NCBI GenBank assembly: GCA_976226885.1
Contig: OZ320313.1
Coordinates: 64,914,001 to 64,978,000, forward strand
Source: Iphione sp. A-MEVVRFRX5
Taxonomy: Eukaryota
DNA length: 64,000 nt
Direction of reading: 5' to 3'
Under the pieces are notes generated by a model. The model saw only the letters and a list, made by a program, of their open reading frames with translations. It made no database searches and was not told where the DNA came from. Shown here piece by piece: positions 1 to 64,000 of the stretch (positions are counted from its first letter, which is position 1; each line of letters starts with the position of its first letter). A program made the translations under genes and the position numbers.

Positions 1-2057
1 AACGAAGCTTTTTTGCAATCAGACAATCAGTTCATATTCCCCATGCCATGTGGTCCGTGTTTTATTTAAATTCTAACAGTTTTTCAGACGCCACCTTTCT
101 TGTTACCAATGCTGTTCGCCTTTTGGTTGATGGTATAAAACTTATTATTCACACTGCTGTTGGCATATTTTATCCATTCTTCCATTTTCTCACCAATCCT
201 CTTGTCGTACTTGATATTCTACTTCTATTTCTTGATAGGACTACTGTTCTCGTGTTGTGTTTTGTTAACGTACATTGTATGTTACTTCAGACGTCACTGC
301 ACGCACATTGACATTTTAACCGGCTCACCTGGGCCTTTTCCATATATGCCTTTCCCCTCGTCTAGAATTTGGATGGAAATAGCACCCATCATTGTTTCTT
401 GTGTAAAACCCATGATTGGTTCATTGGCACTGCTGGAAATGGCTGGTCTGAAACAATGGATGGTGTCGTTACGAGGTTAATGCTTAATATCAGACCACTT
501 GTCTCTGACGGACTGGGCTGGTCGGCTGCAGCTGCAGACCTGTCAATACACGTGTCAGGGTCGGAGACTGACGTGAACTCCCCCGCCCCTCGACCCCCGC
601 CCAGCTCAGTCCCCGCCTGCCATCATTCTACAAGCAGCCTCCCTTCCCCCTGCTACTACTACTACCACCACCACCGACCTCACTCCCGTCCATGCTGCAC
701 CCCTTCACCAATGCGTCTTTCTCCTACCACTGAGGCATTCGGCCGCCTGTACCCCGAGCCACCAGCACTCGCCTCCTGCTACCTTCCTCCCCGCTTGCTC
801 CTGGTCTTGTGTCCCTGGCTCACAGAGACCTACACAGAACAATCAGACACATACGCACACACATACACACACACGCTGATTGACTGAGGCAGGCACGCCT
901 CCCCCCGCTACCACCAGTGAAGTCGGCTCCTCTGCCACCACCGTCACTACAGGCACCGACAGCTCGGAGCTTTGGTCGACTGCTCCCAGCCCTAGGCCTC
1001 CTGGAGGCAGCCTTTACGGCTCCACGTACTGGAGGAGCAGACGCTGGAAGAGTGGGAGGAGCCGCGTGTTCTCCTGGATGAGTCGCCAGCCAGGCCCGGA
1101 TTGCCCGGCACATAGGAGCTCGGCCAGGATCGTAGTCATTGCCGGAGCTGTGTCGCGGTGGTAGTCGTTGGAGTAGTATATAGAGATAGGTTACTGTCGC
1201 AGGCACCTGTTGAAGTGGCGCGCCGGCCCATCAGGCCAAACACCGGTGTCTGTGTGTATATATATACTCACATATTTCAAGTAGGATGTGGTGAATATGG
1301 CAGGAGTGCTAAGTCGAGGAAACCTTGGTGCAGGAGTATCGGAAGCAGTACATTTGGTCTCGGGGGAATGTTTGCCAAGATAACAAAGGCATGTAAGAAG
1401 ATTCGCTCATGAGAAGGATGCCACTCAGGGACCAGTCCGACACCAAGAAAAGGATTTTGTTAAATATTTTCGGAAATTTCCGCCGGTTTTGCCTGTGATA
1501 GACTCTTAGAAAGCGAAGATATCTTTGATCTTATATCGTGGTTCATATATAAGCATTAATAGAAGGGTTGTAATTACAAAAAAAATGCCATTTGTAAGAA
1601 AACGTTAAAAATCCATCTTATCAGATCTACAGAAGCCTAGCCGGGTCCTAACCGTCACCTGTTGTTTTACTTAAGTGTGTCAGATAGGATACAAACCCAA
1701 AGATACAGGTGAGTCAGACGCGAGCATACTACATGTACATGTATTGCGTGCTTGCGTGTCAGTAGAGCGGTTTCTGGTGGCGGCCATGGCATGGGTGAAT
1801 ATAGCTTGTTACACTACCAGAATAAAGCAAGTGCGAGTGGGGAGGGGTCGCCGTGACTGGGTGAGCCATGCACCCTTCGCACTATAGCTGAATCAGTCTG
1901 GCTTTGTTTATCCCCGCAACCGGTATACCTGGTCCTTGACACTGACCTTGGATGCGTTGGATGTGACTATGTGAACCAGAGCACGAGCTATCAGGAACTT
2001 CCGTTGCCTTTCTGTGTGTCCTCTCAGTGGGCAAAGTGTCGGTCGTGGCCCATCTTA

Positions 2058-2118
2058 ACAGCCCCCCTCCCCCCCCCACACACACACACAGCCCCCCCCC
2101 CCCCACACACACACACAG
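2058..2118. repeat. Duplicated poly-C/(CA)n unit
   Basis: ACAGCCCC...CACACACAC occurs twice in tandem. Confidence 0.85.
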
Positions 2119-5100
2119 ATAGCAAGGGCCTGACATCAGGCCTTCCGGTAGCCATGCTTTTCTGACAGGCTCTCCGCTCGCAAAGAGCGTGACCGGCCTT
2201 TGCGTTAATTGACATTCATAAATCGCCCTCTGCTACAGCGGCCGATACAGCGGAGAGGGAGGTAAGCAGTTGGGGGTCGGTATTTTTCTTTGGTATCAAA
2301 ACCGTCAGCGGGTGTAGCTCCAGAAGGGTGAATAGATCTAATCATAGCTAACCTACATGGTGGATGAATCTTACACAAGCGACCGGTAAGGATGTATATG
2401 GGGCTGAGGCATTCGTCGCTCGTGCCCGTTAAGTTAATCGCGCGACGAGGCGATAATACCCATATAGACGGCAGTGCGTCAATTAGCCACTTGAATCCCA
2501 GCCTGAGCTGCTGTCAGACGCTCGCCGACGCCATGTCGTTAGATGGCGCGACAGGCAAAGCCCGTGATGTGTAACGGTGGCCACACAACAGGCGACAAAG
2601 GGGCTCTTATCCGAACTGGTATTTTATCAGCCTGTCTACTGGATATCACAAATGAATCTCCGGTCTAGTATGAGGTAAAGCCGTGCATGCCCGGCCTATC
2701 AGCTGCCTACTGAACGGAAACTGTATTTGGTGAACTGTATGAAGTAACAGTGCCGTTTGAGGACACGTCTTGCTGGAATGTCAGTCAGGTCGTAAGTATG
2801 ATGGGTGAAGTTCATGCAGTTAAAAACTAGGCAGTAATGCGACCTTTCACATATATTCAAGACTCGGAGATGAAAAGCAACGCTGCCAGTAGTATGGGCA
2901 CTGTGTGAGTTGTAATTTAGAGTAGGAGGGATATGAAATAATATTTTCAGAAAGGTTGCATTGGTGAGCAAAGTTAACAAGTGTGCGCCGGGCAGAGAGG
3001 TCTGTCCGACTGGCTCCATGACCCGCTCGGAATAGCTCGCGGCCGTTCGGCTGGCTCCGTGACGGGTAACGATCGATATGTTGTGACGGGCTGGCGGGGG
3101 GCTCATGAGTCAGGGCCCGCGTGGGCTGCAGCATGTCAGAGTCGGACTGTATCACGGCAGCCTGACTGGTCCCCCTCCACCCCAGACGGTGACTTGCCCT
3201 GACAGGTCTACCATTCCCATACTGGAAGAGGCTGTGGCGGCGGCGGCGGCGGCGAGCAAAGGACTGATTACAGGCTCGCCCCACCGGTATTTTGCGATGG
3301 TTTCGGACCTTGTTACTGCTACCAATTGCTAGTTCTACAAGTGGATACTTTACCTGTGTCAGCTCTTCTTTTCTCGCAACTATTGTGTCTCATTAGCCTC
3401 ATCAATTCATTAGCATATATAACGACTTTCGATAAACGTTATCTGTAAATGTGAGTAGAAAATTGAAATATTTGTTTAAATACACATGTAAAACTGTTCG
3501 GTTCCTGTCATGTCATTCCCAGGGGCTCCTTGTAAGTACGTGGATATGTTCCAAGGCGTTCTTCAGAGAACATTAATTTTCTATACATATATATGTACAT
3601 GTTTGCCCTAGAGCCTGGTGAAGCACAGGACTACATACAAAGGTCTAAGCACGAACGTTTATGACAAATTGCTCTTGCCGTTCTGTTCATCACACCACCT
3701 GACTGTAGTTTGTGTGCATAATTTGGCCGATGGACGTACAGGTGGTCTCTGGCAGCTCAGACAGTACATTATTATCTATGAGAAAGTACGTTTAGCGGCC
3801 AGCCGTTACAGTCGGCTGACCACATACATGACTCGCCTCGTTTGAGTCATGTCCTGAAAGGCCTGTTGCCAGCCACATATACGTCTCACATGGAAAGGCA
3901 TTCAACCAGAGGGTGGTAGGCTACCACGCTAGTATGTCTCCTCTGCGAAAGGGAGCACAAATGTAAGGGAGGTGCGCGCTTGTTGAATGTAGCCAGCTGG
4001 CTATTCGTCTGCTGCACCACTAGTACCACTAGTACATATATGGTATAAGTAAGAGTGGCAGTGCTCTAACTCGGTCCGGTTTTGTACTGGTCCATCGCTT
4101 AGTATCACAGACTTTACAAGATATATATCTCATTCATAAGATAGAGCATAAATCTACCCACAAAACATAAAAAGCAGTTGTGGGACAGTTTCAATCGGGA
4201 ACAGCCCACACCAAGGAATATCGATAAAAACGCCATCGTGATTTTCTTGATCTTGTCGTACAGGATTTCCTCATGGAGCTATGTATCATACACAAGGACA
4301 AACCTCGCCATAAACCTTGTGCTGGATTGGCTGTATGCCTGGGAAATTAGGAGCTCTCCCATCTATAAGACATGGAGTACGAACAGGCACAACTGTTATT
4401 GTCATCACGGTTAGTGAGAACATGTGGCAAAGGACGAATATTCGTTTGATATCAGCCGACATTTCTTCGTATCACGTCGGTGCGCCAAATGAAACGACTC
4501 GCCTTTGAATACTTCTTTTAGTAACAGGACAATAATCCAGCGATATATTGCTCCTTTTCCTAGAATATTAATAATCTGTGCCTCATAGTCTCACTCTATC
4601 TGCAAACTCACAACCACGAAGGCACTAACGTGTCAGTTCATTTGGACTGAGCACAGACCCTTTCCCGCGTTCGTAACATTGGACGTCAACGACGAAGGAT
4701 ATTTGCCTGTATTGGTCCTTCGCCAAAATGTGTATAGCGAAGAGTCTTCACTCGTGGGATTGATCGGTGTTGCTACCGATGTCTTCGGAGATTCGACCAC
4801 TAAACGCCTGCAGTGGAAGTCACGACTCATTTCAGGAGCTTTGGAGTAAGCTCAGGCCTCATCCTGTATGAACTCTAGAAAGGCCTTTTGCTGACACTGA
4901 GCCTCACTTGTGGTGACAAAAACTTGAGGCTTTGTTATCGTCGACCCGCTTCGGGGTCTGACTGGACGCCCACTCTTTTTCGAGTTTCATTTATTCTTCG
5001 GACCAAAGAAAGCTTTTATGGGGAACGTTTTAAAGGATTAAGGGCTACTTGGAGCATGCCTGGCTGGTGTTAGCAAGTCCCCCCTCCGCCGGAAGCTTGA

Positions 5101-8100
5101 ACTATTCTCAGCAGGTTTGTAACCATTATTTTAAGATGCTCGAAAAATGTATTTATCGTTAAGCTTTGTCTTGAGCTTTGACAAGAAGTTCCGGAAGAAC
5201 ACAAATGGTTAACTTGACAGTAGTTTGAATAACCCGCTGAAGAAGATGAAAAGATACATCTGTGTGTGTCCTTTTGTACCTTTGCGCCTGTCTGTTCAAC
5301 TATCTGTACGCCACGGAGGCCAAACAAGTGCTTTCACTGGTGATCCGGGTAGGTCTGTTTCATTCTAGAGAATGCAGTTTGACGAAAAAAACTGTATCCT
5401 AATACACTAGACCAGCGCCATCCCATCCACCCACTGCACCCCGCGCAATCCTGTTTGTGCGCTCTGCCCCCCTCCCACTCAGCACTCCCTCACGTTCTGG
5501 CCACCAGCCCAGCCCACACCCCTCTACTACACCATGGGCCCACTCCTCCTGGCCGTGAAGGTGTCCAGGCGGCCACATCTAGTCGATCACGATAGGAGGA
5601 AAAAACGTCTTCCAGGCTGTTCAGCTACATCTCCCTACTACCCACCCTAGATGAGGCGTTTTATCTAGATAGGAAGGAGTCTGCAGCATGAAAGATGTTC
5701 TACACGCCTCTCCTATGCATACAGACCGGCAGGGCGGCCTACCAGGCAATAGATTTCCCACACCACCCAGTTAATGTTTCGTGATAATTTTATTGAACAT
5801 TGTCGGCCTCTCATGTCTGCCTAAGGTAACTGGTGTAGCTCATTCTTCTCGTCATACTTGCCCATTTTTGGTAGGTTGGCTGTTAGATAGGGTCTTTATA
5901 TGTGTGATAGGAGGTAAGCCTTCATGTCGGAGGGGTCACTGTATAATGCAGTTGGTGATAGGGCTAGGGTAAGCTATGCCTAGGGAGTATAACCTTGTGC
6001 TTGTCAGTTGAGAAGCAGTCTTGTTTTATAGGATGTAGGCTGTGGTGGATGTAGGAACGTAAACGCAGATCTTCGTGGGGCTAGAATTGAATGCTGTACA
6101 AACCAGTGTGTTTTGGGCGGACCGGGACCCATGTCAGAATCCATTTAAGCTCAGATTTTTTTTAGTCTAAGGAGGACCATATACATAAAGGCCCTGAGGG
6201 AATCTTTGGAGGGTCATTATCATCTTTAAGAATCTCCAATTAAGATTTGATGTGGATGTCAGCTCTTGTTGGCTTGTGCAATGTGACAGGAGAACAGGCC
6301 ACAACTCTCTGCATGCCCTATAATAGATGCGTCTTCCAAGGCGGCGCAGTAGGTCTCAAGCCTGCTTGGAGTTTACATTTTCAATTGCACCCTATTATTC
6401 AGAGTGAACACATAATTTTGTTTAGGGGTACATAGAGGTTGTGGGTTCCTCATAGTCAAGTTCAGATGGTTGGCTGGATATTTGGCCTGGTTTTGTTCAG
6501 AGGTCAAGGGCGTGCAAAACTGTAACAGACAGTGACGATTAGGACATGTGGACGAGTTCATATAATTGAGAATATGATATGTGTAAATGGTCCACTTATG
6601 AGGTTAGGTTCGATATTGAAGCCGTCCGTTACGATGCGTGTGGACGTAGACCTGTGTGCTCGAGATGGGCGGGATGTGACGGTGCAGAGGCGGGTCGGTG
6701 TGTATGTATACGTGACTACGGTAGGCAGTGATCCTTTCTCCGTTAATACTTTCAGACAGTCCCCCGATGAGTCCTGACCAATCGCCGCCCACCGAGGGAC
6801 CTCGTTGGCTAGATTTATCGCAGCGCCCCCTCGCGGGCCGTGATCGGTCTTTGGATCGCCTCCCTCAGTCACCTTCCTCACTCCATGCCCTACAGGGCAC
6901 TTACACAAACCCTGCAAGCTTTGCCTCGACTGTTGGTCCCTCCTCTCCCCACCCTTCCATGCCTATTACAACCCACTCAGCACCATCCCACCATTCATAA
7001 ACATGACTTCAGCCTCTCTGCTGCCCATCTTACTGACTGTACACCCAGTGTACCTGCCCGGTCCATAGCCTGCCCACCATGCCTAGTCTCTTCTCTTCAG
7101 GGCTGCTTCCCTTGCTGTCCATCCTACCGATCAGTCAAACCAATCACTGTTCTAACTTTACATCCGTGCAGCTGCCTGCCCACCTGCCTACCCATTTGAA
7201 TCCACTCCCTGTATGCTTAATCACCAGAACACAGACAGTCTTCTATTTTTACCAAGCACACCCGCGTCCTTCCGTTCTCCTTCATTGGATTATCTTCGAG
7301 CAAGGTCCGACCAGAGGTCACACGGTAAACTGCAGATTATAACATTTGTTGGGATCAATGGCCCAAATATCGCCCTGGAGGGGATGGGGTGCCAGTTGGG
7401 GATTGGAAGGAGCTTTCCTATGGCATCTGTTATCGACTAAATCATGTTACGCGACATATTTTCGTGTTATGCTTTGATACCAGTGTTATATCGATGTACA
7501 AGCACTGCACTCTTCTCGATTCTCTTATCGAGTTACTGTGTTACTTTGGCACCATCTTTGTATACCAAATGTAGTGAAAGCATTCATTGAGATGTAACAA
7601 AAGCCTTGGGTAATTTTTCGTTTCTGTAGATAAAAGCAGCATTCCTAATGAATGTATACACAAAGGGGTGCTCAACACCTAAATCTAATGATTTATGTCA
7701 AGTGTTAAATATATACATGGGAGTACTATTCCCTGCATTTTATACAAAGTGATCTTCATGAGGGGATTTTAAAGGTTATGGCTAGAAAAGAATTGATCCT
7801 TCTCACATTCTGTTTTAGCTCTTCTAAACAGGTTTACTAAAAACTGAATTCAAAGACAGTTTTAATAGATGTGCTTTGAGTATTATAAAGAAAAAGAAAG
7901 CAGTATTTCCAAAAGAAAACCTTTTTCATAGCCAGTCTCGATCTAGTTCGGTTTTCACTGTGTCCTCTCCGCTGCTACCTGGTGACCAATGTTCCTCACG
8001 TAGAGGAACGCTTTGATGTCACCGCTGACCTCATGGGAATTAGTCGCCATAGTAACAGGTCCCCGATGTCTTTCACCTTCGTTATTGTGAGTGATAGGAA

Positions 8101-10209
8101 CGAATATTTGTTGATCCCCGCCTTTACCCCAGACTTGAGGAAACTAATTTCTTTCCCTCTGATATCAGCACTCAAAATAGAATGCATCCAAGTACTGGCG
8201 TCAGTAACTTTGACACTATCAAAAAAGCCTCTTTATGCAAATACAGTAAAAATATCTGTGCAATTGCAATTATTAAAAAAAACAGAGTTCCATCTGTTCT
8301 TTCTACGGTATATTCCATAGAGGTTAATGTATAATACTGGAGAGTACTATGCTTTACATTAGTCGCTAATTTCTCAAGTGCAAAGGCGGCCTGTCGCTTA
8401 TTTGATATTTGTATTCGTGTAACATCTCTCTGGTGTACTTCTTTTAAGTAATTCTGCGTAGGCCCGAACCGAAACAATAGCATGACCAACCATCCATGCA
8501 CAAAAACCCATCCAAGTCCCCATCCAGCTACCGACTCATGCTGCCATCCTCTCGGTAGTACTTGCCCAGCCGCCACTCCTTGATATCCACTGAACTCCCC
8601 CAACTACCACTGGCACCCCTATCACCACTGTTGGTACCACCTGCACCCCCAGAAACATCTCGCCGGGCAAGCCGAGAGAATGCGTTTGCACGGTCTCAGG
8701 TGGTGTTTGGCTCATGCTCACGACGTTTAGTGACATTGACAGTAGGCCACAAGGGTCCTACCCGCGGACGGGCGCAACCCAACCCCCTCCAATGCTTATC
8801 TCATTGCAAAGAATACGGCGATTCACAAAGATAGCCCTTCTGTTGTCATGGGACGCCACTTGCTTCGATGCAATCGCGACCTTCACCAAAGCTCCTTTGG
8901 TATTCATAACTGTTCGGTGCAGCGTTGTATGGATAACTAGAGATGTCTAATTCTTCATCATACACATGTACACGTACGTCTATGTAGAACTCATCCTACA
9001 TATGCAGTTTTCATCTTTATCAGCTGTTATTATCAACTGTGAGTATGCATTACTGTTACAGCTGTATCATGAATGTAAAGATATGCTAGGTGTTCATTTG
9101 ACAGTCTTTCATAACTTGTAGTGTTACATTTATATACGCCGAGTAGGGAAGAAGAACAGATTTGGAGACAAAGGAGAGCTTTATATTGAGAGAAAGGGGA
9201 GAGAGAAGAAAGTGGAGACAGAGAGACTGATAGAGAGAACAAGATCAGAGAGAAACAGTGACAAATAGATAAGGACAGAGATGACCACAAGTTTCCTTGC
9301 TCTAAAGACTCTAAAACAGCAGCTTTTGTTGCATACATATAGACAAGTTCGACGTCACTTAACACAACTAACGTAAGTTCAGTTTGAAGTAATACGTCTC
9401 TTAGTGCTGGACTTAAGGTATATTTCTAGACTTCATAAATTGTTCATAGGTTTGCATCGTGATTTTCTTTTCCCGTCTTGCTTAACGTGCAGCAGACTCA
9501 TCAGCATGATTTATTAGAAAGAAGACGGCCTTAGCAGCCTTTACCCTCACACTCAGGTACGACTGAGTAAAGTTAATGACAGTAATTACGTGCTTAAAGA
9601 CCACTGCCTGATGGAGGTTTATCCCCAAATCTCACGTTGCTTTTTGTCAGCTCCCGCTTTGGTTGTCGCAGAGAATATATCTCGCACATACAGTATATGC
9701 ATAATTTCACACCTATATTTAGTTTGAAAAACAAATGTGAACCAGGTCTTGAGTTTTCTGTTAGTAAGGTCCAGCGTTGGATTATGCCTACCCCGTACTT
9801 TTTTCCCTGCTCTCCCTCTGCCTAAGCATCTTGCATGTCTACAGCTAGGCGTGAAGTAGGGTAGATTTTAGTTTCCCAAGACCTTTAGTTGGCTGTAGAG
9901 TCAGCTAGAGAGACAGTCATTATCTTATCTCTTGGTCAATCGAAACACAATCATTAGCATGGCGGACTGTCGGGGTAACCTTGCAGACTGAGTAAACACC
10001 TAATTCCTTTGTTAAACATAAAGACACAGAAAGAGATTAGTACTTAGTATTATACAAAATCACACCAGTAAGGCCTTCAGATTAGTAGTAGTTTTCCACA
10101 TTGTTGACAACAGTTTACTTTTCACATATTCTAATATGCTATGTGATAATTTACTAGTTAAACAAGTTCATGATGTTTTACTCTAATTAATCTAGTGATA
10201 TAAGTGATG

Positions 10210-12026
10210 CCATATCAAGGGATGAGCTGTGCGCAATCTAGCCATTATTTGTGTAACATGGTGCTGGGATACAGGACCTTCAGGGTGAAAAACGAAAACT
10301 CAGACCTATGCTAATGTGGCATCTGATTTTCCAGGGCAGGCCCTTGACTGACGGACGCCAGTCTGTTAGACAGATGTGAATCATTCCCGCTGCTCCCCCA
10401 GTATAAACTGGAGGAAGTCCGTATCTCTGTCCTGAGCCATGATAGAGAAGAAGGTGTGAACATTGTCTACTGATGTGAAGTAGAAGTGCCTTCCTATGAG
10501 GGGGAGGAAGGACTCGAGGTTGTCCATCTTAAAATGTTTGTGTGGGACCTACTGGTTGAACTTCTTGAGGTTCAGGATCACCCCATGGGAGCCATCCTTC
10601 TTTGGTCTCAGGAAGATGGTGGACATAACCAAGCTGTCTGATGGGGCTGCTTTCTCCTTGACCCCCTCCTCCAAAGGCCTGACACTAGCGTGTGAAAAGT
10701 GCTGTAGTCCTTGTGCGACTCTGGGATGGAGGGGCTGTTCTTGCTGCTGTTGCTGCCTCTGCTGTACTGGCTGTTGGTCTGTGGCCTTGCAGACTGCTGC
10801 CTCTGATGGCTGGGTGCTGGCTTTGGTGCCTGTTGTCTGGCGATCAGAGCCTGTTCCAACTTACATGCCTCGGAGCATACCTTCACATAGTCAGGGATGT
10901 TCTCCCTGAGGAGAAGCTCTGAATTGTCATGAGGGCCTGTCTGACACAGTTGGTGGAATATGGGCAGGAAGTGCAACTGGATGATGTCCTGCCTCTGCTG
11001 GTTAGAGAGGAATGCTACCCTCCCCATGAGTTAAATTGAGGTCGCCGTCTTAGATGCGACTGTCTTTGGATCCAAGGGGCAGGCATTGTTATATTCACTA
11101 TGTTGAGCAGGTGGAGAGCCACAAACTGGATCGAGTGGAGGATCTCTGCCACTTGTCAGTCCCAGTTGATGTCACCCTCCTTGAGGCCAAGCCCGGGGTT
11201 CAGGGAGGGGGGGTCAGCGGTGGAGGCAGCCTCCTTGGTCTGGTTGTCTTGTGCTGGCCTGTCTGCCTGGAACTTGTCCAGTCATCTGCTCATTGCCATG
11301 GCACTGTTTGGTCCACTAATGGCTGAGCAGGGGCTAGCCGGCCAGGTTGGCTGGGCCAGGGCTGGAGGGTCCATGGACTGGTCCCTGATGTTGTTCTGTC
11401 TGTGGCAGAGCAGTGTCTCCCACCTCCCTCCCCGGAGGAGGCCCATCTGGTCAGCAAAGGCCTCGGCCGTAGACTGCATGGCTATCATCATGGTGTGGTC
11501 CCTGCCCCCAAACATGTGTCCCTACATGTCCGAGGACCTTGAACAGCCCAGGGATCGGGATCTTGATCTACACCCCAACCTTGAAAGAAAGCCTGAACTG
11601 GACCTCAAACAAGTTCTGATCTGCTTCTTCTGCTTCTTTTTTCCTTTGTCCAGGATGGCCTTGGTGGCCTGGATCCACAGAGGAAGAGGAGATCTGTTGG
11701 CCCAAGCCCACTGCCGAGTCTGGCTGTATGTCAGGTTCCCTAGGTGAAACTTGGCCACACTGGAGGGTAGTATTGAAGGTGATTTTTGACTCAGAGTCAC
11801 CCCTGAGCTAAATCCCCCCACTACCTCCACATCAGAGTGGGCTGATTTGGCCATGTTGTTGTCCTTCTGGGTTGTCTTGGAGAGAAGTCTGGATGACTTG
11901 TGCACTGATCAGCAGGTGATCAGCAGATACCAGAACCCTGTCCAGTGGGCTCCTTATGAATACCTCCAGGGTGCTAACACCCAGGTCTGGACTTGACACA
12001 ACAACTGATAAGGGGGCTCTGGCCAT
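10210..12026 (-). mobile_element. Decayed DIRS-type (tyrosine-recombinase) retrotransposon fragment: gag-like region plus N-terminal RT
   Basis: Manual minus-strand translation from about 10680 gives STIFLRPKKDGSHGVILNLKKFNQ*VPHKHFKMDNL...FTSVD...FLQFILGEQRE*FTSV, matching the DIRS RT pattern KKDGxxRxILNLKxLN..HFKME. The upstream ORF 10608-11027 (LSNQQRQDIIQ...QLC...LLLRENIPDYVK) resembles the DIRS gag C-terminus. In-frame stops (e.g. 10549-10551) and frameshifts are present; no RNase H or recombinase was seen downstream. Confidence 0.7.
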
Positions 12027-15000
12027 GTTTGGACCATTCCCAGCTCCCTGTATGGACTGTCCCCTCCCCCTATATTTTTCTACTGTCCTCCCCCCCCCTC
12101 TTCATCCCCAAATTTTGGTATCCCTAGTGTTTTGACTCTAGTTTCCAGGCAAATCAAGCTATCAACCTGAATTTTTTGCACATGTTCCTGGGACCCATGT
12201 GCAAGCTCTGACAAACTGGGGACCCAAAAGTCCAGGGTCTGGCAAACTGGGGCCCAAAACACTGGAGAGTGGTGGGGCACTGACAGAGAAATGGCTAGAA
12301 CTTTGTTAATAATTTGGTGTGCACATAGCCCCAAATGAGGTGGATATGCAGTAAAATTCTTGGCTCAATTGGACCACAGCAGGCTGAATTATGGGTGGGG
12401 GAGTGCTAGCTCCTATGCGTAGCTCCAGGGGGCACTCCTTCAGGGGCCTGCGTCATGCTTTGGGTTGTGTGTCTCAGGGGATGGTACATTTTTGAGCACT
12501 TACCACCTCTGACGTCATGGGGATGTGGCAACCCATGGCTGACCCTGTAGCAGGTGCGGACTTTGTACTTGGCATAGTGTTAGTACTACACTCTACATTG
12601 ACTGAAGTATAATGGGCCTGGTGCAGAACCTTTTACCCAATTCGTGGCATCCTACAGCCATTTTGGAAGTTTGGACCCATCCAACACTTCCAGGAGTACT
12701 ATTGGTATTTTGCAGTGCAGGCCTGCAATGCAAGTACCAAGTTATAACTCAATCTGGCCAGTGAAATTTTCTGGATCCAAAATAGTTTTGAAAATTCCCA
12801 GTGTTACAGAGAACAGTTTGGGCCAGGCCTGCCTTGTTCTTGCCAAGTTTGACTGTTCTAGTGCCATTTGAGGATCTCGGACTAAAAGATGTTCATCAAC
12901 CCCTGATCGATGCAGAACTCAGGTGCAGGCCTAGGTCTGACCTAGCTTCCAGGATTTATGCCTGTTTTTTGCAGGGGACTAAGCTTAGAGGAAACTTGCT
13001 GAACAAGGTTAAAGACATTACCAATGTGTGACCTCGCTCAGTCCATGCACTCCCCCAGATGGCAGGGTGTGACATGGGGTTGGACTGCTGAATCTGCTTG
13101 CAGATTGGTCCCAAGAACCAATAATACCTTGTATGCCAGGACTATAAGCAACCAGAAGGGGGGTACTTATGAACCTTACATACTCACATTGTTCTCCCCT
13201 CAATAACACTTGCTAGAGAGGGAGAAACCAGCTAGGTTACCCGAGTGAGCGATGAACACATCCTCATGCTCCAAGCAACAAGCACAGAATGGCCAGCTCA
13301 TTTCTTGAATGATGTCACTGATGATGTGATTAACTCAAGTTTGCCGTTTAAATGTCAGTGCTACAAGTAAAAGAGGATACAGTAGCTCTGTTATACATAT
13401 TTGTTACATAAGGGGGGAAAAGCAACAGTTTCCATGGGTTGGCTCTTTTTTTGGTAAAAGAAGAACATATTGAACATCAACGGAAATGTCCATGGCGTTG
13501 CTCTGCTTTTATGAGCGCTATATCTCTTAGTTGTATGCAACAAAATGCTTTGTTGAAATAAAATGCAGTGTACGTTTCTGCAGGTCATTTGAACTCTCCC
13601 TCAAGTTTTGTTTGCCGGGGATTTTAGGTCATCTGTGGTAAGTTACATTTCTGTCCGCCCTTCCGTTTACGCAGAGGAACATAAGTACACGCCAACACGG
13701 CTTAGAAGGATTTCGGGCAGCACAACAAAGGCAGTTTACCATGATCATGAAGGACATCAAGTCAGGCAGCTTGTATTGCAGCTGCTTCTCTTTGTAATGT
13801 GCCCAAGGCCTGTAGGATTAGAGAATCAGCTGAACTGTCTCTTTGCAGGTGTTTTTTGCGCCTTTGTTCAGACTGTAGTAAATCATTGAAGTCTTGGGGC
13901 ATTTCACCAGCTGGTTTTATTATTAGATAATGTCTTCATGGTTGACAGCGAAGCCTACTTTTCCCTCTTTCGTAGGGATGTTTCATGTAGACAGTTAGCC
14001 ACTCTTTAAATATATATGTTTAAGTGGTAGATACAGCATGGGTAAGAGCTTGAAGCCTAGATATTATTAAGAGGAAGGTTTATGTGAGGATTATATTGAT
14101 TAATTCTGTGAAAATATTCATGTCGGCTTTTGCAGTCATAACTTGAAAATACTGTAAATGTGCTAAAAATGAGGTGATAATTTTAATTTTGATGCCCTTT
14201 ACATATTTTGATCCTCGTGCGGCAGCCCTTCCTTTTAAATCTTGCCTGCCCACTCCTTCACGGTCTTTTGAATGAGGCTCTTTCCTGGCACACTAAGTCC
14301 CTACAGCAGGGATGAGGGAGCCTGGCTACCGAAAGCAACACTGGGGATGGAAATGGTAGATCGCTGTCTCTAGATTTATCACCCATGCACTGGAAGTGCT
14401 GTCTGCCTCAGATAAGCAGGCGGACATACAGGAGCAGACAGAACAGCCTTATCGAGGTCTTTCTAATAGTAAAGGCGGGAGTATCTCTCTGGATTACCTG
14501 GCGAGGGGAATCTCAATTATTCATAAACATAGCTATTGGCATTAAGGATTGAAAGTTAAAGCTGGACTGAAAATGAGCCCAGAAAGGAAATATAAGTGTC
14601 GCAGTAGACACGTTCAAATGTAGTGTTTTTTTATGGATAGAAACTTCTTAGCACATCTTGCTTTCTCCATGCCCCAAAATGGCCCACTAAATAATCAGCC
14701 AAACGAAAGGGATAATGCTCTATATGAAGGAAAACGTACCTGTGAAACCTGTCTTTCTTCTCATGCCTCTAGTATGGGTACAATGGATGTCATCCTACCG
14801 TATGTTTTCTTGACTGTAAGGCCATCTTGGATCTGTACGCAAGGTTTAGAACTGTTAACTCTTCTTCAAACTAGGTTGGCCTAGGAACCCAAGCCGAATT
14901 TTAGTAAAAATTGTATTAGCTGGAGAGCACACAGCGGGGAATTTCTACTCTGTTTTCCATATGTATGTACAAGCCACGTCCACAGCCCAGCGACCATGGT

Positions 15001-15163
15001 TTTAGTTATTGTAAGGCCCGGTTTCCTTGAGCATGTTTTTTTTTTCCTGTACTCCGTGCTGGTGCGGAAAAACGGCCAGTTTTCCAGATGAGCACAGAGA
15101 CCCAATTGCCATGCATCTGTGTTTGATTTTCTCTGTCTCTGTGTCTCTGTCTTTCTGTTTTTC

Positions 15164-15325
15164 ATGGAGGTTGAAGCATATCAGTGGAAATTGTGCAGCT
15201 TTTTGTGAAGATTGAAGCATATCGGTTGAAATTTGTGTCTTTTCGTGGCGGTTGAAACATATTGGTGGAAATTGTGCATTTTTTCGTGGAGATCGAAGCA
15301 TATCAGTGGAAATTGTTCAGTTTTT
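15164..15325. repeat. 40-41-bp minisatellite, 4 copies
   Basis: Unit GTGGAGATTGAAGCATATCAGTGGAAATTGTGCAGTTTTT starts at 15164, 15205, 15245 and 15286, followed by ATGCAAAT twice (15326, 15337). Confidence 0.9.
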
Positions 15326-16195
15326 ATGCAAATGATATGCAAATAGAATATTACACATCATCTAACATATGCTAGGCAATGTTTTACCTTCATTTCAGTA
15401 TCCTACTGGTGGATCTCCGTAGTACAGAAAATAAACGAATATGGTCTGTTTTTGATCTATGCATCAAGCAGCACGCACCACGCATCCGTAAACATGGAAC
15501 ACCCTCTGTTAAAATCAGTGGGATTGTTCTTTTCAATACCACGCACTCAATGGTCCAGGGACAAAATCTATATACAAGGAAACCGGGCCTGATGTAGTCA
15601 CATAACATATTAGCATTGTTGAACGATTGTAATTTGGCAGCCGTGGTAGGCAGCTTGTGCATATAAATACATAATACAAACTAGGCTACGATGCTGTTTA
15701 AATGGACTTCCGGGGACACTTGCTTCCCTACTCCCGCACCTTTTCCCTGTAGAAGGTCTTTTTTTGCGACAGAGGCAGTATTGTCCTCAAGATGGTCATT
15801 ACAATGTGATGATGAAAAGTACTTCTCTAATTTTCGCCATAATGGGAACTGTGTTACGTCATTTCCTTGCCGACTCAGAAAATAATCGTATTGCTTGACG
15901 ACTAGTTGGTCCCGTATGATTGCCATCTGACAGATCCTATTGTTACAGTAGGTGGGGAACGCCAGTCGCCTCCGTGGCTGTATATTGCTAGTTTGATGGA
16001 GGGAACAGCCATGCTAGTAAGTTTGTCATACGTTTCTTGCAGCAGTGGTGAGTTCAAATACCGCTTGGGATATGCTTTATTGCCGGCTGATTTGTCCGTG
16101 TGACTATAACCAATTGAGTAGCCCGTCCCCCCATGCATATTTCAAACCAATTATGCTTCAAGTTAAAGCTGTTTTTCTAGGTTTACCTCCGGGCC

Positions 16196-16224
16196 ATAAT
16201 TGGCTCTCGTCACGTGATTGACAG
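16196..16224. promoter_or_regulatory. Composite CCAAT / E-box / PBX-PREP element
   Basis: ATTGG, then GTCACGTG overlapping the exact decamer TGATTGACAG (16215-16224). Confidence 0.35.
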
Positions 16225-19200
16225 TAGGGAAAAAACTGGTGAAGGTGACAGCGGGTTGCTACTAAATTGCACTTAGCCCCCCTGTAACTCTTGGTCCAAG
16301 CGGAGATAGGTACAGCCTACGAGAAAGGAACAGTGAATAATTTAATCCTTGGAGTCTGAACGACTTAATTTGCACATGTTTCTTTAATTCCAGGCGGCTC
16401 ATATTGCAGCAGGTCCGAACCAAATCAGTTTTATTATTTCCCACCACGATATAATCACATGTTTATATATGAGAATTCTTATATATCTGCCTTCGTTATG
16501 CCTGCTTCCTTACATTTATCATTCGATTTCTGTTCATGTGTCAATATGTCGAATTTCCAGGTCATGCAAGGTTGTTAGGTTATCTAAATTTACGTACCCT
16601 GAAAAATACGTCTAATGATTTCCTCCTGTCAATCGTTACCACAGTTTCGCGCAATGAATTTACTCCATTATCCATCTCACGTTCCAATGAAAAGTTAAAC
16701 AAAACGAGATGGGATGCATGTATGTGGTTACTACGTAGAGTGACATGTCGAGAAGGCAAGAATTATAGCATCAATTAAGCTTCTTTTGGACAGCGAGCGC
16801 CATGTTCTATGATGGAAAGACGGCGCTTTGCCAGCCAGAAATATCCTGAGAACCATTTCAATCTCCAGCTGTCAAAAGCACTCTTTTTAATCCGTGTCCC
16901 TAACGCGTTCCGTCACATCTGTGATCTAGCCAACCTTAATTGTATTTGCTGGGTTTTTTTTGCTTAATTAAATCAGGACAATAGATATTGTATAAAGAAC
17001 ACATTTTTCTACGGAACCATCTACATACAGCTTATCATAGTCAATTGACTGGGTCTCGCAATTTGTTTCATGGTATTTCCGAGGAACTGGGAGACCGTCA
17101 GCACAGGTCCAACACACGGTATCGTGTTTTTCTTTTTCAAAAAAAGTCTTTATCGCTCTGAATGGCTCAAGCTGAGGTTACCATCATTAACACGTTAAGG
17201 CGTAGTAAGGATCGACCTTGTCAATCGAAGGTGTGTTATCTGAACGGCCACGCACCTCACTTGGTGTTTCAAACAAGATCCAGAAACACTGAGGAAATAG
17301 AGGATCTGTCTATGCCAAGGAGACCCGGTCGATCACATAAATGTAAGATCCATTCCATCATTGCTTAGTTAAAGCCGTAGAAATCTTTTCTATCACCACA
17401 CATGAAGTTAATCAATTCTCTCCCTAGGCCCGGATCTCTCTGTGCATCGCCGTAGTTTTATCAGTCGTTGCGCCCGTCCGTCTCTCTCACTCTCCATCCG
17501 TCTCCGTCAGACACACACGCACACAAATTAGACCGGCACGCACGCAGGCACACACGCTTGGCTTTGCCTACATATAAAATCACTCCTCTGTATATTACCG
17601 AGTCAGGTTGATAGATTGCACGGTGATCGTTGTCAAAAGGGTTGCATTCCGGGGAGGTGCTACTGCAGGATTAGAGCGGCAATACATCATGAGCAATAGG
17701 TTAACACCAAGCTAACACTTTGTCTTGTTCAACTTCCCCATGCGAGCGCCATAACCCCCAGAATTGGTGAGGGAGCGATGGGGAGGGCTCCCAAGAGGAT
17801 TTCGCTAAATTAGACCCCTGTTGATTTTTTGGGGGGATGCTAGGTCTGGTAATTCCAACCTTGGCCTTTTCTGATGAACATAGTTGCTGTATGTGGGGAT
17901 TTTTCAACACACTCAGCATAATGCAGCTGCAGGTTCATCCAAAAACCTTACCGTAGATTTACTTATGTATAGGAATGTACACGCTCGGGCTCATTATGTT
18001 AATTGAATTTCCGTCTTCCTTTCTTTGAAAACAAATCACTCGCAATAGTTGTACACAGAGGTATGGATCTAAAGACGACAAGATATGATCATCTTGATTA
18101 CTATGAATATGATTCTTTGCCTACTACAACCTCCGAGTCGAGCTCCAGTCGAATTATCTTCAATAGGTCCGTCTTCTTTAATGGGTCCATTTTTACTTTG
18201 ATATTTATTTTTTTAGACTTCACATCCGTTCTACTAGTGCATATATCTGCTACAGGTCAGCTAATGCTCCTTAGGAAATGTTCTACTGTACTTAGGGAAC
18301 GCCCAGAAATGCTGTTTGAAAGAAGGAAAGGGGCCTACACGTATTTACAATACATTGTAGCAAAGTTCAACTGGGAATGACTCAATCCGGTTTGGACAAT
18401 GTCTTTGTTTCTATGAAGGAGGTACACGTACTTCCCTCTCTGTACAGTACTTGTACCACACACTGTAATGGGTTTAGGCTTTTCATGTTTATTCCAGGAC
18501 ATTTTCCAGTACAATACCTTATTGATTTGTAACTTTAGTATAACCCGCAAACATTACCAACTTGATCCTTAATTCATCTACACATATAAGAACATAACAC
18601 CATTGTGTTACAAAATGTTTGATGCAGCAATCATGGTCAAAAACTGTCATTCCTCTCTCTTTTCACTGAAACTGTCTAGGTAGCAGGATTTCAGAATTCA
18701 AAGTTTTATAGATTATTTTGGCACCTTCCTATTATTGTATGTCAACCCGGTTAGATCAGTTGAACAGCAGATATATGGTGGAGAAATTAGTGATGTATAC
18801 GTTATGAGTAAGAAGAAATATGCATTGAAGCCTAAAATGGTTATCAAGTAAATTGCAGGTGTGGATGGCACAGTTTCCTTTTTGTGGATATTCGTATCCT
18901 GTTTAGATACGGAAACGAATGATCACAAAAGCTCCCGCAACATAACGATATCTCCTACGTAAGATACATAAACATACTAGATAACCACCTAGTAGACATA
19001 TTCGGTCAGGTGATTGCTGCTCAGTAAAGTGTCAACCTTTGTTGACTTTAAATGATTTCTACGTTTCTCAAAACATGTTAATGTGACGGGCAGTACACAC
19101 TGACCTACGAATAACGAGAGAGGACCGTGCCTTGGGTTCTATGGATTTACCCCCACCTTACACCAATATACACATACGCATGTTTATACAATTTGCCACA

Positions 19201-22200
19201 TGTGGATAGAGTCCAGCTATAGGCAGAACCCATATCAAACACAGAAATGTAACACTTTGGATCACACAACCACCTTTCATTTACTGATGAATGGTGGCGC
19301 TCAACAGGAATAATATCAGGTTTAATGAAACACTACATATCGTACTAAGGCAGTGCTGCAAGGATGTTCACAAATCCACATATACATGTTCAAATCTTTC
19401 CTCGATGCAAAATTCATACCTATCGAGAAGAAATGGGAAATGCCAACATTCTACCAAACAGTGTGATCCTTCCAGCCTACGATAAGTTGAAAAGGTATGT
19501 CGAGGAAAATTTGGATGTTCCTGATAGATCCTGTATCACCAGCTCCCTAAACATGAAAGGCCTCCAATAACACGAAGATATGAGAGACTTTCGGTGACGA
19601 TATTCCTGGCTGAAGAGAATGCTCTGAGGGCGAGTTCTCAAAGCAGATCCACAAAATCATGCCCGTTCAAATGTGCAGGTACGGCTCAAGACCGGAAACC
19701 TTGGGCAAGATCAAGCATCAGTATAAATGTGGCACATAGAGGAGAAAATACAAGATGAGATGGAAAGGTTCGGAGTTGGGCTACAGTTTGCCTCTGTTAA
19801 AGCAGTAAATGTGTGCCTTGATTTCAATTCGTTGCGAGAAACGTCAGTATCAGAGGCATACTAATTTACCATGAAATTCCATGGGTTCTGTGTAACAGAA
19901 GTGGCATTACGCCACAAAGTCTGTAGAGATTTTGCTGTTAAGAGGCTTCGTTCTCGGGGGATCGCTTTAAAGAGGTATGAACCCGTACTGTTGAACCCGC
20001 AAATGGCGTCGTCAGCAGTGAAGGCAGAGCAAGCGAAGTCCAGCAAATGGGCGGATTTCAGATACCAAAATACCTTGAAGGCTGTGTACTGGCAGAGCGA
20101 TTCCAATAAGAGACAGACGTCATTAATATCCACTTAGTGGATTCCATCCCAGTTGAAACTGTTTTTAGTGTAATGTCATCAAATCAAATTTATTTAACGG
20201 GTCACAGCGTTACCACAACACGACTAACAATAGAATGATTCATTTCTTCAAGCAATGGCATCAGCTCTTTTATGACACCCTAACAGGGTTGCCTCCATAC
20301 CATTCAAACCAGCAGCTCTAGTTGCAACTGATAGCAGGCAGATTCTGTGCGCAGGTTTCACCTAAGCTTCTATTGCTTTTTAAGGAACTTATGTACCACG
20401 TACATAATAAAGAACAGTTTTAAAACCGTATCATTCAATTCCTTCACGATCATAGGAAAATACATTAGGACCGCTTTGGAAAAAGATCAGTTTCTGGTAT
20501 CATAGTTCTTGAAAATTTCGGGATGCTGTTGGTAGTGCTGCCCTTTCTCAAGAGATTTGAAATCAGGAAATGAGATAGGAAAGTCGGACAAACGGCGCTC
20601 TTTAATGGAGTTAGAGAACTAGATCGTGGGATCCAGGCAGTTAGAGCAGGGATCCCTTTACTGGAGAGACCCCGGGGGCATGCCCTGTTTTGAGGTCGGG
20701 ATCTATAGGGACCAGGTCAGGAGAATTGGCGTTCGACTGGGGTGGGGGTGGGGGAGGGGATGGCGAGGGCTGGATAGAGGGCTGGCGGCCAGGGATGCCG
20801 TGAGAGACGCTGCGGCAGCCGTGGGTGGTTTGTCCGGGCGGTATACATGGCATGCAAGCGGCCTTCAGTGCTGGTGGTCGGGGGGGCCGTGACAGTGACG
20901 GCCTCTTCGCCAGTGACACTCCCGCGTGCTTTACCCATAACAACTCGGAGGCTGGACAGCGGACTGTATCATCGCCAAGATGACTGCAGTATTGACCCAC
21001 CAATGGCTGTGACAATAATGTCATCGCTACCTCGCCAGTACGTATATTGACCCCCATGCCGGTGATAGGTGTATAAAACGGCGGCATATATGTGCGTGGG
21101 CACATACATGCCACCAGTCCTGTCCCTGCGAAGGTTCCAGGCGTGAGCGTCACGCAGCTCTAGTATGGAGGTCGGGGACGAGCAAGGCGGTGAGGAGACA
21201 CACGCCCAGCCACCACCCCAACACAGCAGGTAGTATTGAAACTCTTGTCTACTGTCCTCAGAATGGCCTGGGTCTTTTATGCCAACTCTGTATATAGGAT
21301 GGATGCTTGTGGATGCGTCATGGAGAAGGCCCGGGAGAAGGTTTCGTGAAGTGGGCCATTTCCACACTAATCTTGTGCCATACAGTGACTCACCATTAAC
21401 AAGTATTTTTCCATGGGGTGCAGATATGTTTCCATTGTTATAGTGTTTCTGTAATACGTACGCAATTTTGAATCATCACATATTGTATGTATGACGAATT
21501 GCAAGAAAAGTATTGGAATTTTACTCTGATGAACAGCAGCCTTTGCATACTGTATAGCTAGAACAAAGCCAATCTAGTCAGCGTTACCTGAAACCTGTTG
21601 CACATACCTTTAGAGGAGTAATCTGAGGATACGCTCCATGCATATAGCATCACTTCGAGGTGGAAAGTGTTTACAACAGTGAGCGGTAGTGTTAGGATGG
21701 TCAGAAGTAGGCTAGTAAAAAGGTTCAGTTGTTCCCATGCCAACGTTAACCGGACTCATGACTGACATGTGATAGCCCACCTTGACAAGTTGATTTGCAA
21801 CTGTGAATACGGCAGCACAGTTTTGTGGAAAAGACCACCCAGGCGTCTGAGCATCTGTTAAAGTTTAACTATGCGACGGTTTTTGAGAGTACATTCTGAT
21901 CGTAACAGTTCTTATTTCATGAGATGGTGAAGGTAGAATTATATACATGCACTTCCAGTGTACATGTACATCATAAAGTGAAGAAAGTATACATTTACAA
22001 TGCAAACCTACTATATTTATGGAGGTTTTTCTCCTATAACCAACTTTTTCCGGCATTTAATTCCAACATGAGCGATGTTAGTATAAACTACATATTCAAC
22101 CTATGTGGATACATGTACATGTTACACGTTTGGTGTCTGCAGCGCACATCCCAGTAACGTCGCAACATACATCCAAATATCTCGATAAATTAACTTAGGG

Positions 22201-22669
22201 CAGAGGAGTTTTTATAACTGAAAGCCAGAGAGAAAGGGAAACGTGTCAGTTTAGGGGACACGGCAACTGTCAGTGACTCAAGTAGCTCACCACGATTTTC
22301 ATTACCGTTAACCCTTGGGTAGTGGCCTGTTTAGCATTCGTAATAGTATCAGTCCACAGGTGTACACAAATGACATACAACAGGCCGGTGTGCGACTGCG
22401 GTGACCTGAATACAATATTATGCAGACATCCTTACCATTGTTTGCCTTTATGTAAATGTTATGGATACAGATAGATCACCATCACTCGGTTTTGAAATGC
22501 TGGCTGTACGGTCGAATGACTCATGCTTACAAATTAAGAAAACCACCGGACACCCCATATTTCATGCACCTGTGACAATATTATCTTAATATTTGGAGAA
22601 TTATTTTAAAGATAAAGTAATTTAGGGTATGCCTCGGATCATTATACCTAAAATGGCAGCATTTTTTCT

Positions 22670-24120
22670 CTACATTGAACATGACACAGCACATTGTTGA
22701 TACTATACGACACTACAATCATCAAAAACAGTTCACTATAGCACTATTCCTTGACATCTCCAAAGCTTTCGATACTGTCTCACACAAAATGTTAATAGAG
22801 AAACTGAAACAAATTGGCATCACAAACACAGCACTGAGCCTATTTAGAGACTACCTAACCAATAGACATCAATGCACAATAGTAAATGGAGTAAAATCAT
22901 CATACAGACTAATAAAAACCGGTGTACCACAAGGATCAGCACTCGGTCCAGTCCTCTTCACCTTATACATGAACAATATTCACAAAGAAATTCGCCCGAA
23001 TGAGTATGCCATGTATGCCGATGATACCATTATACTATGTACCAGCAAATCAATCACTGCTGCAATACAAACAGCACAACAGACACTTATAAGGACACAT
23101 CATTGGTTGTCTGCTCACAAACTAGCCCTGAACATCACCAAAACACAATACATGATCTTTGGCACAAATAGAAATATGAATGAAATCAGACAATCAGTCA
23201 CAATAAAATTACAAGACATTACGCTAACACAAGCCTCTTCCTATAGATATCTTGGTCTAATGCTAGACAACACTCTCACCATGAAAAATCATATAGCACA
23301 CATAACCAAGAAGTTAAACACTACTTTATGTGCCCTGAACCTAGTGAACAAATATGTGGATGACAACACCTCTCTGATGCTATACAAACTCTTAGCACTC
23401 CCTCATATTGATTATTTAGACATCATCTGGTCTTGCATACCAAACAAGTACATAACACAAATACAAAGATTACAGAACAGAGGCATCAAGAGAGCACTGC
23501 ACCTGGACAAGAGAACACCAACTATAGAAGCACACAGGAAAGCCAACCTAATGCTAGTATCCGAACGCATTAATTTTCATTTACTTCTACAAGGGTATAA
23601 AGCATTTCTCCAAATACATCCTCACTATACACAGAAACATTTCCAACTACAAGATAGAACATATGACCTAAGGAACAATTACTCGGACAAATTCAAGGCA
23701 AACCCTGACCAACACTCATCACACATAAGCAAAACAACACATAACAGAATCATCACACAATGGAACAAATCACATATACATGCAATACACTATGACACCA
23801 TGCACCCACTACAAAGCTTCAAAAATGACATAATCCAACAATGGAAGTAAAACCCTCAGTTACTATCATAAACCTGGATAAATCTCAGTTATCATAGTCT
23901 CTATTCATCTCGATGGGTAATAATAATCAATTATGGCCTGGTAAAATAGACACAGATATTGATATATACTAGATACATCATAGATTAGGTAATAGGATAA
24001 TACGTTAAGCTCTCACTGCTGCTATCAACCTCTAACAATGTACATCAACAGCACCGGCCGAATACCAGCCTTAATGGCTGAAGTCGGATTGCTGTTTATT
24101 AAAGAAATTTAAAAAAAAAA
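22670..24120 (+). mobile_element. 5'-truncated non-LTR retrotransposon (L2/CR1 group LINE)
   Basis: RT-encoding ORF followed by a 3' UTR with an extended hairpin (24047-24096, core CAGCC-TTAAT-GGCTG), ATTAAA at 24098 and an A10 tail at 24111-24120. Confidence 0.9.
22675..23850 (+). CDS. LINE ORF2 reverse transcriptase, C-terminal part (N-terminus lost by 5' truncation)
   Basis: 391 open codons with FLDISKAFDTVSH, GVPQGSALGPVLF, YADD, LALNITKTQYM, YRYLGLMLD and PHIDY motifs typical of CR1/L2 RT. Confidence 0.92.
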   Translation: MNMTQHIVDTIRHYNHQKQFTIALFLDISKAFDTVSHKMLIEKLKQIGITNTALSLFRDYLTNRHQCTIVNGVKSSYRLIKTGVPQGSALGPVLFTLYMNNIHKEIRPNEYAMYADDTIILCTSKSITAAIQTAQQTLIRTHHWLSAHKLALNITKTQYMIFGTNRNMNEIRQSVTIKLQDITLTQASSYRYLGLMLDNTLTMKNHIAHITKKLNTTLCALNLVNKYVDDNTSLMLYKLLALPHIDYLDIIWSCIPNKYITQIQRLQNRGIKRALHLDKRTPTIEAHRKANLMLVSERINFHLLLQGYKAFLQIHPHYTQKHFQLQDRTYDLRNNYSDKFKANPDQHSSHISKTTHNRIITQWNKSHIHAIHYDTMHPLQSFKNDIIQQWK

Positions 24121-26712
24121 TTATATGTGCTTCAAAAGGGGGAGGGGAGACCTAGGAATACTGCTGCCCTACAGTCCGACCCTCCGTCATAACCTTGTGG
24201 GTCTTCTAACGTCAACTCCCTTGAATCTAATGAAACGATATTTAGTATTACATTCCGCTACATTTATATTAATGCTTGCCAATGGGTGCGTTATACGTGA
24301 TTTGAAAGATTTAATTGAAAAAAAAATCGGGTAGCATTTAGTTGATTGTAGATTTTTCTATTCATCGCTTTTGAATAGCTGTCCTGTTCACACCAGAGTG
24401 GCTAAGTAATGCCTTTGAGCCATGTAACATTGTGTGCAACTTAACTAATAAAGAACAGTTGGTCGGGGACTATATTCCACACAGGTCAGCTCTCTTGTAG
24501 AGCCCCATTTATTAAGGAATATTTCATGAAACCGTCTAACGGTGCATAGAATTAGATTTACAAAGCACAACACTCAACAAACATCCGTACAGTCACACAG
24601 TTTGATGACAAGCGATCGGAATGTCACCGTTAACTAATTGATCCCTTCGACCTCCATTTAATTACCCTATTCCTACGATGACCTCGATGTGATAATGTCC
24701 ATAAACTTCTTAGCTTGAGTATAGTTTGTACAGTGCATCTGTACATATGTTGATGATTAAACATATATATATATCTGTATATATATAGAAGTTAAAATTA
24801 TGTACATATATATGTGCACATATGTATACATGTACATATACATATGCACAGTAAACCACATAGTGATTTAGTCGTACTGTTCTCCACAAATAATTCCATT
24901 CTGTTCAGTACTGCCTCTGATTGCCATAATGAAGGAGGACCTTCCCGGAATTCTTAGCCAATATCCGTCTTGTGTTTGATTTAGGAAGGATGAGTCCAAA
25001 GGAGACAACCTGATTAAGTCCCCCCAAAAGTGATGGAATATTAACTAGCTTCAGTGAAATAGGCTTTCTCATTTACTTATTTCCTGAAAAATCGTCCTGC
25101 TAGGAATATCCATTACTGGCCGCATTTCACCACTATTTCAGTTCTGAACAGTCTGTATCTTATATGTATTGCTCCTAAGTGTACATCAGCCTCAAGGCAA
25201 CAGGAGGTCATGTGTATCCCGCAGAGGCAACCAGGCGGCGTGTAATGTCTGCAGGGCATTGTTAAAGTCCTGTCTTCTCCCTTCTCCTGACATTTTTCAA
25301 CTGCTCTTTCTGGAAGGCCGTTTTTGAGTTGATGTTTTTGTTTCGGTGTCATGAATGTTTTCCTTTCTGTTTTTTTCTTTTATTTCCTTTTTTAAAATTA
25401 CTAATTCGACGTTTATCAGTATGATTTTACTAAGCTTTTTATGGTGAAAACAAGAGCTTAGGATAAATTTCGGTGCAGGGATGTGAAATGTGAAGGGCAG
25501 CGAAATCATGAAGAGGACGAGAGAAAGAGAATATCGAAGGAGAGGTGACCGAACGCTGTCTCTCCCTTCTCTCTTCTCCCTCTTTTTCCTAGAAGCAGGA
25601 AGGATTATACACGGTGAATGAGATAATGAGAGGCTGGAAATGTGTGAAAAGGAAGGATGCAGGGAGAAAAGGACACAGACTGACATGGGAAAAGCGTAAT
25701 TAGAAGGTGGTGGATCAGGATTGACATTTAGGTCCCATGGCATTTCCTTCTCCGTTGTCTGTAAGTTACACTGCTGACAATATCAACCAGAGTCTGTCCT
25801 TTCGTTTGCTCCAGCATTAAATATTGACCTTGGCTACTAGTGTAATTCCATGCAGGAGTGAGAACCACCTTCTTGTAATTCCTGTAATAATGTTAAAATC
25901 TTAATTCTGTATGGCCCGATTTTGTCCTCTCGAAACCACAAAAGATTATACCAATATAAATGTGATATCTGCAAATTAGATATTAGCCCCACTGTAAGAT
26001 TGATCGTGCGTTGTGAAGTTTGCTCATTTTTCTGTTTTTTTTTTTTTTTTTTTAAATTAGCACTGGCAAAATAGCGTAACTACTTATGAAGCTACTTACC
26101 CTTGATTTGTATGGCTTGATGATTGCGATCGCTGAGTGATGCCCATTAAAGTTACTCATTCACACTCACTTCAGTCACATGTGTTCTCTCCGGATTCACT
26201 ATAGGTTCACCCTAGTATGGTATAATTAACACGGCAGGACAACAATACCTAACGATTGTCTTATGAACTTCATGTAAGTTAACACTGAATATTTAGAAAA
26301 TATATCTACAAATGTCTCTATGAAGCAAAAGTATCGCCGTTCACTCATGTACGGTATTACAAAATAACTTACAATCCAGCAGTAATGTCAACATTCCAGG
26401 AAGTCGGTACTGCAGTTACATTGAAGTTTCGTCTGGTATATCGTTTATCTGCCTCAGCTATTTAAGCGATGTTTTGAATTCCTGGTGTATAATGTTTCAA
26501 GCAATACCTATAAAAAGTGGGGAATGACAGGTGCAACGCCCAACACAATTAGAAGTGCTGCAGGCTATTTTACGACTAGTTCGCACTCTAGGCAATAGTG
26601 GCTTTGCGAAATCGTTTGTCCGCTTTATTGTAATATAGCTTCTGTTGTTGCTACAAGATTTATAGTTGATAGAGTTGTGCACCTCCACAGATCTATCAGA
26701 CAGCTTTGCAGG

Positions 26713-26966
26713 CTATTTATAGCATAGCTGACCCTTCTATGTCGGGGAAAGTCGCCAAGGGTTAACCTTTTTATAAGAGGGTCCCACCAGACACCCTTTG
26801 CGCGGTCCGCCGTGGAGGACAGCGTATCGACGGACGCTAGAGAGAGACGCTAGTCGGGATGGGGGGTCGGCTGGCGGTGGAGGCAGCCAGTGACTCACAA
26901 CCTTGAGTCACCGATTACGTCATTTTCCAGTCGCAGGAAGGCAGTGCCCAGCCGAAGCCAATCACA
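26713..26966. promoter_or_regulatory. Dense promoter/enhancer motif cluster
   Basis: MEF2 consensus CTATTTATAG 26713-26722; TATAAAAA on the - strand 26775-26768; inverted AP-1 pair TGACTCA 26891 and TGAGTCA 26904; TTACGTCA 26915; AGCCAATCA about 26956. CpG-rich. Confidence 0.45.
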
Positions 26967-29900
26967 GCAGCGAGTAGTGCGATCAGCCAGATGCCCGCCC
27001 AGTTACAATTCCGTGGCATTGCTGGTCAGATAAGTCCCCGCTAAATGCCATTTGCAGCCGCATGCAATGAGTGACACTCGCAGAAAACATCAATTCATGT
27101 TGAACTTCAGAACTTACTCAAACATAGTATGGGAGTCCTAATGCGCAGCCTGCGCTTAAAACAAGATCACTACATGGGAGCAGAAGTATTCTACATCCTG
27201 TGAAGGCATAAATGGTCCTACCAAAGAACAGAAGTGGCACCACCAGAAACATCCGCTGAAACGGGGGTAATACAGTTGACCCCATGTTTCAGTGCTTCAG
27301 GCTTCACAGGTTTGTACAGGTCATAATGGCCGAGTGGAGGGCCTCAAGGGACCTCTTCAAGCGAATTCAAAGGTTGGTGTTCTTTTACGTTTATCGCTTT
27401 CAAATCTTTCTGGAGGATATAATGTAATTTGATAGGATCGTGGGTAGACCTGACAACGCTGAAATACATGTACAAACATTTCTGTTGTTAGATGTTCACA
27501 ATACATCAGTATCGTTTCCGGTAAGGTTATAAATACATGTATACTGAATTATATATAAAACTATAGAATTAAATAGCAGCTATGATAGGTACTTGTACGT
27601 ATACAGTACCAAAGCACAGGTTTGATGACTTGGATTTTACTTGGCAGTCGCAGCGGAAGTTCCTCTTCTTGCTTTGCGTCTTCTTGAGTAATGTTATTTA
27701 GGGACACTGGAAACTCTGTCACATATGTGCCAGCGTCGGGGTCCTTCAGCATACGTGACATTGCCATAGCAACAGGTCGTACATCTTTCATGTCGCCTGT
27801 TCGCATGCTTGACAAGCACTGTCCATCCTGTGCAAACCCCCCCCCCCCACGCCATCAATGTTGATGAGGATTCGCATCACCATTCCCCCGCGGGGAACCC
27901 ACCTGGTTTCTATGGCGACGCCCATCCGGTTGCTAGGGAGGCCATTTTTTGCTGATGTCCCTTGAGAGGGCCTGGTTACTGTCAGGTGGATGCAGGATGA
28001 GGTGAATGTGGGCATGGGTAGAATCTCTGTAATGACCTGAAGTCAAAGACTCAAGGCTCTTTGAGGGTACCTGTCGCCGTTTACTCTCCACATATTTACT
28101 CTCATAATAATTGCAACGTTGGGCCTACTCATAGATACTGAAGTGTCGTATACTCCCGATAATACGGGTGTATATCATGGTCCTGATAATGAATGAGTAG
28201 AGGAAAAATAATGATCCATTACCGAATAAAATATCCTCCGATGAATACATTCAGTGCAATAAAATATCTCATCACCGTCAGTGACTTTTATAGCTCCTCT
28301 GAAATATTCCCTGGTTAGATTTAGATCCTATACATTTTCCCTAGTGCAGTTACGCACTATTGGGTGGGGGTAGTCGCTACTGCCAGGTTGTTAGGCAGGA
28401 CATAGCTGTAAAGTTCGATGTATATGAGAATGGTCGCCCGGGAGACCCAACTGTTGCCCCCCACGGTGACTGCCCTTGTGACTTGCCGTTATTGTTGTCA
28501 TCAATGTTGCATGTGGCCCAGTCTAGGGGTCACGACTTGCGGCGCACGGGCTCGGCGGGCGGACGCTGCCCGTGTCTCAGGTACGAGTTGACGCCATAAA
28601 TTAGCTGCGGAGACTGTGCTAACCAGGCTTTAGTGTCTGCGGTGGCCGTGCGGCGGCGCTTGGTGAGGAAATTGGACTGCACCACCTACGTCTCCTGTGC
28701 CGTGGCATCCTGACCTCACCCGTACTGCCTCTATTCTGTTATTCTCCGTGCCTGCTCATTGCCCTGTTTCTCTGCATGTATCAACTTCTTCCGGGGCACA
28801 TTTACCCGTGCCACTTAAACCATAAAACAACAATGCACCAGCAGCAGCCCGAGAGTGTCACCAGAGCCTGTATTATGTTAGCAAGTGTTATTGCCTACTT
28901 CCGAGTCGCAGTCCTCCCTTCTTTAAAAAGGAGGCATAAATAATTGAAGCATATATATTTTTTTAATTATCACTCTCCATAGACTTCTGTCTTAAACAGG
29001 AATTGACAAACTGACGAACTGTAGACAAATGTATTGGCCAACATATATTTTTCAATGACTATTAAATACAATATAATTGTTCGAGCTAATTCGTGTTCCT
29101 TGTAACTTTCGAGGATTTGTTTTACATGTACATACATATTTTTCTGAGAATATCATTTGAGTGTGTATGAAGTAGATATTGATCCTCAAAATCCACAAAA
29201 AGGCATTGATTATCTGTCTTTTCAAGCAATTTGTCATACTACTCACAATATTGATGTTTCCGTCTTAATATTTCATCTGATTGTTTAAAATTTGTGTCCG
29301 TTAACCTCTTCAAATCAATATCGTGCCCGACATCGACTGACATTTGTATGTACTACTTAGCGCAGTCTGGAGTCACGTTTAGCATAAGACAGCCATTTGC
29401 TATTTTGAACATAAGTAGAATTTTATAATTTGTTATTCTAAGGCTGCATTTGACTAGTTTGATGTTTGTGGCATTCTTTACGTAGTTTGTAAGGGGCATC
29501 GCATGCACATGTAGACAAAATGCTGCATGCTTGTGATTATAGAGATTATTATATGGAGAACTATGTAGGTCAAGCAGATACAGATCAGGTCAAAATCTTT
29601 ACTCCTCAGATATTCATGTATTCATATGATCCTGTATCACACTGCAAATGTGGACTTTGGTAAATCAGTTGCTATAGGACCTGCAGTACTCAGAGGAAAT
29701 AGCTACCCACACTGTCATTATTTTACTTATACGTAAAAGAATTCTCCATGTATTTATCATCTCTCTGCTATCGCAGCCCACTGGCAATCCGGAGGAACCT
29801 TATATAGAGACATAAATATATGCCCGCACACAAGATGCCACTCGTTGCGACTCCGGGGAGCACTGTGAGTAGTCGCAACCATCTATGGAGCAGCTCACTC

Positions 29901-32054
29901 CTCATACTTAGGTGCCATGAATACCAACCACTGCAGACCTTTCCCAAGGTCTCTCCCCAGAGCACCCAACCAAAGCAGCGTTGAAACAAGCAAACCCAAC
30001 GTTGGCAGCATATTTGGGGTCATATTGATTTTTGTTTGGAGGGGGCGGAGAGGAGGATTACATATTGTCGTTAGTAAATACAGACGAGGACAATCCCCCC
30101 CCTCCCCACAAAAAAGTGTATGAAGATGGAATCGTAATATACAGTCACACATAAAGCTTTTCCCAGAGTCAGAGTACGCCAGGATTAATGTCTAAGGGGC
30201 ACTTCACAGAATTGTTCACATTGCAGCGCATGGACGGCATCTCGTGATAGACTGGTCCAGACTTAGGACCCTACTCACTTAAAAGCAACATCTGTTCATA
30301 CGTTCGCCATTTTATTCTTGCACTCACATGGTGTCATTTCAAGCAACACACTGACGGTACGAAGAACGTACTTCTGCGTTATATAGCTAAGTCAAATTTT
30401 GACTTTGTCAAGTTAAACCGGAATGGAGCCCAGCCAGGATTCTTCTACGGATGAGCGCACTGTTGTTCACGTCTTTATGGGTATCCAGGTTGATACCCTT
30501 GATTTGTTTATAATTCTCTTGTAGGGAGAGTCTCCAGACACTCTGGCATATTGCGAAAGGCGCGTGAAACGTTTTGCTCTACGGTATTCTTCTAGATACA
30601 TTCTGAACGTCTGGAAGGTATTAACTTCGGGTATCGTTAATTATATGCCCCAGTGAGCTGGATTTGCTCTTTTGTCCTGTTCACAAATGGATATTAATGG
30701 CATGATTGTACGAGACCTTGTCGTTTCAGTTATGTCGAGTAGACCCAAAAAGGTAAGCGTAGTCTCCTTGTTCTTGAAAAGGTTCGCAGATCTATCAAAG
30801 AGAACGACTGTTCTTGCACTGTTTAATATTGTCTCCAAGCCAGTCGCAACATATTGAAGCTTAAAGCACTTTGCTTCTTTGAACAAGTTAACGACTTCTT
30901 TCTCGACGGTCAGCCTCGACTGCCTGTTTTAATCAGGTCACGTAGTGGATGAAATGGTCTTAGAGGCTGTAAAGGGAGAACGTCTCTGAGCGGAAGTCAA
31001 CTAGCACAGTTCCTTTGAGAGCTACTCACTTTCCCCAACGCGAAGCGCCAGGACAGGGCGATAACAGTCTGAGAATGGTGACGTTTCCTTCCCCGACAGG
31101 GATCAACTTCCTTCTCGAGGACCAGGGGACTTACAAGAGCTGATTGTCTTTAGTAATAAAATCAATCTTGAACGCTCGCATTTTCATTTCTCTAAAGTCA
31201 GCATATCATAGAAGATTCTGTTGATGTTAATCCGTCACAAGGAACGCGTGTTCAAGAACTTTCAGTAGGAATTTACCCCAGGTGATAACGTTTCTCTCAC
31301 CAATGTTCAAAAACCTTCATTGTGATGTTAAAATGGCTCGTAACAATGTGAGGACTTTTCACAGTAGAATAAATGAGATCTTTGGAAGCACATATATAGC
31401 AAATTTGAAGCTGAATGAAAGCAGATGGTATTTTATACTGTTATAAACGCTATTTATACTACGGCATTTGTTAAGTCACCTGATGTTAACTGTGTATTAA
31501 CATGAATTTTAGGGTAGTCTAGTATTACGGTCAGATCAAGCGAATGGGTTATAGGCCGACTGCAGCCGGTTTTTGTAACTGATGGAATATTTCTGTCTTT
31601 CTATATAAAAAATCCGTCTAGTCTACAGTCAAATGAAAAGAAATCTTAGCCCACGGTTTTGCCTCTTTTAAGTTCGCATATCGTAACGTATGCATAGATT
31701 GGAAATCAGTTGATTTCAAATTTGAAAACAGATATTTGCTGAACCATATGCACCAACTGAAGTCAATATAAGCTGTGTTGTTTGATGTTCGGGCAATAAT
31801 GAACAACAGCAGCATCAAATAGCCGATCAAACAATTAACAAACAAAGAAGTGTGATCATATTGTTGAGTTGAGCTTTCTGCATTGTGTTTTGCAGTCATA
31901 GTTACTACATATTATATGTCAATGTATATATTTTTATATGGCAATTTATGTCTTGGAGTGATGCTGTCCATTGAAGGGTCTTCCCTGGTGATGTCATAAT
32001 TTGGGATCCCCCCCTCACTCGAGCAAAACAGTATTTCCAAATGCCTGCCCCTCC

Positions 32055-32055
<1 letters not shown>

Positions 32056-32146
<91 letters not shown>
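32056..32146. repeat. Compound microsatellite (CTGT)n(CT)n(CA)n
   Basis: Directly visible. Confidence 0.97.
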
Positions 32147-32147
<1 letters not shown>

Positions 32148-35100
32148 TCATCGCACACACTAGATGAAAGAAAAGAGATGATAGATCAGTTCACACTAGA
32201 CAGAGCAAGAAAGAATTTTAATATTATTTCGAGTTAAACTTACAAAATACCATTTGTTGAAGCAGCTTTGTAAATCATCTGTATTGAGTTACTGGTTCAC
32301 CAAGTTCTGTAACGTTCCCAAGAAAACACTGTGCAGACTTGTAAGTTTCTTTTCTTTATTTGAGCTGAACTCCTTTCCAGCTCGACAGTTTACGGTCTGT
32401 TCTTTTAGATGTTTAATGTTATATCTAATTTCTTTACAGCCATCGACTCCAGGTCCAACTAGACGACAACAACACAACTCGTCGGAACAAATCCCGCCAG
32501 TACAAGACGCATGTGATCACGTGAGTAGCGCGAGACTTGATTTCATTTCGGTTGTATGGCTAGACGGAATCACGCAATAGGGAATGAGAAATATTTTACA
32601 CGAAACATTAAATGCCATTTACTTCACAGTTTATTAATTAAAAGAATCATTTTTACAAAAGCATCAATGAAAAGGGCGCCACCTGATTTAATAACATTTT
32701 AATCCGCTCTTTCCATGGACGTTAACAGACTAATGGATAGTTACTTGCTAAGTCTCAGACTACTGCATCGTTATTTAAACTCGCCATGTCTGCTTTGTTG
32801 AGCTGATGTCAAAAATTTGTAACCGAAGTACATTTACATGTATTGGGTAAATTGTTATAGCCACAGGGAGGGGGTTCACCAACTGTAAAAAAGTAAATCA
32901 ATCCATTTCCTTCATTAGGTTTAAGCCTTTTTTGCAGTTCCCTTTCGGAATGTTATTCAAACGTTATCGCAGTCTGAAAGATCCATCTAGGGAAGGATCT
33001 TCAATTAGAGTCTCAGAGAGGGTTTCATCAGGGCAGTGCATACTGCAGAGTGATGGATTGGGTGTTTGGCTGGCCCTGACCAGCGACAGGCTTTGTGTCA
33101 TGTCCCACTGGTCCCAGACATCGGGCAGAGTAGTAAATGGTGTTGGCCATCCATTGCTAGCCTATCCCGTCTGTCGCATACCTGCATTAAGAGGTGGTAC
33201 TTGTCTGAACTTCTTTCCACTGAATTGAACAGTGTGCATATTTATTTATGCACGTCCTGATTCGAGAGTGTACATTTAGCTGCTTATCTCATTTCGCGGA
33301 GCCTTATTTCTCTTTTGGTGGTGAAGAATCCTGTCACTTTGAATTCTCTTGGACCGAATTCAGGAATACACTCACCGAACACACTGAAGAAATTTTAATT
33401 TAACAACACTGGTTCACATAGATATTTCAAATTTTAAATGCTGTGGCAAACTGATTAACCTAATGCCTTCCCCCCCAAAGGATTGCATCACTTTTGATTG
33501 AGTAGGAATGCAGGGGAAAACTGCATTACTGTGGAAGAATATTCACTGCTCATCCTTTGGATATAACAACCGTAGTTTTCTTAGGTATAAAGATGTTTAC
33601 AAGCTATATTATTATGTCATCGTTTTAGACATTAAAGACGTTACATTTTTTGTAGAGGTGCATTCATAAAATATTTTAAGATATTAATGTTAAAGATATC
33701 AATGTGACAAAATATTTCTAGCTTTCTTATAAAGTTGGCACCAAGCTTGATTGTATTATAGTTGTGTACTTGACGGATCGTCATGTTGAGTATACACGTA
33801 TCCGCATCAAAGGTCCAGAGGCACCTTCCTGGAAAGGTTAATTCATCAAATGATTTTAGGAAGTAGTATTATAACACTAGTGTAGTTTGTCTGACCTTTT
33901 TTTTAAAATGTACCTGCCTTTGAAAAAAAACTGCCACTTACAAGCTGGGGTGATCGATCTCACAGTGGTTCTTTGTACCCAGTACCTTTCATCCATGTCA
34001 GTGACTTTCTGTCTACCCACATATAACGACCGCCTAGCACACGCATACACGAAGGACATGGCATCTATGACTTCGGAATACCCAGCTGTCCAGTTATGAG
34101 CACACTCCCACGCTTTCTGCTCATCATACACACCACTTCCATTGTTAGATCACCCGATGCTACCGAGGGTCCAATGTGTCGTTTATGTGGGTGACCATGG
34201 GTTCTGACTCCGAGGGCCAGTATTCATGCTCGTCTGAGCTTGGCCAGGCTTGTTTGTCGCTGACCCTTTGCTTGCCAAGCAGCGGGCCCTTCCTGGGTTA
34301 TTTTCCGGCTGGACACTGGTGAATGGTGGCGCCCGGTGATGGATGGGGCCCACCTGTTGATGAAGCGGCTGTCTCTGAGGTCAGCCAGCCTGCCGTCCGT
34401 TCGTCCCTGCTTTGCCTACCCTTCCTACTCTACCGACCGACCCACCAACTGCCGACCTAGACCAGACGCAGGAGGTATTGACCACTTAGCCACATCTGAA
34501 AGCTGCCTTTCCCCTGTAGATGTATATGTATAAAAGGGAATTTATACGTTTCTGAGATGTTTTTTTTAAAAAAAGGTTTAAGCGTTTAAAAGTATTAATA
34601 ATTACACGGCGAGATGGCTGAGACCGGAGTGAGAATGTATATTAGATAAAAAAAGTCCATGTAGCTGTGCTAAGCAGCCTTGCTCAGCTGTGAAGCTGCA
34701 CCTATACTTTTTCAATATTGGAAAGCGTTACGTTCATTCTATCAGATAGCAGCCTACCCCTCAAGTAATTTCGCAGGAGGAATGGTTTGATTACACTTAC
34801 GATGCTTATTCATGCTTACTCAAGATGCGAAGCCGTTCAAACAACACCTATCTAAAGGCCTTGCCATTAGAATATGTCCTTAATACCTGCAGGCAGTCAG
34901 CATTGTACAGGTGCTGTCTTCAGGAAGTGCGCCGCAGAAAAAGTGGGAGGGGTAATTTTAAAAAGGAGTTGTGTTTTATCATTCAAAGAGGATTATGTGT
35001 ACCTAGTTTTGCCTGCTTCACTTGTTTGATTATTGATGAGCACAGTTGTTCTTTTGGCTGAGTTGTGCTTTTTCCCTTCGGAATAAGCTCAGCGTGCCCT

Positions 35101-36344
35101 GACTTTATCCAAAATTGTCAATTTTCCATTGCATTTGAACATGGCTAAAACATGCTGATCAGCCATGGGTTAAATCCACGGAAAATATAACTTGACGTGG
35201 AGCACGTATGGGCAGCGATCTGGATATAAGTGTTTTGGTAGCAAATTAAAGGTGACCTGATGCAATTACTACAGTCGGCAGCCGGCGTGTCGGAGTCAGC
35301 ACCACTTGTGTGCGGACGCCATAAAGAAGCGCAACGGTCGTTCAAAGGGGGGCTATTAACGATCTAAGAGGCAATCGACCGAACCCAGAGAAACCCTTGC
35401 AACCTCAGACTTGGGTAGGCTCTGTTTCCAAGGGACCAGTTTGTAGGCATTGAGCTATGGAAATTGCTGCTTCAAAACAACGATTACCGAGTAGTATTTG
35501 CCTGACTGACATTAATGGTAGGAGCTCGTGAGAATTTCGGTCGAATAGTATTTGCGGGAAGTCTGCATTTCAGGCTCATTTCCGGGCCCAACTCTGTTTT
35601 CGCCAAACAGAATTATTACTCCATAGCATACTTTAAAAATGACTTTCTCTATTTCGATTGACATTTTTCTCCGTTGAACTTCGTAAATCTTCAAAAGGCC
35701 AGAAAACCTTTGTACCATCATGTGAAGCATTGCGCTGTACTTGTTTGCCTGATGTTTGAAAGAAGAATTTATTAAATAGACCATGACTTCATCTCCATAG
35801 AATGTAGGAACGTATTGTGAGGTTCTCAGCGTTCTACTCGAAGACCATTAGGTTGTCTATTTAATAACGGGGATCAGATGTACATGTTCATGTTTATAAT
35901 TTTATCACAGTCAGAGTTACCTGTATACAGTAAATCATTTAGCAGTGTGTGTCATTGAATCATAAACATATCGTCATCAAGCATTACCTCCACACTGAAC
36001 TGAAGTCGAGAGTATTGAGGCAGCTGATGTTAATGCTGATATTAAAGTATACCGTGAATCATTTATAGACTCTTAGATGTTGCTTTCGATTCACTGGTAC
36101 CAACTCACAGGGAGACACTTAATGACTATATTGACGAAACACCTCAGCATTATTGAGTACTTGCTACTAAGCATGGTATATAACTATGGACTAGACCTTA
36201 TTGCCGGCGTCACCTCCAGGTGGTATCGAGCGTCTACCTTCGTTGTTAGGGTAACCGTAATCGTCCCATGCCGTTTGTCAGTCTGTAATGTGTGTCATGC
36301 CATGCTAATACGTAATGGACCTCACGGCTGAACTCCAGAGGCGG

Positions 36345-36422
36345 CTCCTCCTCCTCCTCCTCCTCCTCCTCCTCCTCCTCCTCCTCCTCCTCCTCCTCCT
36401 CCTCCTCCTCCTCCTCCTCCTC
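36345..36422. repeat. (CTC)26 trinucleotide microsatellite
   Basis: 78 bp of perfect CTC repeat. Confidence 0.97.
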
Positions 36423-37283
36423 CCCCTCCCGCCCTCCTCCGCGCAAGTGCAAGATCTTCAAATACATGTACATGTACTTTTCTCTAACGAAGTAGTGTAT
36501 GAAAAGGCAATATATCTGCAGGCGACAATTTACTCAATTCCCTTATGGTCGCACGACACTAACATATGCCTCATTCTATGTCGGTGGGAACGTAGTGTCC
36601 AGGGTATTTCATTTTGACGGAGTTTGCAGCTTGCTTAGGGAACAGTTCCCACAGCCTGATGATGCAGTTCTGAAAACCTGGGATATATTTGCCCCGTAAA
36701 ATCGCACTGTGAGGCATTGGACTGCCTCTCAAGAAATAAAGCGGTTAAAGATCGCCATGTCGTTCAAATCCAGACAGCATATACACCAATCATAAATACC
36801 TTTTGCCATAAAGGAAACGGGGCAAATTTGTTCTGTAGACTCCCGTTGGCTGCCAGGTCTGCTTTTAGTGCCTGGTTGAGTCGTTAGAGATGTGATTAGC
36901 CACGCTGCCACGTGAATTTGGCTGTTTTATCAGATGGCCTTAATTATGATAGATGGGGACCCTCACCTAGGTTCATTGGGTGAGATTTTCAACGAAAAAA
37001 GATATCCCGATAGAGGAATTCTTTCTCATGGAAGATGGATGGAGTGCCTCTTGGAGTTATTTTTCAAGTCCATGTACAAGCCTTCGCTATTTCCCTAGGA
37101 AAGCAATGCTGTCTTATTATTTTGGTGATTCACTTAAGCAAATCGTACGCGATTTAGAAATGTGAGCGGTGGTGCTTTTTAGAATGTAGTCGGTTCGTCA
37201 ACAGCTTGGGAGGTATTTTCCATGACAGAATGCATTAAGGCCTGTCTACCTTGAATTATTTGAATGACTTCGGGGGAGAAGAG

Positions 37284-37370
37284 TGACGTCATTCTTAGAC
37301 AGCACCATACTGACGTCACCGGTACCTGGCCAGACAGCCTCCCTCTCTCGAGTGTGTTTGCTAGCTGAGG
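37284..37370 (+). promoter_or_regulatory. Candidate promoter with two perfect CRE sites and a short non-coding first exon
   Basis: TGACGTCA at 37284-37291 and 37311-37318. Strong donor GAGG|GTGAGG at 37371 gives a 96-nt intron to the 37467 acceptor. Confidence 0.4.
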
Positions 37371-37488
37371 GTGAGGTCTGTTAAAGAAGCTATCCCTCAC
37401 TCTGGCCCACTGCCCGCCGTCCTCATCTTTCCCTCATCGGTCTCCTTGGTTACACATCTGTTACAGGGGATACATATTAAGGGCGGTG

Positions 37489-37531
37489 ATGGAGAATGAA
37501 GAGGGCGGCTTCCAGCGGAAGGGATGGCACT
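37489..37531 (+). CDS. Candidate first coding exon of the IQ-SCHIP1 gene (MENEEGGFQRKGWH, phase-1 end)
   Basis: Pyrimidine-rich acceptor ...catctgttacAG|G (exon from 37467), ATG in good Kozak context (gtgATGg), donor CACT|GTATGC at 37532. Its phase matches the next candidate exon. Predicted by eye only. Confidence 0.4.
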
Positions 37532-38071
37532 GTATGCCAGCCAAGCAGATACTCATTTCAGTTGTGGCCCCAGCCGGCCAGCATTTAGAAGGGAGTGAAT
37601 TATAACATTGGCCAGCCTAGTTGGCCTGAGGTAGATTGAATAAGTCAGGGGTCGAACACCGTCCTGAATGCAGTGGTCTGTTGACGGTAGTATCCATCTG
37701 ATTTTGATCCGGAAGGTTCTCTTGACACTACTTTCAGAACTGCTCAACCGTATCATGTGATATTTACTGATGAACTTGGCTACAGGAAAGCGACAGTCTG
37801 TCATGTTTACACCAGGGATCACTCTTTTTAAAGATTCACTTCTGGTCCTCCTTGCCTAACGCATTTTATACAACCATAATGCAATTTAGTATTTATAAAA
37901 AAAATTGTATCCGTCGCTATTTCATTTCTGCCAAAAGGTACAAGTCACCACCCACAAAAGATGTCGCCCTAGTGACCTTGGCCCGTCCGCTATGACCTTC
38001 ACCGCCCCGACTCTGCAGGGAGCGCTCTTTTAAAGATTCATGGCGGCGCTTTAATGTCACACTATGCACAG

Positions 38072-38213
38072 ATCAGGCTGGCTGCCGGCCCAGGAAGGCA
38101 GCGGAGAGGCCGGCCAGTCCCGCTAAGACCCGCCGGCTGAACCGGTCTGACCTCGGTCATCACCCAGGCGGGCCCGCCAAAGAGATCCAGAAAGGAAAAA
38201 AAAACCAAGCTAG
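38072..38213 (+). CDS. Candidate internal exon of the IQ-SCHIP1 gene (YQAGCRPRKAAERPASPAKTRRLNRSDLGHHPGGPAKEIQKGKKNQAR)
   Basis: GC-rich island with acceptor atgcacAG|AT and donor CTAG|GTTTAG. The one frame of the three that stays open starts in phase 1 and ends in phase 2, joining 37531 to 39028 in frame. The donor is only moderate. Confidence 0.4.
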
Positions 38214-39027
38214 GTTTAGTGTATGAAATATAATGCTGTTGCGGGAAGACATGCAGTTTGATGTGAAACACTATTCTGTGTCACACGTGTCTGACATGTA
38301 TAACTTGTCTGTGTTTTAGGGTTGAAACGTGCATTTCCTGGTGCATTGTCCTCATGCAATACACTACTCTCTAAGGACCTTGATGGCTCCAGCCATGCTA
38401 TTGAGGGTGTATGCTCATTTGTTGTCAGGGTAATAAATGATCCTAGCCCATTGCTAATCGTTGTCTGCCATAAACATTTCATGGGCCTAAGGATTTTGTT
38501 TGTAGTGGTGCGTTTTAAAGAAAGTAATCATTCATTCTTTTGTGCGCCTTTCTGATATGGGGATGTCGTGAACAGGTGTGATTCAGGAAAGACTGTGACC
38601 TCCCGAGGTCAAGAACAATTAGGCAAATGGGAGGAACTAGGCCTTCAAGTGTCTAGTTTTATATCAAAAACCCGTGAAAGAAATGTATAAGCACGTCTCA
38701 TTTCCATCTCATTCAAACAGTCGTTCTCAGATTGATGACCGAAAACCTTGTGTTTTACCACGCGTGATGTAGCTATGGCGTGCACAAACTGGTTTTTAAG
38801 AAGAAAGGAAACGTACACCTTCCTGGAGTTGTCATGGGAAAACGTGGTTTTCCCACCGGTCGAAAAGTATGAGGCGATTTACCAACCATAGAGACTGCTG
38901 TTATAGCTTGATCAGAAACACTCATATATATGCAGGTTGACATGTATATATCGGTTGCTGAAATACAGGAAGAACAGTTCATTAGATGTTCATTAAGATA
39001 AGTTTCTGTTGCTCTGTTGTGATATAG

Positions 39028-40432
39028 GATCCAGCGAGCATGGCGGCAATATAAGCGTCATAAGGACGGCGCCGGAAATAGGACGGGTTCCGGGTCAGCA
39101 TCGGCGGCGTCAGCGGACGATTACAACGACGACGAGGACGACGACGACGATGAGGAAGACTACGAGGAAGACGACCTTATTGCCCCACAGCGGCGGCGCG
39201 GCCGACGGCGACTGCGGTCGGCGGGAGGGCGGCGCGTTCCGGGGACGCCCAACAACAATATGTCCCCACAGCTGTCGGAGCCTGAGGAGTTGAGTGACAC
39301 GGAGAGTGCGCCCTACGATGGCCAACAGGCTATGTCGGTGTCCACTCCTGAGGACAGCGAGAAGAATCTGAACGACGAGGACGAAGACGAAGAGGACGAC
39401 GAGGAGGTGGACGATATACACAGTGATTCAGAGCACGACAAAGCGGGAGCCGGCCGACAGCAGCAACAGCAACAGCAGCAAGAGGACGACCACCGCCATT
39501 ACGACCATGCCCCCGCGCGCGCCGCCAGCCGCGGCGGAACTGCTCGCGCCGATGAGGCGGAGCCCTGCGGGGTACGCAGTGCCGAGCAGGCGGCCAGCGC
39601 AGAGGCAGGCGGGGCAGGCGGCCGCTGGATCGAGCCGGAGCCAGACTCGGTGGTGTCGGACTACTCGGAAATGGCCGACCCGCTCAAGGAGCACCTGGCC
39701 AACGTGCAGATCATCCAGAAGGAGGACCTCGATGTCGGGAACACCATGTTCCCTAACCAGTTTAGTGTGGGTCAGAAGATAATGCGCAGCCCGGACGAGA
39801 CGGAGGAGGAGTTTACCCGCCGCCTGAGGAAGATCAACTATCTCAGCCTGGCGCAGGAGTTCGCCGCGCTGAAGAAGATCGACGCCGACGCGCTGCCTTT
39901 CGACCTCCACAAGGGCGGAGTGCAGGATCTGCGTCCTATGCAGGGTGACTACAGCCCCATGAGTGATTCCAGCTCGGAGGAGGCGGAGGGTACCGATCAC
40001 TCGGCCGCCACTACCCCAATGGACGCGGTGGCCGGGCCCATGGCGGCCGTAGGGGTGAGGCCGGCCTCGGGCGCCGCGCTGGCCCTGACTAAACTTACCG
40101 AGCGCTTTGAACGCGCCATCAACCCCAAAGACGCCTGGTCGGCCGACGTGCCGACAAAAGCTGCTTCGAAAGCAGCCACCACCGCAAAGCCTGGTGATGG
40201 TAACACTAAGGCCACTGACATAAGCCAGACTTGGGCCGAGGACCAGCCTGACTCTGAGAGCCAAGAGGTAGTACCAGCCGCTCAGCGGCAGGTGCCGTCA
40301 GCCAGCCCCGGCAGCGAGAAGCTTGGCGACTTCGACGTGTACAACATAGAGAGCACCTTGCCACAGCTCGATTGGTCCATGCTGGAAGAGCAGCTCCACC
40401 GTGCCGCTGAAGAGGAGCGACAGAAACAAAGG
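39028..40432 (+). CDS. SCHIP1: Large internal coding exon of a schwannomin-interacting protein 1 homologue carrying an IQ motif (IQCJ-SCHIP1-like); gene is partial
   Basis: The ORF-track frame starting at 39260 stays open upstream to an acceptor (ctgttgtgatatAG|G, AG at 39026-39027) and ends at a donor (CAAAGG|GTGAGT, GT at 40433). Translation begins IQRAWRQYKRHK (39029-39064), resembling the IQ motif of vertebrate IQCJ (IQRAWREY as recalled). It contains two acidic tracts and ends FDVYNIESTLPQLDWSMLEEQLHRAAEEERQKQR, resembling SCHIP1 PPMDWEALEKHL. The exon is GC-rich with GC3 bias against an AT-rich background. Confidence 0.8.
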
Positions 40433-40483
40433 GTGAGTAGTAGTTCATTTTGTATACAAACATCACAAAGCGTCTGTCTCCTT

Positions 40484-40484
<1 letters not shown>

Positions 40485-40516
<32 letters not shown>

Positions 40517-40532
40517 GTCTTTCTCTTCTGTC
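40485..40532. repeat. (CTGT)n microsatellite abutting the assembly gap
   Basis: Directly visible. Confidence 0.9.
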
Positions 40533-40704
40533 NNNNNNNNNNNNNNNNNNNNNNNNNNNNNNNNNNNNNNNNNNNNNNNNNNNNNNNNNNNNNNNNNNNN
40601 NNNNNNNNNNNNNNNNNNNNNNNNNNNNNNNNNNNNNNNNNNNNNNNNNNNNNNNNNNNNNNNNNNNNNNNNNNNNNNNNNNNNNNNNNNNNNNNNNNNN
40701 NNNN
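40533..40704. other. Assembly gap (172 N)
   Basis: Run of N inside the intron following the 40432 donor. Confidence 0.99.
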
Positions 40705-41136
40705 ATTCACGCAGGGGGCACACATACAAACCGATACGAATAAGCTTGATTCCTCCCCAACGAAAATTACAAACAAATGATACTCTTGACTAACAATCAT
40801 TCTGGGCCCTACAAGTACCGTAGCCACCGATAAGACGTGTTGTGTACTGGAGATAACGATGCCCTTGCGGCTAATGAGAGGGGGCACATTTTATTATTGT
40901 GATTAGCGTACAAATCTGTACATACAGAAGTAGCGCTCGTTTCTATTTTTAGTTGTCCAGCATGTGCCAATGGCCTTTGAACTGTTATCTGTATAGAGGC
41001 GAGACACAGCAGGCATGTACTGGCGATCACTTAACCACGAGGCGTTTACAGAAGTCAGAACATTCGGGATTCTGAAATCGACCCTCAGATCGACATTTGT
41101 TTACTTTAAGAATATTCACAACTTTACATATCATAG

Positions 41137-41208
41137 ATTACCGAAGAAAATAATAGAGATCGAAGGATCAACAGATTTGGCAATATGTATGGAGGATATC
41201 GTTTCCAG
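41137..41208 (+). CDS. Possible symmetric 72-nt cassette exon (ITEENNRDRRINRFGNMYGGYRFQ)
   Basis: Acceptor tttacatatcatAG|, open phase 0-0 frame, donor CAG|GTGAGA. No homology recognised. Confidence 0.22.
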
Positions 41209-44200
41209 GTGAGATAATTTACGAAAAATGCTCTAATGGCGTCCTCAACAGTCACCGCATCTGTATCTCTCTGCTAATTGTTTAAATACTCGCCTATTCT
41301 TTTCCCTTCTGTCTGCTTCTCTCTTCTTGATCTCTTTCTGCCTCTCTGTATCAGTATCAGTCTGTTCCTGTGTGTCCCTTTTCCGCTCAACGGTTTACTT
41401 TCATATTTCGTCGGGATCAACGCAGAATTTCACACGATCTACAGGGTGTTGTTTAATGTGCTATTTTCACTTCGTGCAGCAATCTGCAGATTGTCGTGGA
41501 ATGTTGAACATAACGTGGCCCGATCGTCCGTCTGTCTGTTTGTATGTGTCTTGCTGTCTGTCTTTCTCTGACAGTGTACATGTATCTTGATCGCCCGACT
41601 TTTTAGTTTTCCTTGTACAATATTACCATATGTTTCACATTTGGTTGATCCATGGTAGCATGTACATTTACATAAATGTCAGTGTAGGATAAATGAAAGT
41701 CGGATACAGATACATATTAAAGTTTCATATATTTTAAATCAGCCAAAGAAATGTAGAAATTAATTGCTGTATTCTTTCTTTCTTTCTTTCTTTCTTTCCT
41801 AAGAAGATACGGGTTTATAATTTGTTGTTTGGAAATTATTCGTTTTAATAATACACGTTGTCCTCGCTAAGGTGTATGTAGCTCTAGCTTTGAGGGCGAA
41901 CCTGCGAATCGACATACGCATGCTTGATCGGACACTCAAACGCGGCCACTGATTCATGCGAATTAGCTTTCAATTAGGGCGCGGCTGCTTGATGATTTGA
42001 CATAACCAAGGACAGCGCTGTTTTGACAGTAGTTTATTGCTCTTTAATATAACCTGTTGCACTCAGGCGTTAGATCAGATTTGATCAGCAAATAGTGTAG
42101 ATTACTGTCTTATATCAAATGTGTCCCCTAAGCTCGGACTTGATATAGGAACAATGTTAATGATTCTGTCATGCCTCTAAGTTTGTAGCAGGTTCATCAA
42201 TTGACTCAGGCTTATCTAGTGGTGTCTCGGCTTGGAGGTACAGTAAAATCTCGCATTCAGGATGGCCGGGGAATCTGGACATCGCACATTCTGGACAGAT
42301 TCCAGACGGAACGGAGTGCTTTCTATATTTTTAGTGCTAGGGAGATTTCAGCTAATCCGGATATTCAAATATACCAGACAATTACTTGGGGGCAGTCAGA
42401 GATCACAATATAAAATGAGATACGTGTATTCCACTGGCTGTAGGGGACACAGATGTGAGGACAGTACCGCACACTGCTTTGCTTCATATGTTTTCGAGAC
42501 TGAAACTCATTGTGAGGACAAACTTGTGCGAGGGACGATATAGACAGCCATTCATGAAAAACCACACAGTATGGTAAATAACCGATGAAAAGCTACACAG
42601 TGTGGTAAATTACTCTTGAGAAACTGAACTACAAAGTAATAACGTCGTGGACACCGCACATGTAAATAGTAAATAACCCACGAAAACTGAAGTAACTGCA
42701 CTACATGTAAATAGTAAATAACCCTACAAAACGCGCACTATGTCCTATCTCATAGTAAAACATAGAACCACGGATGCCCGGATTAGTGGGATTCGGCTGT
42801 AATCTAATCATATTTATAATGTATATGAAGACTACCCACATATTATACAATGTAATTACAAATCTTGTGTCGACGTGCCTAGGTGATTTATTGTAGAAGT
42901 GCAAGCGAAGTTCCAGGCTACAAATCTGTAATGTATTCGTTCATGAAAGCGTTGTAGTCGTGGTGAATAGAACATGGTATGCGATAGATAATGCAGGCCC
43001 CAAACAGTCATGTATGCGTCAGGTTTCGATGTAACTCGCGCCTAGCGAACTACAATTAGCAGTAAGCACCACACAAAGAACTCCACCCAAATCTATCAAT
43101 GGCACAGGAAATAGCCACAAAAAATGTATTAGCGCGCTTAACCTCTTTACAGTAATGTCCAGGGTATCTTGATGAGTCCCAGGTGTCTCGTACTCGAATA
43201 AACCTGATACATCAACATCTCTTCAAGATTTCAATTGTCCCGTACTGTGACCGCTATTGTAGGCACAGGTTTGGCCATGTGCAGTTGAAGCGTATGCGAA
43301 CCATGATATGCCAGGTGGACTGCGAATGGGAGGACAGAGGGAAACAGACAGGTTGACAGCGACATACAGATAAACAGAAATAGAGACACGGAAGAGTAAA
43401 CCTGCCATGTATCACTTCTGTTATCCATTCTCTTAGTCTCTTTTCATGAACCTTGTCACCATGTCTTGGTGGATCGGATGTCAACAGCCGTAATTTTATT
43501 GAAAAAAATACACCGCTCGAAGGAAAGAGATTGAGAGAAGAAAGTAAACTAACATTATAACCTATAAAAATTTTCTATGTGATGAAGACTGCACTTAACA
43601 GACGAAAGTTTGTCTGATTCATATCGCTTTGCCAAAAATCAAAACGTTGGCACACTTTCGACGTTTCTGACCGTCTTCCGGATATACATTTTTGTAAAGA
43701 TAAAAAATGATGATGTCCACAAGCTAATGTTGAGTCATAAAATTTCAGTGAGAACTGCAGTGAGAGTACCGCCACTGTCCGCCTGAATGTAGAGGACTAC
43801 ACTGTTGCTCTCTCCTATCAAAGTTAAGAAGGACACTCTATTAGAAGCCTGTAGCGGCATGTACACGACATAAAAAGGGGTTATCTACCCCAAGGGGAAG
43901 TTGGAGGCGTAGAATGCCCCTTGGCTATTACTTGCTGTCCGCGAGAGTGCTCCAACATGGGGATTCCCGGCACCACGCCGAGTATTCCAATAAATTTAAG
44001 AGCCAATCTGTTACAACACAGATTTCGCCAATGCCTTTCACCTCTGGCCAGGAAATGCCACAAACGTCCTGTTCCAGTGGCCCTTTAAGGTCTTTTTCAA
44101 CAGGTTTAAGAGGTTACTTGTGTATTAGTCTGTGATTTAGTATGGATTTTCTACATATTCTGAGAATCCCAAATCATTCGCTATATATTTCCTCTAAACT

Positions 44201-46514
44201 AGTTTAGATATGCCTTAAGAGGAAGTGGCTTTTAGAAGCTTCTGTATGTGAATAGCAGAATATAGCTCTGCTGTTGTGTACAACGTATGGTGCTTAACGG
44301 TATGAGGGAAGTACTTTCTAAGATATCCGTACATGTCATGAAGCATACTGGAGTTATTCCCACAATATATAAAAACTAAAAACAAATATGACATGAAAAT
44401 ACTTTGGAAAAAAAATCGCAAGTAAAAATATCAAAGGGGAAGGAGGGGGGGGGGAGTTACAGGAAACAATCATGCATACCTATGCCTTGATATCAAAGTG
44501 TTGCATTATATCTCTCAAACAGTTTTAGAATTCCATTTACATAGGTACACATTTGGAATAAGAAGACAAATTGTACTACATGAACTTGAGTGCTCAACTG
44601 AATGGGTATATAAATTGGTGAATAGGCGCCGTACGTATCCATATATGACATTATGTGGACAGAAAATTGGATTTGTGTTATAAAATTCCTTCGACGACTT
44701 TGTATTTAGGCAAGTTTGGAGTAATGATACCTGCAATTCCTATGTTACTATAATGTTTCCCTTGAAATTAACCGCAGATCAAAGTGTTAATACTTCTAGT
44801 TTATGTTTCACCATCCACCCTCCATACATCCAGGCCCATTTCATGTACATCTGTGCGCATGTTGCGTGTATAGTGCAGGGAAGAGAATGTTTAGCCTAGG
44901 CATGATATACTACTCACACACTACTTGTTATGCACGAGACAGATCTTAAGGAAATGATCATATAATAAAATTATAAGAATCATGCCCCATGCCCCTCGCA
45001 CTATCGACATTGTCCCACAGAGGCGTGTGAAAATGTCTTTAATAGCCCAGTAGGCGATTCGCTGTAAGATTTCTCTGCAAGAAACAATCTTATTGAAAAT
45101 GAACTGAAGATTAGATACGCTAACTGCGATGGCCGCATAAGGTGTGTACGACAAAGGCTGGGAATTTAATTAACATGGAGTAAGGACGCCCGGAAATTAA
45201 GCCAGTATACCAAGGCAGCTGCTAAACAGTATCAGGAGATGACACCACCAGTGAAGGCCAGATTCCGACAATCTTACTACCCTGCAACCAACTTCTATTT
45301 GGTAGAATTTTGTGATGAATGGGCTGATAGATCAGGAGATGTCTCTGTTTGTTGTAGAGCTGGCGCATTGGACCTGTCCGTTGACTTATTCTAAAAGGTC
45401 GGGGGTGGGGTGGGTGGGGGGGAGAGCGTTTGTGATCATAGGACGCCAGACACTGTTTGGACGCTTCAAGCTGGAAACTACTGTTCCATGGACATTGTTG
45501 ATGGCATCAAATGCACATCAAGTACTAAATGCAAGTTTCAACAGCCAGACAACCCCACGACCGTTAGGTCACTTCTCTATACACTGGGAAACGAGTATAA
45601 GTGATTGACTGTACCTCGTGTCGCCTTGTACGAATGTAGCTCTTTTAAAGGCCACCGGAAGCTGTCATTCTCTTAGAGAGACCTGATTAATTTGTTCACA
45701 GTTTTCATAAATGTACAAAGCGCATATATAGGAGTATGTATTGCATCGTTGTTATCCCCATAAATGCAGCAAACCGAGTTATAAACTATGTACGTGCGAC
45801 TGCCCTCTGAAATTAAAGCGGGGGAACATCAGCAATGAAAACTTGTATGGCAGGCGCAGCATGTCGGCCTCTGACCTCATCTAGAGGTACTGCATTACGA
45901 CAGGGTTGTTCGTTAACATGCTGAACAAATTACTCTAGGAGGATGTAAACATTCCCATAATCTACTCCGAACTTTGAACCATAAAGTAAACAGTCGAATT
46001 TCCAGCGAGTCGTATGTGTATCAGGTGGTAATCCAGGTTACTGTTTTTTTTCACGCTTCGCATGAGAGCTGGTTTCTAAAGTAGGAAGTGTATAGTTTGT
46101 CCTGTTCTCTTTTATTTACATACATTATATACTTAACCGCTGACATACAAAGGCTGACGTTACAGTTACACAAGGTCGCATACATCGACTTATCTATAAC
46201 ATGACTCACCAGGAACCTCTTCAGTGGTTATGAGGACACAGAATAAATGTCAACACTTTACTTTTACAAGTATTTGGATACTGACCTACATTTATATTTC
46301 TTGTTAATAGGATCTAGTCTTCGGATAATCGTGCAGGCTCCTTTGCATACACTCATAGGTACATTACGCGCGCACGCACGCATGCACACACACACACACA
46401 CACAGACACTTACACACAAATGCGCACGCGTACTCGCGTTTGATTTCGAACGTTCTAAAGGGAACAACTGTCAAACAGCACAACCTGTATGCATTCCATC
46501 CGCGATGAAATATA

Positions 46515-47074
46515 CAGTGAAACCCCTCTACAGCGGACATTTGTGGGACTGTCCTCAAAGCGTTCGTTGTCAGGGGTGTCCGCTGTGGCCGATCAGTACT
46601 CTGTGTGTGCGACCATCAAAGAAGTCATTGAGAACAGTTCCTCCATGGTGCTGGGACAGGGTCGCACCTCTACGAGGTGTGGGCGACCACAAAGAAGTCA
46701 TTAGGAACAGTTCCTCCATGATGTCGGGACAGAGTCGCCCCTCTACCAGGTGTGGGCGACCACAAAGAAGTGGTTAGGAACAGTTCCTCCAGGGTGCCAG
46801 GACAGGGTCACACCTCTGCTAGGTGTGGAGACTCATCAAAGAAACGTCTGGAGCAGGTTCTCCAGGGTGTGTGTCCATTGTAGACCTCTTAGAATCAAGG
46901 TTTGGGACTGTCCACATACTGTCCGAAGGTGGGGTGTCCGCTGTCCGTGAGTGTCCGCTGTGTCCGGGCTGTATTAAACATAATATAGAGGGTTTTTGTT
47001 GGGGACTGTCCTTCAGGCGTCCGTTGTAGGGGTCGTCCGTTGTGTCCGGGCGTCCGCTGTGAGGGTCTCCACTG
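46515..47074. mobile_element. Non-autonomous Tc1/mariner-pogo-type DNA transposon (MITE), 560 bp
   Basis: Imperfect TIRs: left CAGTGAAACCCCTCTACAGCGGAC, right end reverse-complement CAGTGGAGACCCTCACAGCGGAC. TA on both sides (46513-46514, 47075-47076). Confidence 0.8.
46609..46870. repeat. About 73-bp tandem repeat, about 3.5 copies, inside the MITE
   Basis: Unit GCGACCACAAAGAAGTCATTAGGAACAGTTCCTCCA...GGACAGGGTCGCACCTCTAC.AGGTGTGG starts at 46609, 46683, 46756 and 46829. Confidence 0.9.
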
Positions 47075-47295
47075 TATTCAGCTGTACTTTAGGTCAAGAG
47101 AATGCTTATATTCTCTAGTGGATATATGTAGTTGCACTGAAGAAATTCGGGTACTTCCGCAGTAGCTCTCTGCTTATATTCACACAAATGGTTTGGTAGC
47201 CTTATGTCAACCAGAGGTATCCCAAGCAAGAGCACCTGTGCACCGTTCGTGTCCCGGCCACTGCATACAGAAAACGACGTACGACACACAGCCAC

Positions 47296-47316
47296 ACACA
47301 CAACCACACACACACA

Positions 47317-47358
<42 letters not shown>
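47296..47358. repeat. (CA)n microsatellite
   Basis: Directly visible; lies about 90 bp upstream of the 47447 ATG. Confidence 0.95.
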
Positions 47359-47360
<2 letters not shown>

Positions 47361-47446
47361 AAGCAGCTGCAGTAGCACGGTAGGATGACACAGGGCAGCG
47401 TGTTTTCGTGAGCACCCTCCCAGCCTAAGTCACCGCTCCACACACC

Positions 47447-47476
47447 ATGGGCATCTCCCAAAGCAGGCTCCAGGAG
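47447..47476 (+). CDS. Candidate alternative first coding exon (MGISQSRLQE) for a short SCHIP1 isoform
   Basis: Consensus Kozak (cacaccATGG), 10 codons, consensus donor GAG|GTGAGT in phase 0 (same phase as the 40432 donor), local GC-rich context. Confidence 0.35.
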
Positions 47477-50404
47477 GTGAGTTTGTATGCCCCATTTCGT
47501 GCTTGCATGCCCCACGTGGTCTTCACATCTGGCATTATTTATCTACCAACATATATATATATGCTGTAATGGTCAACTGGTGGAGTAACCGTATGTCCAA
47601 AATAAAAAGAAAAGTGATTTACTATTGGGTTACGTATTGTATAGTTAGCATCTAGGTGCAAAGAGCAGCCAAAAGGCATTCCTTCCTTGCAAGGAGGCTG
47701 CAGCTGTCCATAGGCCGGATCCTAGGTGTATGTTCTCATGATGGAAGCTGTATGTGTTAGCTTAATGGTTCACTGGCGCCGACGGAGAAGTTGACCTAAC
47801 TTAGGCTTCCGTATTCAACTGAAAGATCAACCAGTGGTGTATACTCGCGCCATGGTTCTTGAGTGACTGGTTAAATGTCAAAAGCATATTTGTTTGACGT
47901 TATTGGACGACATGCACATGTTCCGTCCCCGTCTATTTAACAATATAAGAATATCGGTATTATATAGACAAAGGATAAACAGAGTTAAACAGAGGGGGGG
48001 GGGGCATATGCCATTCATGATGCATTACGTTACATTCAAATACAGTACATACATACACCTACAGGTGAATACAGGAAAACGAAGACGGTCATACTCAGAG
48101 AGTGTAGTAGCTACCGTATTCTGATCTGATTTATTTTAGTGTTAGCACAGGCTATAGGAGTACTGTTAAGCAAAAACAAATGTAGATGTACACGGCATAC
48201 GGATGCAAGTACGGGACACGAGGCGCACGCGTCATGTCCTTAGATCTCTGGGTCAGAAGCAGGTAGGTGTGTTTGACCTACATGTTCAGACTGTTAAGTG
48301 TCTGGTTGGGGCCGTGTTTATAATGAATTATTCTGTATATGTAACAGTATATAATTATACGTGAACAAATTTAATCAAACGATATACCGAACTCGCAGCC
48401 AGTTACCCTGTTGCCGACCACTTGTCTTTCCTCAAATTATTGGGGTTCAAACACGATGTCTTTAGGGCTGAAAGTACATTGTACATGTATATGTATACAT
48501 GTGTTTTCACCATTATATTGGTTCATCCTTCAAACATCGATGCTTAACTATACATTTATCGACGGACCTCACATACCTCTGAAAAAATTGTTACCTATGG
48601 ATGCATATCACATGATATGAATTTGACATCCCGTCCATAGTCTACACGCAGCCATATATGTACCTCGAACAACAGAAGAGGCTAAATTGAACCCGTTAAT
48701 GGTTCACCAAGACAACATATGATTTGGTGTAAAGATATTTGGGATACATTGTGTTTTATTAGACTACAAGTACTTTTGTTCCCCCACCTTTGCGGGAACC
48801 TAGGAATGCTGCTGCCTGGTCCTCTGACAATCCAGCAGGAAATTGTGGGTCTATTAACTTTTGAATTATAGGTGTATTATTATTAAATTTACGCTCGTTC
48901 AGTTTGTGGTCTTATTGTGGTAAAATATAGGCTGAATTTAAGATAAAACAAGCTGATTTACGGGGAAAAAAGCAGTGTACCTTCTGTCGTTGAATTGGCA
49001 ATCAAGGTCCTGTCAATCATTCATAGTCAAAGGTCAGTCATTCTTTAACTTTGGTTGGGAACAATAGACTTCCGGAGTCTCCTTGTTTATCTTTTCATGC
49101 CCTTTTTGTTTAGGCTTGGAAAATTACATTGCCTATCCGACGTGCACCTGCTTTCAAAGGTGTAGGTGGTACGCATTTACATGCTCGCCGTATACAGGTA
49201 GTGTTTGCCTGACCTTTGGCTGTTTGCGGGTGACAGGCTGTCGAGATAGGAAAAACGGTGTTTATGGAAATAATTCAGAGTCAGTACTTATGTTCAAATT
49301 TCTTTTACACTAGCTCCATTTGTGCTGCGCGTCATACGAAACGTTTTAAATGTATGCTTGACCCTTGTCCTCTGAAACAGATAAAGTGAAGCTAGTTTTT
49401 AAATACACAACATGGAAATAAATTTAACCCACATCGGGGGAACTGAATGTTCAATTCGGCTGTCGTACAGCAGGGAGGGCGTTCCTGGAAGAGAACGCAG
49501 AACAACATAAGTGATGTATTGATCTGGGGAGGTATACTTTTATCACACCGTCTTCTTCATAGCACAAACGTCAGTTTATGCATGCTCAAGACGCATGTAG
49601 TTCCGCTCAATGATTTTCCCGATGAAAAAAAACTAAGAATTGCATTCTTGGTGCAGGTTACGACCAGGAAAATGGCAGAGCACTTTAAAAATGAACTCAC
49701 GTATGTGCACCTACATTAATGTCAGTGTTCTCATGTATATGCCCTCTCGTGGTGCTTAACGTCTTGCTACAGCTTATAATATCTTGGTAGTCTTCAATTA
49801 CGGCCACTCGCCCTGACTGTCGAGCCAGAAAAATACAACGAATGTGGCACTCTTTGCTTTTGCTTGGTTCCAATGCGCCCCTCCCATTCTAACCCATACC
49901 CCCTATCCACTTACCAAGCTCACCCTTCCACTGAGGGGTCTCATTACTTGTGGAAAGCCCTCAATAAGGGGCGGCTGTACCAGTCGTATTGGCTGCTGAG
50001 TACGCAGGGCTTTCGTGTAAACGCGCATTAAATCAGCCAATCACAGTTGCCATTGTCAATGAGTGCAGGCTGATTCATTTGCCGCGGGATCGTGTTGAAG
50101 GTCACCTTGTGACGGTCGCCAATTTTCCCCTCGTTTCGTACTTCTTAAGTTCATGTCCAATTACGTGAAAAAGGAATGGCTGCAACGTTATGTGACTGAC
50201 TTTTAACAGTGCGCAGGATGGAAACGACGTGTGTCTATACCAACACACCCTGAATAGTCTTCTGTTATGTTAGGATCTTTAAGACCGCATCCTGGACAAA
50301 TTTTCCGACTCTCTGTTTATATGCAAGTTTAAGTCCCAGTCACATCTTTACAAAGATGATTATTTGTTCTAAACGCCTTACATAGGTGTTCGACTAGGTC
50401 TACC

Positions 50405-50646
50405 AAGGTCCGTAGCCAAGGGGGTATCAGGGGTAACATGTAATACCCCCCTCCCCCAATATACACAAACACGCACACACAAAGGCCCATAAGTCCCCTA
50501 AAAAGGCCCTAAAGGCCCTTTAAACCACTAGAAAATCCAGGAGTTCCACCTCTCTAATTTCAGATACCCCATTTCCACCTCTCTAATTTCAGATACCCCC
50601 CCCCCCAAAAAAAAAAAAAAAAAAAAAATTCCTGCCTACAGGCCTG
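50405..50646. mobile_element. Degenerate MITE (hAT-like CAGGCCCGTAGCCAGG-type ends)
   Basis: Left AAGGTCCGTAGCCAAG versus right-end reverse complement CAGGCCTGTAGGCAGG (11/16). Flanked by the direct repeat CTACC. Internal 29-bp duplication (TTCCACCTCTCTAATTTCAGATACCCC at 50544 and 50573) and a C/A homopolymer. Confidence 0.5.
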
Positions 50647-51334
50647 CTACCAGAAACCAATGCACCCTGTGCAGCCAATGGGAATGACTAGCTTTCTCTT
50701 CCATGCTCTCTATGTTTGTGTTGTTTCCCTGTTCTTGTCTGTCTGTCTGTCTGTATTTTCCTTGGAAGAATCCAAATGTAAGACTTTGAGAGATGAATAA
50801 ACACGTTGACTTTGACTCGCGGGACCGCGATCACACGTACGGCTTCGTATCACCTTTCGTTGTCTCTGTCTCTCTGCCCCTCTTTCCCCGTCTCCCACCA
50901 TATGAATTTGTTATATTTCAGTAATTTGTCAAACAACATAATTTCAGTATTAAATGCTGGTTTTCAGTTTGCGGCTGGTGACTTCGTGTATGTTACCACC
51001 TAACAAAATAATAATGTTTGCTCAATCCTTCTTTCCTCCCTTTCTCCCTGTCTCTCCGTTTGTCTGTTTGTCTTTCACTCGTTCTCTCTTCCTTCCTCTC
51101 TTGTCAGCCGTATGTATGTCCATTGTATTGATACATTAGCCAGACTCCCCATTATACATGAATACACATACGCGTTCATCTCCTTGTAGAAGATGGTAAA
51201 TTGGCCTGCACAGTTAATGTTAATGGAAAATTTCATACTTGATGAGAGGAGGCATTGAGTTCATTAGTACTTGCACCAGGTGAATAACCTACGGTGGACT
51301 TTGTCGTGACAAAGCATAATCAATTTCACTAAAC

Positions 51335-51456
51335 CTCGTCATGACCGCGAGATTCGAGACGACCAGACGCCATATTGTCGTCTGCCTGTTCTCTTACCGC
51401 TTAGGGCAGTTCGTTTATATAACCAAACCCTCTTGGCCCGCCTGAAAAATACTTGC
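51335..51456 (-). promoter_or_regulatory. Candidate antisense TATA promoter and 13-codon first exon (MASGRLESRGHDE)
   Basis: On the - strand: GGGGGAGGGGC box, TATATAAA (51421-51414), aatATGGCG at 51373, donor GAG|GTTTAG at 51334. No downstream exon identified. Confidence 0.3.
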
Positions 51457-52169
51457 CCCTCCCCCAAGGAGCCGCCGGTAATCCTTTGGCAGTCGCGATT
51501 TTCCATAATCTTACTCCTTCTTTCTTGCCGACCTGTCCCACGGCAGGCCGACTTTTGCATTGCGTTTTCCTCTCTTCAAGCACAAAATACACCATGCTTA
51601 GTATACAGCGAAATAAAATCACATTGGACGGAATTCACCTTGGTTACATTTTAGTTAGAACTTAACGATAATGGTATTCATTTAGCTTTCAAGAACATAT
51701 ATCGCACTTGGGAATGCTGTCATAGAGAAGAAACGAATGCCTGACCTTTTAACCACCAACGTGGCCGGCTTATGATCTTGATCTGGGATATGATGTCACT
51801 GTTGAAAGCCTGTCGTGCATCTCCTCCACAAGTAACGCCATAGTCTCTTTTATTGGCCCAGAGCTACACTCCTCGATGTCTAGTCTCTCTCTCTCTCTTC
51901 ATGTACTCCTCATTGATAACGTGGTTTATCCCCGTCTCATACGATCCTTGTATTAAAGGTGATGGGGTAAATTGATTTTTAGTTGGATTCATTTAATCTA
52001 CGGTTATACCGTCCTCTGCTTGTTATATGCCAAGAAATAGTGTCCTCTCAAATACGTCATAACATTTTTCTCCAAAAAATTACTGTACGGAAATCGAAAA
52101 TGGAATATTCTTTCTCCATGTCACAGTAGACAAACGCTGTGATAGTATTGATCGTATACCTTGAACTAA

Positions 52170-52586
52170 GGCCCAGTTTCCATACCTGTATTGCCATCCG
52201 TGTGCATTTGTGTGCATTTTTATTGATCTTCTTGACTAGAGTGTGTTCCATATGTGCATGTTTGCGCTGGGTGCCCATTGTTCATTATGGAACACCTTTT
52301 TCAGTGAAGTTCAGTTGTTTTCACTTCTACTTTCACAAAATTCGCCAATTTTCATACTTTTTCCAGTAAAATTTACCAGTTATAACCACTATTTCCCATC
52401 AAATGTTGCCAGTTGTCATATCTTTCACAGTCAAATTCACTGGTTTCCCATCCAGTTTCCTGCCCGGTATGAGGCACCCCTGTGTGAGAGCCTGTATGTA
52501 CCTGTGGGGAAATTGTTGGGGAAATCCCCAGACCAGAAAGGCACATGCATGGGAACATATGCAAACGCAGCTATGGACACTTGGCC
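52170..52586. mobile_element. PIF/Harbinger-type MITE, 417 bp
   Basis: TIR GGCCCAGTTTCCATA versus right-end reverse complement GGCCAAGTGTCCATA. TAA target duplication at 52167-52169 and 52587-52589. Confidence 0.75.
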
Positions 52587-53179
52587 TAAAGTATTTCTCC
52601 AAGTGTTTCAATAGAAGTCTTGCCAAGTTGACAATTCCCCAACAGTACCACCGGGACACGCATACTGCACATCAGTTTTACTTGACGTACATTCTCTTCA
52701 GCATAAATACAGCTTGGTTTGTAACTATCTTACAATGCTGATGCAGACTCATTCCGTTCTCCTCGCCACAAATTTGCGCTTGAATGATGAGAAATCAGAA
52801 ACAAAACTCCACAAAATCTATATTTTGAGAACCCAGCATATTTCGCCAGCTTATGATAGAATGAGATATCAGAATCAGTTGTAATCCATTTTTTAATACC
52901 ACACACTTCTAGAATGAGCGTTGCATGAAATCCTTCGCTCACACCAGAACAAAATGTTTATGCCGCAGACGTATATAACGGTAAGGCAAGAATCTACGCG
53001 AAATTGTCATCAAAATAATAGTGATGGGAACACGTTCGAGTGGTTTGATTGAAGCCGATAGAATCGAAGCAGGATTGCGATTCATATGAAGTCTTCCGAT
53101 AGTCTACGAATGTAACATCAGATGGCGCCTCTGTTTTCGGCAGTTTTGATCACAGTTACTGTTTCCTCTACTGGCGCAT

Positions 53180-53790
53180 TTTTGTACTGTCTCGAGGTTC
53201 CTATTTGTCTGTCTTTCTCTCTGTCTATGCTGTGTTGCTCTCCTCTCCAACTTCCCCTGTCTCCTCCCCCTTCTGGCTTTATCCGCGCAAGTCTTGTTTC
53301 GCTCTCTCCATATACGTGTATATGTTTCACCCCGCCCCTCTGTTTCGGTCTCTGTCTCACGTATATGCACACTGCAATATGCCTTAATTTCTGTAAGTCT
53401 AGCTTATCTTTGGCTTTCTTTCTCTGTATCTCCTTATGTATGCACATGTCTCTGTATGTGCCTCTGTCCAAGTTTCATTCTCCTTTTGCCTTGCCCTCTC
53501 TTGTTTGTGTTTCAGTGTATTCTTCTCATCACTGTCTGGTTTCCTGATCAGTTGTTCGTCTCCTTGTTTCTTGTGAATATGTGTCTGATCCATTGTTCTT
53601 CTCCATGTTTCTTGTGAATACGTGTGCCTTTGTACATTTCTTGCAGTATCTGTCCTTCTGTCTGTTAGTTTACGTTTCTGTCCGCTTGTGTTTTTGTCTC
53701 CTTGGCTACGTCTGTCCGTCCCTCTCCCTGTCTTCCCTTCCTGGTCCCCCTCCCCCCCAACTGCAAAGCAAATCCTCACTCTCCCCACCT
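53180..53790. repeat. Long CT/CTGT-rich low-complexity tract
   Basis: Strongly pyrimidine-biased + strand built from degenerate TCTG/TCTC units; explains several spurious ORFs. Confidence 0.7.
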
Positions 53791-56700
53791 CCGTCTAATA
53801 CAAGTGTTCTGAAGGCGAGGCTTCTTTTATTTGCAGAGGAATCAATTCAACTAACACTAACGCTTTGGCAAATCAAAGTACCGGTTTTAGCCACGAGCAG
53901 CTTTGGTACGCTGCCACATCATTGCAGGTAACGAGTAGCTCACTCGCGATAAGGTTTCCTGGCTATTAGTCGAGACATTAATAAACAAGCACACTGGGAA
54001 GCTGTCGCCAACATACGTAGTCCTATATGGTACCGCCATTGGGATGTTATGGGTTGGATCACGCTATCGCCAGTGTACGCGCAGAACCCCTTGGTCATGT
54101 ACTTGCTAGTCAGAAGCAGTTCTTATTTGGGGTCACTAAATCCATATATAAGAAGGCAGAACACTTAAATGAATGTGAAATACTTGACCCATCGGAATCA
54201 TCGTTGAATATTGCTTTTATACGAACATGCTAAAGCAGTCAACTTAGGGTGGTAAAACGCAGACATCCCGTCATTGTCGAACTAATCAGTAAGGAAAACA
54301 GCAGACTGTGGATGTATTACGAAACTAGCCCACAAAGTCTCCATGTGCATCAGATTCTGCCTCTGGATGAGGTGGGTCCTTCGCAATGCAGACTTACGTA
54401 AGCACACAGGTTCAGATGTAATCAGCTTAGTATAGTGTCCATCAGAATGTAGGATTGAGGCAAGTGTATTAAACTGGACGGGAGGTAACCATTAGATTTT
54501 ATATTTTGTATTTTTAGGATTCATATGTCATGCGTAAATCTGCAGATATTGGCCGTCTTGTGCAATAATACAATCCAATAAGATACGGATGGAGCTTACT
54601 TGATCGTTCGCAAACGATAGAGCCTGGTCTAATATTTAATGGTTGTGTTGAAAATATTAAGGTACGTACCGGCACCCTCGTAGTGAATTGTCATACTGCC
54701 ATGCCCAGTCTCCCTGCAGCCGATTAACAGAAATTCACACGCGCTTGTGTACGTCAACGGATGAGAGTAGTACATAAAACTGGTTATTTTCCGCAGGCTT
54801 CCATACCAATGCTCCTCACTGAGAGAAAAAGAGAACTGAATTTATTCACATATTTCGTATAAATGCTCGGGTCCATATGACCCTTTGTCCTGTTATTGGA
54901 GGTTACCGATGTCTCCTAGATATATTCATTAATTAAAAAACAGTGCCCATAAAGTTTTACAAATAGAACAGACTTCTCACTCCCTCTTTCATAAGACGTT
55001 GACAACTCTTTGTGACCTTTCAATTTACGGAAAAGATGCGTGACAAGATGCATTGGATGTCATCTGACTCACAGTCGTACTGAGGAACTCCTGCTAGGGC
55101 TCTAATCTGAACCTACCTTACCTGTTACTCTAGTGCCAGACACCAGCCGGTGACTCATCATGTACTTCATCGCACCGGCCTGTTTCACCTCAGCCCCGGC
55201 GTAAGGCCTTGCTTCTAAGCTTCACCAATGTCTCTCTTATTGCCATTCACTTGATCAACACGCCCCACCTTCATAACCAAATTGCTCTGTTGAGATCAAC
55301 CCTTGCTTATTGCTCTTTACAATAAAATAAAGCTTTAGTTTACATTTTCCCGCCAGACTTTGGACTTCCCGCACCATTACTGCTTGATGATGGTTTTCTT
55401 GTCTGCATTGCAGTTACTCTAAAGTTATGTAACATCTATTTGCTCACTGCTTTAAGCTTTGACTTTCTAATAAAATGAATTTTACCTGGAACAAAGAAGA
55501 CGCCTCATTTCATCGACGTCTGTATAACAACGCTTTACTCTTAACGGCCTGTCGACTGTTCCAACGAGGTTTTGACATTGATTTACTCGACTTCATGGGG
55601 AATATCAGATGGAGGTCCATCGTACGTAAGCAGGGGACTAGCGTCTTTCTATGTGATTATAGCATGGCCATAAACCTGTCATTTTGTATTCAAGCCTTGT
55701 GTCCGTTTTGTCTGCCTAGATGGGGTGTGCGAGACTGCATGGTATTAACGTGAAAGCCACGTGATTGTTCCTTAATTTAGCTGTAAAAGCTGGTCCCATG
55801 GGTTGTTTGTAGACATGCTATTGTTGTGTTTATGGTGAAGGGGATATGGTATTAAAGTGTGGCAGAGCGACGCAGTAAACCGCCCGTTTTTCCGCCGTCG
55901 TCCCATAATTCCGGCATTTGCTATGCTCCATTGCCAGCACCACTACCTATCCACAGCACCCAGGAGAGCGTGTCAGCATTCTTTCATCATCACTTTCTAC
56001 TTTCAACCGTCCCATCAGCTTCCACCTACCAGGAGACGGCGTGGAGAATGACCATCACGATCGGCATAGCGCCGCATTTCTATCCACCGCTGAGGCTTCC
56101 ATCCGGTGAGGAGCCGCCACAAGCTACTAATTTTCATTGCACACCAGCGCAAAAAAGCAGATGTTTGGACAAATGGAACATGCAGCAGAAGTGTGAAATA
56201 CGCAATCAGACCCCAACAGATAGATCATTGGCAAATATGGTGTCCAAATGTGCAAAAACATCACTGGCAGTGCTGATGTATGTCACCTGTAACTTGCAAC
56301 GTTCAGAATTTTATTTCCTCCAGGCGAACGCCTCCATCGCGTATATTCAACCATATACAGCAGATATGAGTAATGTATTTCAAACTTCGCGTTATGGTTT
56401 ATGTAATATATACATGTACATGTATATATGTACATACAGTGTACATGTAGCTACATACGTATATAAATAAATATGACAATATACAGATGTATCAAAGAAC
56501 TGCACGGCTGTAGTAGCTGAGCATGGAAAAGTTGATAATATGATGCTAGATAGTTCTGCACTCATTGGTCTTATTTTTAAAACGGCTGTGATTAGCTCAA
56601 CATCGTTTGGAATTACACCCTTTAGTTTGATGCTAAACAGACGTTTCGTGCTGTGTAAGTTGAAATGTGTCTACGGAGGGAGCAGAAGTTTTGAAATATT

Positions 56701-57109
56701 TGTTCTTGTGAGGACGGTGAACGTATCTTGAAAATGAAGTCTGTGATGCGGACTTGGGCGAGCCGCCAATATGAGAAAAATAGATGGTACTCGTACAAGA
56801 AACCTGACCATTCAGCGCAAGTGAGTATCAGTTATCTAGTTTAGGTAGTAAATCTGATGGAATATCGGAGAGGAAAAGCAGACATGGGAGAAGAAAGATA
56901 TTTCTAACAGGATAACCTTATGAAGTACTTCAGGGATGAGAAGATCCGGGAATTGAGAAGCTGTAAATGTGATTCATAAGATAAACTTGGTAATGATGAA
57001 GGGAGATTGTTGGGTTTCATCGACCCCCTATCAATCGTGGCTGACCTTAGTGCAGAACAAGGACCACCTCTTGAATTTGGACAAATTTTGCCGCAGCCAA
57101 GCCTTTTAT

Positions 57110-57196
57110 TTATAGTGTATCTCTTAGAAATGGGGGTATATCCTGGGGGACACTCACTGGGAACCAAGGGTGTCCCCTAAGAAAGGTTTTACTGTA
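57110..57196. mobile_element. Probable right end of a Tc1/pogo-type MITE
   Basis: Ends GGTGTCCCCTAAGAAAGGTTTTACTG|TA, similar in style to the 47074 terminus; no matching left end found. Confidence 0.3.
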
Positions 57197-60100
57197 TGCA
57201 ATATGTGGGCGGGGAATGTATAATGGCTCTATTGTTCCAACACAGTAATAATCCAACACCGCGACAAATAGGTATATTAGTATATTAAAAGTATCACCTT
57301 GCCTCCAAGCAAATAGGACTGTGACCTATTACTACATGCTGGCAATTGACCCTTCGCCTAATTACGTCTTTATGACGCAAAATAAAGCACAACAATCATT
57401 AGATAAACTGATCCAATAGCAGAGACTACTATCTCTTTTACCGTCTAACACCTATCGTTTTTCCATTACAAGTCAAAATGGGGAATTATTGTGCTCGGGT
57501 ATCTAATGCTATTACATGTATATTATGACAGTTAACTCGTATTGAACATATGATTCGCGGTCTGCTTAGTATTGCAATTCGTTGTAATTTCGGATATTGT
57601 ATGCATTTGTTTGGAATTCCAATGGTGAAATTGTGCATGAATAGATATAGCCAATTTATTAAATTAACAACTCACAAACGTTACAGCCATGAACATGTTC
57701 CACAGTACAGTGTATTTCACAGCATCGCTGCGAGAATGGCTTCATTTCGTGCAAATATACTCCTTCAATAAATGTGCTACACACTTCGATAGCTTAGGGT
57801 AACTATACGAACTTGGCTACAAACGTCCACCATCGAGATGTTGTCAGTACAACCTGTAATCAGTTTCCAACTGTCTAAAACTGTCTTCACTCAGCACCAA
57901 ATGCCGTCTCCACTAACCTTCTCCCCCCTCCCCTCAACTAGCTACCTGTACCGTTAAAATGCACTATTGTCAGCTTTAACCCATAAGCCTTCTGGACCCG
58001 TGTCTGTCCCTCTCCTCACCATCGTCATAACAACAGCCACCAGTCGATCCAGCCGCTGTCACCTGGTAGCACGCACCTCAACCTGTCAATCTCATAATAA
58101 GTAACAAGAAACGTCCACTTGTCAGTAAAAGAGCCCACGAAAGGCTAGAGCTGCCATAACACCAACTACAGCAACACTGCTGGTCCCTACCACCTTAAGC
58201 TGTCACCTCACCCACCACCACCACCATCTCCCACCTGTCACTTGCACCACCACCACCGCCACCGCCACTACCGCCACATCCACAACTGGGCGCCAGTATA
58301 CCCATCCCTGGGAAGTCAATACCAGCAGCACCAGGAGCAGAGGCAGGAGGAGCAGGACGCCACATAGCGACCCCTACCGCTGCCTGCTCCAGGGTGTCAG
58401 CGAATCAGTGACGCTCTGAGTGTGTAGGAGACGCCAGACACCTCTACTGTGGGGTAAGCAGGAGGCGTCTCCCGGTAGCTTTGAGTATACAGTTGGGAGT
58501 CAGACAACTCGTCTACCGATCGCCGCCCATACAAAGTGGATATAACACATTGGTCAGCATGAAGAAACGCCATGTGCACGCCGGAGACGGTTTGGGCTGG
58601 CCAAACTGGAGACATTATATCGCAATCTGGTAGGCGGGGCGGCCCCAAAGTACCCACACGGTCCCAAAGTAGCCAGGACATTGACTGGATGCCCTCTGTA
58701 GATCATGGAGCTCGCCCCCTTACGTGTTTGAAAGCAGGAGTTATGTACACTGGATAGGATACTTCCAGATTTATCTAGTGTGTTGCGCCACGGAAAAATA
58801 CTGAGCAAGGTCCGTTTCGTTTCTACGGCAATAACCATTGAAGAACCACGCCTAGGATCTCTCAGCAGTACAGGATGAGTAGGAATCAGAGCACACTTAC
58901 GAGCATGAGAATGTTACTTGAAGTTGCCACACGTCGGTGACAGGCTGATGTTGGTCCCGCACAAGAAGAGAACGAGTAATGGACTACCAGTGGGGCTGTC
59001 CCACATCAAAGAATGATGCCCATGTGACTAGGAGCTGTCCCTCAAGGCACCGCCTGTTGCTACGATGGTGTCAGTGACAAAAGATGGTTTAAGAGAGACT
59101 TTGGCATATTGATGTAATTTACAAACAGACAGCCGTTGTACAGTGCTGATAGTGAAGAATCACTTAACATCATGCATGTTGAAAGTACATGTACCTGTAC
59201 GGGAGTATTAGAAAATGTCGGATTCTTGACAACTCATTACACTGGAAAATTAAAATTTGGACAGAACCGAGTCCTGTTCCTTAATGTTAATACACTTCCG
59301 CTGCACGTATACTAGACAACCTGGCATCATTTTGACCACAAACACCAGTGTCCAATTTAGCGGGTTGTACAAAACAGGCATACTAGCGGAAAAGAGCGTC
59401 TGCTATGGGAACAAGTAATCGCATCATGATATGCATCACTTAGGACTCTGTCAACTTTGTCAGAGTTAATTAAGACGAATCCATCGGAGAACGCTCGGTG
59501 TTATTGCTTTGAATTATAACTGATATTAACACTATATTATTCAAGATAGTATCAAACGCCACACCATAGAGACTGGTGCATGTGGTCCTCTGGGATGGAT
59601 ACCTGCAGTGGTTTCCCTCCCACAACCAATGATTACGCCCATCCACTGTTACAAATGGAACATCGTAGCTTACACACTGGATGCATGGAAGATATCAGAC
59701 TTCGCTTCGCACTATTAATTTATTATTCCTTATGAGCACTCTGGATACCCTTATACAAGAACTGTATGCGGTTGACAATATTGACAAGCAACCATTTTAG
59801 TGAAAGTGGAAAAGAGAACTTTTTAAAAGGCTTTCACGTGCGAAGTCTCATTGCCAGGTGGTAAGCGATCGATCAAAAGACAAATCGCTGAGTCACAGCT
59901 GAAATTTTCTTTTAGCATAAGCTAAATTATTCTAATCCTGGTATTAGACAGACACTGGTCCTTTCTGAGACTAATGGACAAAAGAAAACGCTTAAAATAC
60001 TGGATCCCTTCGTGCCATGTTAAATGATCTCCTCAACGAGGCTGCTTGCATATATGATGCATTTGCTCGTCCGAAGCAGAAGGGATTTATTCCAGTAGTC

Positions 60101-60386
60101 GTATTCCTGCCTTAGAGTAATTCAAGTTAATGGTTCTAGTCGTCAGTCAATTGAACAATGCTCTTCGAATCCTAGTTTTCCATCCACCAAGGTCTTACAT
60201 CTTTCTAGTTACACCGGCACGTCCAGCACAACAGAAGTAGCTTTAGCACACCGGCTGAAATCAAATATTCAGTAGGTGAGAGCGAGTCTATCTAGCTAAG
60301 CCTGGGTGTACATTCTCCTAGTCAGGGGGGTTGGAGCTGTGGCTTCACACCCTGTTCCTCACACCTGCCCCGGTATTGACCTTTAA

Positions 60387-60622
60387 CCCTTTGGACCTAA
60401 GAAAGTAATCCCATCGCCTTCGCAGCATTATTTACCCTGAAAGATAAATATTGTCACATTCGGTGGAGGCAGTGCGGCATCGTGGCAGAATCTCGTGTGG
60501 CCCATTTGGCGTGCATTAAACCACTGGCAACCTCAATGTGCCTACATTAACCATCCCACCGCGGTATTTTAGCTCATGATATGGGTTGAAACTTATCCTT
60601 GTCAAGCACTGGGAGGAAAGGG
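60387..60622. mobile_element. piggyBac-type MITE, 236 bp
   Basis: TTAA|CCCTTT ... AAAGGG|TTAA: TTAA target duplication with short CCCTTT termini; deeper TIR identity is weak. Confidence 0.5.
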
Positions 60623-63177
60623 TTAAACGATACCAGACGTCGATTGCAAATGCCGCTTAGTGAGCCAAGGTCCCTTTCACAACGCCCTCTCGTGTGGGAA
60701 TTTAATCGGTGACGCTAACGAGGGTCTTGTTCGGGCCAGACACGACAGAAAGAGCCAGAGGTTCGTCTGCTTCATTGAAACAATAAAGAAAAGAGACGGA
60801 CAGGCAAAGACACACAAATAGAGACAGACAGGCAAAACAGACAGGTTGGAGGCAGGGAAGGGTAGATGCCGTAAGGGGAAACCGATTCATAGGAAGACGG
60901 TAACAGGGAGTGAAAAAGCAGCAAACGCCCGCTTTGGAGATTGAAGAGAATGTAATCACTCAGCTAGTGGCACGTAGAATAATGTATACCTAGAGGGAGA
61001 GACAGTGCAACATGTAATAGATGTCAGGTTTAAAAGATAAGATTGAAGATGACAGGACGGAAAATTCACGATGAAAGGGAGGGGGAAGTAGAACAAGTTT
61101 AGAACCAAAGTAGGAGAAAGCTTGAGAATGAAGAAAAATCCCTCAACGAAAGCGAGTCAGATACTGTTTGCAGTCAGAATTCAACAATAATTTAACTGTG
61201 GGATACTAGTGGAAAACTGTTTAAAAACAATTTGAGAAATCAGACTTTGAAGACCTCTACTAAGGTCTAATCTTACAAGATATGGTTCATAAAGTGTGAC
61301 TTTCGTCCTCGAGTTTTAATTTAGTTTGAACTTCCAGTCAAATTATGTGTCATGTTACGGAATACTTCAGGTCAAGTTTATCCGGGAAGTGCTTATCTGT
61401 GAAGGCTTTTGAGAAGGTCCCTGAGGCTAGTCCATTCATCAGTTCATCCTCTTTGTCTTTGTTTTATGTCTGGCTTTGAAAGGCAGGAGACTGTCCGGGG
61501 AATCTCCCCGTCATATTGGTCGCTTTCTGCTTATGTGAAGTAGTTCAATGACGATAGAAACGACGTATAAGTAGCGCCAGAATAATATGCGGGGTTCTCT
61601 TGGTCGACGCCGTGTATAATCGAATCACAGTTTGCCCATCCCTCCAGAAGTACTTTAGAAGTTTATTGAATTTGTTTTCTACTATACATTACCCCAGACT
61701 AACAGTACATTGGGGCCTTGTTTGCATTCGACAAGTATTTCATCGATCGTTGTTGGATCCTATTTCTTGTCTATTCGTATTTCCTTCCTTGGATTGGATG
61801 ACTCCTCAGCCTTTGGCTGTTTGTTTGATCTTCGCCATAGGACAGTTTTCGCGTAAGTTTATACAGATTTAATCAAATCTTATATCAGGTGCTGTACTTA
61901 CCCTGGCACATAATGTTCTTACATCGGTGTTGGACACATCCTGCTAGAAATGAAAGGCATTCGGAAGTAGAGTCATTCTTATCATGTTTCTGCGAGCCTT
62001 TTGGTCATTCGTGGCGTGTCGTGAGGTAGGGTTTCTTTGGCGTGAACGTAGTGACAGAGAAGTTGATAGGGCCGAGGATATCTGATAAGTGAAGCTCTTA
62101 GGTGGTGCCTGGATGCAGCTTGCCAGTGGAAATTGAATCCGCCCCAGAAGCGATCGCTCATAATGTATTGAATCGACAGTATAGGACCGGAAAGGCTCGA
62201 GCATTTGAACAATTGCTATATAATACAGATGCCACACACAGTTCACCCAGTATTACACGGTTTGAATCTGCATACAGTGAGAAACAGATGAGGCGACGGG
62301 AAATTGGACAGAGGAAATCAGTGATGTGGCAGTCTCCAATGATGTGGCAGTCTCATGTATTAAACACTGAAGAGGACAAAGCTTGATTGCATTTAGAAGA
62401 CCTTTTTGTCCCAACAGAATGACACAGTCTAACGCGAAGTATAATAGGAGAAATTGTCCCTTCGTTTTCTCTTCTGTTGAAATATAGTAGGGTCTTTCCG
62501 GACTTGGTGTAGTGCGCCAATAATTAAATCACTGGAGAGTTTCAACTTTGTCAGATCTTAGTTTGGGGAGTGAATGCTCAAAGAATCAACAGATAGTCCT
62601 TTGAAGTAATATCTATGTTCCTGCTCGTGTTCTACAAATGTCAGAGTTAATGTGACATCTGTTATCATTTGTATGCCGAGACCCTGAAAAAGGGTTCCCC
62701 TCTGGGGCGCTGTCGGGAGGAGAACCGTTAAGCCATGGATAAGACCAAGTGGATAGCATAAAATTAGTCACGGTAGACTGCTTTGGGTAGCTCTCCCCAA
62801 TATCCTTTCCTCCCCGAGGAATAGACGATGGTATGGAATGTGCAGATACCCTCTTTCAAATTTTTAGTCGCACCCCGTTTATCATGTCTTCGCTAGGCAG
62901 ACACCAGGCGACCTAAGCCCAGATAAATGCTGCTCCCAACTGCAAACTCTTATCTCATTGTCGTCTGCCTTTGCCAGCCAGAAGTCCAGCCAGACATTGA
63001 TGGTTAGCAGGGAACACAGATGTCAGTTTGGGTCCCATCTAGATGAAAAGGAAAGTGCTCTACCAGTGCTTCTACAAAGGGAATTAGAACAGGGTGTATG
63101 TGCTCTTGGTCAAACTGGCACGACAGTACATGTACATGTATATGCCATCATGCCCAGCTAAGTAAGGAGATAGATAG

Positions 63178-63180
<3 letters not shown>

Positions 63181-63234
<54 letters not shown>
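63181..63234. repeat. (GA)27 microsatellite
   Basis: Directly visible. Confidence 0.97.
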
Positions 63235-63236
<2 letters not shown>

Positions 63237-64000
63237 CAGATGTGTCGCCGTTCTAGCTTAAGTAGAGGCGATGCCTGCTTGAGCTACTCCATGCATTACG
63301 GGGTTTGTTCATCATTGTCGGTGTTCACACCTAAGAAGATACAGTTAAACCTCATTTTAGGGTCTTGTTTCATAACTGCTTGTCCGAAAAGTAAAGGCAG
63401 AGGAAATGGTCAACGCAGCAGTTCTGCAGGAATATAAATTAGACAAGATAGCTGGATTGTGAGGGAAGATGGATGAGGGTATGCTTTCTTAACCAGTACT
63501 AATTTAAAGAACTGATCGAGGAACATATCCACATAGGGGTTTATACATAGCAAGAAAGCAAAAGATATCTACTATTAGAGGAGACCAGAGCAGATTAGAA
63601 ATATTTTTTAATAGCGAATTTTATTTACGTTGATAAGCGTCGAGATAATCTAACCAGACTGTCAGCCAGACAAACAGACCTTTCCGATTAAAAGAATGAC
63701 TCGGTTTTATTTTGGGTTGTCAGCAGAGGAACGATAGGTAATAACTATTGATAGGTAATAACTGTTGACGGTTGTGTTCTAGTAGTACACTAGCATAGAA
63801 AACGTCTCGGGCAATCAATAGGCACAGATTTGCTGAAGTTTACCGATGACTGGATCCGAAATAGCCTCTGACGGAAATCCCAATATACCGATTACACTTT
63901 TAAGCTCTGAGAAAATAGTTCCTGGATTCTTACAGTCTCATCATGGCACAGGATCACTGAGTTACAGTGTTATCCTCCCGTATACATACTTTATCTAGTG

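What the first reader, a model, noticed from the sequence alone, without database searches (positions are those of the whole stretch)
39028..40432. IQCJ-type IQ motif and SCHIP1 core encoded in one exon: the vertebrate IQCJ-SCHIP1 'read-through fusion' may be the ancestral single gene
Seen: the ORF track starts this frame at 39260, but it is open back to a splice acceptor at 39027. The hidden N-terminal part begins IQRAWRQYKRHK, and the same uninterrupted exon ends in LPQLDWSMLEEQL. Established: in mammals IQCJ (IQ motif recalled as IIQRAWREYLQRQ) and SCHIP1 (PPMDWEALEKHL) are annotated as adjacent genes joined by a read-through transcript, IQCJ-SCHIP1, which binds calmodulin and localises to axon initial segments and nodes of Ranvier. 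Inference: in this invertebrate the IQ motif and SCHIP1 N-terminal region cannot be separated by splicing. The IQ-bearing SCHIP1 would then predate vertebrates, and vertebrate 'IQCJ' would be a subdivided 5' part of SCHIP1 rather than a separate gene that fused.
Basis: partly seen in the sequence, partly recalled or inferred. Interest (0 to 1): 0.72.

Follow-up and report, generated by a model that had tools for sequence, protein, structure and literature searches.

The report
Annelid IQCJ-SCHIP1 gene, IQ exon
This is a real, conserved coding exon of an invertebrate (probably annelid) copy of the nerve-scaffold gene IQCJ-SCHIP1; it does show the calmodulin-type IQ part and the SCHIP1 part belong to one old gene, but public annotations of many other animals already show this.

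Summary
Observation confirmed. The frame is open from 39023. A good acceptor lies at 39027/39028 and a donor at 40432/40433. The exon starts IQRAWRQYKRHK and ends ...LPQLDWSMLEEQLHRAAEEERQKQR.

I found the upstream partner exon at 32440-32520. It joins through a phase-2 intron to give ...RRNKSRQYKTHVITIQRAWRQYKRHK. That junction peptide scores above Pfam's cut-off for PF15157 (IQCJ-SCHIP1 N-terminal family), so the IQ segment is homologous to IQCJ and not convergent.

Two related annelid contigs carry the same acceptor and the same in-frame IQ. Their substitutions fall mostly on third codon positions, so the part upstream of the 39260 ATG is coding.

The evolutionary inference holds. Proteins with PF15157 plus SCHIP-1_C in one gene are annotated in molluscs, a brachiopod, a nemertean, echinoderms, hemichordates and amphioxus. 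In most vertebrates they are listed simply as SCHIP1 isoforms.

It is not new. RefSeq names say so, and Abascal et al. [quoted passage not shown]

Caveats:
- The SCHIP-1_C core domain is not in this exon or this window.
- No RNA runs were listed.
- Some mollusc models start at internal Met residues and lack the IQ, so IQ-less products are not excluded.

Interest is low.

The parts
32440..32520 (+). Upstream coding exon A. It encodes (x)HRLQVQLDDNNTTRRNKSRQYKTHVI plus the first two bases (AC) of a split Thr codon. This is the middle of the IQCJ-SCHIP1 N-terminal domain.
   Evidence: tblastn of mollusc, brachiopod and Owenia proteins. My N-terminal HMM gives E = 8e-11. Acceptor ctttacag|C and donor CAC|gtgagt.
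32521..39027 (+). Phase-2 intron of about 6.5 kb, lying directly before the Ile of the IQ-like motif.
   Evidence: GT at 32521 and AG at 39026-39027. Joining AC + G(39028) gives Thr and the conserved ...HVITIQRAW.... In 13 genomic ORF calls and two contigs read directly (L001, L007), 15 cases in all, the residue before IQRAW is R or S. That is an AGN codon, meaning the ORF reads through an AG acceptor.
39028..40432 (+). Large coding exon B (468 codons), running from the IQ-like motif to the LP.LDW..LE motif that immediately precedes the SCHIP-1_C domain.
   Evidence: Open frame. 62 homologues at E <= 1e-3, the best at 9e-107. Donor AGG|gtgagt.
39029..39064 (+). IQ-like motif IQRAWRQYKRHK.
   Evidence: Part of the PF15157 match of the junction peptide. 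Pfam IQ (PF00612) scores only 13.8 bits, below its 20.3 cut-off. Against two related annelid contigs, 5-6 of 8 nucleotide differences fall at third codon positions and are mostly synonymous.
39059..39241 (+). Lineage-specific, in-frame, charged low-complexity linker of 61 aa: a D/E run followed by an R-rich stretch.
   Evidence: The same interval is 6 aa in L001 and 10 aa in L007.
39260..39262 (+). Internal ATG (NNNMSPQLSE) where the ORF lister starts. The Met is conserved in annelids. It could be an alternative start, but it is not the exon start.
39326..39361 (+). Conserved block QAMSVSTPEDSE. Gastropod models without an IQ start at the equivalent Met.
39632..39730 (+). Conserved block EPEPDSVVSDYSEMADPLKEHLANVQIIQKEDL.
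   Evidence: Nearly invariant columns S/D/SE in alignment A1. Coordinates.
39797..39916 (+). Conserved block ETEEEFTRRLRKINYLSLAQEFAALKKIDADALPFDLHKG.
   Evidence: Invariant columns N, L, AQEFA, LK, A, P, L in alignment A1. Coordinates.
40325..40432 (+). Conserved block GDFDVYNIESTLPQLDWSMLEEQLHRAAEEERQKQR, homologous to vertebrate PPMDWEALEKHL.
   Evidence: amphioxus E = 1.5e-7. My C-terminal HMM matches positions 1-26 at E = 2.8e-6.

Best explanation
Window positions 32440-40432 (+) hold two consecutive coding exons of the orthologue of IQCJ-SCHIP1/SCHIP1 in a lophotrochozoan genome, probably an annelid.

Exon A and the start of exon B together encode the C-terminal half of the IQCJ-SCHIP1 N-terminal domain, ending in the IQ-like motif IQRAWRQYKRHK. 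The rest of exon B encodes the acidic, Ser-rich middle region of SCHIP1 with its conserved blocks, up to the LP.LDW..LE motif. The coiled-coil SCHIP-1_C domain is encoded by further exons more than 23 kb downstream, outside the window.

By analogy with the mammalian protein, the product would be a scaffold. Its IQ-like helix would bind calmodulin. Its acidic CK2-type region and C-terminal coiled coil would mediate self-association and binding to ankyrin, spectrin and FERM-protein partners. This functional part is inferred and was not tested.

The one-gene arrangement of IQ module plus SCHIP1 is the ancestral bilaterian state. The separate 'IQCJ' gene record in vertebrates is a product of annotation and of alternative 3' ends.
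For: Shown here:
- Open 468-codon frame with canonical splice sites.
- Exon A found by tblastn and HMM.
- The spliced junction peptide scores 29.2 bits on PF15157, above the cut-off of 28, E = 1.1e-6.
- Exon B has 62 homologues, including proteins named IQCJ-SCHIP1 that carry PF00612, PF15157 and PF10148.
- The profile search and the amphioxus search show the same architecture in molluscs, Lingula, Tubulanus, echinoderms, hemichordates, Branchiostoma and vertebrates.
- Two related annelid genomic contigs have the same acceptor and an in-frame IQRAWR.Y.R. Differences are mostly synonymous, with 5-6 of 8 at third positions in the IQ block and 13-16 of 15-17 in the next conserved block.
- L004 is a 2976-nt contig with an intronless 690-aa ORF holding IQRAW, the middle region and SCHIP-1_C. 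It is therefore transcript-like evidence from a relative.
- Short Logan contigs (1.8-3.9 kb) encode complete proteins with all three domains. The 549-aa ones match the length and domain set of the Magallana gigas protein.

From the literature: Abascal et al. [quoted passage not shown]
Against: - No RNA or DNA sequencing run of this genome was listed, so the junctions 32520/39028 and 40432/40433 and the transcription start are not confirmed by reads.
- The SCHIP-1_C exons and the N-terminal exons (the first, canonical IQ) were not found anywhere in the 64-kb window. The link from this exon to a SCHIP-1_C domain therefore rests on orthologues.
- The canonical Pfam IQ model is below threshold on this motif.
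- Pairwise BLAST to vertebrate IQCJ modules is weak, E = 7e-4 to 0.03 in a 10-sequence database. Homology to vertebrates rests on the Pfam profile and on amphioxus as an intermediate.
- The arthropod homologues listed show no IQ module.
Confidence: 0.9

Rival explanations
1. The gene's main or only product here starts at the internal ATG at 39260, from a promoter in the intron or exon. Positions 39028-39259 would then be 5' UTR or intron, so this species makes an IQ-less SCHIP1.
For: The Met in NNNMSPQLSE is conserved in annelids and Liolophura. Some mollusc models start at internal Met residues of the homologous region and lack the IQ. No reads are available to exclude this.
Against: The IQ block upstream of the ATG stays in frame in three genomes and evolves mostly by synonymous change. 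An AG acceptor with a pyrimidine tract sits at the same codon position in 15 of 15 cases, 13 genomic ORF calls plus L001 and L007. The transcript-like contig L004 contains the IQ joined to an upstream exon. As an additional isoform this remains possible. As the only product it is unlikely.
Confidence: 0.07
2. The IQ motif is a convergent calmodulin-binding motif unrelated to vertebrate IQCJ. The resemblance is limited to IQRAW.
For: Pairwise BLAST to mammalian IQCJ-SCHIP1 is weak (E = 0.025 against Meriones). Pfam IQ is below threshold.
Against: The PF15157 match covers 52 residues (profile positions 24-76), not just the motif, and passes the gathering cut-off. The flanking NH.L.V...RRN..R module aligns from annelid through amphioxus (E = 2e-12) to vertebrate ENHQLAMD...KVKIIQRAW. 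The position relative to the DW motif and SCHIP-1_C is the same in all phyla.
Confidence: 0.01
3. [quoted passage not shown]
For: Human and mouse annotation, and papers that describe a fusion of two separate genes (PMC4373682; PMC6764479).
Against: The same domain order and the same junction sequences occur in Lophotrochozoa, Ambulacraria, Cephalochordata and Vertebrata. One ancestral gene is far more parsimonious. No stand-alone invertebrate IQCJ was seen apart from truncated models, for example Mytilus coruscus P0050. However, the length filter would have hidden short proteins.
Confidence: 0.02

Closest known systems
Vertebrate IQCJ-SCHIP1 (IQ-bearing isoform of schwannomin-interacting protein 1), e.g. 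Meriones P0148, Narcine P0177
   Same: Same order of elements: the NH.L module, then the IQ-like IQRAWR.Y motif, then an acidic Ser-rich region, then LP.(M/L)DW..LE..L, and then (in orthologues) SCHIP-1_C. The junction peptide passes the PF15157 cut-off.
   Different: The vertebrate sequences seen here start at MRLEELKRLQ and have no counterpart of the upstream canonical IQ that invertebrate proteins carry. Small indels just after ...LQRQ in lizard, bird and fish sequences may mark exon boundaries there, but no vertebrate genomic DNA was examined. In this genome the whole stretch from IQ to DW is one exon. This species also has a 61-aa charged insertion after the IQ. [quoted passage not shown]
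Lophotrochozoan 'IQCJ-SCHIP1 readthrough transcript protein-like' models (Haliotis P0040, Liolophura P0041, Lingula P0043, Owenia P0056, Capitella P0059, Paralvinella P0011)
   Same: Direct orthologues at 39-57% identity over exon B, with all conserved blocks shared. Genomic ORF calls from what look like annelids, bivalves and gastropods show the same exon start directly before IQRAW and the same single exon through to the DW motif.
   Different: Only two exons of the gene lie in this window. The linker after the IQ and a polyQ run are specific to this species.
[quoted passage not shown]
   Same: Described as the fly homologue of human SCHIP1 (PMC5882220).
   Different: No fly sequence was retrieved here. 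The arthropod homologues that were retrieved (chelicerates, a millipede) show SCHIP-1_C and the DW motif but no IQRAW module. Whether the annelid protein acts in Hippo signalling is unknown.

Membership tests
IQCJ-SCHIP1 N-terminal domain (Pfam PF15157) | Match to the family profile at or above Pfam's gathering score | tested here: met
   The spliced junction peptide (exon A plus the first 31 residues of exon B) scores 29.2 bits against a cut-off of 28, E = 1.1e-6, profile positions 24-76 of 99. Exon B alone gives no hit, because the domain is split by the intron.
IQCJ-SCHIP1 N-terminal domain (Pfam PF15157) | IQ-like motif IQRAWR.Y preceded by the NH.L...RRN module | tested here: met
   HRLQVQLDDNNTTRRNKSRQYKTHVITIQRAWRQYKRHK aligns with amphioxus, hemichordate, echinoderm, mollusc and vertebrate sequences.
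Canonical IQ calmodulin-binding motif (Pfam PF00612) | Score at or above 20.3 bits; consensus IQxxxRGxxxR | tested here: not met
   13.8 bits. The motif has IQxxxR, but Q replaces G and the second basic residue is shifted by one. It is 'IQ-like', as in the Pfam family title. The canonical IQ of invertebrate orthologues lies in upstream exons, which were not found in the window.
SCHIP1 (Pfam PF10148, SCHIP-1_C) | C-terminal coiled-coil domain encoded by the same gene | tested here: inconclusive
   tblastn, regular-expression and HMM searches of all six frames found no SCHIP-1_C exon in the window. In orthologues the domain begins right after the end of exon B (P0041 residues 487-724). The transcript-like contig L004 joins the two parts.
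SCHIP1 | Conserved LP.(M/L)DW..LE..L block immediately upstream of SCHIP-1_C | tested here: met
   STLPQLDWSMLEEQL compared with vertebrate PPMDWEALEKHL and amphioxus LPTLDWASLEAHL.
IQCJ-SCHIP1 as one transcription unit | One mRNA containing the IQ module and the SCHIP1 part | not testable with these tools
   No sequencing runs were listed for this genome. Indirect support comes from the single exon, the codon-position pattern and transcript-like contigs of relatives.
IQCJ-SCHIP1 function | Calmodulin binding; ankyrin/spectrin binding | not testable with these tools
   Needs a pull-down or similar experiment.

The most novel reading that the evidence does not exclude
Three features would be ancestral to Bilateria: the single exon from IQ to DW, the phase-2 intron directly before the IQ isoleucine, and internal-Met starts for IQ-less products near the conserved AMS.STPE block. 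One SCHIP1 gene would then have produced both calmodulin-motif-bearing and IQ-less scaffolds since before the origin of nodes of Ranvier. Vertebrates would only have added introns and an alternative 3' end, which annotators later named IQCJ. If so, the three human gene records (IQCJ, SCHIP1, IQCJ-SCHIP1) should be merged.
Probability: 0.4. Interest if true: 0.3.

Novelty: new member of a known kind. Interest (0 to 1): 0.2.

Why it matters
This is a clean comparative data point for a gene-annotation question: are human IQCJ, SCHIP1 and IQCJ-SCHIP1 one gene or two? It also bears on the age of the IQ-bearing SCHIP1 scaffold, which in mammals sits at axon initial segments and nodes of Ranvier. The answer is one ancient gene, present in animals that have no nodes of Ranvier.

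That answer can already be read from RefSeq and Pfam annotations of molluscs, amphioxus, echinoderms and most vertebrates, and it was hinted at in print (PMC6101605). The finding therefore corrects a habit of naming and does not reveal new biology.

The modest new elements are:
- the conserved lophotrochozoan exon layout;
- the phase-2 intron just before the IQ;
- the observation that invertebrate proteins carry an extra canonical IQ that the mammalian sequences seen here lack.

Tried and rejected
- Pfam scan and PDB sequence search on exon B alone: nothing. This is explained by the intron splitting PF15157, and by SCHIP-1_C lying downstream.
- Search for the remaining exons in the window, by tblastn with 10 orthologues, motif regular expressions and two home-made HMMs over all six frames: only exon A was found. 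A weak MRVCFLN match at 63473 was judged to be chance.
- Earlier scan notes: nothing relevant.
- Exon structure in deuterostome outgroups: the look-up of encoding contigs returns only about 10 kb around the first coding piece. The amphioxus locus L006 ended before the IQ exon. It did show an exon end at ...LLVE|N, matching the start of exon A. Lingula and Liolophura proteins were not on record. Comparing amphioxus isoforms revealed no boundary.
- Primary papers (Martin 2008, Martin 2017) are not held. The mammalian exon structure and calmodulin binding therefore rest on my own knowledge and on reference titles.
- Cluster look-up to name the closest relatives returned no names. 'Annelid' rests on the Paralvinella, Capitella and Owenia hits.
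- The large representative-protein search and structure prediction were not run, because the family assignment was already settled.

Full report
**1. The observation**

The mechanical ORF list starts this frame at the ATG at 39260. Translating 39029-40432 gives 468 sense codons, beginning IQRAWRQYKRHK and ending STLPQLDWSMLEEQLHRAAEEERQKQR. The nearest upstream in-frame stop is TGA at 39020-39022.

The sequence ...ttgctctgttgtgatatag|G places a good acceptor at 39027/39028. CAAAGG|gtgagt places a phase-0 donor at 40432/40433. The exon is 63% G+C against 43% in its flanks.

**2. The partner exon**

tblastn with mollusc, brachiopod and Owenia proteins finds one further exon, and an HMM of their N-terminal regions agrees (E = 8e-11). 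It lies at 32440-32520, bounded by ctttacag|C and CAC|gtgagt.

Its last two bases (AC) plus G at 39028 make a Thr codon. The spliced product reads HRLQVQLDDNNTTRRNKSRQYKTHVITIQRAWRQYKRHK.... This matches:
- Capitella: RRLQVQFDDDHTTRRNKSRLYATHVVTIQRAWREF
- Liolophura: NHQLEVEFDDNQTTRRNKKRHYLSNVITLQRAWRAY
- amphioxus: NHHLSVQYEDNASIRKNRSRFYKWRIITIQRAWRAY
- more distantly, vertebrates: ENHQLAMDVENNIEKY...ESKVKIIQRAWREYLQRQ

**3. Is the IQ of the IQCJ type?**

Exon B alone has no Pfam hit. The 58-residue peptide spanning the splice junction scores 29.2 bits on PF15157 ('Fusion protein IQCJ-SCHIP1 with IQ-like motif'). The gathering score is 28, E = 1.1e-6, and the match covers profile positions 24-76 of 99.

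The generic IQ model PF00612 reaches only 13.8 bits against a cut-off of 20.3. The motif is therefore 'IQ-like' and not canonical, as in the family's own title. The convergent-motif rival is rejected.

**4. Is the part upstream of the 39260 ATG coding?**

No RNA or DNA run of this genome was listed, so I used comparison with relatives instead. Two related genomic contigs have an AG acceptor with a pyrimidine tract at the same codon position and an in-frame IQ:
- L001 (Logan): IQRAWRAYKRQQDHDPGTPNNNMSPQLSE
- L007 (ENA, a 334-kb contig): IQRAWRSYNRRQRGTGSDQPGTPNNNMSPQLSE

In the ten IQ codons, 5-6 of 8 nucleotide differences per pair are at third positions, and 4-5 codons differ only synonymously. 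In the next conserved block, 13-16 of 15-17 differences are at third positions. This is the signature of a translated sequence.

Thirteen ORF-style gene calls on other genomic contigs begin a few junk residues before IQRAW. Together with L001 and L007, that makes 15 cases. In all of them the residue before I is R or S, that is AGN, an ORF reading through an AG acceptor. Judging by their sequences, the contigs come from annelids, bivalves and gastropods. In at least eight of them the same ORF runs on to the DW motif.

A phase-2 intron directly before the IQ, followed by one large exon from IQ to DW, is therefore a shared lophotrochozoan layout.

L004 is a 2976-nt JGI contig with an intronless 690-aa ORF. 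It contains VISIQRAWRSY, the middle region and a full SCHIP-1_C domain. In this window the corresponding exons are more than 23 kb apart, so L004 behaves as a spliced transcript from a relative.

**5. What the exon does not contain**

In orthologues, Pfam SCHIP-1_C (PF10148) begins immediately after the point where exon B ends (P0041 residues 487-724). No SCHIP-1_C exon was found in the window, and neither was the N-terminal exon carrying the canonical IQ (AA.CIQR..RG.L.RK.Y, above the PF00612 threshold in P0041, P0043 and P0056). I searched with tblastn, regular expressions and HMMs.

The title's 'SCHIP1 core' is therefore inaccurate. The exon holds the IQ-like motif plus the SCHIP1 middle region. 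That region contains these conserved blocks:
- QAMSVSTPEDSE
- DSVVSDYSEMADPLK
- RKINYLSLAQEFAALKKIDADALPFDLHKG
- GDFDVYNIESTLPQLDW

This species also has a 61-aa charged insertion after the IQ, where the relatives have 6 and 10 residues.

**6. The evolutionary inference**

The first homology search returned proteins named 'IQCJ-SCHIP1 readthrough transcript protein-like' from Haliotis, Gigantopelta and Mytilus. It also returned unnamed or otherwise-named models from Liolophura, Lingula and Potamilus. All carry PF00612, PF15157 and PF10148 in one polypeptide.

A profile search and a search with the amphioxus protein extend this architecture to more molluscs, the nemertean Tubulanus, echinoderms (Patiria, Strongylocentrotus, Acanthaster, Asterias, Amphiura, Diadema), the hemichordate Ptychodera and three Branchiostoma genomes. 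The Saccoglossus model has PF15157 and PF10148 without a PF00612 hit.

Short Logan contigs encode complete proteins with all three domains. The 549-aa ones match the Magallana gigas protein in length and domain set, and they look like assembled transcripts.

In most vertebrates the form bearing PF15157 is annotated simply as 'schwannomin-interacting protein 1 isoform X...'.

The arthropod homologues retrieved have SCHIP-1_C and the DW motif but no IQRAW module.

The combined gene is therefore at least as old as the common ancestor of deuterostomes and lophotrochozoans.

**7. A nuance on 'cannot be separated by splicing'**

Gastropod models P0077-P0079 start at MTLLTPEENQ. This is internal to the Biomphalaria model P0105 (...NSAMTLLTPEDNQ) and corresponds to QAMSVSTPEDSE in this exon. 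Scallop models P0069 and P0071 start at an internal Met of the region that the IQ-bearing Mizuhopecten model P0064 reads through.

IQ-less products from internal starts may therefore exist in lophotrochozoans too. Here the candidates would be the conserved Met at 39260 or the one at 39332-39334, inside the QAMSVSTPEDSE block. I cannot test this without reads.

**8. What is known**

The papers held describe IQCJ-SCHIP1 as a fusion transcript or gene bridging two genes (PMC4373682; PMC6764479; the title of Kwasnicka-Crawford 2006). They place it at axon initial segments and nodes, binding ankyrin-G in a CK2-dependent way (PMC9356056; PMC12190637).

Abascal et al. [quoted passage not shown]

I found no paper that discusses the invertebrate genes. 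The primary Martin 2008 and 2017 papers are not held. Calmodulin binding by the mammalian protein rests on my own knowledge and on the title cited.

**9. Verdict**

This is a real exon, correctly delimited and correctly interpreted. It is an ordinary orthologue of a known gene, and the evolutionary point is already visible in public annotation. The novelty class is a new member of a known kind, and interest is low (0.2).

Still open:
- read-level confirmation of the junctions;
- the location of the remaining exons;
- whether the large exon or the vertebrate-style split is ancestral. The amphioxus locus I could fetch ended before the IQ exon. It showed only that the exon boundary at ...LLVE|NH... 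matches the start of exon A.

Noticed in passing
window 22621-23847 (+): A 409-codon stop-free stretch with a reverse-transcriptase domain (PF00078, 109 bits). It lies in an AT-skewed, low-GC patch, upstream of exon A. This is a retroelement fragment.
   Followed up: partly
window 39059-39241 and 39458-39481: A species-specific, in-frame, charged insertion of 61 aa after the IQ motif (a D/E run, then RRRGRRRLR), where two relatives have 6 and 10 aa. There is also a Q8 run. I cannot tell whether the insertion is fully retained in the mRNA.
   Followed up: partly
window 40478-40704: A (CTGT)n microsatellite begins about 45 bases after the donor of exon B and runs into a 172-base stretch of N at 40533-40704. 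The gap was left untouched.
   Followed up: no
L006 11766-12410 (Branchiostoma lanceolatum): Five tandem copies, spaced about 105 bp apart, of the sequence encoding HFR(G/S)HLARKA(Y/F)I(N/S)LLWAQFDQ. This is the 3' half of the canonical-IQ exon of the amphioxus gene. They could be tandemly duplicated alternative exons or an intronic repeat.
   Followed up: no
P0117 (Huso huso) residues 38-76 and 133-173: The sturgeon protein carries two tandem copies of the NH.L...IIQRAWR module. Several fish proteins of about 720 aa may do the same.
   Followed up: no
P0040-P0043, P0056, P0083 versus P0148 and other mammals: Invertebrate proteins, amphioxus included, have an extra canonical IQ above the PF00612 threshold (AA.CIQR..RG.L.RK.Y) and a DRMDRNR block upstream of the IQCJ module. 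The mammalian, bird, lizard and ray sequences seen here start at MRLEELKRLQ, equivalent to invertebrate ...KMRLEKTMKQ, and so lack that part.
   Followed up: partly
P0077-P0079, P0105, P0069, P0071, P0064 (molluscs): Models without an IQ start at internal Met residues of the region homologous to exon B. In gastropods this is the Met of the conserved AM(S/T)..TPE block. From memory, this is close to where the vertebrate IQCJ-specific part joins the common SCHIP1 part. I did not test that here.
   Followed up: partly
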